Shown: positions 1-24,000 of the stretch, one piece after another | How the letters are laid out: each line of letters opens with the position of its first letter | How positions within the stretch are numbered: position 1 is the first letter of the stretch | NCBI RefSeq assembly: GCF_900167335.1 | Contig: NZ_FUXI01000013.1 | Coordinates: 41,153 to 65,152 of the forward strand | DNA: 24,000 nt | Reading direction: 5' to 3' | Source of the DNA: Pilibacter termitis | GTDB lineage: Bacteria; Bacillota; Bacilli; Lactobacillales; Streptococcaceae | The notes under the pieces: generated by a model | Told to the model about the DNA's origin: nothing | Database searches by the model: none | The model's input: the letters and a program-made list of their open reading frames with translations, nothing else | Made by a program: the position numbers and the translations under genes

Positions 1-192
1 GCCTCATGGGAATTGGTAGGACGTGATATTGAAAAATTATTCGCAATGACCAATTTTGCTCATGATGAGACCATTATGCGATTTGCTCGTCAACTGCGTT
101 CAATGGGTGTTGACGAAGCACTAAGAGCCAGAGGAGCAAAAGATGGCGATATTGTGCATATTGGAAGTTTTGAGTTTGAGTTTGTGGATTAA
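1..192 (+). CDS. obg: GTPase Obg, C-terminal end (5' part lies outside the window)
   Basis: Frame 1 is open from base 1 to TAA 190-192. It reads ...[45 protein letters not shown], which matches the Obg C-terminal (OCT) domain tail of Firmicutes as I remember it. Confidence 0.8.
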
Positions 193-194
193 AC

Positions 195-229
195 AAAAAA
201 AAGCGGAAAGTTTTTTCCGTTTTTTTGTT
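195..229 (+). terminator. Rho-independent terminator after obg
   Basis: An A-run is followed by the stem gcggaaa(203-209)/tttccgt(214-220) with a G-U closing pair, a 4-nt loop, and a T-run at 221-226. Confidence 0.7.
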
Positions 230-293
230 TATGGGCACCTTTATAAGTCACCTTAAAATTTTCACCCTAAAGCTATAAAGAATAAGCTCCTTA

Positions 294-302
294 TGGTACA
301 AT
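294..302 (+). promoter_or_regulatory. Extended -10 promoter element (TGgTACAAT) upstream of uppS
   Basis: tggtacaat lies about 70 nt upstream of the uppS ATG. The -35 is weak, which is usual for extended -10 promoters. No experimental support. Confidence 0.4.
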
Positions 303-373
303 GAAAGTTAGAGTAAAAAAAGATAGATGCTTAACAAGGAGAAAGAAAAATTTCGCTAGAGAAGGAGAGAGGA

Positions 374-1135
374 ATGCTATCGAATTTGTTTTCAAAGAAA
401 AAACTGATGGATGAAGAATTTTCTTTTGATGAAAAAGGATTGATTCCGCACCATGTGGCAGTTATTATGGACGGCAATGGTCGCTGGGCAAAAAAACGAA
501 TGCTCCCACGAATTGCAGGGCATAAAGAAGGTATGGAAGTAGTCAAGAAAATTACAAAATCTGCTAGTATGCTTGGCGTGAAGGTGTTGACCTTGTACGC
601 ATTTTCAACGGAAAATTGGAAACGACCCGATGACGAAGTGAATTTTTTGATGAAACTTCCAGTTGATTTTTTTGACAAGTTTGTTCCTGAACTAATCGAG
701 GAAAATGTCAAAGTGAATGTGATGGGCTACATCAATCAATTGCCTGAACATACAAGAGATGCGGTAAATCGAGCGATAGAGGCAACGAAAGACAATACAG
801 GGATGATTTTAAATTTTGCTCTTAACTACGGTAGTCGCACAGAAATCACGTCAGCTGTCGCAGCCATTGTGCAATCAGGCATTTCAGCAGATGAAGTGAG
901 CGAAGAGGTGATTAGTGAGCATTTGATGACCAATGGTTTACCAAAAGAATATCGTGACCCTGAGCTTGTCATTCGTACAAGCGGTGAGGAGCGTATTAGC
1001 AATTTCTTACTCTGGCAAATTGCATATAGTGAATTTTATTTTACAGAAGAACTATGGCCAGATTTTAATGAGGAAAGTTTCAAACTAGCCCTCGGGAATT
1101 TCCAAAAGAGAAATCGACGATTTGGTGGAGTGTAA
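374..1135 (+). CDS. uppS: Undecaprenyl-diphosphate synthase (cis-isoprenyl transferase)
   Basis: 253-aa ORF with RBS aaggagagagg. It carries the motifs [13 protein letters not shown] and [21 protein letters not shown] typical of UppS. Confidence 0.95.
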
Positions 1136-1142
1136 GGATAGA

Positions 1143-1757
1143 GAAAAGCGTAGAAGTGCGTTTTGAAGTCTGTGGCAGTGAGCCATGTCGTTTATTTAAT
1201 CGAAACGTAGTTTCGATCGACATTGCGAACAGCCACCAGACTTCAGCACTTCGTAGCTAGACAAAGAAAAGCGGAGAGGGGCGTTTTGAAGTTTGTGGCA
1301 GTGAGCCGTACCGTTTACTTGCTAGAAACGGTAGTTTCTAGCGGTACTGCGAACAGCCACCAAACTTCAGCCCCTCGTAGCTAGACATAGAAAAGCGTAG
1401 AGGGGCGGTCAGTGGCTTGTCGCAGTGAGCCATGCCATTTACTTGCCTGAAGCAGAGCTTCAGGTGGCATTGCGAACAGCGACCAAGCCACTGCCCCTCG
1501 TAGCTAGACAAAGAAAAGCGAAATGGTGCGTTTTGGAGTTTGCAACAGTGAACACTGTCGTTTATTTACTAGAAACGTAAGTTTCTAGCGACATTGTGAG
1601 TAGTTGCCAGACTTCAGCCCCTCGTAGCTAGACAAAGAAAAGCGTAGAAGTGCGTTTTGAAGTCTGTGGCAGTGAGCCATGTCGTTTATTTAATCGAAAC
1701 GCAGTTTCGATCGACATTGCGAACAGCCACCAGACTTCAGCACTTCGTAGCTAGACA
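1143..1757 (+). repeat. Tandem array of five ~123-bp imperfect-palindrome (long hairpin) units
   Basis: Unit starts, anchored on gaaaagcg, are 1143, 1266, 1390, 1513 and 1637. The junction cgtagctagacaaagaaaagcg is conserved. Each unit is self-complementary over about 100 nt. Units 1 and 5 differ at one base. See findings. Confidence 0.92.
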
Positions 1758-1783
1758 AAGAAATAGAAAAGGAGCTGAAAAAC

Positions 1784-2581
1784 TTGAGAACAAGAGTAAT
1801 AACAGCAGTTGTTGCATTGATTGTGTTTATTCCTGTTATTGTAGCAGGAGGGATTTTTATTGAGGTGCTTACAAGTCTTATGGCAGCAGTCGGTGTGTAT
1901 GAATTATTTAAAATGAGAAATTTAGACATTAGAAGTGCCGAGGGGGCATTGGCGATTTTAGGAAGTGTTTTTCTTGTATTTCCAGTCAAAAAATATTTAA
2001 CCTTTTTGCCAACAGACGCAAATTGGGTGCTATTTTTCCTTGTCGTTCTAGGTTTTTTGGCAATGGTTGTGATTTCTAAAAATGAATACACATTTGAAGA
2101 AGCTGGATTCCCTATTTTGACGAGTTTATATGTTGGTTGCGGGTTTCAATATCTCGTTCAAGCACGTGGAAAAAGTTTGCTTGCATTGCTTTTTGCGTTA
2201 TTTATCGTTTGGGCAACGGATATTGGAGCATACATGATTGGTAGACAATACGGAAGTCGTAAATTGGCACCGTCTATTTCGCCGAATAAAACAATTGAAG
2301 GCTCTCTTGGTGGAGTAGTTTGTGCAGTTGTCGTTGCATTGATTTTTCTACTTATTTATCCAGCAAAAGAAGTATTTGATAAAAGTTTACCAATTATGCT
2401 ATTGTTTACAGCGATTTTCTCCATGTTCGGTCAGTTTGGCGATTTGGTGGAAAGTGCAATCAAACGTTTCTACGGTGTAAAAGATTCCGGAAATATTTTA
2501 CCGGGACATGGTGGCATTTTGGATAGATTTGATAGCCTATTGTTTGTGTTTCCAGTTATGCACTTGTTTGGGTTATTCTAA
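1784..2581 (+). CDS. cdsA: Phosphatidate cytidylyltransferase (CDP-diglyceride synthase)
   Basis: TTG start preceded by RBS aaaggag (1768-1774). The protein is polytopic membrane. It has the C-terminal signature SAIKRFYGVKDSGNILPGHGGILDRFD. Confidence 0.93.
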   Translation: MRTRVITAVVALIVFIPVIVAGGIFIEVLTSLMAAVGVYELFKMRNLDIRSAEGALAILGSVFLVFPVKKYLTFLPTDANWVLFFLVVLGFLAMVVISKNEYTFEEAGFPILTSLYVGCGFQYLVQARGKSLLALLFALFIVWATDIGAYMIGRQYGSRKLAPSISPNKTIEGSLGGVVCAVVVALIFLLIYPAKEVFDKSLPIMLLFTAIFSMFGQFGDLVESAIKRFYGVKDSGNILPGHGGILDRFDSLLFVFPVMHLFGLF

Positions 2582-2605
2582 AATTTGATAGAAGGACTGA
2601 AAAGG

Positions 2606-3784
2606 TTGAAAAATATTTGTTTATTAGGAGCGACAGGCTCTATTGGTGAAAGTTGTTGTGACGTGTTGCGAGGACACAAAGAGAAATTTCACCTGTCTGC
2701 TTTCTCTTTTCACAAAAATGTAGAAAAGGCACGAGCAATCATTCAGGAATTTTCACCGCAATATGTTAGTTGTGGAGATGAAGAGTCAAAAGAGCGTTTG
2801 TCAAAAGAATTTCCCAAGATAACGTTTGGCGTTGGCAGTCATGGATTGGTTGAAGCAGCAACGCTTGAAGAAGTAGACGTTGTCTTGACTGCTGTAAGTG
2901 GAGCGGTTGGTTTTACCCCGACACTTCAAGCGATTGAGAAAAAGAAAACAATCGCTCTTGCCAATAAAGAGACACTTGTCATGGCAGGAAAATGGATTAT
3001 GGAAGCAGCACGTAAGCAAAATGTAAAAATTTTACCTGTTGACTCGGAACATTCAGCGATTTTCCAAGCATTGCAAGGGCAAGATAGAACTTCGCTTAGA
3101 AAACTTGTCATTACGGCAAGTGGCGGTTCATTTCGTGATTATACACGAGAAGAATTAGAACACGTAACCGTAGAGCAAGCGTTAAATCACCCGAATTGGT
3201 CAATGGGGAAAAAAATCACAATCGACTCTAGCACTATGATGAATAAAGGACTTGAGGTGATTGAGGCACATTGGCTGTTTGATGTTCCATATGAAAACAT
3301 AGAAGTGGTTTTGCATAGGGAAAGCATTGTTCACTCAATGGTTGCTTTTCATGACGGAAGTTATCTCGCACAACTTGGGGCGAGTGATATGCGAGAGCCA
3401 ATTCTTTTTGCCCTAGGTTTTCCAGAACGTCTGGAAATGAAAAATGAAAAACCGTTTGACCTCACGGAAATTGGCAAACTTCATTTTGAAAAAATGGACG
3501 AGGAACGTTTCCCAATGTTGCGATTGGCATTTGAATGTGGGAAAAAAGGCGGAAGTTTTCCGACTGTTTACAACGCAGCAAATGAAATTGCAGCCAATGC
3601 CTTTTTAGACGGGAAAATTCGCTATTTGGAAATTGAAAAATATGTCGCATTCGCTTGCTTACAACATAAAGAAAAAGAGGACTTGACCCTTGAGGACGTG
3701 ATAGAAATTGATAAACGTACAAGAAATTTTGTGCGTAAGGAAATCGAATATGCACAAAGTCAAGAAAACGAGATGAGGAGGTAG
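2606..3784 (+). CDS. dxr: 1-deoxy-D-xylulose-5-phosphate reductoisomerase
   Basis: Motifs present: LLGATGSIG (NADPH binding), LANKE, DSEHSA, NHPNWSMG. The ORF track starts at 2585 with no RBS. The in-frame TTG at 2606 has GAAGGA 9 nt upstream and gives MKNICLLGATGSIG. Confidence 0.9.
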   Translation: MKNICLLGATGSIGESCCDVLRGHKEKFHLSAFSFHKNVEKARAIIQEFSPQYVSCGDEESKERLSKEFPKITFGVGSHGLVEAATLEEVDVVLTAVSGAVGFTPTLQAIEKKKTIALANKETLVMAGKWIMEAARKQNVKILPVDSEHSAIFQALQGQDRTSLRKLVITASGGSFRDYTREELEHVTVEQALNHPNWSMGKKITIDSSTMMNKGLEVIEAHWLFDVPYENIEVVLHRESIVHSMVAFHDGSYLAQLGASDMREPILFALGFPERLEMKNEKPFDLTEIGKLHFEKMDEERFPMLRLAFECGKKGGSFPTVYNAANEIAANAFLDGKIRYLEIEKYVAFACLQHKEKEDLTLEDVIEIDKRTRNFVRKEIEYAQSQENEMRR

Positions 3785-3788
3785 TATT

Positions 3789-5057
3789 TTGCAAACAGCA
3801 TTGACATTTATTTTTGTATTCGTAGTAATTGTAGTAGTACACGAGTTTGGGCATTTTTATTTTGCTAAAAAAAGTGGTATTTTAGTACGTGAATTTGCCA
3901 TTGGTATGGGACCGAAAATCTTTTATCATCGTGCAAAAGACGGAACAGCTTATACCATTCGTCTGTTGCCACTTGGAGGGTATGTGCGTATGGCAGGTCT
4001 TGGTGATGATGAAACCGAGATTTACCCGGGAACACCAATGACCGTAGAATTGGATGAGGAAGGCAAAATTGCCAGAATGAATCTTTCTACAAAAGTCCAA
4101 TTGACCAACGGGATTCCAATGGAAGTAGTAGAAATTGATTTGGACGAGAAATTGTTTCTTCTTGCACAAGTGGTAGGAAATGACGAAGAAGTTCGCTATG
4201 ATGTGCGAAAAGATGCGACCGTTATAGAAAAAGATGGCACAGAATTATTGATTGCTCCACGTGAAGTGCAATTTCAATCGGCAAAAGTTTGGCAAAGAAT
4301 TTTGACCAATTTTGCAGGTCCGATGAATAATTTTATTTTAGGAATTGTCGTGTTCATTATCATCACCTTTATCCAAGGGGGCGTGCAAGATTTGAACTCG
4401 AACAAACTTGGTGAAATTATGCCAGATTCTCCCGCTCAAAAAGCAGGGTTGAAAGAAGGCGATGAATTGCTTACGATTGAAGGAGTGAAAATCGCCAACT
4501 GGGAAGATTTGACGAACCAAATTCAGCCAAATCCGAACAAACCTCTGAAAATGGAAGTGAAAACTTCAAAAGGGGTGAAAACGTTGACGATTACACCGAA
4601 ACAAAGTCCAGACACAAAAGAAAAAAGTGGAATGATTGGTATTATGCCACCGTTTGACAGCAGTGTTTCTGGAAAAGTCTTTGGTGGATTCAAACGTGCG
4701 ATGACTATGAGTCTTGCGATTTTCAAAGGAATTGGCGGATTGTTCACCGCACCCTCACTCAACAAACTAGGTGGACCTGTTATGATGTTTAAAATGAGTG
4801 AACAAGCAAGCCAACAAGGGTTTGTGACAGTTCTTTCGCTCATGGCGATGCTCTCAATGAACCTTGGTTTCATGAATCTCTTGCCAATTCCAGCACTTGA
4901 CGGTGGGAAAATTGTCCTGAATATCATTGAAGCGATTCGGAAAAAACCACTTAGTCAAGAAAAAGAAGGGATTTTAACCCTTATCGGTGTAGGTTTCATT
5001 GTTGCTTTGATGATTATGGTAACATGGAACGATATTACAAGATTCTTTTTTAAATAA
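3789..5057 (+). CDS. rseP: Site-2 (RIP) zinc metalloprotease RseP/Eep family
   Basis: TTG start after RBS gaggagg. Contains an HEFGH zinc motif in TM1, a central PDZ-like region, and the NLLPIPALDGG motif near the C-terminus. Confidence 0.92.
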   Translation: MQTALTFIFVFVVIVVVHEFGHFYFAKKSGILVREFAIGMGPKIFYHRAKDGTAYTIRLLPLGGYVRMAGLGDDETEIYPGTPMTVELDEEGKIARMNLSTKVQLTNGIPMEVVEIDLDEKLFLLAQVVGNDEEVRYDVRKDATVIEKDGTELLIAPREVQFQSAKVWQRILTNFAGPMNNFILGIVVFIIITFIQGGVQDLNSNKLGEIMPDSPAQKAGLKEGDELLTIEGVKIANWEDLTNQIQPNPNKPLKMEVKTSKGVKTLTITPKQSPDTKEKSGMIGIMPPFDSSVSGKVFGGFKRAMTMSLAIFKGIGGLFTAPSLNKLGGPVMMFKMSEQASQQGFVTVLSLMAMLSMNLGFMNLLPIPALDGGKIVLNIIEAIRKKPLSQEKEGILTLIGVGFIVALMIMVTWNDITRFFFK

Positions 5058-5090
5058 ATGAGGTTTTAAAAAACTCAAAAGTATAAATAA

Positions 5091-6815
<1,725 letters not shown>

Positions 6816-6828
6816 GGAAGAGAATTAT

Positions 6829-6867
6829 AAACAGATAAGACCGTTTGGGTGGTTTTATCTGTTTTTT
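6829..6867 (+). terminator. Rho-independent terminator after proS
   Basis: Stem aacagataa(6830-6838)/ttatctgtt(6855-6863) followed by a T-run to 6867. It lies inside the 5' extension of the ORF-track entry 6845..7624, which argues against that start. Confidence 0.8.
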
Positions 6868-6898
6868 AGAAAACAATGAGTTTGGAGCGGATAGGAAA

Positions 6899-7624
6899 AT
6901 GTTTGATGAGGAAAAAGTAAATTCTTTAAACGAATTAGAATTAGAAGTTTATCGTTATATTATTGGCAATTACGAGGATATTACTAGTTTGACCATTCGT
7001 GAATTAGCACAAAAAATTCACGTATCAACCAGCACAATTGTTCGATTTGCGACAAAAATGGGTTTCCAAGGCTATTCTGAGCTAAAATATCATTTAAAAA
7101 AGAAGATAAAAGAGTCAAGTGATATTGAAAACTATTATGAAAATATGAATGAAGTAGAGCTGTTCTTACGAAAATTAGCAACAAAAGAATATCAAGAAAA
7201 AATCCAACCAGTAATTGAGATGATTCAAAAGGCGAAAATGACCGTTTTTAGCGGTATGGGAACAAGTGGGGCTCTAGCAAATTATGGTGCAAGATATTTT
7301 TCCAATTTAGGAATTGTTTCGTTTTCGATTACGGATCCGTATCACCCGATTTATCAAGGAGACTATCCCGATATTTTATTCATCATTCTTTCTGTTTCAG
7401 GAGAAACGATTCAGATGATTCATCAGGTGGAGGAGATAAAGCGTGGAGGGGCAAAAGTTTTGGCAATCACCAATAATGAACATTCGACTATTGCTCGACT
7501 TGCAGATAAAAATCTTTCATATTATGTAAAAGATGAAATGTTAAGCAGTCTGTCTGTACAATTGACGACTCAACTTCCAGTGATTGCTTTGATAGAAGTA
7601 TTGGCTCATAAAGCACAACCGTAA
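6899..7624 (+). CDS. RpiR/MurR-family transcriptional regulator (HTH_6 + SIS domain)
   Basis: The N-terminus has a helix-turn-helix (TIRELAQKIHVSTSTIVRFATKMGF). The C-terminus has a SIS fold (FSGMGTSGALA...ILSVSGET). The start is re-called at ATG 6899, downstream of the proS terminator. Confidence 0.85.
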   Translation: MFDEEKVNSLNELELEVYRYIIGNYEDITSLTIRELAQKIHVSTSTIVRFATKMGFQGYSELKYHLKKKIKESSDIENYYENMNEVELFLRKLATKEYQEKIQPVIEMIQKAKMTVFSGMGTSGALANYGARYFSNLGIVSFSITDPYHPIYQGDYPDILFIILSVSGETIQMIHQVEEIKRGGAKVLAITNNEHSTIARLADKNLSYYVKDEMLSSLSVQLTTQLPVIALIEVLAHKAQP

Positions 7625-7637
7625 TAAACATAGATAG

Positions 7638-7680
7638 AGGCTTGAAGAAAGTGGAAATTTCTTTAAGCCTATTCTTTGTT
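7638..7680 (+). terminator. Putative terminator after the rpiR-family gene
   Basis: Stem aggcttgaagaaa(7638-7650)/tttctttaagcct(7658-7670) with one G-U pair. The trailing T-tract is weak (attctttgtt). Confidence 0.5.
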
Positions 7681-7741
7681 ATGGAAGAAGAAATGATTTT
7701 GTTTTTTATGATGAAACAAATTTCTTTTAGCGGAGAAAGTG

Positions 7742-7769
7742 TTTACAATGTTTTTATTTAGTGTATGCT
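7742..7769 (+). promoter_or_regulatory. Putative sigma-A promoter for the PTS/glucosidase genes
   Basis: TTTACA (7742-7747), a 16-nt spacer, then TATGCT (7764-7769). Sequence match only. Confidence 0.35.
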
Positions 7770-7836
7770 AATGACATAGACAACAAGCAGTGCACGCAGT
7801 CTAAAAAGAATATATTAAAATGGAGGATTTATTACA

Positions 7837-10570
<2,734 letters not shown>

Positions 10571-10577
10571 GCAATAT

Positions 10578-10649
10578 GCATCTCTAAAAACTCATATTTA
10601 TCTCCAAATTGCTAATTTAGAGGTACCCTTAAATGGAGTTTTTAGATCT
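10578..10649. repeat. Short or rearranged copy of the MITE-like palindromic repeat (family B)
   Basis: catctctaaaaactcatatttatctccaaattgctaattt matches about 80 percent of the arm of the 19327-19481 element. The inverted partner atggagtttttagatct lies at 10633-10649. An extra terminal-like tttagaggtaccc lies at 10616-10628. Confidence 0.6.
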
Positions 10650-10663
10650 AACTTTAATTTTAC

Positions 10664-10700
10664 AAGAGTCTAGGAATTTTCTCCGAGACTCTTATTTCAT
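10664..10700 (+). terminator. Putative terminator after the glucosidase gene
   Basis: Stem aagagtct(10664-10671)/agactctt(10686-10693), followed by a T-rich atttcat. Confidence 0.5.
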
Positions 10701-10816
10701 ATTGAAAAAATCTTAAAATTTCATTCCACCCCCTTTTCCACAAAGGTATTTATAGCAGAAAAAACAATTTTACGTTATGATAGAGAAGAACACTTTAAAA
10801 AAGGTAGTGGCAAAAA

Positions 10817-11398
10817 ATGCAGATTGGTAATTTTAGGTTAGGTATGCGGACGGTGAAAACGGGCGTGGCAGTTTTCTTTTGTATTTTGCTCTTTGGACTT
10901 CTGCAACGTGGAAATCCTATGATTGCGTGTATTGCTGCCGTGTTTAGCTTACGTCAAGATTTTACGACCTCAGTTAGCTTTGGGAAAAGTAGAATAATCG
11001 GTAATACAGTTGGTGGTGCTTGTGCGGTGCTGTATTTTTTAATTGCAGAACATTTTCAAAGACACTTTCTTGTGCAATTATTTATTCTTCCTTTTTTCAT
11101 TGTTGTGTGTATCTCGTTTTCCAATGGAATTAAAAATAATGCAGGAATTATTGCCAGCGTTGCAACGCTTTTGATGATTTCGCTCAATATTCCAGAAAAT
11201 GAGACCATTTCTTACGCATTTCAGCGTGTGCTAGATACTTTTATCGGTACGTTTATTGCGATTTTGATGAACATTACTATGCGTGAGAAAGCTGAACAAG
11301 AGGAAATTTCGCTAGAGCATGATATTGAACGTTTGCAAATGGAAGAGGAAAAACTACGGAAATTGCGTGAGACATTCATCGAAAAAAATAACAAATAA
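10817..11398 (+). CDS. ArAE/FUSC-like (UPF0421-type) integral membrane protein, short form
   Basis: 193 aa. The N-terminus FRLGMRTVKTGVAVFFCILLF and 4-5 TM segments resemble the aromatic acid exporter/FUSC family. The C-terminal tail is a charged coiled coil. Assignment is from memory of the family. Confidence 0.65.
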   Translation: MQIGNFRLGMRTVKTGVAVFFCILLFGLLQRGNPMIACIAAVFSLRQDFTTSVSFGKSRIIGNTVGGACAVLYFLIAEHFQRHFLVQLFILPFFIVVCISFSNGIKNNAGIIASVATLLMISLNIPENETISYAFQRVLDTFIGTFIAILMNITMREKAEQEEISLEHDIERLQMEEEKLRKLRETFIEKNNK

Positions 11399-11403
11399 AA
11401 GGA

Positions 11404-11922
11404 ATGAGGAAAATGGAAAAAGCCTTAGTTGAATTGATTACAGCACGTGTGAATGAACGTTTCCAAAACGAAACGGAATTTTATCAAAGTCAATTAGGAT
11501 TGACACACGAGGAGTGGGAAAATTGGAAACGAGGAGTGTTTTTTGTAAGCGAAAAAGGAGTAGCTGCGATGATTCAGCTATTTACCGATTATGAGTGGAT
11601 GCTCATTCAAAAAGTCATTCGCCAAACGAAAGTCATTCCTGAAAAGGAACAAGGAGCAGTAGATGATTTTAACAAAATGAAACTGGCGATTGCAAAAAAA
11701 TGGATGACAAGCGAACTTGCAACGGTTGATCTTGTCGAACGTTTGCAAGAAGTTGATAAGTTAACGAAAACAATCGAATTACGCATTATTTTAAGCTATG
11801 ATGCTTGGGGATATAGTGATATTTTGACGTTCACATTCCCAGCAGTAGAACGTGACAAAGTAGCAGGGAGCAGGCGTGAATTGATCCAATATATGACGAG
11901 TTTGGAAAAGCGTGAGAGTTAA
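11404..11922 (+). CDS. Hypothetical cytoplasmic protein (172 aa)
   Basis: ORF lies 5 nt after the previous stop. An alternative start at ATG 11413 has better RBS spacing (aaagga, 9 nt). I recognise no motif. Confidence 0.65.
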   Translation: MRKMEKALVELITARVNERFQNETEFYQSQLGLTHEEWENWKRGVFFVSEKGVAAMIQLFTDYEWMLIQKVIRQTKVIPEKEQGAVDDFNKMKLAIAKKWMTSELATVDLVERLQEVDKLTKTIELRIILSYDAWGYSDILTFTFPAVERDKVAGSRRELIQYMTSLEKRES

Positions 11923-11947
11923 TTTGACGGAGGTGTAATATCAGAAA

Positions 11948-12709
11948 ATGAAAAAAATAATCCAGTTAGTTTCTGTTTTCGGTGTTCTGATAGGAATTGG
12001 TTTGATTGCCTTTCGTGTGGGTGAAAATATGCCAATGGAATATACCACTTTTGCACAGGAAACCAAACAACAAAAAGAAGAAAATAAAGTAGCAATCGCT
12101 TTGCCTAACGTAAAGACAAGCGATTGGGATTTGGTACTTGTGAATGATACGCACAAAGCAAGCGAAAAAGCTCCTGAGCTAGAAAAATTAAGCAATGGCT
12201 ATGAGCTAGACAAGCGTGTAGCACCTTTCTGGGTGAAGTTAAATGCAGCTGCTGAAAAAGCAGGACATGAACTTCAAATGGTTTCTGCCTATCGTTCGCC
12301 TGAAGAACAGGAAAAAATCGTGCAGGAAAATATCGGGCTAAATATGTCGGAAAACATGAGTGAGGAAGAGGCACAAGAAGAGACGATGAAAGTCATGACA
12401 CGTCCGGGATATTCAGAGCATAATACTGGCTTGGCTCTTGATGTGGTAGGAGTAGATTATTATAATGATCATCTTGACAATTTACTCGTAAAAGAATATG
12501 CTCAAGATGCAAGTGCAAAATGGCTTGCCCTCCACGTTTCAGAATATGGTTTTATTCTGCGTTATCCCCAAGGAGCTCAAAGTATTACAGGAATTAATTT
12601 TGAGCCGTGGCATTTCCGTTATGTAGGTGTGGAAAATGCGAAATATATCACAGAACATCACTTAACATTGGAAGAATATATTGAATTATTAAAAGGAGTT
12701 GGAAAGTAG
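11948..12709 (+). CDS. VanY/LdcB-type peptidase M15B (D-alanyl-D-alanine or LD-carboxypeptidase), membrane anchored
   Basis: N-terminal signal anchor. Zinc-ligand motifs are SEHNTGLALD (SxHxxGxAxD) and EPWHFRY (ExxH). Confidence 0.88.
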   Translation: MKKIIQLVSVFGVLIGIGLIAFRVGENMPMEYTTFAQETKQQKEENKVAIALPNVKTSDWDLVLVNDTHKASEKAPELEKLSNGYELDKRVAPFWVKLNAAAEKAGHELQMVSAYRSPEEQEKIVQENIGLNMSENMSEEEAQEETMKVMTRPGYSEHNTGLALDVVGVDYYNDHLDNLLVKEYAQDASAKWLALHVSEYGFILRYPQGAQSITGINFEPWHFRYVGVENAKYITEHHLTLEEYIELLKGVGK

Positions 12710-12712
12710 CAA

Positions 12713-13330
12713 GTGGCAAAACGACGAAAAAAAAGAAAATTTATTTTAAGAAGAGTGATAGTTGTAGCTTGCTTATTAGTTGTTGGATTTTTCTTTGCGA
12801 TAAAAGTATTAGATTTATTTGGCGAAGGAAATTCCAAGAGTGAGGAAAGCGTAAAAGAAGAAAGTGTAACAAAGGAAGGGTTTATCGAAAAAATTGCTCC
12901 CTATGCACAAGAGTTAGGACAGGCATACGGTGTAAAGCCGAGTATTATTTTAAGTCAGGCGATTTTAGAGAGCGACTTCGGTCAGAGTAAATTGGCAAAG
13001 AAATACAAAAATCTTTTTGGTGTCAAAGCATACGGCAATGCACCTAAAGTGTCATTGGATACGAAGGAATTTGTCGATGAAAAATGGATTACCATAAAAG
13101 GTGAGTTTCGTGTTTATGCAACCTGGAACGAGTCAATGGACGATCACACAAAACTGTTCGTAGAAGGTGTGGATTGGAATCCTGAGTTATACAAAGAAGT
13201 ATTTACCTCAAAAGATTACAAAGAAGCAGCAAAAGCAGTACAAGACGCAGGGTACGCAACAGACCCAGACTATGCAGAAAAGCTGATTCATGTTATTGAA
13301 CAGTATCATTTGGATAAATATGATTCTTAA
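12713..13330 (+). CDS. GH73 N-acetylglucosaminidase-domain peptidoglycan hydrolase, membrane anchored
   Basis: GTG start 3 nt after the previous stop. Basic N-terminus plus a TM segment. Motifs SQAILESDFGQS (catalytic Glu) and GYATDPDYAEKL are typical of mannosyl-glycoprotein endo-beta-N-acetylglucosaminidase domains. Confidence 0.85.
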   Translation: MAKRRKKRKFILRRVIVVACLLVVGFFFAIKVLDLFGEGNSKSEESVKEESVTKEGFIEKIAPYAQELGQAYGVKPSIILSQAILESDFGQSKLAKKYKNLFGVKAYGNAPKVSLDTKEFVDEKWITIKGEFRVYATWNESMDDHTKLFVEGVDWNPELYKEVFTSKDYKEAAKAVQDAGYATDPDYAEKLIHVIEQYHLDKYDS

Positions 13331-13334
13331 TCGG

Positions 13335-13378
13335 TAGAGAAATTGTATGGAAACATTCATATAATTTCTCTATTTTTT
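13335..13378 (+). terminator. Rho-independent terminator of the envelope operon
   Basis: Stem tagagaaatt(13335-13344)/aatttctcta(13363-13372) followed by T6. Confidence 0.8.
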
Positions 13379-13389
13379 GTACTCCTCAT

Positions 13390-13426
13390 TCTAGTTACGA
13401 GGTGCTGAAGTCTGGTGGTTGTTTGC
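13390..13426 (-). repeat. Orphan half-copy of the 123-bp repeat unit (3' arm, inverted orientation)
   Basis: tctagttacgaggtgctgaagtctggtggttgtttgc compared with the reverse complement of unit 1 bases 1225-1261 (tctagctacgaagtgctgaagtctggtggctgttcgc) gives 33/37 identity. Confidence 0.75.
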
Positions 13427-13557
13427 TTTATTTCATTCATTTTTAAAATTAATCACAGGAGAATTGTTACCGATAGGTGCGAAAAATGGTGGAAAAAAGA
13501 AGAAAATATGTTAATTTAATCCCAAAAGGGAATACAAAAAAACGGAGGATACAGAAA

Positions 13558-14775
13558 ATGAAAGAAAAATTACAAAATCTACAAAAGAAACACGTGATTG
13601 CTGGTGTTGTGGGAGTGTTTGTCGTTCTGATTGGTTTGACGTTTGTTGTGACGAAAAACGTTGAGGCGAAACGTGCGGAGGCGATTGCGGAGCAGAAAAA
13701 AGAGTTTGAGAAGAAAAGTAAGGACTTGGAGAGTATTCAGAGTGAAATCAAAGGTCTTTGGGAAGATGAGACAAAAGGATTTTTGAAAAAAGAAGTGTCA
13801 GAGGATACTTTCAAGAAACTTCAAAAGCAGTTTTCAGAGCATAAAATCGCAAAAGAAGTAGAAAACAAACAAGTAGAGAGTGCGAAAAATGACTACAACA
13901 AAGAAATCGCAAAAACGACAAAAGTTTTTGGTGATTTTGAGGTGACGTTTAACTCTCAAACAAAAACAAATGCACTGTTCAAAGCACCCGTTGTTATTGG
14001 AAAAGAAGTCAAAAAAGACGGAACGATTTCAGACGGTTTGACGATTGAAAAAATCAATGAAGTCGATACTGAAGTCTTAAACAACGAGTTTTCAAAAGCG
14101 GTCGCAGAGTTGAAAAAAATTGCGACTGACCAAGTCAACGGCATTACCAACAGCAAAAAAGCGGTAGAGGCTCTTTTCAAAGACGGAAAACCGCTTGACA
14201 ACGAAGAAAATTACAACAAAGTAAAAAAAGAAGTTGAAAAAATCAAGAATGAAACTGCCAAAAAAGAGCTACTTGCCAAACTTGACCAAGTGAAAAAAGT
14301 GGTCGAGGAGAAGAAAAAAGTAGCCGAAGAAAAAGCGAAAAAAGAGGCGGAAGAAAAGAAAGCAGCAGAAAAAGCAGAGGCGGAGGCAGCCGCAGAACAA
14401 TCTGGCGGAAAAGCCGTGCAAGACGACAGCGGAAATTGGGCAGTGGAAACACCACAAGGTGTAACCGTAGCCCCAAGTCAAGCAGCACCTCAAGCTCAAG
14501 CACCAAGCAATAACAATAACGGAAGTAGTACAGGTGGCGGGAATACCGCAAGTCCACAAACTCCTGCCCCACAGCCTGCACCGAGTCAACCAGTGACGAT
14601 TGTTGCGGGAGCTGTTGGGAATAGTGGAATGATTTTCGATACAGAATCAGAGGCTGATGCTTGGGCGACTGCGGAACGCTGGAAAGAGGGAGGAAAATGG
14701 TTTAAGAAATCACAACAAGTTGTTGACATAGTTTATTCTGACGGTAGCAGAAAATGGACGGTGAATTTCTTTTAA
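13558..14775 (+). CDS. Membrane-anchored coiled-coil, low-complexity surface protein with unknown C-terminal domain
   Basis: Start re-called at ATG 13558 (RBS cggagga), whereas the ORF track starts at 13477. The protein has an N-terminal TM (VIAGVVGVFVVLIGLTFVV), about 270 aa of K/E-rich helical repeats, a P/Q/A/S-rich linker, and an about 70-aa C-terminal domain (...GMIFDTESEADAWATAERWKEGGKWF...WTVNFF). Confidence 0.75.
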   Translation: MKEKLQNLQKKHVIAGVVGVFVVLIGLTFVVTKNVEAKRAEAIAEQKKEFEKKSKDLESIQSEIKGLWEDETKGFLKKEVSEDTFKKLQKQFSEHKIAKEVENKQVESAKNDYNKEIAKTTKVFGDFEVTFNSQTKTNALFKAPVVIGKEVKKDGTISDGLTIEKINEVDTEVLNNEFSKAVAELKKIATDQVNGITNSKKAVEALFKDGKPLDNEENYNKVKKEVEKIKNETAKKELLAKLDQVKKVVEEKKKVAEEKAKKEAEEKKAAEKAEAEAAAEQSGGKAVQDDSGNWAVETPQGVTVAPSQAAPQAQAPSNNNNGSSTGGGNTASPQTPAPQPAPSQPVTIVAGAVGNSGMIFDTESEADAWATAERWKEGGKWFKKSQQVVDIVYSDGSRKWTVNFF

Positions 14776-14782
14776 TAATAGT

Positions 14783-14821
14783 AAAACCCAACCTCTCATT
14801 TTGGAGGTTGGGTTTTGTTTT
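14783..14821 (+). terminator. Rho-independent terminator
   Basis: Stem aaaacccaacctc(14783-14795)/gaggttgggtttt(14804-14816) followed by a T-rich tail. Confidence 0.85.
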
Positions 14822-14865
14822 AATTAATTTCGTTTAGAAAAAAAGACAAATTTTGTAAAAATTGC

Positions 14866-14894
14866 TTGTTTAATCACAGGAGTTAGTTTAGAAT
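14866..14894 (+). promoter_or_regulatory. Putative sigma-A promoter of the toxin mRNA
   Basis: TTGTTT (14866-14871), a 17-nt spacer, then TAGAAT (14889-14894). Confidence 0.5.
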
Positions 14895-15008
14895 GGTTTT
14901 AGGGAACGAAAGTTTAATTGACGGTAGCTAAATACTTTTTGAGAGGAAGTGATGCCTATGAAAGTAGGATTTAAAGTTCGCATTCTAACGAAAGGATTAG
15001 CACTTAAA

Positions 15009-15104
15009 ATGACTGTTGCAGAGGCTCTGTCATTGATGTTAGCGTTTGGCTCTTTTGTCGCAACGCTCATCTTTGGTATCCTTGAAGCCAACAAGAAAAA
15101 GTAA
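15009..15104 (+). CDS. Small hydrophobic peptide, TxpA/BsrE/BsrH-like type I toxin ('putative holin-like toxin' family)
   Basis: Not in the ORF track. ATG 15009 to TAA 15102-15104 gives the 31-aa peptide MTVAEALSLMLAFGSFVATLIFGILEANKKK, with one TM helix and a KKK tail. It resembles B. subtilis BsrE (MSTFQALMLMLAIGSFIIALL..., from memory). In-frame upstream ATGs at 14952 and 14958 (RBS gagaggaag) would give 50- or 48-aa forms. Confidence 0.65.
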   Translation: MTVAEALSLMLAFGSFVATLIFGILEANKKK

Positions 15105-15142
15105 AAAACCCGTCTCTACTTTAGCCAGTTGACGGGTTTTTT
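15103..15142. terminator. Bidirectional rho-independent terminator
   Basis: Stem aacccgtc(15107-15114)/gacgggtt(15131-15138), flanked by A6 on the left and T6 on the right. It therefore works on both strands. Confidence 0.8.
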
Positions 15143-15186
15143 ATAACTTCAATATAGCTACCGACTTTTAATCGGTCGTTCCTTAT
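15105..15186 (-). ncRNA. Candidate antisense/antitoxin sRNA (~85 nt), convergent to the toxin gene
   Basis: Predicted only. It would run from the strong minus-strand promoter (15220-15193) to the shared bidirectional terminator. It would be fully complementary to the 3' end of the toxin mRNA. Confidence 0.35.
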
Positions 15187-15192
15187 AGTTTT

Positions 15193-15220
15193 ATTATATA
15201 CCGAAATTAAAAGAAGTCAA
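15193..15220 (-). promoter_or_regulatory. Near-consensus sigma-A promoter on the minus strand, pointing at the toxin 3' end
   Basis: The minus strand reads TTGACT (15220-15215), a 16-nt spacer, then TATAAT (15198-15193). No ORF follows it. Confidence 0.6.
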
Positions 15221-15241
15221 CTGAAAAATCATAAATAAGGC

Positions 15242-15281
15242 AAAAGCCAACTTTCATTTTATTTGAGAGTTGGCTTTTTTT
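15242..15281 (+). terminator. Orphan rho-independent terminator-like hairpin
   Basis: Stem aagccaact(15244-15252)/agttggctt(15268-15276) followed by T-run. There is no obvious upstream + strand gene or promoter between 15143 and 15241. Confidence 0.55.
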
Positions 15282-15390
15282 GCGTTTGAGAAAGAAAGGA
15301 AAAAGCGAAATGCCAATAAAAAATCGTTCGCCTTCGTAAAAATCGAGGTGAAAAAGACAAACTAAAAGAAAATTAAAATAGGAGGTTAAA

Positions 15391-16314
15391 ATGAATTTTC
15401 ATTTCAAACAAAAAGTAAAAAAAGCAACGGTTTTATCTGCTTTGTTGCTTGCAGGGTTTGCACAAGCACGAAATGTCTCCAGTGAAACGTTAGATATTCA
15501 ATATCTAAGTCCAACCGTTCATTATGAAAGTCATACACAGGGTTATACTGGTTTTGCTGATATTTCTAGGATGTATATTGACGGCAAACTTGGGTGGTGT
15601 ATTGAGCCAGAAACCCCCGCACACGCAGGGGCTGGATATAGTAGCACACCTAGCTATAATCATAAGATGAATCTCATTACCGCTATGGCAAGCGATTTAG
15701 GAGCTGAAACGAATAACGAAATTTTTGTTGGTGCTTTGAAAATGTTGCATGGCGAAATTAATTGGACGTGGGATAAATTGACAGGAATGACTATGGCAAC
15801 GGCAGATTCGGCGATTGGTCGTATTAACACGAAAATCACTGAATGGAATACAAAACCAAGTTTTGACGGTCAAACGATAACGGTGAAGTATGGCGATAGT
15901 ATCACTTTGACGGATACGAACAATGTTCTAAGTGAATATTCGAATATGAAAGTTAATAGTGCAAATGTAATCTATTCAATTAGTGGAAATAAAATAACTA
16001 TTACCCCAAAAGACGCTACCAAAGCTAGTGGTATTTTAGGTTTCCAAAGACCCAAAAGATATGGTTCACCGTTAGTCTGGGATAAACCGAGTTCTCAAAA
16101 AATTATTACACAAGGCGACCCTTTTAGCTTACCTTTCAACATCAACATAAAAGTAACCCTCCAAGGAGATGCCGAAATCCTAAAACTAGACAAAGTAACC
16201 AGAAAACCAGTCGCAGGGGTATCCTACAAAGTCGATTTCTCGGACGGCACACCAAGCAGAACCGTTACAACTGGAAAAATCCCTTGTTTTATCGCAGGTT
16301 TTAGATTAGAATAA
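15391..16314 (+). CDS. Secreted surface-adhesin N-terminal fragment (likely 3'-truncated gene)
   Basis: RBS aggagg. Signal peptide MNFHFKQKVKKATVLSALLLAGFAQA. The last ~40 aa (DAEILKLDKVTRKPVAGVSYKVDFSDGTPSRTVTTGK) look like the start of a Cna-B/SpaA-type fold. The ORF then ends abruptly with no LPXTG sorting signal, and 240 bp of non-coding DNA follows. Confidence 0.6.
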   Translation: MNFHFKQKVKKATVLSALLLAGFAQARNVSSETLDIQYLSPTVHYESHTQGYTGFADISRMYIDGKLGWCIEPETPAHAGAGYSSTPSYNHKMNLITAMASDLGAETNNEIFVGALKMLHGEINWTWDKLTGMTMATADSAIGRINTKITEWNTKPSFDGQTITVKYGDSITLTDTNNVLSEYSNMKVNSANVIYSISGNKITITPKDATKASGILGFQRPKRYGSPLVWDKPSSQKIITQGDPFSLPFNINIKVTLQGDAEILKLDKVTRKPVAGVSYKVDFSDGTPSRTVTTGKIPCFIAGFRLE

Positions 16315-16557
16315 TTTGTATAGAAATGCCACAAAGAAAATAATTGAAAGAGGTGTGAGAAGATGAACAATGAATAGTAGCCCACAAAATAAATGAGAAT
16401 TTCAGAAGCAATCAGATAGACTTTTCTCCAAAAATTTTGTGGCGAATACCATAATGATAAAGCAACTATAAAAAAATGAGTTTTGCGAATTTGTTAGTGG
16501 AAAATGGTTGATCTATTATCCGCAGATTTGCAAACAATTTTGGAGGATTTATTCGAT

Positions 16558-18099
16558 ATGCTTAAACAACTTGTTGGAAAAAATTATTTTTCTACTATAT
16601 CTTTTTCTTATTTTTAACTTGGTTAGAGTCCATTATATTTCCAATGGTTATGCAAATGATTATTTTAGCCATTCAAAAACATGACTTGAAAGAGTTGACC
16701 ATGAGTTTTTCTTCTTTCTTGATACTTAGTGCTTTGACTGTTATCGGTTTAACAGGAAAACGAATTTTTTATGCTAAAATTGATAAAACGTTTAAATACG
16801 AGTTGAAAGCAAAAGTGTTTGAACAGCTACTCAAACAAGAAAAATCAGAAAACGCACTTTCTTTGATTGAAAATGATGTTAATCAACTTTCATCCAATTA
16901 TTTGGAACCATTTGTGATTATTCTCTCAGCTATCGGGACGATTGTCATTAGTATGAGTTATATTTTATATACGAATCTGCTCATTGGTGCAATTTTTGTT
17001 GCCTCATCAGCAGTTATTTCGTTATTTAATGGCATTGGTGTAAAAAAATTGAATCATTTATCGGAAGAAAAGTCTCGTTATAATGCAAAATATTTCAAAA
17101 GACTTCAAGATTTTTTTGCAAGGAAGACAAGTCATCCGAGATTATCAGGCACAGGCTTTCTTTAAAAAATATTTTCCTCGTGATTTACTTTATTCCGAGG
17201 AGGCAAATGTTCGTTTGGAAACGCAGAAAGCGTGGAATAATACCTATATTTACTCGCTTGAGATGTTTTTTAGTTTCTTGCCGTTGATGATTGGTGCATT
17301 TTTTTCTTATCAAGGTCAACTTGAAATCAGCAGTTTGGTTGCCATTTATATAGCGAATTTGAGCATTGGGTATAGTTTCCAAGATTTAACGTATTACCTT
17401 AATTCGATTAAAGGAATGAAGAAATTAAAAGAAAAGATTATGAGTATTTTATCTTGGAAGGAAGAAAAAGCGAATATTCAGCAGGAAGAATCATCTATTT
17501 TTCCGATAAAATTTGAAAATGTAAGTTTTTCGTATGATGAAAAAGAGCTTTTTGAGAATCTTTCATTTGAGATAAAATTCGGTGAAAAAGTAGCGATTGT
17601 AGGTGAAAGCGGAGCTGGGCAAACAACGCTTTTAAAATTAATTACAGGTGAATTGTTACCGACAGGTGGAAAAATCACGTATCGAGGAAAAGAATTTTCA
17701 TCAGAATTTCTAAAAAATAATTTGACGTATATTAGGCAAGAACATCACATTTTCAACTTAACTTTGGCAGAAAATGTGGCATTAAATGATGAAATTGATA
17801 GAGAAAAAGCACTTTTGAGTTTGTCGAAAAGTCAATATAACCCTTCTTTTTTAGAGAATACGATAGAGAAAGATGAATTATCTGGCGGTGAAAAAAGTCG
17901 AATTGAACTTGCTCGTGCGTTATATAGAGAAAAGGATTTATTGCTTGTCGATGAGGCAAAAGCACATTTGGACAAAAAGACAAGCCGGCAGATTGCTCAT
18001 ATTTTGCACCATTTACCTGTCACGATGATTGAAATTAGTCATCAAATTGAGGATTTGAGTGTGTATGACCAAGTGATTGCCATTCCTCAAAGGGAATGA
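16558..18099 (+). pseudogene. ABC exporter (fused TMD-NBD) disrupted by two homopolymer frameshifts, with a Walker A Lys-to-Gln change
   Basis: ATG 16558 (RBS ggagga) gives MLKQLVGK. The frame breaks at A6 (16578-16583), and the reading continues in ORF 16644..17165. A second break occurs at T7 (17111-17117), continuing into ORF 17083..18099. The NBD has GESGAGQTT (CAA at 17620-17622), LSGGEKSR and LLLVDEA. Confidence 0.7.
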
Positions 18100-18160
18100 T
18101 TTAGGGGAATGTAGGGATTTTGCTTAATTCTTATTCCTTACTTGTATTGTAGGGAAAAAT

Positions 18161-18430
18161 ATGCGTTTGTTTTTTATGTATGCAACGCTTTCGATTCTCT
18201 ATTGGTTTCTTTCGTTTGTTTTTGACACAATTTTACTAAAAGTAGAAATGAAAGCTACGCAAAAACAAGTGAATATGATGAGAGGAAGAGTTTTGACGGC
18301 ATTTGAACACTAAAATTTTGTAGATTACCAAAAACAAGAAAATGGGAAAAAAGTTGCATTACTTACAACGGATATTCAATTGATTGAACAGAAGAAAACA
18401 AAAAATACTTTGATGAAATTATTGAATTGA
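18161..18430 (+). pseudogene. Remnant of a second ABC exporter gene (N-terminal TMD only, in-frame stop, 3' deleted)
   Basis: The reading MRLFFMYATLSILYWFLSFVFDTILLK...LTAFEH is interrupted by TAA at 18311-18313. It continues in the same frame as NFVDYQKQENGKKVALLTTDIQLIEQ... and ends at TGA 18428-18430. This is the pattern of the first ~90 aa of an ABC exporter TMD. Confidence 0.4.
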
Positions 18431-18435
18431 CACAG

Positions 18436-18474
18436 TTTAAAAGAGGCTGGAATATCACTCTACCCTCTTTTAAA
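18436..18474. terminator. Hairpin downstream of the HAD hydrolase gene (possible terminator)
   Basis: 11-bp stem tttaaaagagg(18436-18446)/cctcttttaaa(18464-18474) with a 17-nt loop. The flanks are only moderately T-rich. Confidence 0.4.
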
Positions 18475-18485
18475 CTGCGTTTATT

Positions 18486-19265
18486 TTACAGCAAATCAAA
18501 ATGTTTCAATGCTTGAACCAAACCGCCCTCGGTATTTTTTCCAGTAATATATTCGGCAACAGCTTTTGTTTCTTCGACTCCATTGCCCATTGCGATACCA
18601 TGCGTTACTGCTTTTAAGAGAGGAACATCATTTGCTCCGTCACCAAAGGCGAACGTTGGAATATCTTTATGTCCTAAATAGTCGAGCAAGCGATTGACTC
18701 CGCTACCTTTATCGTTTTCGCTTGAAACAATGTCGATTGAATAACGTTGATTGCGGAAAAAATTCAATTCTGGGAATGCTTCGTGGTAAAGTTTATCTTT
18801 TTCAGGCTCGTTTGTTATCGCAAGAAGAAGATGAACGGCTTTTTCCTTGTATAAATCACTTGCCTCTCTTGGAGGGAGTGCGTTAATTGTTTGATAAGCG
18901 TGTTTCATGTTTTCAGTTACTTGATAAGCCCAGTAATCATGAGCATTGTAAAAACACATGCCCATACCTAAATCATTTGAAAATTCAATGAAACGCTCAA
19001 TGACGGAAATTGGTAGTGCATCTTCGTAAATTGTTTTCTCTTGCATTTGAATAAATTGCCCGTTTAATGCAACGATAGAGTCAATTCCAATTTGTTTCAT
19101 AATATGTTCCACTTCGACAATACTTCGTCCTGTTGCAATCAAAGGAAGAACATCATTTTTCTTTAATTGGCTAATCGCTGTGATGACCTCGTTATCCACT
19201 TGAGATTTTTCGTTTAACACTGTTCCGTCTAAATCAAAAAAACATATCGCCTTATATTCCTGCAT
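18486..19265 (-). CDS. Cof-type HAD-IIB family hydrolase (sugar-phosphate phosphatase type)
   Basis: 259 aa with RBS aaggagcggag. HAD motif I is FFDLDGTV and motif IV is GDGANDVPLL. A Cof-like cap region is present. Confidence 0.9.
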   Translation of the reverse strand: MQEYKAICFFDLDGTVLNEKSQVDNEVITAISQLKKNDVLPLIATGRSIVEVEHIMKQIGIDSIVALNGQFIQMQEKTIYEDALPISVIERFIEFSNDLGMGMCFYNAHDYWAYQVTENMKHAYQTINALPPREASDLYKEKAVHLLLAITNEPEKDKLYHEAFPELNFFRNQRYSIDIVSSENDKGSGVNRLLDYLGHKDIPTFAFGDGANDVPLLKAVTHGIAMGNGVEETKAVAEYITGKNTEGGLVQALKHFDLL

Positions 19266-19326
19266 TTTCTCCGCTCCTTGTTGTGATTGAAAAGTCTAGT
19301 CAAATTATTTTTTGTGTCTATGATAA

Positions 19327-19481
19327 GGGCTCCTCTAAAAACTCCGCTTAAGACTAAATTAGCTAGTTTTTCGATTTTCGAGAAAATCGACGAAAGCTAT
19401 GTGGTTCATAGGTTGAGGAGATTGACAAAGAAAATCGGAAAACTAGCAATTTAGGATAAGTGCGAGTTTTTAGAGGTGCCC
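19327..19481. repeat. MITE-like palindromic element (family B), 155 bp with ~52-bp terminal inverted repeats
   Basis: The left arm gggctcctctaaaaactccgcttaagactaaattagctagtttttcgattttc (19327-19379) is about 80 percent identical to the reverse complement of the right arm (19430-19481, ending tttttagaggtgccc). The element is flanked by ataa on both sides. It encodes no ORF. Confidence 0.7.
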
Positions 19482-19612
19482 ATAAATGCTATATCTTCAT
19501 TTTACCATTTCATTGTTAAAAAAGCATCTTTTCTTATAGAGTGTCTCTAAAAATAGTTGGGTAAATTTTTTTTATCAAAACAATAGTATTATTCATCATA
19601 AAGCTGATTTTT

Positions 19613-19621
19613 TGTTACAAT
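19613..19621 (+). promoter_or_regulatory. Extended -10 promoter element (TGtTACAAT) upstream of miaA
   Basis: tgttacaat lies about 44 nt upstream of ATG 19665. Sequence match only. Confidence 0.4.
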
Positions 19622-19664
19622 AGAAATGAGGTACTTGGAAGATAATAGAATTTCGGAGAAAAAA

Positions 19665-20588
19665 ATGAGTAAAGCGAAAATAATTGCGATTGTAGGTCCT
19701 ACCGCTGTCGGAAAAACAGCTCTTGGCATAGAGCTTGCACAGCGTTTTAACGGAGAAATTATTAGCGGAGATTCTCTGCAAGTGTATAAAAGGTTGGATA
19801 TTGGTACAGCAAAAGCGACAAGTGAAGAGCAAAATCAAGCCATTCATCACTTGATTGACGTGAGAGAAATTAATGAAAATTATTCTGCAAGTGATTTTCA
19901 GCATTCAGCAAAAGCATTGATTGAAGAAATTACTGCACGCAAGCGATTGCCGATTGTTGTTGGCGGAACTGGTTTGTATATTCAAAGTTTACTAGAAGAC
20001 TATTCATTGGGAGGTGTTCATCATTTTCCACACGTGCGTGAAAAATATGAAAAATACCTAGAAGAAAACGGCAAAACTGCTCTTTGGGAACTTTTGTACA
20101 AGAAAGATGTGAAAAGTGCAGAAATGACGCATGAAAACAATACACGGCGGATTATTCGTGCATTGGAAGTGCTTGAAAACACAGGAAAAAGCATTGTGCA
20201 AGCGGACGGGACAACGGATTTGGATTTGTACCAGTCAAAGATTTTTGGCTTGACGACGAAAAGAGAATTACTTTATGAGCGAATTAATTTGCGAGTGAAA
20301 CAAATGCAGGAAAACGGTTTGCTTGAGGAGGCGAGATTTCTTTATGAAAACTATCCGAACGCTCAAGCAGCAGCAGGAATTGGATATAAGGAATTTTTCC
20401 CTTATTTTAAAGGGGAAATCACTCTTGATATGGCGATAGAAAAAGTTCAACAACATTCACGCAACTATGCAAAACGACAATTGACATGGTTTAGAAACCG
20501 CATGAATACAGAATGGTTTGACCTTGTTGAAAATGGCGAAGAAAAAGAGAAATTGTTTCAAGAAGTAGAACAATTTTTGGCATTATGA
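19665..20588 (+). CDS. miaA: tRNA dimethylallyltransferase
   Basis: Start re-called at ATG 19665 (RBS ggag, giving MSKAKIIAIVGPTAVGKT with the P-loop), whereas the ORF track starts at 19626. Typical MiaA motifs are SGDSLQVYKRLDIGTAK and RNYAKRQLTWFRN. Confidence 0.93.
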   Translation: MSKAKIIAIVGPTAVGKTALGIELAQRFNGEIISGDSLQVYKRLDIGTAKATSEEQNQAIHHLIDVREINENYSASDFQHSAKALIEEITARKRLPIVVGGTGLYIQSLLEDYSLGGVHHFPHVREKYEKYLEENGKTALWELLYKKDVKSAEMTHENNTRRIIRALEVLENTGKSIVQADGTTDLDLYQSKIFGLTTKRELLYERINLRVKQMQENGLLEEARFLYENYPNAQAAAGIGYKEFFPYFKGEITLDMAIEKVQQHSRNYAKRQLTWFRNRMNTEWFDLVENGEEKEKLFQEVEQFLAL

Positions 20589-20703
20589 AGGAATGGTAGG
20601 AATTTTTGAGTAAGAAAGACTTCGAGCTTGCGAGTGTCCCATTTGGGTGCAGCGGAAGTCAAGTTTCAAGAAATCCCGAAGTGATTTCGCAGAAAGGAGC
20701 AAC

Positions 20704-21957
20704 ATGGATACACAAAAAGAAAAAGCAATCTTGGTTGGTGTGAAAACTTATGCAAACGGAGAAAATTTTGAGTCCTCGATGAAAGAGTTGAAAAATTTGA
20801 CCAAAACAGCAGAAGGGGAAGTAGTTTTAGAGCTAACCCAAAATTTGCAAGAAATTGATAGAAAAACGGTCATAGGAAAAGGGAAATTGCAAGAGCTTGC
20901 GGAGTTGATAGAGGCTCATGAGGCGAATTTGGTCATTTTTAACCACGAACTTTCTCCTCGACAAGCGAACAATATTGAAGAAGTGCTAAATGTGAAAGTT
21001 TTGGATAGAGTTCAGTTGATTTTGGATATTTTTGCAATGCGTGCAAGAAGTCGTGAAGGAAAATTGCAAGTTGAGCTTGCACAACTTCAATATGTGAGTC
21101 AGCGGCTTTCTGGTGGAAGTGGATTGGCACTTTCTCGTCAAGGTGGAGGAATTGGTGCAAGAGGTGCTGGTGAAAGCAAACTCGAAACCGACAGACGACA
21201 TATTCGCACGAGAATTACGATGATCAAAAAAGAATTAAAAGAAATTGCCGCTCATCGCTTGCGTATGAGAGATAAAAGGCGAGAAAGTAATGTTTTCCAA
21301 ATTGGTTTAATTGGCTATACAAACGCTGGGAAATCAACGATTTTAAATCTTTTGACATCTGCGAATACTTATGAGGAAAATCAATTATTTGCTACTCTTG
21401 ACCCACTTACGAAAAAATGGATGCTCCCACAAGGGATGATTGTCACATTGACCGATACAGTAGGATTCATTCAAGATTTGCCAACGCAATTAGTCGAGGC
21501 ATTTCAGTCAACGCTTGAGGAAAGTAAAAATGTAGATTTACTTCTTCACGTGGTAGATGCGAGCAATCCTTATCATATCCAGCATGAAGAAACAGTGCTT
21601 GAGTTATTAAAAGAGCTGGAAATGGAAAGTTTGCCGATTTTGACTGTTTACAATAAGTCAGACAAGTTAACAGAGGAATTTACGCCAACGCTATTTCCAA
21701 ATGTTTTGATTTCTTCTAAAAGCACTGTGGGAAAAGAGGCACTCACAGACGCCGTTCGCAAGCGAATGATGGAAATTATGGAGCCGTACGATTTCTCGCT
21801 TTTTGCCAATCAAGGAAAAGAACTACATGATTTACGTGTGGAAAGTATTTTGCTAATAGAAGAATATCGTGAAGAAACCAATGATTACCACGTAAAAGGA
21901 TTTGCTAAAACGGGGAGTAAATGGGTATCTGAAAAGAATACTTATGAAGAATATTGA
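20704..21957 (+). CDS. hflX: GTPase HflX
   Basis: Start re-called at ATG 20704 (RBS aaaggag), whereas the ORF track starts at 20647. It has an HflX N-terminal domain and G motifs GYTNAGKST, DTVGF and NKSD. Confidence 0.92.
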   Translation: MDTQKEKAILVGVKTYANGENFESSMKELKNLTKTAEGEVVLELTQNLQEIDRKTVIGKGKLQELAELIEAHEANLVIFNHELSPRQANNIEEVLNVKVLDRVQLILDIFAMRARSREGKLQVELAQLQYVSQRLSGGSGLALSRQGGGIGARGAGESKLETDRRHIRTRITMIKKELKEIAAHRLRMRDKRRESNVFQIGLIGYTNAGKSTILNLLTSANTYEENQLFATLDPLTKKWMLPQGMIVTLTDTVGFIQDLPTQLVEAFQSTLEESKNVDLLLHVVDASNPYHIQHEETVLELLKELEMESLPILTVYNKSDKLTEEFTPTLFPNVLISSKSTVGKEALTDAVRKRMMEIMEPYDFSLFANQGKELHDLRVESILLIEEYREETNDYHVKGFAKTGSKWVSEKNTYEEY

Positions 21958-21977
21958 CAATCAAAAGGAAGAATAAT

Positions 21978-23231
21978 ATGAACTGGATAAACCAATTTGA
22001 CGAAAAATTAATCACAATCATTAATAATGTAGAAGAAAAAATAACACAAAAACGCAAAGAAATTCAAGAAGTAGCACTTTTCAATCAACAAAAAGTTTTA
22101 CGTGCGTTTCAACAAGAAAGAGTGGCAGCAACTGATTTGCTTGCCTCGACAGGATATGGTTATGATGATATTGGTCGTGAAAAATTAGACAAAATTTATG
22201 CTCGTAGTTTTGGTGCAGAAAGTGCGATTGTTCGCCCGCAAATTGTCTCTGGTACTCATGCTCTTGCGACCGCACTTTTTGGATTATTGAAACCAACGGA
22301 CGAGTTGCTCTATATTACTGGCACGCCTTATGACACGTTGCTCGAAGTGATAGGTGTGACGGGTGACGGACGTGGTAGCTTAAAAGAAATCGGTGTAGGC
22401 TTTGATTTTGTACCACTCAAGGACGGCAAAGTCAATTTTGAGCAAGTCAAGGAACAAATAACACCGAAAACAAAAGTTGTTGCGATTCAACGCTCACGAG
22501 GATATGCCGGAAGAGCGAGTTTCACCATAGAAGAAATCAAAGAAATGTGTGATTTTATTCGCTCGTTTAATAAAGAAGTGATTATTTTTGCAGATAATTG
22601 CTACGGAGAGTTTTCTGAGACAATCGAACCAACGGAAGTTGGCGTTGACCTTATGGCAGGTTCTCTCATCAAAAATCCGGGCGGTGGCATTGCTAAAACG
22701 GGAGGCTATATTGCGGGAAAAACGGAATTAGTGGAGGCTGCAAGCTATCGATTGACAACGGCAGGAGTCGGAAGTGCGGGTGGTGCAATGGGGAGTAATA
22801 CCTATGATTTTCTCCAAGGTTTTTTCCTTTCTCCGCACACAGTTTCACAAGCGATTCAAGGAGCAATCTTTACTGCGGCTTTACTAGAAGAATTTGGTGT
22901 AGAGGCAAATCCAAAATGGCATGAAAAACGAACGGATTTAATTCAGACCATTGAGCTAGGGACAGTGGAGGCGATGACGATTTTTTGTCAAACGGTGCAA
23001 AAACTTTCGCCGATTGACTCGAATATTTTGCCAATTCCAAGTGCTATGCCGGGATATGAAGATGAAATTTTAATGGCGGCAGGAAGTTTTGTAGAAGGTA
23101 GCACGATGGAATTTTCTTGTGACGGGCCAGTTCGTCCTCCTTATCGTGTCTTTTTACAAGGTGGTTTGACCTATGAACACGTAAAACTTGCTGTTGCTCA
23201 AGCAGTATCGGAAATTTATTTTAAAGGATAG
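21978..23231 (+). CDS. Methionine gamma-lyase family / 'aluminium resistance' PLP-dependent protein (YnbB-like)
   Basis: Start re-called at ATG 21978 (RBS aaaggaag). The motif GSLIKNPGGGIAKTGGYI is typical of this family. The hflX-ynbB-glnR-glnA order is the same as in B. subtilis (ynbA-ynbB-glnRA). Confidence 0.85.
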   Translation: MNWINQFDEKLITIINNVEEKITQKRKEIQEVALFNQQKVLRAFQQERVAATDLLASTGYGYDDIGREKLDKIYARSFGAESAIVRPQIVSGTHALATALFGLLKPTDELLYITGTPYDTLLEVIGVTGDGRGSLKEIGVGFDFVPLKDGKVNFEQVKEQITPKTKVVAIQRSRGYAGRASFTIEEIKEMCDFIRSFNKEVIIFADNCYGEFSETIEPTEVGVDLMAGSLIKNPGGGIAKTGGYIAGKTELVEAASYRLTTAGVGSAGGAMGSNTYDFLQGFFLSPHTVSQAIQGAIFTAALLEEFGVEANPKWHEKRTDLIQTIELGTVEAMTIFCQTVQKLSPIDSNILPIPSAMPGYEDEILMAAGSFVEGSTMEFSCDGPVRPPYRVFLQGGLTYEHVKLAVAQAVSEIYFKG

Positions 23232-23238
23232 GGAAACG

Positions 23239-23269
23239 AGAGCAGGACGCAATTGTCTTGCTCTTTTTA
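23239..23269 (+). terminator. Rho-independent terminator
   Basis: Stem agagcaggac(23239-23248)/gtcttgctct(23255-23264) with one G-U pair, followed by T-run. Confidence 0.7.
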
Positions 23270-23329
23270 TGTTTAAAAAACGTTATTTTTTAGTTTTAAT
23301 GTTCGGAAATTCGGGTATTTTTTTGAGTG

Positions 23330-23346
23330 TGTTAGGTTTTCTTACA
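23330..23346. promoter_or_regulatory. GlnR/TnrA operator (TGTNA-N7-TNACA)
   Basis: tgttaggttttcttaca matches the 17-bp consensus perfectly. It lies just upstream of the -35 of the glnRA promoter, like glnRAo1 in B. subtilis. Confidence 0.75.
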
Positions 23347-23354
23347 TAAAAGTG

Positions 23355-23383
23355 TTGACGGATGAAAAAAAAAGGAGTATTCT
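23355..23383 (+). promoter_or_regulatory. Putative sigma-A promoter of glnRA
   Basis: TTGACG (23355-23360), a 17-nt spacer, then TATTCT (23378-23383). Confidence 0.5.
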
Positions 23384-23406
23384 AGTAACAAGCAAGGAGG
23401 AGTAGC

Positions 23407-23781
23407 ATGAAAGATAAAGAATTTCGTCGTTCTATGGCTGTGTTCCCGATGGGAGCAGTAATGAAGCTGACCGAACTTTCTGCACGTCAAATTCGTTATT
23501 ACGAAGAACAATCGCTCATTTTCCCCGAACGTTCAGACGGCAATCGTCGATTATTTTCACTAAATGATATTGATGTATTGCTTGAAATCAAAGATTATCT
23601 GTCCGAGGGGTTAAATATGGCGGGTGTGAAACGTATGATTGAAATGAAACGTGAAGAATCAGAAAAAACTGCGAAACGTGCACTTTCTGAGGAGGAAATC
23701 AGAAGAATTTTCCGAGAAGAACTTCTCAGCCAAGGTGGACTTGCCCAGAGAAACCCTAACGCTTTCCAAGCGAAAATGTAA
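23407..23781 (+). CDS. glnR: MerR-family glutamine synthetase repressor GlnR
   Basis: 124 aa with RBS aaggagg. The N-terminus [30 protein letters not shown] is characteristic of GlnR/TnrA. The gene lies immediately upstream of glnA. Confidence 0.93.
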
Positions 23782-23818
23782 CCCAAAATACAAAAAAAGT
23801 CAAAGGAGACTGAAAATT

Positions 23819-24000
23819 ATGTCGAAAAAAAACTACACAGCAGCAGACATCAAAAAATTTGCACAAGAGGAAAATGTTCGATTTTTACGTTTAATGTTTA
23901 CGGACATTTTAGGAACAATCAAAAATGTAGAAGTACCTATTTCTCAATTGGATAAGGTATTGAAAAATCAAATGATGTTTGACGGTTCATCTATCGAAGG
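23819..24000 (+). CDS. glnA: Glutamine synthetase type I (5' part, continues beyond the window)
   Basis: ATG 23819 after RBS aaaggag. The product reads [61 protein letters not shown]. Not in the ORF track because it is open-ended. Confidence 0.93.

What the first reader, a model, noticed from the sequence alone, without database searches (positions are those of the whole stretch)
1143..1757. Five tandem ~123-bp hairpin units with compensatory covariation, wedged inside the uppS-cdsA operon
Location: the uppS stop (1135) and cdsA start (1784) are 648 bp apart, while the other junctions in this operon are 3-50 bp. Five head-to-tail units fill the gap, starting at 1143, 1266, 1390, 1513 and 1637 with a period of 123-124 bp.

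Structure: on the + (mRNA-sense) strand each unit folds into one ~100-nt hairpin (unit 1: 1153-1252) with four helices:
- A: gaagtgc/gcacttc
- B: tgaagtctg+tggc / gcca-c-cagacttca
- C: atgtcg/cgacat
- D: atcgaaac/gtttcgat

Covariation: between units the helix sequences change but remain complementary.
- A becomes gaggggc/gcccctc in units 2 and 3.
- B becomes tgaagtttg/caaacttca in unit 2.
- B becomes cagtggcttg+tcgc / gcga-c-caagccactg in unit 3, where most bases changed on both arms.
- C becomes gtaccg/cggtac in unit 2 and atgcca/tggcat in unit 3.
- D becomes gctagaaac/gtttctagc, cctgaagc/gcttcagg or ctagaaac/gtttctag.
- Unit 4 keeps helix B partly through G-U wobbles (tggagtttg against cagacttca). 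These pair only in + strand RNA.

Other properties: no unit has a trailing T-tract, so they are not terminators. I see no promoter in any unit and no conserved ORF, so the array should be co-transcribed with two essential envelope genes. I do not recognise it as a named RNA family or repeat.

Hypotheses (inference):
- an mRNA processing or stability module that uncouples uppS and cdsA expression
- an array of processed small RNAs
- a multi-site protein sponge
- a REP/ERIC/EFAR-type palindromic element amplified in situ
Basis: seen in the sequence. Interest (0 to 1): 0.85.

Follow-up and report, generated by a model that had tools for sequence, protein, structure and literature searches.

The report
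Mobile hairpin repeats behind uppS
Five head-to-tail copies of a ~122-base hairpin-forming repeat sit between two cell-envelope genes of Pilibacter termitis; they belong to an apparently uncatalogued mobile repeat family found across Bacilli that lands directly behind gene ends, so the array looks like a parasite-like insertion rather than a purpose-built regulator.

Summary
Window 1143-1757 holds five tandem ~122-nt units. Each folds into a long hairpin, and 19 of 41 pairs show double-sided (compensatory) changes between units.

It is not specific to this operon. A pattern taken from the unit ends found 46 loci in 27 Bacilli genomes. A covariance model found 110 copies there, with conserved ends (GAAAAGCG(G)AG ... 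TCGTAGCTAGACA) around a hairpin that varies in sequence but not in structure.

Copies form head-to-tail arrays of 1-5 units. In 30 of 53 arrays the first unit starts within 12 nt after the stop codon of a co-oriented ORF (4% expected). Others start 3-4 nt after a tRNA or 23S rRNA gene. Most arrays end in a truncated 5' unit.

Two filled/empty comparisons (rpsO, purU) show precise insertion between the stop codon and a terminator whose 5' shoulder mimics the unit's 5' end. Relatives have uppS-cdsA spacers of 15-86 nt and no array.

The sense strand folds better in 95 of 98 copies. I found no Rfam match, no paper and no linked gene.

Verdict: an undescribed REP/BOX-like mobile hairpin repeat that homes to gene ends, amplified in place and passively co-transcribed. 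A dedicated uppS/cdsA regulatory role is not supported. RNA versus ssDNA as the folded form, and the mobilising machinery, remain open.

The parts
374..1135 (+). uppS (undecaprenyl-diphosphate synthase). Its stop codon TAA is at 1133-1135. It is the upstream host gene of the array.
   Evidence: ORF list. Pfam PF01255, E=2.7e-85. The C-terminus ...[11 protein letters not shown] matches that of relative L063.
1136..1142 (+). 7-nt A/G-rich spacer 'ggataga' between the uppS stop and the first unit. It contains a second in-frame TAG.
   Evidence: Sequence. The five bases before first units are A-rich family-wide.
1143..1263 (+). Unit 1. The 5' end is GAAAAGCGTAGA, followed by a long hairpin and the 3' end TCGTAGCTAGACA.
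   Evidence: CM R1 69.4 bits. Fold -53.9 kcal/mol, z -8.5.
1266..1387 (+). Unit 2.
   Evidence: CM 72.3 bits. Fold -61.0 kcal/mol, z -7.2. 83% identical to unit 1, with compensatory changes.
1390..1510 (+). Unit 3, the most divergent. Most of helix B is replaced on both arms.
   Evidence: CM 67.7 bits. Fold -66.1 kcal/mol. 66-77% identical to the other units.
1513..1634 (+). Unit 4, a decaying copy. The outer helix is partly broken, and G-U pairs make it fold clearly better on the + strand.
   Evidence: CM 54.6 bits. Fold -38.3 kcal/mol on + against -28.2 on -. G-U cells in helix 3.
1637..1757 (+). Unit 5, a near-exact copy of unit 1 (one difference, at 1208 in unit 1). This indicates a recent local duplication.
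   Evidence: Identity 98.4%. CM 68.8 bits.
1764..1774 (+). 'TAGAAAAGGAG'. This is the resident junction sequence: the probable ancestral stop codon plus the cdsA Shine-Dalgarno (AAAGGAG at 1768-1774, 9 nt before TTG). It mimics the unit's 5' end (TA)GAAAAGCGGAG. It stands in the position of the truncated terminal unit seen at other arrays and is the inferred target of insertion.
   Evidence: Sequence. Relatives read ...gtaTAGaaagaggagataggtGTG (L063) and TAGaaaaagaggaagattagGTG (L062). The terminal truncated units of other arrays are shown.
1784..2581 (+). cdsA (phosphatidate cytidylyltransferase), TTG start. It is the first gene downstream of the array, followed by dxr, rseP and proS.
   Evidence: No promoter-like site lies between 1136 and 1783.

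Best explanation
**What it is.** The array is a local expansion of a small, non-coding, mobile hairpin repeat. The family is spread patchily through Bacilli, in both Bacillales and Lactobacillales.

**Unit anatomy.** A unit is about 116-131 nt.
- The single-stranded ends are conserved and asymmetric: 5' GAAAAGCG(G/U/A)AG and 3' UCGUAGCUAGACA.
- A 3-bp closing helix (AGC/GCU) is followed by a 3x3 internal loop (GNA over GUA).
- A 7-bp helix is followed by a conserved 5' bulge (CGYUU-AG).
- The rest is a long hairpin whose sequence is free to vary as long as it pairs.

**Where it inserts.** Units insert head to tail, in the sense orientation, immediately behind the end of a gene. Insertion happens at resident sequences that resemble the unit's own 5' end. 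These are typically the A-tract-plus-GCG 'shoulder' of an intrinsic terminator that abuts the stop codon. In this window the resident sequence is the stop/Shine-Dalgarno junction TAGAAAAGGAG of uppS-cdsA. After insertion the Pilibacter array diverged and was partly re-duplicated, which is why unit 5 is a copy of unit 1.

**What is shown.**
- Family membership and dispersal.
- Structural covariation.
- Abutment to gene ends.
- Precise insertion at two polymorphic sites.
- Better folding of the sense strand.

**What is inferred.**
- The hairpin and the conserved ends are kept because the element's own propagation needs them. Propagation would work either through recognition of the folded sense strand by an unidentified trans-acting enzyme, or through hairpin-stalled template switching onto and off a donor array.
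- In the uppS operon the units are passively co-transcribed as five stable hairpins that do not terminate transcription.
- These hairpins leave the cdsA ribosome-binding site free. At most they act as 3'-exonuclease barriers or endonuclease sites, which is a by-product rather than an evolved control of uppS/cdsA.
For: **Dispersal.** The pattern GAAAAGCG-N95-112-TCGTAGCTAGACA hit 46 loci in 27 genomes, all Bacilli. CM R1 found 110 copies in 381 kb.

**Structure.**
- 92.5% of 2300 pair cells are standard pairs, against 62.9% in shuffles and 31-48% when partners are slid.
- 707 cells have changes on both sides, against 212 in shuffles.

**Arrays.** Array sizes are 1-5 units. Most arrays end in a truncated 5' unit of about 25-35 nt, often followed by a terminator.

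**Gene-end abutment.**
- 30 of 53 arrays start within 12 nt after the stop codon of a co-oriented ORF of at least 60 codons. The null expectation is 4.1%.
- Others start 3-4 nt after tRNA-Leu or tRNA-Gln.
- Others start 3-4 nt after the 23S rRNA gene and upstream of 5S.

**Mobility and target.**
- Ten Cytobacillus genomes share an identical RpsO. Eight read TAA-tta-GAAAAGCGGGATTTATCCCGCTTTTTT. Two carry one extra unit exactly between the stop codon and that terminator, flanked by (A)GAAAAGCGG on both sides.
- For purU, Ureibacillus xyleni reads TAA|GAAAAAGCGAACTTCG...terminator. U. endophyticus has a 2-unit array starting at that very position, with the terminator retained downstream.
- Near-identical units occur at different loci of one genome, for example L013 and L016 of Salimicrobium halophilum.
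- An orthologous Salimicrobium locus has 1 unit in one species and 5 in another (L026 against L039).

**This window.** Relatives have uppS-cdsA spacers of 15, 17, 24 and 86 nt with no unit. The array is followed by TAGAAAAGGAG, which mimics a unit start.

**No linked gene.** No protein family recurs near the arrays.

**Strand.**
- The sense strand is more stable in 95 of 98 copies, by 7.8 kcal/mol on average.
- G.T-type oppositions number 102 against 53 A.C-type, p=1e-4.

**No terminator or promoter in the array**.
Against: - No mobilising enzyme or autonomous partner was identified.
- The rule that the target mimics the unit's 5' end rests on two filled/empty pairs plus inference for this window. 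It does not obviously explain the tRNA/rRNA spacer copies or the roughly 13 arrays without a downstream partial unit.
- No second copy was seen in the ~35 kb of Pilibacter DNA that could be read.
- The Pilibacter units form their own subfamily. Their interiors are at most 66% identical to any other copy. Dispersal within this genome is therefore not shown.
- Conserved loops, bulges and single-stranded ends, together with the G-U excess, would equally fit selection on the RNA. The 'by-product' claim is inference.
- The weak stem plus T-rich stretch inside units 1, 2 and 5 could cause some attenuation.
Confidence: 0.55

Rival explanations
1. **Host-beneficial RNA cassette.** The folded RNA is what selection sees. 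Placed in 3' UTRs and spacers, the hairpins would block 3'-to-5' exonucleases. The conserved A-rich single-stranded ends would be cut by a host endonuclease of the RNase Y, J or III type. The unit would then be a portable stabiliser and processing signal that the host keeps, as reported for REP in malE-malF and suggested for bcr3.
For: - The sense strand is favoured.
- Unpaired motifs are conserved: the ends, the GNA/GUA loop, the bulge and a U-rich apical loop.
- Copies are tolerated 3-4 nt after tRNA and 23S genes, where the RNA must be removed by processing.
- Many hosts are housekeeping genes.
- B. cereus transcripts carrying bcr3 repeats had longer half-lives (PMC3446304).
Against: - Where a terminator hairpin already follows, an extra hairpin adds little. 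This is the situation at rpsO and purU.
- Presence and absence vary among genomes with identical flanking genes.
- Copies decay: unit 4 here, and L072 is weaker than L073.
- The sense orientation is already explained by the polarity of the target.
- The G.T to A.C ratio is only about 2:1.
Confidence: 0.25
2. **Operon-specific regulatory module.** This is the first reader's lead hypothesis. The array would have evolved to uncouple uppS from cdsA-dxr-rseP-proS expression through processing, differential decay or partial attenuation.
For: - It sits inside an operon of essential envelope genes with no internal promoter detected.
- Three units contain a weak stem followed by a T-rich stretch.
- Five strong hairpins are bound to have some effect on decay or on RNA polymerase.
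Against: - The junction is 15-86 nt long with no unit in the closest relatives found. These are CdsA 65-70% identical and carry the same uppS-cdsA order.
- The same element lies behind unrelated genes and stable RNAs elsewhere.
- Unit 5 is a one-mismatch copy of unit 1, which points to recent neutral amplification.
Confidence: 0.08
3. **Array of small-RNA genes or a multi-site protein sponge.** Each unit would be released as a ~120-nt RNA that acts in trans or titrates a binding protein.
For: - The units are repeated and highly structured, and are joined by conserved A-rich linkers.
- The 3x3 GNA/GUA loop and the bulge are plausible protein-binding sites.
Against: - No unit has its own promoter or terminator.
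- Hairpin sequences differ completely between genomes, so no conserved antisense seed exists.
- The GGA in the 5' motif is absent from 4 of the 5 units here.
- No partner gene is linked.
Confidence: 0.07
4. **Assembly artefact.** The array, or its copy number, would be a mis-assembly of a repeat.
For: A short-read assembly of the same organism breaks at both edges of the array. Units 1 and 5 are almost identical.
Against: - Units 2, 3 and 4 are distinct sequences, 66-83% identical, each with its own compensated helices.
- Both contig ends of the second assembly run into unit sequence at the expected places.
- Arrays of the same design occur in many other genomes.
Confidence: 0.03

Closest known systems
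REP/BIME elements of enterobacteria
   Same: They are extragenic palindromes that lie in 3' UTRs and between cistrons and are co-transcribed. They occur in clusters of variable copy number and form RNA hairpins that can protect upstream mRNA. They are dispersed by a trans-acting enzyme that recognises a folded single strand. (This description is from my own knowledge.)
   Different: - REPs are about 35 nt long and GC-rich, and have a 5' GTAG.
- In BIMEs they alternate in orientation.
- They are tied to RAYT genes in Proteobacteria.
- Here the units are about 121 nt long and strictly head to tail, with asymmetric conserved ends and a variable core.
- Here they occur in Bacilli, with no linked gene.
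Pneumococcal BOX, RUP and SPRITE repeats (PMC3049150)
   Same: They are small non-coding repeats of Firmicutes that fold as RNA stem-loops. They mirror the coding-strand bias. SPRITE is enriched close to the 3' ends of CDSs and resembles a terminator. BOX has an internally repeated module.
   Different: - BOX is boxA-boxB(n)-boxC with TIRs and TSDs.
- SPRITE carries a U-rich tail.
- These repeats are confined to S. pneumoniae/S. mitis and close relatives.
- No empty site was available for SPRITE.
- The present family has no TIR and no U-tail, spans two orders of Bacilli, and has documented filled/empty sites at terminator shoulders.
bcr1-bcr3 repeats of the Bacillus cereus group (PMC3446304)
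   Same: They are MITE-like intergenic repeats of a Bacillus lineage. They are often part of UTRs or intercistronic regions of operons, and bcr3-bearing transcripts are longer-lived.
   Different: The bcr repeats are specific to the B. cereus group and each family has a conserved sequence. They were not reported as head-to-tail arrays that abut stop codons. I could not compare sequences directly.
Integron attC sites
   Same: The logic is the same: conserved short end motifs, a central palindrome that is conserved in structure but not in sequence, folding of one particular strand, and arrangement in arrays. (This description is from my own knowledge.)
   Different: - attC ends are inverse core sites (RYYYAAC ... 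GTTRRRY).
- They flank gene cassettes and need IntI.
- They are rare in Firmicutes.
- None of these features is present here.
Class C (IIC) group II introns
   Same: They home to the neighbourhood of intrinsic terminators behind genes, in the sense orientation (from my own knowledge). A group II intron sits just after the glnA terminator in this same Pilibacter contig.
   Different: Introns are ribozymes, usually with a reverse-transcriptase ORF, and insert after the terminator's U-tract. The present units are 121-nt hairpins that insert in front of the terminator stem.
EFAR repeats of Enterococcus faecalis and mycobacterial MIRUs
   Same: From memory only. EFAR are hairpin-forming repeats, many of them close to stop codons, in an Enterococcaceae genome. 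MIRUs are tandem intercistronic repeats in operons that touch the flanking stop and start codons.
   Different: I could not retrieve either sequence or paper. As I recall, EFAR are about 170 bp long. MIRUs are not long hairpins and carry small ORFs. Membership is untested.

Membership tests
The dispersed hairpin-repeat family defined here (model R1) | A full-length match to a covariance model built from copies in other genera. The model has the conserved 5' and 3' ends and three covarying helices. | tested here: met
   All five window units match positions 1-121 of 121, at 54.6-72.3 bits and E 1e-12 to 1e-17. Caveat: four of the 36 seed sequences were window units. The 32 others come from 23 other genomes.
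The dispersed hairpin-repeat family defined here (model R1) | Sense-oriented placement directly behind a gene end, with a unit-5'-end-like sequence after the array. | tested here: met
   The array starts 7 nt after the uppS stop codon and is followed by TAGAAAAGGAG.
Any Rfam 15 RNA family | A score at or above the family's gathering threshold. | tested here: not met
   There is no hit in 1136-1790 at the gathering threshold. At E<=10 there are only sub-threshold chance-level hits, such as CRISPR-DR20 at 21 bits against a threshold of 42.
Intrinsic (Rho-independent) terminator | A GC-rich hairpin followed directly by a U-tract. | tested here: not met
   The full hairpins end in ...CGUAGCUAGACAAAGAAAAG. 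Only a weak internal 6-bp stem followed by UCGUUUAUUU is flagged, in units 1, 2 and 5.
MITE | Terminal inverted repeats. | tested here: not met
   The ends GAAAAGCG and TAGCTAGACA are not reverse complements of each other. Pairing starts with AGC/GCT, inside the ends.
MITE | A target-site duplication of fixed length. | tested here: inconclusive
   The filled rpsO site is flanked by (A)GAAAAGCGG. That sequence is also the unit's own conserved 5' end and the resident terminator's shoulder. About 13 arrays have no such downstream copy.
MITE | A related autonomous IS with the same ends. | not testable with these tools
   Collection scans allow gaps that vary by at most 30 nt. No transposase recurs in the 8-kb flanks.
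REP/BIME (RAYT-mobilised) | An imperfect palindrome of about 20-40 nt with a 5' GTAG, in alternating orientation within clusters. | tested here: not met
   Units are 116-131 nt long and all head to tail.
REP/BIME (RAYT-mobilised) | A RAYT gene in the genome. | not tested
Nothing recurrent lies next to the arrays.
Integron attC | R''/R' core sites (RYYYAAC ... GTTRRRY), flanking cassette ORFs, and intI nearby. | tested here: not met
   The end motifs differ. Units follow each other with linkers of 1-6 nt and no ORF between them. The neighbours are housekeeping genes.
CRISPR array | Short identical repeats separated by unrelated spacers, with cas genes. | tested here: not met
   The 'spacers' are homologous, self-complementary hairpins. 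There are no cas genes in the window. The CRISPR-DR hit is below threshold.
Type III toxin-antitoxin RNA antitoxin (ToxI-like) | Tandem repeats of about 34-45 nt directly upstream of an endoribonuclease toxin gene. | tested here: not met
   The period is 123-124 nt. The downstream gene is cdsA (PF01148).
EFAR (Enterococcus faecalis repeats) | Sequence similarity to the published EFAR consensus. | not testable with these tools
   The paper and consensus are not in the searchable library. No E. faecalis locus was hit by the end pattern.

The most novel reading that the evidence does not exclude
This would be a new class of non-coding mobile cassette in Bacilli that works on attC-like logic. Short conserved ends and a hairpin that is conserved in structure but free in sequence would be read on one strand by an enzyme not yet identified. 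The cassette would home to the first bases behind a gene, at terminator shoulders, Shine-Dalgarno junctions and tRNA/rRNA 3' flanks, by matching its own 5' end. It would build head-to-tail arrays that end in a characteristic truncated unit. Transcripts would then carry excisable hairpin RNAs. A bolder version, in which spread goes through an RNA intermediate joined to RNA 3' ends, is not excluded, but nothing supports it.
Probability: 0.3. Interest if true: 0.75.

Novelty: new variant of a known kind. Interest (0 to 1): 0.55.

Why it matters
**Annotation and mobile DNA.** If the family is as undescribed as the searches suggest, it adds a widespread repeat to Bacilli, including Cytobacillus, Ureibacillus, Salimicrobium, Anoxybacillus and enterococcal relatives. 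Annotation pipelines and Rfam currently miss it. It breaks short-read assemblies and inflates intergenic regions inside essential operons. Its precise placement between stop codons and terminators makes it a clean natural system for asking how non-coding DNA finds 'safe' transcribed sites. The same system could show how a palindrome keeps its structure while its sequence turns over.

**RNA biology.** Each insertion is a ready-made experiment on what a 120-nt stable hairpin does to a 3' UTR, an operon junction or an rRNA/tRNA spacer.

**This window.** The long uppS-cdsA gap should not be read as an evolved regulatory region without experimental evidence.

Tried and rejected
**RNA families.** Rfam at the gathering threshold and at E<=10 gave no family.

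**Literature.**
- String searches for the conserved 3' motif in DNA and RNA spelling returned only two unrelated papers.
- Keyword searches for EFAR, MITEs in Bacillaceae and interspersed repeats in Bacillales gave nothing on this element.

**Other collections.**
- Phage association: the viral-contig scan found 0.
- Plasmid association: blastn of the array against PLSDB found 0.
- A metagenome scan specific to the Pilibacter subfamily found 0.
- The general metagenome scan gave 4 real copies and 5 chance matches. The chance matches fold poorly (about -28 kcal/mol, about 27 bits). This fits my rough estimate of about 5 chance hits for the genome scan too.

**Linked gene.** An all-against-all BLASTP of ORFs in the 46 loci found no recurrent family.

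**Conserved ORF.** Unit lengths are not multiples of three, and small ORFs differ between units.

**Motifs considered and dropped.**
- K-turn or sarcin-ricin reading of the internal loop: dropped on inspection. The loop is a symmetric 3x3 GNA/GUA.
- CsrA-type GGA sponge: the GGA is missing in 4 of 5 units.
- A fixed tetranucleotide target as in IS200/IS605: the five bases upstream are only A/T-rich.

**Looking for more Pilibacter copies.** Exact look-ups of UppS and CdsA from the first ATG/TTG failed, because the gene callers used other starts. Later look-ups added only about 11 kb of Pilibacter DNA, with no further copy.

**Strand test.** A first G-U count on MFE structures was internally inconsistent between strands. 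I replaced it with a strand-neutral alignment of the two arms.
Full report
**1. The observation**

The window comes from Pilibacter termitis (Enterococcaceae). Nine window proteins match that species' records exactly, and the lineage is given.

The gene order is obg (3' end), a bidirectional terminator, uppS (374-1135), the array, cdsA (1784-2581, TTG start), dxr, rseP and proS. The remaining junctions in this run are 3, 4 and 48 nt long. The uppS-cdsA gap is 648 nt.

- Tandem Repeats Finder reports 1142-1763, period 124, 5.0 copies.
- Each unit folds on the + strand into one long hairpin, at -54, -61, -66, -38 and -54 kcal/mol. The z-scores are -7 to -8.5, except unit 4 at -3.2.
- The - strand is weaker in every unit, most strongly in unit 4.
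- On the five-unit alignment, 41 pairs are 98% paired. The figure is 87% in column shuffles and 28-41% with slid partners.
- Nineteen pairs change on both sides, and 0 of 500 shuffles reach that number.
- Units 1 and 5 differ at one base. The other unit pairs are 66-83% identical.

**2. It is not a one-off**

Rfam 15 has nothing for it.

I took the two invariant ends of the units as a pattern (GAAAAGCG, 95-112 nt, TCGTAGCTAGACA). Scanning one genome per prokaryotic species gave 46 loci in 27 genomes, all of them Bacilli:
- Salimicrobium, with 12 loci in one genome
- Ureibacillus, Lysinibacillus, Cytobacillus, Metabacillus, Peribacillus, Robertmurraya and Siminovitchia
- Terribacillus, Virgibacillus, Marinococcus, Guptibacillus, and Anoxybacillus/Anoxybacteroides
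- several MAGs, and Enterococcus sp. PF1-24

About five chance hits are expected by my arithmetic. The metagenome scan did return five poorly folding chance matches next to four real copies.

Between the conserved ends the sequences are unrelated from genus to genus, yet every one folds the same way:
- four unpaired bases
- a 3-bp helix (AGC/GCU)
- a symmetric 3x3 loop (GNA over GUA)
- a 7-bp helix
- a conserved 5' bulge (CGYUU, then AG)
- a long hairpin

A covariance model built from 36 copies finds 110 copies in the 381 kb in hand, but only the five known ones in the window.

On those 110 copies:
- 92.5% of pair cells are standard pairs, against 63% shuffled and 31-48% slid.
- 707 cells carry double-sided changes, against 212 expected.

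The structure is what is conserved.

**3. Where the copies sit**

Copies form head-to-tail arrays of 1 to 5 units: 22, 20, 10, 2 and 2 arrays respectively. The linkers are 1-6 nt long.

- In 30 of 53 arrays the first unit begins within 12 nt of the stop codon of a co-oriented ORF of at least 60 codons. At random positions this happens in 4.1% of cases. Most gaps are -1 to +5 nt, and in several the TAG stop is completed by the unit's first G.
- The host genes are unrelated to each other. They include pyrG, dnaK, argS, smc, ccpA, purU, rpsO and qcrB.
- Other copies begin 3-4 nt after tRNA-Leu or tRNA-Gln genes inside tRNA operons.
- Others begin 3-4 nt after the last base of the 23S rRNA gene, ahead of 5S.
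- About three quarters of the arrays end with an extra unit that is truncated at its 3' side. This partial unit covers the 5' motif, the 5' arm and the bulge, about 25-35 nt, and a terminator often follows.
- A terminator-like site lies within 140 nt downstream in 23 of 52 arrays, against 20% of random windows.
- No protein family recurs near the arrays.
- None was found on viral contigs or plasmids.

**4. Direct evidence for insertion, and for the target**

*rpsO.* Ten Cytobacillus genomes encode an identical ribosomal protein S15.
- In eight of them the sequence after rpsO reads TAA tta GAAAAGCGGGATTTATCCCGCTTTTTT. That is the stop codon, three bases, then the terminator.
- In two the rpsO-pnpA spacer is 124-125 nt longer.
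- The extra DNA is exactly one unit, lying between the stop codon and the intact terminator. (A)GAAAAGCGG is present on both sides. On the left it is the unit's own 5' end, and on the right it is the terminator's shoulder.
- The two filled genomes are no closer to each other in the flank than to the empty ones. Their units are 89.5% identical, against 95.6% for the flank.

*purU.*
- In Ureibacillus xyleni, purU ends TAA|GAAAAAGCGAACTTCG...CGAGGTTCGCTTTTTT.
- In U. endophyticus a two-unit array starts at exactly that base, so the stop becomes TA+G. The terminator survives downstream of the array.

*Other signs of turnover.* Units at different loci of one genome can be nearly identical, as L013 and L016 are. 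An orthologous Salimicrobium locus carries one unit in one species and five in another.

*Conclusion from these cases.* The element is mobile, or at least copied between loci. In the two cases that can be read, it lands where resident DNA already looks like its own 5' end. In Firmicutes, the A-tract plus GCG start of a terminator commonly follows the stop codon directly. That explains three features together: the hugging of gene ends, the strict sense orientation, and the unit-like sequence after the array.

**5. The window's own locus**

The closest CdsA relatives I could fetch are 65-70% identical and have the same uppS-cdsA(-dxr)-rseP-proS order. Their uppS-cdsA spacers are 15, 17, 24 and 86 nt, with no unit.

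One of them reads ...GGTGGTGTA TAG aaagaggagataggt GTG. The same UppS C-terminus as in Pilibacter is followed by a stop codon and the Shine-Dalgarno sequence.

In Pilibacter the array is followed by aaa TAG AAAAGGAG ctgaaaaac TTG (1764-1786). This looks like that ancestral stop-plus-SD junction, and it also mimics (TA)GAAAAGCGGAG.

I infer that a unit, or a short array, entered at this mimic. A new TAA stop (1133-1135) now closes uppS. The array later diverged, and its first unit was copied to the end to give unit 5.

The cdsA Shine-Dalgarno sequence (1768-1774) lies outside the last hairpin. No promoter-like or proper terminator-like site lies in the array. cdsA and the genes behind it must therefore be read through the five hairpins.

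**6. Which strand, and RNA or DNA?**

- Folding energies favour the sense strand in 95 of 98 copies, by 7.8 kcal/mol on average.
- I aligned each 5' arm with the reverse complement of its 3' arm, which is neutral to strand. In 60 non-redundant units this gives 102 G.T-type against 53 A.C-type oppositions (p=1e-4).

The folded strand is therefore the sense strand. That fits RNA, and the element is certainly transcribed wherever it sits in an operon or a 3' UTR. It also fits single-stranded DNA of the same strand. G.T is the mildest mismatch there too, and sense orientation is already imposed by the polarity of the target. The ratio of about 2:1 is modest. I cannot decide between the two.

**7. 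Mechanism: what I commit to**

Most likely (0.55) this is a selfish, non-coding mobile repeat.
- The hairpin and the conserved ends are needed for its own copying.
- Copying would work either through an unidentified enzyme that reads the folded strand, as IntI reads attC or RAYT reads REP, or through template switching.
- Template switching would be provoked by hairpin stalling. It would enter a donor array at the GAAAAGCG homology and leave it about 30 nt into the next unit, just before the strong inner hairpin. This would also explain the truncated last unit.
- In the uppS operon the RNA hairpins are then a tolerated by-product. They do not terminate transcription and they leave the cdsA ribosome-binding site free. 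They may act as exonuclease barriers or cleavage sites.

The main rival (0.25) is that the RNA hairpin with its A-rich single-stranded ends is itself useful to the host, as a portable stabiliser and processing signal.
- In favour: the conserved unpaired motifs, and the tolerance of copies in rRNA and tRNA operons.
- In favour by analogy: B. cereus transcripts with bcr3 repeats live longer (PMC3446304).
- Against: presence/absence polymorphism, decaying copies, and insertion in front of terminators that already protect the 3' end.

The remaining readings rank lower.

| Reading | Confidence | Main objection |
|---|---|---|
| Regulator dedicated to uppS/cdsA | 0.08 | Dispersal of the element, and its absence from relatives' uppS-cdsA junctions |
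| sRNA genes or protein sponge | 0.07 | No promoters, no conserved core sequence, no partner gene |
| Assembly artefact | 0.03 | Distinct, individually compensated units. The exact copy number does need long reads, because a short-read assembly breaks at both edges |

**8. Comparison with what is known**

The element works like the small palindromic repeats of bacteria: REP/BIME, BOX/RUP/SPRITE (PMC3049150), bcr1-3, Correia and ERIC. In its 'conserved ends, free but paired core, one strand' logic it resembles integron attC sites.

It fails the defining features of each that I could test:
- no terminal inverted repeats
- not 35-nt REPs in alternating orientation
- no boxA/B/C modules
- no U-tail
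- no attC core sites
- no cas or toxin genes

This is the main risk to the novelty claim.

I therefore file it as a new variant of a known kind. The kind is small structured interspersed repeats. The distinctive traits are:
- end motifs conserved across two orders of Bacilli
- strictly head-to-tail arrays with a truncated terminal unit
- homing to the first bases behind genes, at sequences that mimic its own 5' end

**9. Limits**

- Only 35 kb of Pilibacter DNA could be read, so dispersal within this genome is unproven.
- The genome scan required exact ends, so the conservation of the ends and the taxonomic range are biased by ascertainment. The model hits inside the same loci do show variants such as GGAAAGTG and CGCAGCTAGA.
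- Gene calls in the related loci are my own ORF heuristics.
- The target rule rests on two polymorphic sites plus this locus.

Noticed in passing
window 14887-15106 (+): There is a match to the Listeria sRNA family rli28 (RF01492, 53.9 bits against a gathering score of 45). It overlaps a 50-codon ORF (14952-15103) that hits Pfam Hol_Tox, 'putative holin-like toxin' (E=1.2e-12). The region lies between two terminator-like hairpins. It looks like a small toxin (type I TA-like) locus annotated as an sRNA family.
   Followed up: partly
L061 4621-4781 (Pilibacter contig, about 1.5 kb beyond the window's right end, after glnA): A group II intron (RF02001 D1-D4, 93 bits) begins about 100 nt after the glnA terminator, and the short-read contig ends inside it. 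This is a second terminator-proximal mobile element in the same genome. It also means a reverse transcriptase may be present.
   Followed up: partly
window 1136-1790, compared with L060 10553-10581 and L047 1-15: An independent short-read assembly of the same strain ends 29 nt into unit 1 on one contig and starts 15 nt before the end of unit 5 on another. The number of units (5) is therefore not independently confirmed.
   Followed up: yes
unit 5' parts, e.g. window 1145-1166; L039 4735-4762: The conserved 5' motif AAGCGG and the conserved 'bulge' CCGCUU (CGUUU in the window) can pair with each other. They form a small alternative hairpin that competes with the long hairpin. It looks like a terminator stem whose U-tract is replaced by UAGAAAC. 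The truncated terminal units consist of just this piece. Because both sides are invariant, no covariation test was possible.
   Followed up: partly
L002, L009, L031, L043, L045 (Anoxybacillus / Anoxybacteroides): This is a subfamily with the same ends but a branched core. It has an extra 8-bp hairpin (CCUUGGC...GCCAAGG) before the main stem. Model scores are low (about 32 bits) but folds are strong (-47 to -65 kcal/mol).
   Followed up: no
L027/L073, L072, L054, L056 (downstream of rpsO): The site just after the rpsO stop codon is occupied in Cytobacillus and in two metagenome contigs by units of different subfamilies. Either the site is an insertion hot spot or resident units get replaced.
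   Followed up: partly
L028 1410-1564, 2457-2626, 2779-2948; L017 3421-3584, 4549-4710: These tRNA operons contain gaps of about 155-170 nt. Several start with what looks like the 5' half of a tRNA (e.g. GCCGGTGTAGCTCAATTGGTAGAGCACG), followed by about 110 nt of unrelated, moderately structured sequence. There is no Rfam, ARAGORN or R1 match. Origin unknown.
   Followed up: partly
window 1171-1187, 1294-1310, 1665-1681 (+): Inside units 1, 2 and 5, a weak 6-bp stem (UGUGGC/GCCAUG, two of its pairs wobble) is followed by UCGUUUAUUU and is flagged as terminator-like by the consensus scan. It could cause pausing or slight attenuation before the long hairpin closes.
   Followed up: no

Follow-up and report, generated by a model that had tools for sequence, protein, structure and literature searches.

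Is the non-canonical core shared by the hairpins between uppS and cdsA of Pilibacter termitis a binding site of a known class, such as a K-turn or loop E, and what keeps it constant from one hairpin to the next? The hairpins lie in the window analysed here (24,000 nt of contig NZ_FUXI01000013.1), where five head-to-tail units of 124 nt occupy positions 1143..1760 of the + strand, between the stop of uppS (1135) and the start of cdsA (1784). TRF reports a period of 124 x 5.0 for this array, and nhmmer places the unit bounds at 1143-1266, 1266-1389, 1390-1513, 1513-1637, and 1637-1760. The upstream gene encodes undecaprenyl-diphosphate synthase (uppS, 374-1135), the flanking ORFs match Pfam Prenyltransf and CTP_transf_1, and cdsA is followed by dxr and then by a gene for an RseP-type protease. 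We read the same junction in two relatives: the gap measures 36 nt in one, and the cdsA start overlaps the uppS stop codon in the other; the contig of a same-genus MAG ends within cdsA.

All five units fold into one common hairpin of ~100 nt (-38 to -66 kcal/mol, with z-scores of -4.0 to -8.4), a stability reached by 0 of 200 shuffled sequences, and their + strand folds 4-10 kcal/mol more stably than the - strand. In unit 1, the 5' core AGTGAGCC (A GU GA GC C; 1177..1184, + strand) lies opposite the 3' core TGCGAACA (U GC GA AC A; 1224..1231, + strand), and an 8-nt bulge on the 5' side, TTTATTTA (UUUAUUUA), is located at 1191..1198 (+ strand). The two sides of the core recur as AGUGAGCC and UGCGAACA in unit 2 (1300..1307 and 1348..1355), unit 3 (1424..1431 and 1471..1478), and unit 5 (1671..1678 and 1718..1725), while the bulge reads UUUACUUG in units 2 (1314..1321) and 3 (1438..1445) and UUUAUUUA in units 4 (1561..1568) and 5 (1685..1692), all on the + strand. 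Unit 4 carries AGTGAACA (AGUGAACA; 1547..1554, + strand) opposite TGTGAGTA (UGUGAGUA; 1595..1602, + strand), in which the tandem GA is retained and the neighbouring pairs covary, to G-U, U-G, A-U, C-G, and A-U. The initial annotation had given the letters and positions of the unit 1 core and bulge, the identity of the core in units 1, 2, 3, and 5, the altered neighbours in unit 4, and the five apical loops (gta, ggta, aga, gtaa, and gca), and on re-reading the sequence we found all of these to be exact. What it called an 8 x 8 internal loop is a helix segment, as its own pairing sketch already had it, consisting of an A.A mismatch, two Watson-Crick pairs, G.A/A.G, two further Watson-Crick pairs, and a C.U mismatch. 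Successive units meet at conserved junctions such as that at 1253..1273 (+ strand; GUAGCUAGACAAA-G-AAAAGCG), where an A-rich linker and a purine-rich head occur together with two TAG stops that lie in different frames. Elsewhere in the window, an orphan 3' half-unit of the hairpin family lies at 13390..13426 on the - strand, with GAGGAG directly after it.

Anatomy and constraint of the repeat family

Searching the genome (2.79 Mb in 59 contigs, 98.7% complete) with an nhmmer profile built from the five array units recovered 700 units without overlap; these form 303 arrays, each made up of 1-9 units and confined to a single strand, and amount to 77 kb in all, or 2.8% of the genome; BLAST of the array against its own genome gave at least 154 matches. 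This 124-nt hairpin repeat is a previously undescribed family. Rfam 15 returned no match at the gathering threshold (the best sub-threshold match, CRISPR-DR20, scored 21 bits where 42 were required) and nothing relevant to the repeat at permissive thresholds, BLAST of the array found no match in plasmid and phage collections, and a literature search found no description of the hairpin.

We derived the anatomy of the unit and its conservation from 483 full-length copies. Each begins with a purine-rich head, GAAAAGCG, and helix A (7-8 bp), above which lie a 4-nt 5' bulge (G18, U19-Y21) and the 13-bp helix B/C with C94 bulged; the core comes next, followed by helix D (6 bp), the 8-nt 5' bulge U-U-U-A-Y-U-U-R, and an 8-bp apical helix closed by a 3-4-nt loop, and the unit ends in a 3' tail, GUAGCUAGACAAAG. 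Within the core, A35 occurs in 483/483 copies and A89 in 479/483, with the A35.A89 mismatch in 479/483, and the tandem GA itself consists of G38 (480 copies), A39 (483), G85 (480), and A86 (483). Below it lie the pairs G36-C88 and Y37-R87 (UA 367, CG 78, and UG 16 copies), and above it R40-Y84 (GC 302, AU 96, and GU 29) and C41-G83, followed by the C42.U82 mismatch; the pairs closing the tandem GA are 95% and 88% canonical and covary. Both core strands read G-Y-G-A-R-C, which makes the core a duplex of two-fold symmetry centred on two purine-purine pairs. The U-rich bulge, which the initial annotation had described as conserved, is indeed so, with U49, U50, and A52 each present in 483/483 full units.

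A 5'-GA-3' opposite 5'-GA-3', closed by Watson-Crick pairs, is found in 480-483 of the 483 copies, and judging from its sequence the core is a symmetric 2x2 tandem-GA motif with GYGARC on both strands. Tandem-GA is one of four RMDetect internal-loop classes, together with K-turn, C-loop, and G-bulge, and the definition of a K-turn calls for a strand with three unpaired nucleotides facing a strand that has none (PMC12510878). The initial annotation had raised both K-turn-type and loop-E-type sites as possibilities, and we rejected both. The juxtaposition of G.A and A.G that is a K-turn hallmark, and that in a K-turn takes the form of tandem trans sugar-Hoogsteen pairs, is present and invariant, and the genome does encode one L7Ae-family protein (G000:C30:29574-29831), but the core is not a K-turn, since the G.A pairs have no 3-nt bulge next to them. 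In addition, columns 36-37 / 87-88 and 40-41 / 83-84 are covarying Watson-Crick pairs on either side of the GA, giving the core its two-fold symmetry, and neither of the two real bulges (columns 18-21 and 49-56) leads into G.A pairs. We hence consider it very improbable that this sole L7Ae-family protein, a YlxQ/YbxF homologue, binds the core as a K-turn or K-turn-like site. As for loop E (sarcin-ricin, or G-bulge), this motif is an asymmetric loop built from a bulged G, a trans Watson-Crick/Hoogsteen U.A pair, and a platform of A.A or G.A, and the loop found here shows neither the asymmetry nor the bulged G.

At many stem positions, 2-4 pair types are found among the copies, yet pairing remains 95-100% canonical; pair 32-92, for example, occurs as AU (189 copies), CG (178), and GC (100). 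In the 77 units used for pairing controls, pairing holds in 96.7% of cells, compared to 83% in shuffles (0 of 500 as high) and 34-44% with slid partners, and double changes are seen in 27 of 35 pairs. This covariation goes beyond what subfamilies would pass on: opposite arms of a helix, separated by as much as 90 nt, show an AMI of 0.55-0.86, against 0.07-0.43 for adjacent segments of the same arm, and as association between arms exceeds that between linear neighbours, the helices assort as paired modules. The double changes are nearly always transitions, from G-C to A-U, and nearly every pair in the element holds its purine/pyrimidine polarity, so that this polarity is not specific to the core and we left out the 5'-Y-GA-R-3' context as a sign of sheared pairs.

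We then measured constraint in 294 independent pairs of close relatives (<=8 differences, taken as minimum-spanning-tree edges). Differences per column per pair amounted to 0.119 in the lower bulge, 0.107 in the apical loop, 0.064 in the tails, 0.029 in paired columns, 0.021 in the 8-nt bulge, and 0.0028 in the six G.A/A.A core columns. In absolute terms, 5 of 1764 core cells had changed compared to 233 of 1764 cells in loop columns (Fisher p ~1e-65), a rate ~40x below that of loops and ~10x below that of paired columns, and U49, U50, and A52 had changed in 0 of 882 cells. The stems of the same pairs had accumulated 283 single pair-breaking changes, 236 G.U changes, and 78 double changes. Since change in the core is ~10x rarer than in paired columns, protection of the core exceeds that of base pairing itself about tenfold, and these data suggest that the constraint on it is sequence-specific and extends beyond hairpin stability. 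The initial annotation had argued that a non-Watson-Crick core and bulge set among covarying helices is unlike a neutral palindrome, and the far stronger constraint on both elements bears this out. Ascertainment cannot account for the invariance, because the core makes up 6 of the 124 profile columns and scores run up to 134 bits (full units ~100 or more). In isolated half-units, which cannot fold, A35, G38, G85, and A89 had changed in 10 of 78 cells, compared to 10 of 1932 in full units, both being small numbers. Part of the constraint could reflect selection for the ability to spread, rather than for each resident copy. We also observed an excess of G.U over A.C (3.0:1 on the leading strand and 1.6:1 on the lagging strand), which we set aside as proof of a functional strand because it is partly a mutational strand bias.

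These rates bear directly on an explanation that involves no specific partner. On this view, the tandem GA and the bulge were already present in a founding master copy, and both persist through recent amplification and gene conversion, together with a general selection for hairpins that are stable and do no harm. A tandem GA carries little thermodynamic penalty, and covariation that is nearly all transitional fits slow drift. However, the 10-fold and 40-fold differences from paired columns and loops are found within the same copies, gene conversion would not spare particular columns, and the core positions decay in orphan half-units.

Homologues in other genomes provide evidence on both sides of this question. 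Covariance model R1, run against 150 further Streptococcaceae genomes (10 other genera), detected full-length homologues in four other genera, with 1-12 copies in each of five positive genomes searched exhaustively; the model found nothing in 114 (95 + 19) Streptococcus genomes, and one weak match only in 132 genomes of other Lactobacillales families. BLAST of the array gave no match in 200 genomes of the family, the homologues being reached by the covariance model only. Hosts named by a pattern scan are Floricoccus tropicus, F. penangensis, several 'Streptococcaceae bacterium' MAGs, and 'Enterococcus sp. MMGLQ5-1'. Among 30 distinct foreign copies, 29 keep the bulge (UUYAUUNA) and the apical helix despite ~50% divergence elsewhere, and the core holds a strict tandem GA in ~8, another purine-purine combination in ~12, and Watson-Crick pairs in ~4. 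The initial annotation would have given up its proposal if homologous copies lacked the GA core or the bulge; the bulge passes this comparison, and the strict tandem GA largely fails it. The contrast between the two implies that the bulge and apical hairpin are ancient and that the invariant GA core is specific to the amplified lineage, in which case the tandem GA may be an elaboration peculiar to that lineage and the primary determinant may lie elsewhere. The replacement of GA by Watson-Crick pairs or other mismatches with the fold retained is what founder features without a partner would show, whereas the persistence of the bulge in 29/30 copies speaks against them, and on balance we judge this explanation improbable. 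Foreign copies frequently start at stop codons, with a weaker sense bias (13:6), and the surroundings of single copies in two other genomes revealed no associated gene. Orthologous copies in two Floricoccus genomes were dropped as evidence of long-term selection, because these genomes are 95-97% identical and the copies they share say nothing on this point.

Placement and spread of the copies

We placed the arrays on a crude map of 2429 genes (85% coding) derived from ORFs. In gaps between co-directional genes, they lie in the sense direction in 171 cases and antisense in 16; without MITE-borne copies the ratio is 165:10, so that 165 of 175 gaps (~94%) are sense. Arrays in lagging-strand (replication-opposing) gene pairs are still sense by 14:5, which argues that the direction of transcription, and not the replication strand, determines orientation. 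The median gap after the upstream stop codon is 6 nt, and 135 of the 165 sense arrays lie directly against a gene end, no more than 12 nt from a stop or 35 nt from a start. Many arrays end right at the Shine-Dalgarno sequence of the next gene, which in some is provided by the truncated head of a further unit, and in convergent gaps the arrays are found between the stop codon and the terminator hairpin, inside the 3' UTR. The upstream flank is A-rich with a terminal G, often right behind TAA, and the downstream flank is often GAG or GGAG. Genome-wide, no gene or protein family was enriched beside the arrays, and no candidate gene for a partner emerged; the multi-copy families of the genome are housekeeping genes.

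The route by which copies arise is clearest in a carrier MITE of ~155 bp with inverted ends and 4-bp flanking repeats, which is present in ~60 copies, one of them at 19327-19481 of the window. We detected 24 empty copies, 12 with a single unit, and a few with longer arrays. The insert is exactly 122 nt, GAAAAGCG...CTAGACAA, and sits between CATA and GGTTGAGGAG; filled and empty copies differ by no target duplication, the boundary being ambiguous by 1 nt, and the unit ends GAAAAGCG and CTAGACAA are not inverted repeats. At least three unit types, and 1-3 unlike units in varied order, occur at one identical point of the MITE. Across the genome, the nearest relative of 66% of units is found in another array (mean 6.5 differences), adjacent units differ by a median of 29 compared to 30 for random pairs, and 15 of 141 adjacent pairs are syntenic between arrays; for 34% of units the nearest relative is within the same array, against 0.5% expected, which indicates local duplication. 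Given that relatives are mostly in other arrays and that neighbours are as unlike as random pairs, the arrays appear to grow mainly by single units arriving from elsewhere, with some local duplication.

The tail (TAG..ACAAAG) and head (AAAAGCGgAGAGG) of the unit imitate a stop-codon / A-rich / Shine-Dalgarno junction. Units would be inserted singly, without target duplication, at junctions of this kind between genes, and the meeting of tail and head would then offer a similar junction at which new units could enter beside old ones, building same-strand arrays; this imitation would explain why tandem growth has a single orientation. We infer this insertion model from one well-defined filled/empty site together with the flank statistics.

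Several of these observations would also be expected if the hairpin acted as single-stranded DNA, with its mismatches and extrahelical bulge marking the site of a strand-specific recombinase or transposase, as in IS200/IS605 ends, REP/RAYT elements, and integron attC sites, and with conservation reflecting mobilisability only. Insertion is exact, without target duplication or terminal inverted repeats, units enter arrays singly from elsewhere, GTAG adjoins the stem, and tandem G.A mismatches are also stable in DNA. However, in the 98.7%-complete genome we found no match to a Y1/RAYT transposase (PF01797, for which control genomes matched), TnpB (PF07282), or reverse transcriptase (PF00078), no rve-type transposase, and no multi-copy transposase family. 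Moreover, orientation tracks the genes on the lagging strand, unlike that of replication-tracking IS200/IS605-type elements, and the core is depleted of changes even among close resident copies. We therefore regard a role as single-stranded DNA as conceivable but rather doubtful.

These results agree with a single strand that folds and presents a specific surface for recognition, and the core G.A/A.G, the flanking A.A, and the UUUAYUUR bulge together look like such a surface on the hairpin repeat. RNA is favoured as the active form by orientation, by intercistronic or 3'-UTR placement, and by the more stable folding of the sense strand; orientation and placement likewise point to the repeat being carried within mRNAs in the sense direction. 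Our preferred explanation, to which we assign a probability of about 0.5, is that the conserved elements serve a protein as a recognition platform, on an intergenic RNA hairpin that is transcribed in the sense direction and that is, or once was, mobile. The shape of the symmetric tandem-GA core would suit a dimeric or groove-reading protein, and the bulge, 6 bp above the core, would kink or open the stem beneath the 8-bp apical helix. The transcribed hairpin would then be bound or cut by a factor reading core and bulge, for which an RNA-binding protein or ribonuclease is the likeliest candidate, and this factor would insulate, stabilise, or process the neighbouring cistrons. A more ambitious proposal, which we put forward tentatively and with the odds against it, is a genome-wide intercistronic RNA system in which a probably dimeric protein reads the GYGARC/GYGARC platform along with the U-rich bulge and so brings about the processing, insulation, or stabilisation of cistrons, and in which transposase-free, junction-mimicking spread delivers the repeat to the boundary between stop codon and Shine-Dalgarno sequence. 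If this were true, both the recognition code and the mode of targeting would be undescribed for bacterial repeats.

Comparison with known motifs and repeats

The spread and role of small interspersed repeats such as BOX, REP, and ERIC are poorly understood in bacteria, and the family described here is a clean case, with hundreds of natural hairpin variants in one genome, precise placement at junctions, and no transposase found. Helices, loops, and the non-canonical core evolve at measurably different rates within one hairpin, and the set of variants is a mutational map for the search for a partner protein. The same set allows the repeats to be tested as modules of mRNA processing or insulation, and the family is a natural data set on how tandem GA tolerates changes in its surroundings. 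With the known tandem-GA motif the core shares the 2x2 G.A / A.G arrangement, the Watson-Crick flanks, and the 5'-Y-GA-R-3' context on both strands; here, it is set between a fixed A.A and a fixed C.U, is symmetric as GYGARC/GYGARC, and is repeated ~700 times in one genome.

Among mobile elements, retrons and group II introns are marked by a reverse transcriptase and IS200/IS605-derived elements and omega-RNAs by PF01797 or PF07282 proteins, none of which is present in this genome, and the lagging-strand orientation described above follows the genes. The unit likewise lacks both the terminal inverted repeats and the target-site duplication of a MITE. Integron attC sites, such as the 123-126-bp VCRs, are conserved in structure above sequence and act as bottom-strand DNA. 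The repeat resembles them in this conservation of structure, in extrahelical bases and an unpaired central region that would act as recognition marks, in its similar length, and in its occurrence in arrays; attC sites are separated by cassettes at one locus beside intI, whereas here 303 dispersed arrays are free of cassettes.

ERIC/IRU (127 bp) and the Correia repeats of Neisseria are, like the units described here, hairpin-forming repeats of ~125-150 bp inside transcription units, and their RNA is cut by RNase E or RNase III with an orientation-dependent effect (summarised in PMC3049150). In contrast to our repeat, they are MITEs with terminal inverted repeats and TA duplication, occur singly and in both orientations, and have no invariant tandem-GA core. 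REP/BIME elements are GTAG-tagged palindromes associated with RAYT transposases (PMC3733652), and the likeness extends to high-copy extragenic palindromes, imperfect hairpins with conserved mismatches, GTAG by the stem, clustering, and, as a proposed effect in the present case, an influence on mRNA stability. However, REPs are 20-40 nt with a GTAG/CGTC head and alternate in orientation within BIMEs, whereas the unit here is 122-124 nt, carries its GTAG 3' of the stem, is always arranged head-to-tail, and is found in a genome with no Y1/RAYT gene.

The closest known systems are small interspersed bacterial repeats, above all the pneumococcal BOX element, which has the form boxA-boxB(n)-boxC (Croucher et al. 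2011, PMC3049150) and with which the present family is compared by description only. Shared features are occurrence in the same family of bacteria, ~100-200-nt intergenic interspersed repeats with a tandem module that make up a few percent of the genome, predicted stable RNA stem-loops, co-transcription with neighbouring genes (probable in the present family), and insertion into other repeats. In BOX, only boxB is reiterated, within an A...C frame that has ISSpn2-like terminal inverted repeats, whereas here the whole hairpin repeats and has no such ends, and the covariance model of our unit is silent in the 114 Streptococcus genomes. Pneumococcal repeat families have been reported to be over-represented between convergent genes (PMC3049150, Table 1); the arrays described here, in contrast, lie mainly in co-directional gene pairs, in the sense direction in ~94% of cases, and are set apart by their ultra-conserved non-canonical core.

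Covariation and non-canonical pairing within the hairpin unit

When the 483 full hairpin units of the Pilibacter termitis genome are aligned, columns 53 and 56, both within the 8-nt bulge (columns 49-56; in the window the two columns fall at 1195/1198, 1318/1321 and so on), covary almost perfectly: 246 copies carry C..G, 232 carry U..A and only 5 carry any other combination. The spacing between these columns is too short for them to pair with each other, and the C..G combination also occurs in one copy from another genus (locus L078). This covariation may reflect a tertiary or protein contact, or it may be just tight linkage. At the base of many units, GAA stands opposite GUA (columns 8-10 and 111-113; window 1150-1152 and 1253-1255), giving G.A, A-U and A.G in succession, a possible second non-canonical motif. 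Some homologues in other genera (loci L039 and L046) carry this same arrangement, G.A/U-A/A.G, in the core instead of the tandem GA.

Long variants and partial units

At least nine hairpin units among the loci examined are variants of 184-185 nt, for instance at L011:1745-1929 (- strand) and L024:1748-1932 (+ strand). Their additional 60 nt are strongly conserved, form a hairpin of their own and are placed exactly 3' of ACU, where the apical helix has its 5' foot; one part of this insert repeats the apical stem-loop in inverted form. Elsewhere in the window, an orphan 3' half-unit (13390-13426, - strand) is followed directly by GAGGAG, which fits the pattern in which ribosome-binding sites adjoin the tails of units, and a match to the Rfam family rli28 lies at 14887-15082 (+ strand; 53.9 bits, gathering cut-off 45).

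A palindromic MITE as host in a genome with apparently few insertion sequences

Hairpin units have inserted recurrently at the centre of a palindromic MITE of ~155 bp, of which ~60 copies are found across the genome, including one in the window (19327-19481) and another at G000:C10:24009. The ends of this element read GGGCACCTCTAAAAACTC... and are flanked by 4-bp repeats such as TTAA, ATAT and ATAA; no transposase matching it was found in the P. termitis genome. The genome as a whole appears to be nearly devoid of insertion sequences: searches for rve, Y1, TnpB and RVT gave no match, and among its paralogue families the largest are those of ABC ATPases, GH1 hydrolases and response regulators. 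Even so, two non-autonomous repeat families are abundant in it.

Comparison with Floricoccus copies

At one orthologous site, Floricoccus tropicus has two tandem units (L069, G020:C26:45407-45657) whereas F. penangensis has one (L068). Because the two genomes are 93-97% identical, this change of one unit in copy number is recent. In another orthologous pair from these two Floricoccus genomes (L062 and L063), the base pair adjoining the tandem GA has undergone a double change, being C-G in one species and U-A in the other, and both copies have a single bulged U immediately 5' of the G.A pairs.

Follow-up and report, generated by a model that had tools for sequence, protein, structure and literature searches.

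Does the segment around 14866-15220 of the window, by which is meant the whole 24,000-nt stretch of DNA analysed here, encode a type I toxin-antitoxin pair, and where do its two RNAs end? The initial annotation had described a short holin-like peptide gene with its own promoter, facing a near-consensus promoter on the opposite strand, and had both transcripts stop at one shared bidirectional terminator. All of the sequence elements that it listed were recovered, with their coordinates unchanged. [quoted passage not shown] Small toxin-antitoxin systems of this family are well known, and the cassette is an ordinary example, unusual only in its shortened antisense RNA. Homology shows the putative arrangement to be that of a weak promoter giving a structured toxin mRNA and a convergent, near-consensus promoter giving an antisense RNA of ~85-90 nt, which would end at 15102-15143. 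The features concerned are as follows.

14866-14894, plus strand: toxin promoter, TTGTTT (14866-14871), 17 nt, TAGAAT (14889-14894); 8/12 to consensus, no extended -10 box
14887-15082, plus strand: match to Rfam rli28 (RF01492), 53.9 bits, covering the leader and most of the coding region
14900-14933, plus strand: 5' arm of a long-range helix, the equivalent of bsrG helix P1; inverted repeat of 34 nt, 76% complementary
14935-14941, plus strand: anti-Shine-Dalgarno CUUUUUG; all predicted folds (248-, 290- and 388-nt forms) pair it with 14989-14995
14941-14960, plus strand: conserved upstream stretch resembling a Shine-Dalgarno sequence, including two ATGs (14952, 14958); read from the sequence
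14992-14997, plus strand: Shine-Dalgarno AAAGGA of the 31-codon ORF, sequestered in a helix; GAAAGGA is invariant in the family
15009-15104, plus strand: toxin ORF, 31 aa, MTVAEALSLMLAFGSFVATLIFGILEANKKK; ATG at 15009, TAA at 15102-15104
15102-15143, both strands: shared hairpin, arms 15102-15114 and 15131-15143 (13 bp, 100% complementary), with A6 and T6 flanks
15152-15185, plus strand: 3' arm of the long-range helix, within the antisense RNA gene; from inverted repeat, fold and covariation
15186 to ~15097, minus strand: predicted antisense (antitoxin) RNA, ~85-90 nt; from promoter, terminator, covariance model and fold
15220-15193, minus strand: antisense promoter, TTGACT, 16 nt, TATAAT; 11/12 to consensus
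15242-15285, plus strand: intrinsic terminator, 15-bp stem followed by a T-run; from the terminator scan

Regarding the peptide, its fit to the putative holin-like toxin family, which had been proposed in the initial annotation, is borne out by profile search: Pfam Hol_Tox (PF16935) matches the 31-aa ORF with 49.8 bits (E = 3.1e-13; cut-off 23.3 bits), residues 1-31 being aligned with positions 1-34 of the 34-position profile. A single transmembrane helix is predicted, its hydrophobic core spanning ~20 residues, and the peptide has a KKK tail; in size, hydrophobicity and number of membrane helices it agrees with the general definition of a type I toxin. The length of 31 aa compares with 30 aa for BsrE and 29 aa for BsrH. 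The ORF is undamaged and retains every family-invariant residue, and coding capacity is kept across the family, which does not hold for the reading frames of the leader. The start codon is ATG, in place of the TTG or GTG found in relatives. The 31-codon ORF is nested in a GTG-started ORF of 51 codons (14949-15104), and a 50-aa call of the gene is present in a public protein collection (on a 74.6-kb contig) with PF16935 already attached. Relatives occur in 235 plasmid records, where they are mostly annotated as ‘putative holin-like toxin’. A homology search with the 51-aa form retrieved only itself, and the nearest relatives of the toxin peptide show an identity of only 64-73%. The best matches are a metagenome peptide (73% identical) and a peptide on an E. 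faecalis-associated contig (67.7%), which carries a normal long RatA. The scan of a genome collection with an ATG-anchored pattern returned distant Lachnospiraceae and other loci only, with no close relative of this variant of the cassette. The NCBIfam models ComI (NF052249) and PepG1 (NF041589) matched the peptide below their cut-offs, with 24.4 bits against 55 and 16.8 bits against 70, respectively. These sub-threshold matches are the only measured ties to the Bacillus and Staphylococcus members and indicate distant similarity only.

The toxin promoter falls below the threshold of the promoter scan, and its -10 box lines up with the TATAAT of nearly all of the 63 homologous loci. The mRNA is predicted to start at ~14901, giving a leader of ~108 nt. 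The match to rli28, the mRNA of BsrH-like toxins in Listeria, is full-length and exceeds the gathering score of 45 bits; the outer stem of the model is poorly formed in the window, as seen from the non-canonical pair marks in the alignment. Assignment of the plus-strand RNA as a toxin mRNA of the rli28 family is supported. The predicted folds place the Shine-Dalgarno sequence within a helix and the start codon at a hairpin base, while the stop codon falls in the shared hairpin, on its 5' arm. Opening of the ribosome-binding region in the window was calculated to cost ~9-10 kcal/mol. The spacing between the Shine-Dalgarno sequence and the ATG is 11 nt, compared with 7 nt in relatives, through an insertion of 4 nt. 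Both upstream ATGs are in frame with the toxin in the window and would give forms of 50 and 48 aa. Among the 59 aligned loci the upstream ATG columns are invariant, while the frame relative to the toxin differs from locus to locus. Since relatives often have the upstream ATG in another frame than the toxin, the long form is not a conserved product.

On the minus strand, the antisense promoter is the sole match of at least 11/12 in the 24-kb window, both strands included. Since shuffled sequence yields 1.36 matches of this quality per window, the match is not significant by itself, and its credibility derives from its alignment with the RatA promoters of the family. Rfam RatA (RF01776; gathering score 49) gave no match at E ≤ 10 within 14600-15500. 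A covariance model built from 28 RatA genes of the family matches 15094-15197 on the minus strand with 43.3 bits (E = 6e-7), 22 model positions of hairpin 1 being replaced by 3 nt. As the family model matches with the 5' hairpin deleted and RF01776 does not, the antisense gene is a shortened RatA homologue. It is this deletion, with which the toxin mRNA's own terminator was also lost, that causes the Rfam model to miss the window. That the minus-strand gene is homologous to the RatA-type antitoxin of the family is supported by the match to the family model and by the aligned promoter. Homologous plasmid loci bear rli28 on the plus strand and RatA on the minus strand (52-81 bits), and Rfam RatA itself matches the opposite strand of four plasmid homologues with 51.7-77.3 bits. 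The predicted antisense RNA has a hairpin (ACCGAUU...AGUCGGU) after 10 unpaired nt, then a spacer and the terminator, folding into two hairpins at -27 kcal/mol (z = -4.1). The general layout of a type I system, in which an antisense RNA gene encoded in cis overlaps the toxin mRNA and has a promoter and a terminator of its own, is accordingly present as a prediction from sequence.

The extent of the toxin mRNA was considered in the light of the complementarity between its 5' end and 15152-15185. The duplex of the two arms reaches -32.3 kcal/mol, compared with -10.6 ± 2.7 kcal/mol for shuffles and -15 to -18 kcal/mol for pairings with the arms of other clades. RNAalifold, applied to 59 loci, predicts the long-range helix unaided, with four pairs changed on both sides. 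Within this helix 96.2% of cells are paired, compared with 33-65% when the partner is slid, and covariation amounts to 0.272, which none of 500 shuffles exceeds, versus 0.168. It should be noted that the independent covariation events are few, as the support rests on ~5 clades. G-U wobbles in the helix work on the plus strand only. In the window the arms have changed in concert, GGAACGA (14903-14909) with TCGTTCC (15176-15182) and GGTAGCTA with TAGCTACC. A 290-nt RNA closed by the long-range helix folds at -93.1 kcal/mol (z = -6.6), its minimum-energy structure being identical to the centroid; the 388-nt form (14901-15288) keeps both this helix and the hairpin at 15242-15285 (z = -6.9), and the 248-nt form also folds stably (z = -3.2). 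A helix of the first ~35 nt with a 3' segment, as in systems of the bsrG/SR4 and bsrE/SR5 type, is therefore found here by predicted fold and covariation. Because the 5' end pairs with a segment beyond the shared hairpin, the toxin mRNA probably reads through that hairpin. With read-through, the ~85-nt antisense RNA would pair over its full length and displace the mRNA 5' end, whereas an mRNA that stopped at this hairpin would leave the initial 38 nt of the antisense RNA without a target.

The shared hairpin is missing from the list of the terminator scan because its 16-nt loop exceeds the limit of the scan. It corresponds to the terminator of the antisense RNA and, on the plus strand, to SL3 of the bsrG mRNA. 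Across the family, only the minus strand has a consistently long T-run beside it, with a mean of 7.0 of 9 nt compared with 4.7 on the plus strand. The window has T6 on each strand, whereas many relatives have no plus-strand T-run. Of the 59 aligned relatives, 57 have the hairpin that forms the toxin mRNA's own terminator (columns 313-339); the window has lost it by deletion. In its place, the terminator at 15242-15285, which has no gene upstream of its own except the toxin, is a candidate end for a read-through toxin mRNA of ~385 nt.

On the preferred reading, at least part of the toxin mRNA would pass the shared hairpin and extend at least as far as 15185, the terminator at 15242-15285 being its probable end, as structure and covariation suggest. 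The same evidence is consistent with pairing of the first ~33 nt of the read-through mRNA with 15152-15185, which would close the molecule in the manner of bsrG P1, and the predicted pairing of 14935-14941 with 14989-14995 would keep the Shine-Dalgarno sequence buried. If SR4/bsrG and RatA/txpA are taken as a guide, the antisense RNA may make first contact at the complementary hairpin loop. It would then zip into the 3' arm of the long helix, freeing the 5' end of the mRNA, and the resulting perfect duplex of ~85 bp would, on the same analogy, be cut by RNase III, leading to degradation of the toxin mRNA. An SR4-like effect on translation is unsupported in the window, since antisense binding moves the calculated opening cost of the ribosome site merely from 9.1 to 9.8 kcal/mol. 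Tightening of the ribosome-site helix by the antisense RNA was also rejected for the family, the mean cost going from 12.8 to 13.9 kcal/mol inconsistently (up at 34 of the 59 loci, down at 9). Trans pairing of the 5' part of the antisense RNA with the leader or ribosome-binding site, as for SprA1AS and par, was likewise discarded, at -18.3 kcal/mol compared with -19.0 kcal/mol for shuffles. The weak toxin promoter (8/12), the lengthened Shine-Dalgarno spacing (11 rather than 7 nt) and the failure of Rfam RatA to detect the antisense gene weigh against the preferred reading. Moreover, with a clean plus-strand T6 and the family terminator missing, most toxin transcripts could stop at ~15148 and never form the long helix.

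If all transcripts behaved in this way, the arrangement would be the one first proposed for the locus, with both RNAs (toxin ~248 nt, antisense ~85 nt) stopping at the bidirectional terminator 15102-15143 and control exerted by a 3' duplex of ~45 nt alone. The perfect symmetry of the hairpin with its A6/T6 flanks, the deletion of the family's second plus-strand terminator and the stable fold of the 248-nt form (z = -3.2) are in agreement with it. However, the ability of 15152-15185 to pair with the 5' end of the mRNA, kept by compensatory changes specific to the window, would then be without function, and the first 38 nt of the antisense RNA pair with the short mRNA no better than random sequence (-18.3 and -19.0 kcal/mol, as above). 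Homologous mRNAs also run well beyond the hairpin (bsrG 296 nt, PMC3834814; Rli50 306-350 nt, PMC3105390), and in many relatives the hairpin has no plus-strand T-run. We consider this arrangement rather unlikely. The convergent, 3'-overlapping layout claimed in the initial annotation stands, being that of BsrE/BsrH, BsrG and TxpA (PMC6562991), but the stopping of both RNAs at the shared terminator, with an overlap of ~45 nt, is not sustained in view of the 5'-end pairing with 15152-15185. A minimal design was further conceived, which we hold to be unlikely. Here the antitoxin would be pared down to the terminator loop and the complement of the long-helix 3' arm, the shared hairpin would be a true two-way terminator, and read-through, not antitoxin abundance alone, would set antisense control. 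Termination at 15143-15148 would then split the toxin transcripts into two forms: a short one with an unclosable 5' end and only ~45 nt open to the antisense RNA, and a read-through one closed by the long helix and fully targetable.

The loss of ~30 nt could alternatively mark a decaying remnant, a cassette no longer expressed as a working toxin-antitoxin pair. The lost hairpin 1 is the 5' hairpin of the antitoxin and also the toxin terminator, the toxin promoter scores 8/12 with no extended -10 box where relatives have TATAAT, 4 nt are inserted between the Shine-Dalgarno sequence and the ATG, and the adjacent genes look damaged, with ABC-transporter ORFs split. Decay nevertheless accords poorly with an intact ORF carrying all family-invariant residues, a near-consensus antisense promoter and matched changes in both arms of the long helix, and the combination of a weak toxin promoter with a strong antitoxin promoter is the usual design of such systems (PMC8167048). 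Since the part of SR4 equivalent to the lost hairpin is dispensable (PMC6562991, PMC3834814), the cassette is probably still functional; a remnant is, in our view, quite improbable. It was also considered that the plus-strand RNA might be mainly regulatory, as first described for Rli28/Rli50, or its peptide non-toxic, for example a ComI-like inhibitor, so that the locus would not be an addiction or toxin module. The Rfam family is annotated as an sRNA, a Listeria rli50* deletion, which also removes part of rli112, was attenuated in infection models (PMC3105390), and ComI (competence inhibitor) is the best NCBIfam match. That match, at 24.4 bits, is however far under the cut-off of 55, and it is coding capacity that the family conserves, not the leader frames. 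The convergent antisense gene and buried ribosome-binding site are hallmarks of toxin control, and toxicity has been shown for a family member (PMC2887945), which makes this reading highly improbable.

The preferred reading, a BsrE/BsrH-like cassette with partial read-through, can be placed among known systems. The bsrG mRNA is 296 nt long, its structure has been probed and rearranges on SR4 binding, and its 5'-3' helix P1, mapped experimentally, lies past the hairpin that can pair with the terminator of the antitoxin (PMC3834814). The modelled fold of the window's RNA matches this probed structure. The closing helix is shared by the rli28/RatA families of Listeria, Enterococcus and lactobacilli, and since the Rfam rli28 model does not include its 3' partner, the transcript is shorter in the model than in biology. 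[quoted passage not shown] The bsrG/SR4 and bsrE/SR5 systems have in common with the window a convergent, 3'-overlapping layout, a long helix of the first ~35 nt with a 3' segment, a Shine-Dalgarno sequence in a helix, a start codon at a hairpin base and a stop codon in the antitoxin-terminator hairpin. In those systems, the toxin terminator directly follows the long helix, the antitoxins measure 163-180 nt and the overlap is 100-140 bp, whereas in the window the hairpin that would follow the helix is deleted and the overlap reaches ~90 bp at most.

The Listeria cassettes (rli28/rli50 with the RatA-like rli78/rli112) and the plasmid cassettes of Enterococcus, Tetragenococcus and Lactobacillaceae belong to the same Hol_Tox and rli28 families as the window, and share with it the convergent antisense gene with aligned promoter, the shared hairpin, the 5'-3' complementarity and the buried GAAAGGA. 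Their antisense RNAs are ~125-140 nt long, as opposed to ~85-90 nt with no 5' hairpin in the window. For Listeria Rli50, RNA-seq gives a length of 306 nt and northern blotting one of ~350 nt; Rli112 measures ~140 nt, and the overlap is ~43% (PMC3105390). The txpA/RatA and ef3249-RatA systems likewise have the type I layout with a 3'-overlapping antisense RNA, and RNase III decay is documented for RatA; TxpA (59 aa) and RatA (222 nt) are larger, and Rfam RatA misses the window. E. faecalis EF3263, of the TxpA family, is toxic when overproduced in E. coli, and an antisense RNA of ~110 nt was detected for it (PMC2887945). The sprG1/SprF1 system of S. aureus (PepG1), described as a TxpA/RatA homologue, produces two peptides from two in-frame starts (PMC8167048). 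The in-frame upstream ATGs of the window (48- and 50-aa forms) resemble this situation, and the similarity to PepG1 itself is weak (16.8 bits). In fst/RNAII, the par system of Enterococcus pAD1, convergent transcripts have a common bidirectional terminator, and 5' direct repeats supply a second region of complementarity. The likeness to fst/RNAII asserted in the initial annotation proved weak: Hol_Tox was the only family found for the peptide, with no Fst-type peptide, and 5' repeat complementarity was not found either, the antisense 5' part pairing with the upstream mRNA no better than the shuffles given above.

As for the genomic setting, the cassette is chromosomal, unlike its plasmid relatives. 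A plasmid or phage origin was looked for by comparing both the cassette and the complete window with plasmid and phage sequences (megablast), and nothing relevant was returned; the adjacent genes are of chromosomal housekeeping types (miaA, VanY, glucosaminidase, bglA). The value of the locus lies mainly in annotation, as a chromosomal copy of a widespread type I cassette of Bacillota, the antitoxin gene of which is missed by Rfam RatA and the mRNA of which is likely to be labelled merely as the ‘sRNA’ rli28. The understanding of type I systems is unchanged by it. As a natural variant that has lost the antitoxin 5' hairpin, which doubles as the toxin terminator, it lends itself directly to testing which parts of the antitoxin can be dispensed with. 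By alignment the 5' hairpin is also absent in one further locus (L076), which is too divergent for the family RatA model.

The toxin ORF on the plus strand faces an antisense RNA gene on the minus strand, and the elements of the cassette are arranged as follows (window coordinates).

14866-14894, plus strand: toxin promoter TTGTTT-17-TAGAAT, consensus match 8/12
14900-14933 and 15152-15185: inverted repeat from the repeat search, 34 nt, 76% complementary
15009 (ATG) to 15102-15104 (TAA), plus strand: toxin ORF, product MTVAEALSLMLAFGSFVATLIFGILEANKKK
15102-15114 and 15131-15143: arms of the shared hairpin, 13 perfectly complementary pairs with A6 and T6 flanks
15220-15193, minus strand: antisense promoter TTGACT-16-TATAAT, consensus match 11/12 in the promoter scan

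All elements listed in the initial annotation were found in the sequence, and its placement of the peptide among TxpA/BsrE-like toxins was right, the Pfam Hol_Tox profile giving 49.8 bits against a cut-off of 23.3. Since a 50-aa version of the gene carrying Pfam PF16935 already exists in the public protein collection, the description "unannotated" is only partly true. The ORF listing contains a 51-codon ORF from GTG 14949, of which the toxin ORF is the 3' part. Using tblastn, relatives of the peptide were located on plasmids from Enterococcus and Lactobacillaceae, 235 in all, most of them labelled "putative holin-like toxin". A ComI match was sub-threshold. With a consensus match of only 8/12, the toxin promoter is absent from the promoter scan output. 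It can also be observed that a poly-A run at the 3' end of the ORF supplies both the lysine-tail codons and the A-flank of the shared hairpin. This slippage-prone tract within the toxin gene differs in length between copies, resulting in a frameshift and extended C-terminal tails in the homologous loci L001, L002, L032, L050, L051 and L053, and further in L073, L088, L090, L097 and L098.

At the very start of the toxin mRNA stands the 5' arm of the inverted repeat; the 3' arm lies downstream of the shared hairpin, within the antisense gene. In an alignment of 59 family loci, no two of them identical, that spans the toxin start site through the promoter of the antisense gene RatA, RNAalifold predicted this long-range helix unaided. 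Four pairs alternate between canonical types (GC 29 / AU 26, UA 31 / CG 23, AU 31 / UG 25 and GC 29 / AU 25), and a 20-pair version had 96.2% of cells paired, a share that fell to 33-65% once the partner was shifted by 1-3 columns. Covariation scored 0.272 against 0.168 in shuffles (0/500 higher), the changes deriving from ~5 clades and therefore representing few independent events. Several positions are G-U wobbles, pairing only in the plus-strand RNA. Matched substitutions specific to the window occur in the arms (GGAACGA with TCGTTCC; GGTAGCTA with TAGCTACC), which together yield -32.3 kcal/mol, but only -15 to -18 with the arms of other clades. The earlier proposal that both RNAs end at the shared hairpin agrees poorly with this complementarity of the mRNA 5' end to a region beyond the hairpin, with its compensatory changes. 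In relatives, a covarying hairpin with a T-run follows at most ~5 nt after the helix (columns 313-339); this hairpin is a terminator on the plus strand, and read on the other strand it is the 5' hairpin of RatA. Many relatives have no plus-strand T-run at the hairpin shared with RatA, and by a crude measure the family mean of T in the 9 nt flanking it is 4.7 on the plus strand versus 7.0 on the minus strand.

The 5'-3' closing architecture is already known, having been mapped experimentally in bsrG, and the cassette family is already described. Structure probing of the B. subtilis bsrG mRNA demonstrated that nt 1-35 pair with nt 232-262 to form the long helix P1, that the Shine-Dalgarno sequence lies in a helix, that hairpin SL2 carries the start codon at its base and SL3 the stop codon in its 5' part, and that the mRNA's own terminator directly follows P1 (PMC3834814). 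The terminator loop of SR4 contacts SL3 first, and the 3' arm of P1 is invaded next; nt 1-33 are thereby freed, and the helix around the Shine-Dalgarno sequence grows from 4 bp to 8 bp (PMC3834814). The structures of bsrE mRNA and SR5 are strikingly similar according to a review (PMC6562991). The predicted folds of the window display the same plan: a 290-nt RNA (14901-15190) is closed by the long-range helix (minimum-energy structure equal to the centroid, -93.1 kcal/mol, z = -6.6), CUUUUUG at 14935-14941 pairs over the Shine-Dalgarno region 14989-14995, the AUG is at a hairpin base and the shared hairpin has the stop codon in its 5' arm. For Listeria Rli50, RNA-seq gave a length of 306 nt and northern blotting ~350 nt, Rli112 measures ~140 nt, and their overlap is ~43% (PMC3105390); these sizes fit a toxin mRNA that crosses the RatA terminator to its own.

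Regarding the antisense gene, its promoter is the sole match of at least 11/12 in the 24-kb window, but shuffled sequence gives 1.36 such matches per window, and the match alone therefore proves nothing. For the predicted minus-strand RNA (~15186 to ~15097), folding gives a pair of hairpins (-27 kcal/mol, z = -4.1). Rfam RatA had no match in the window even at E <= 10, because a hairpin of ~25-30 nt after the RatA start site, present in relatives, is missing. In the alignment with 19 diverse relatives that revealed this loss, the -35 box, -10 box, terminator and conserved hairpin (CACCG...CGGTG in relatives, ACCGA...TCGGT in the window) all correspond. A covariance model trained on 28 RatA genes of the family gave 43.3 bits (E = 6e-7) at 15094-15197 on the minus strand, with 22 hairpin positions replaced by 3 nt and a second-best match in the window of 17.4 bits, which identifies the gene, at the level of sequence, as a truncated homologue of the family antitoxin RNA. 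The counterpart of the lost hairpin in SR4, the part pairing with the bsrG terminator, is dispensable for complex formation and inhibition, and by this analogy the short antitoxin is probably sufficient. The shortened antitoxin, together with a toxin terminator that appears to have been relocated, represents a minor variation on a described family.

In the mechanism judged most likely, the weak toxin promoter and the strong convergent antitoxin promoter would, by homology, drive two RNAs. At least some toxin transcripts would pass 15143-15148 and reach 15185, probably ending at the terminator 15242-15285, before which there is no other plus-strand gene; the resulting 388-nt form retains the long-range helix in folding (z = -6.9). 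The mRNA would be closed and its ribosome-binding site buried, with a computed opening cost of ~9-10 kcal/mol. The antisense RNA of ~85-90 nt, complementary over its whole length, would nucleate at the hairpin loop and then displace the mRNA 5' end, and RNase III would cleave the duplex, as it does with RatA, SR4 and SR5. An SR4-like translational effect is not claimed: computed for the window it amounts to 0.7 kcal/mol, and among family loci it is not consistent.

Termination of both RNAs strictly at one terminator is considered unlikely. In its favour are the plus strand's clean T6 and the absence of the second terminator from the window; against it, the conserved 3' arm would serve no function and the antisense RNA would find no target for its first 38 nt. 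It is decidedly improbable that the cassette is a decaying remnant: the hairpin deletion, weak toxin promoter, Shine-Dalgarno spacing of 11 nt and damaged genes nearby are in line with decay, whereas the ORF is intact, the antisense promoter is near-consensus and the substitutions are matched between the helix arms. A non-toxin role, to which only the past of rli28 and rli50 as sRNAs and the sub-threshold ComI match point, has very little probability.

The toxin strand also matches Rfam rli28 (14887-15082, 53.9 bits, cut-off 45). The model (186 positions) stops within the coding region, lacks the 3' partner of the mRNA 5' end and has an outer stem poorly formed in this match; it appears to describe a shortened piece of a ~300-nt toxin mRNA. 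In Listeria plasmids, a BsrH-like small ORF is overlapped by rli28 with an Rfam RatA gene opposite (PMC9484302), and four homologous loci gave 60-81 bits for rli28 on the toxin strand and 52-77 bits for RatA on the opposite strand. Systems of bsrE/bsrH type are known in Bacillus, Lactobacillus, Halobacillus and Enterococcus from the B. subtilis literature (PMC6562991). In the leader, a Shine-Dalgarno-like stretch followed by ATG (14941-14960, alignment columns 44-61; GGAGGTGGTGCTTATG) is near-invariant in the 59 loci. This ATG shares the reading frame of the toxin in the window and in L001 but not in L003, and in L004 it opens a 5-codon upstream ORF; the stretch is therefore conserved at the level of RNA, or as a decoy or standby site. 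It is reminiscent of sprG1 in S. aureus, with its two in-frame starts.

A second cassette whose antisense gene has no 5' hairpin occurs in L076 (metagenome contig OAWB01000304.1, ~1330-1800). Its peptide starts with ATG and, like that of the window, contains the EALSLMLAFG motif. Complementarity between the 5' arm (GGAGCAATC) and the 3' arm (GGATTGCTCC) is again present, in a sequence unlike that of all other clades, and the cassette is too divergent to match the 28-gene model at E < 0.01. Tandem arrays were also observed, with 4 RatA-type matches within 1.2 kb in L101 (518-1713) and 2 in the locus L019 (1587-2111). L101 (OR846602.1, an E. faecalis-associated contig) carries the closest annotated-collection relative of the window peptide (67.7% identity).

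The window is chromosomal, with no match in plasmid or phage collections, and contains miaA and genes for a VanY-type peptidase, a glucosaminidase and a phospho-beta-glucosidase. Neither gene flanking the cassette (13477-14775, 15391-16314) matched Pfam; one product is a Lys/Glu-rich protein of 432 aa that has a hydrophobic segment at its N-terminus and also a Pro/Gln/Ala-rich region, the other has 307 aa, a signal-peptide-like N-terminus and an abrupt end. ABC-transporter membrane and ATPase domains lie on overlapping ORFs in different frames (16644-17165 and 17083-18099), apparently a single gene that is frameshifted or split. The hairpin terminating the upstream gene (14782-14819) and the hairpin 3' of the cassette (15240-15281) are similar direct repeats, the latter being the best match to the former window-wide (local alignment score 28 versus 13.4 +/- 2.3 shuffled, 0/1000 as high), and a terminator may have served as the site where the ~420-bp cassette was inserted or through which it recombined.
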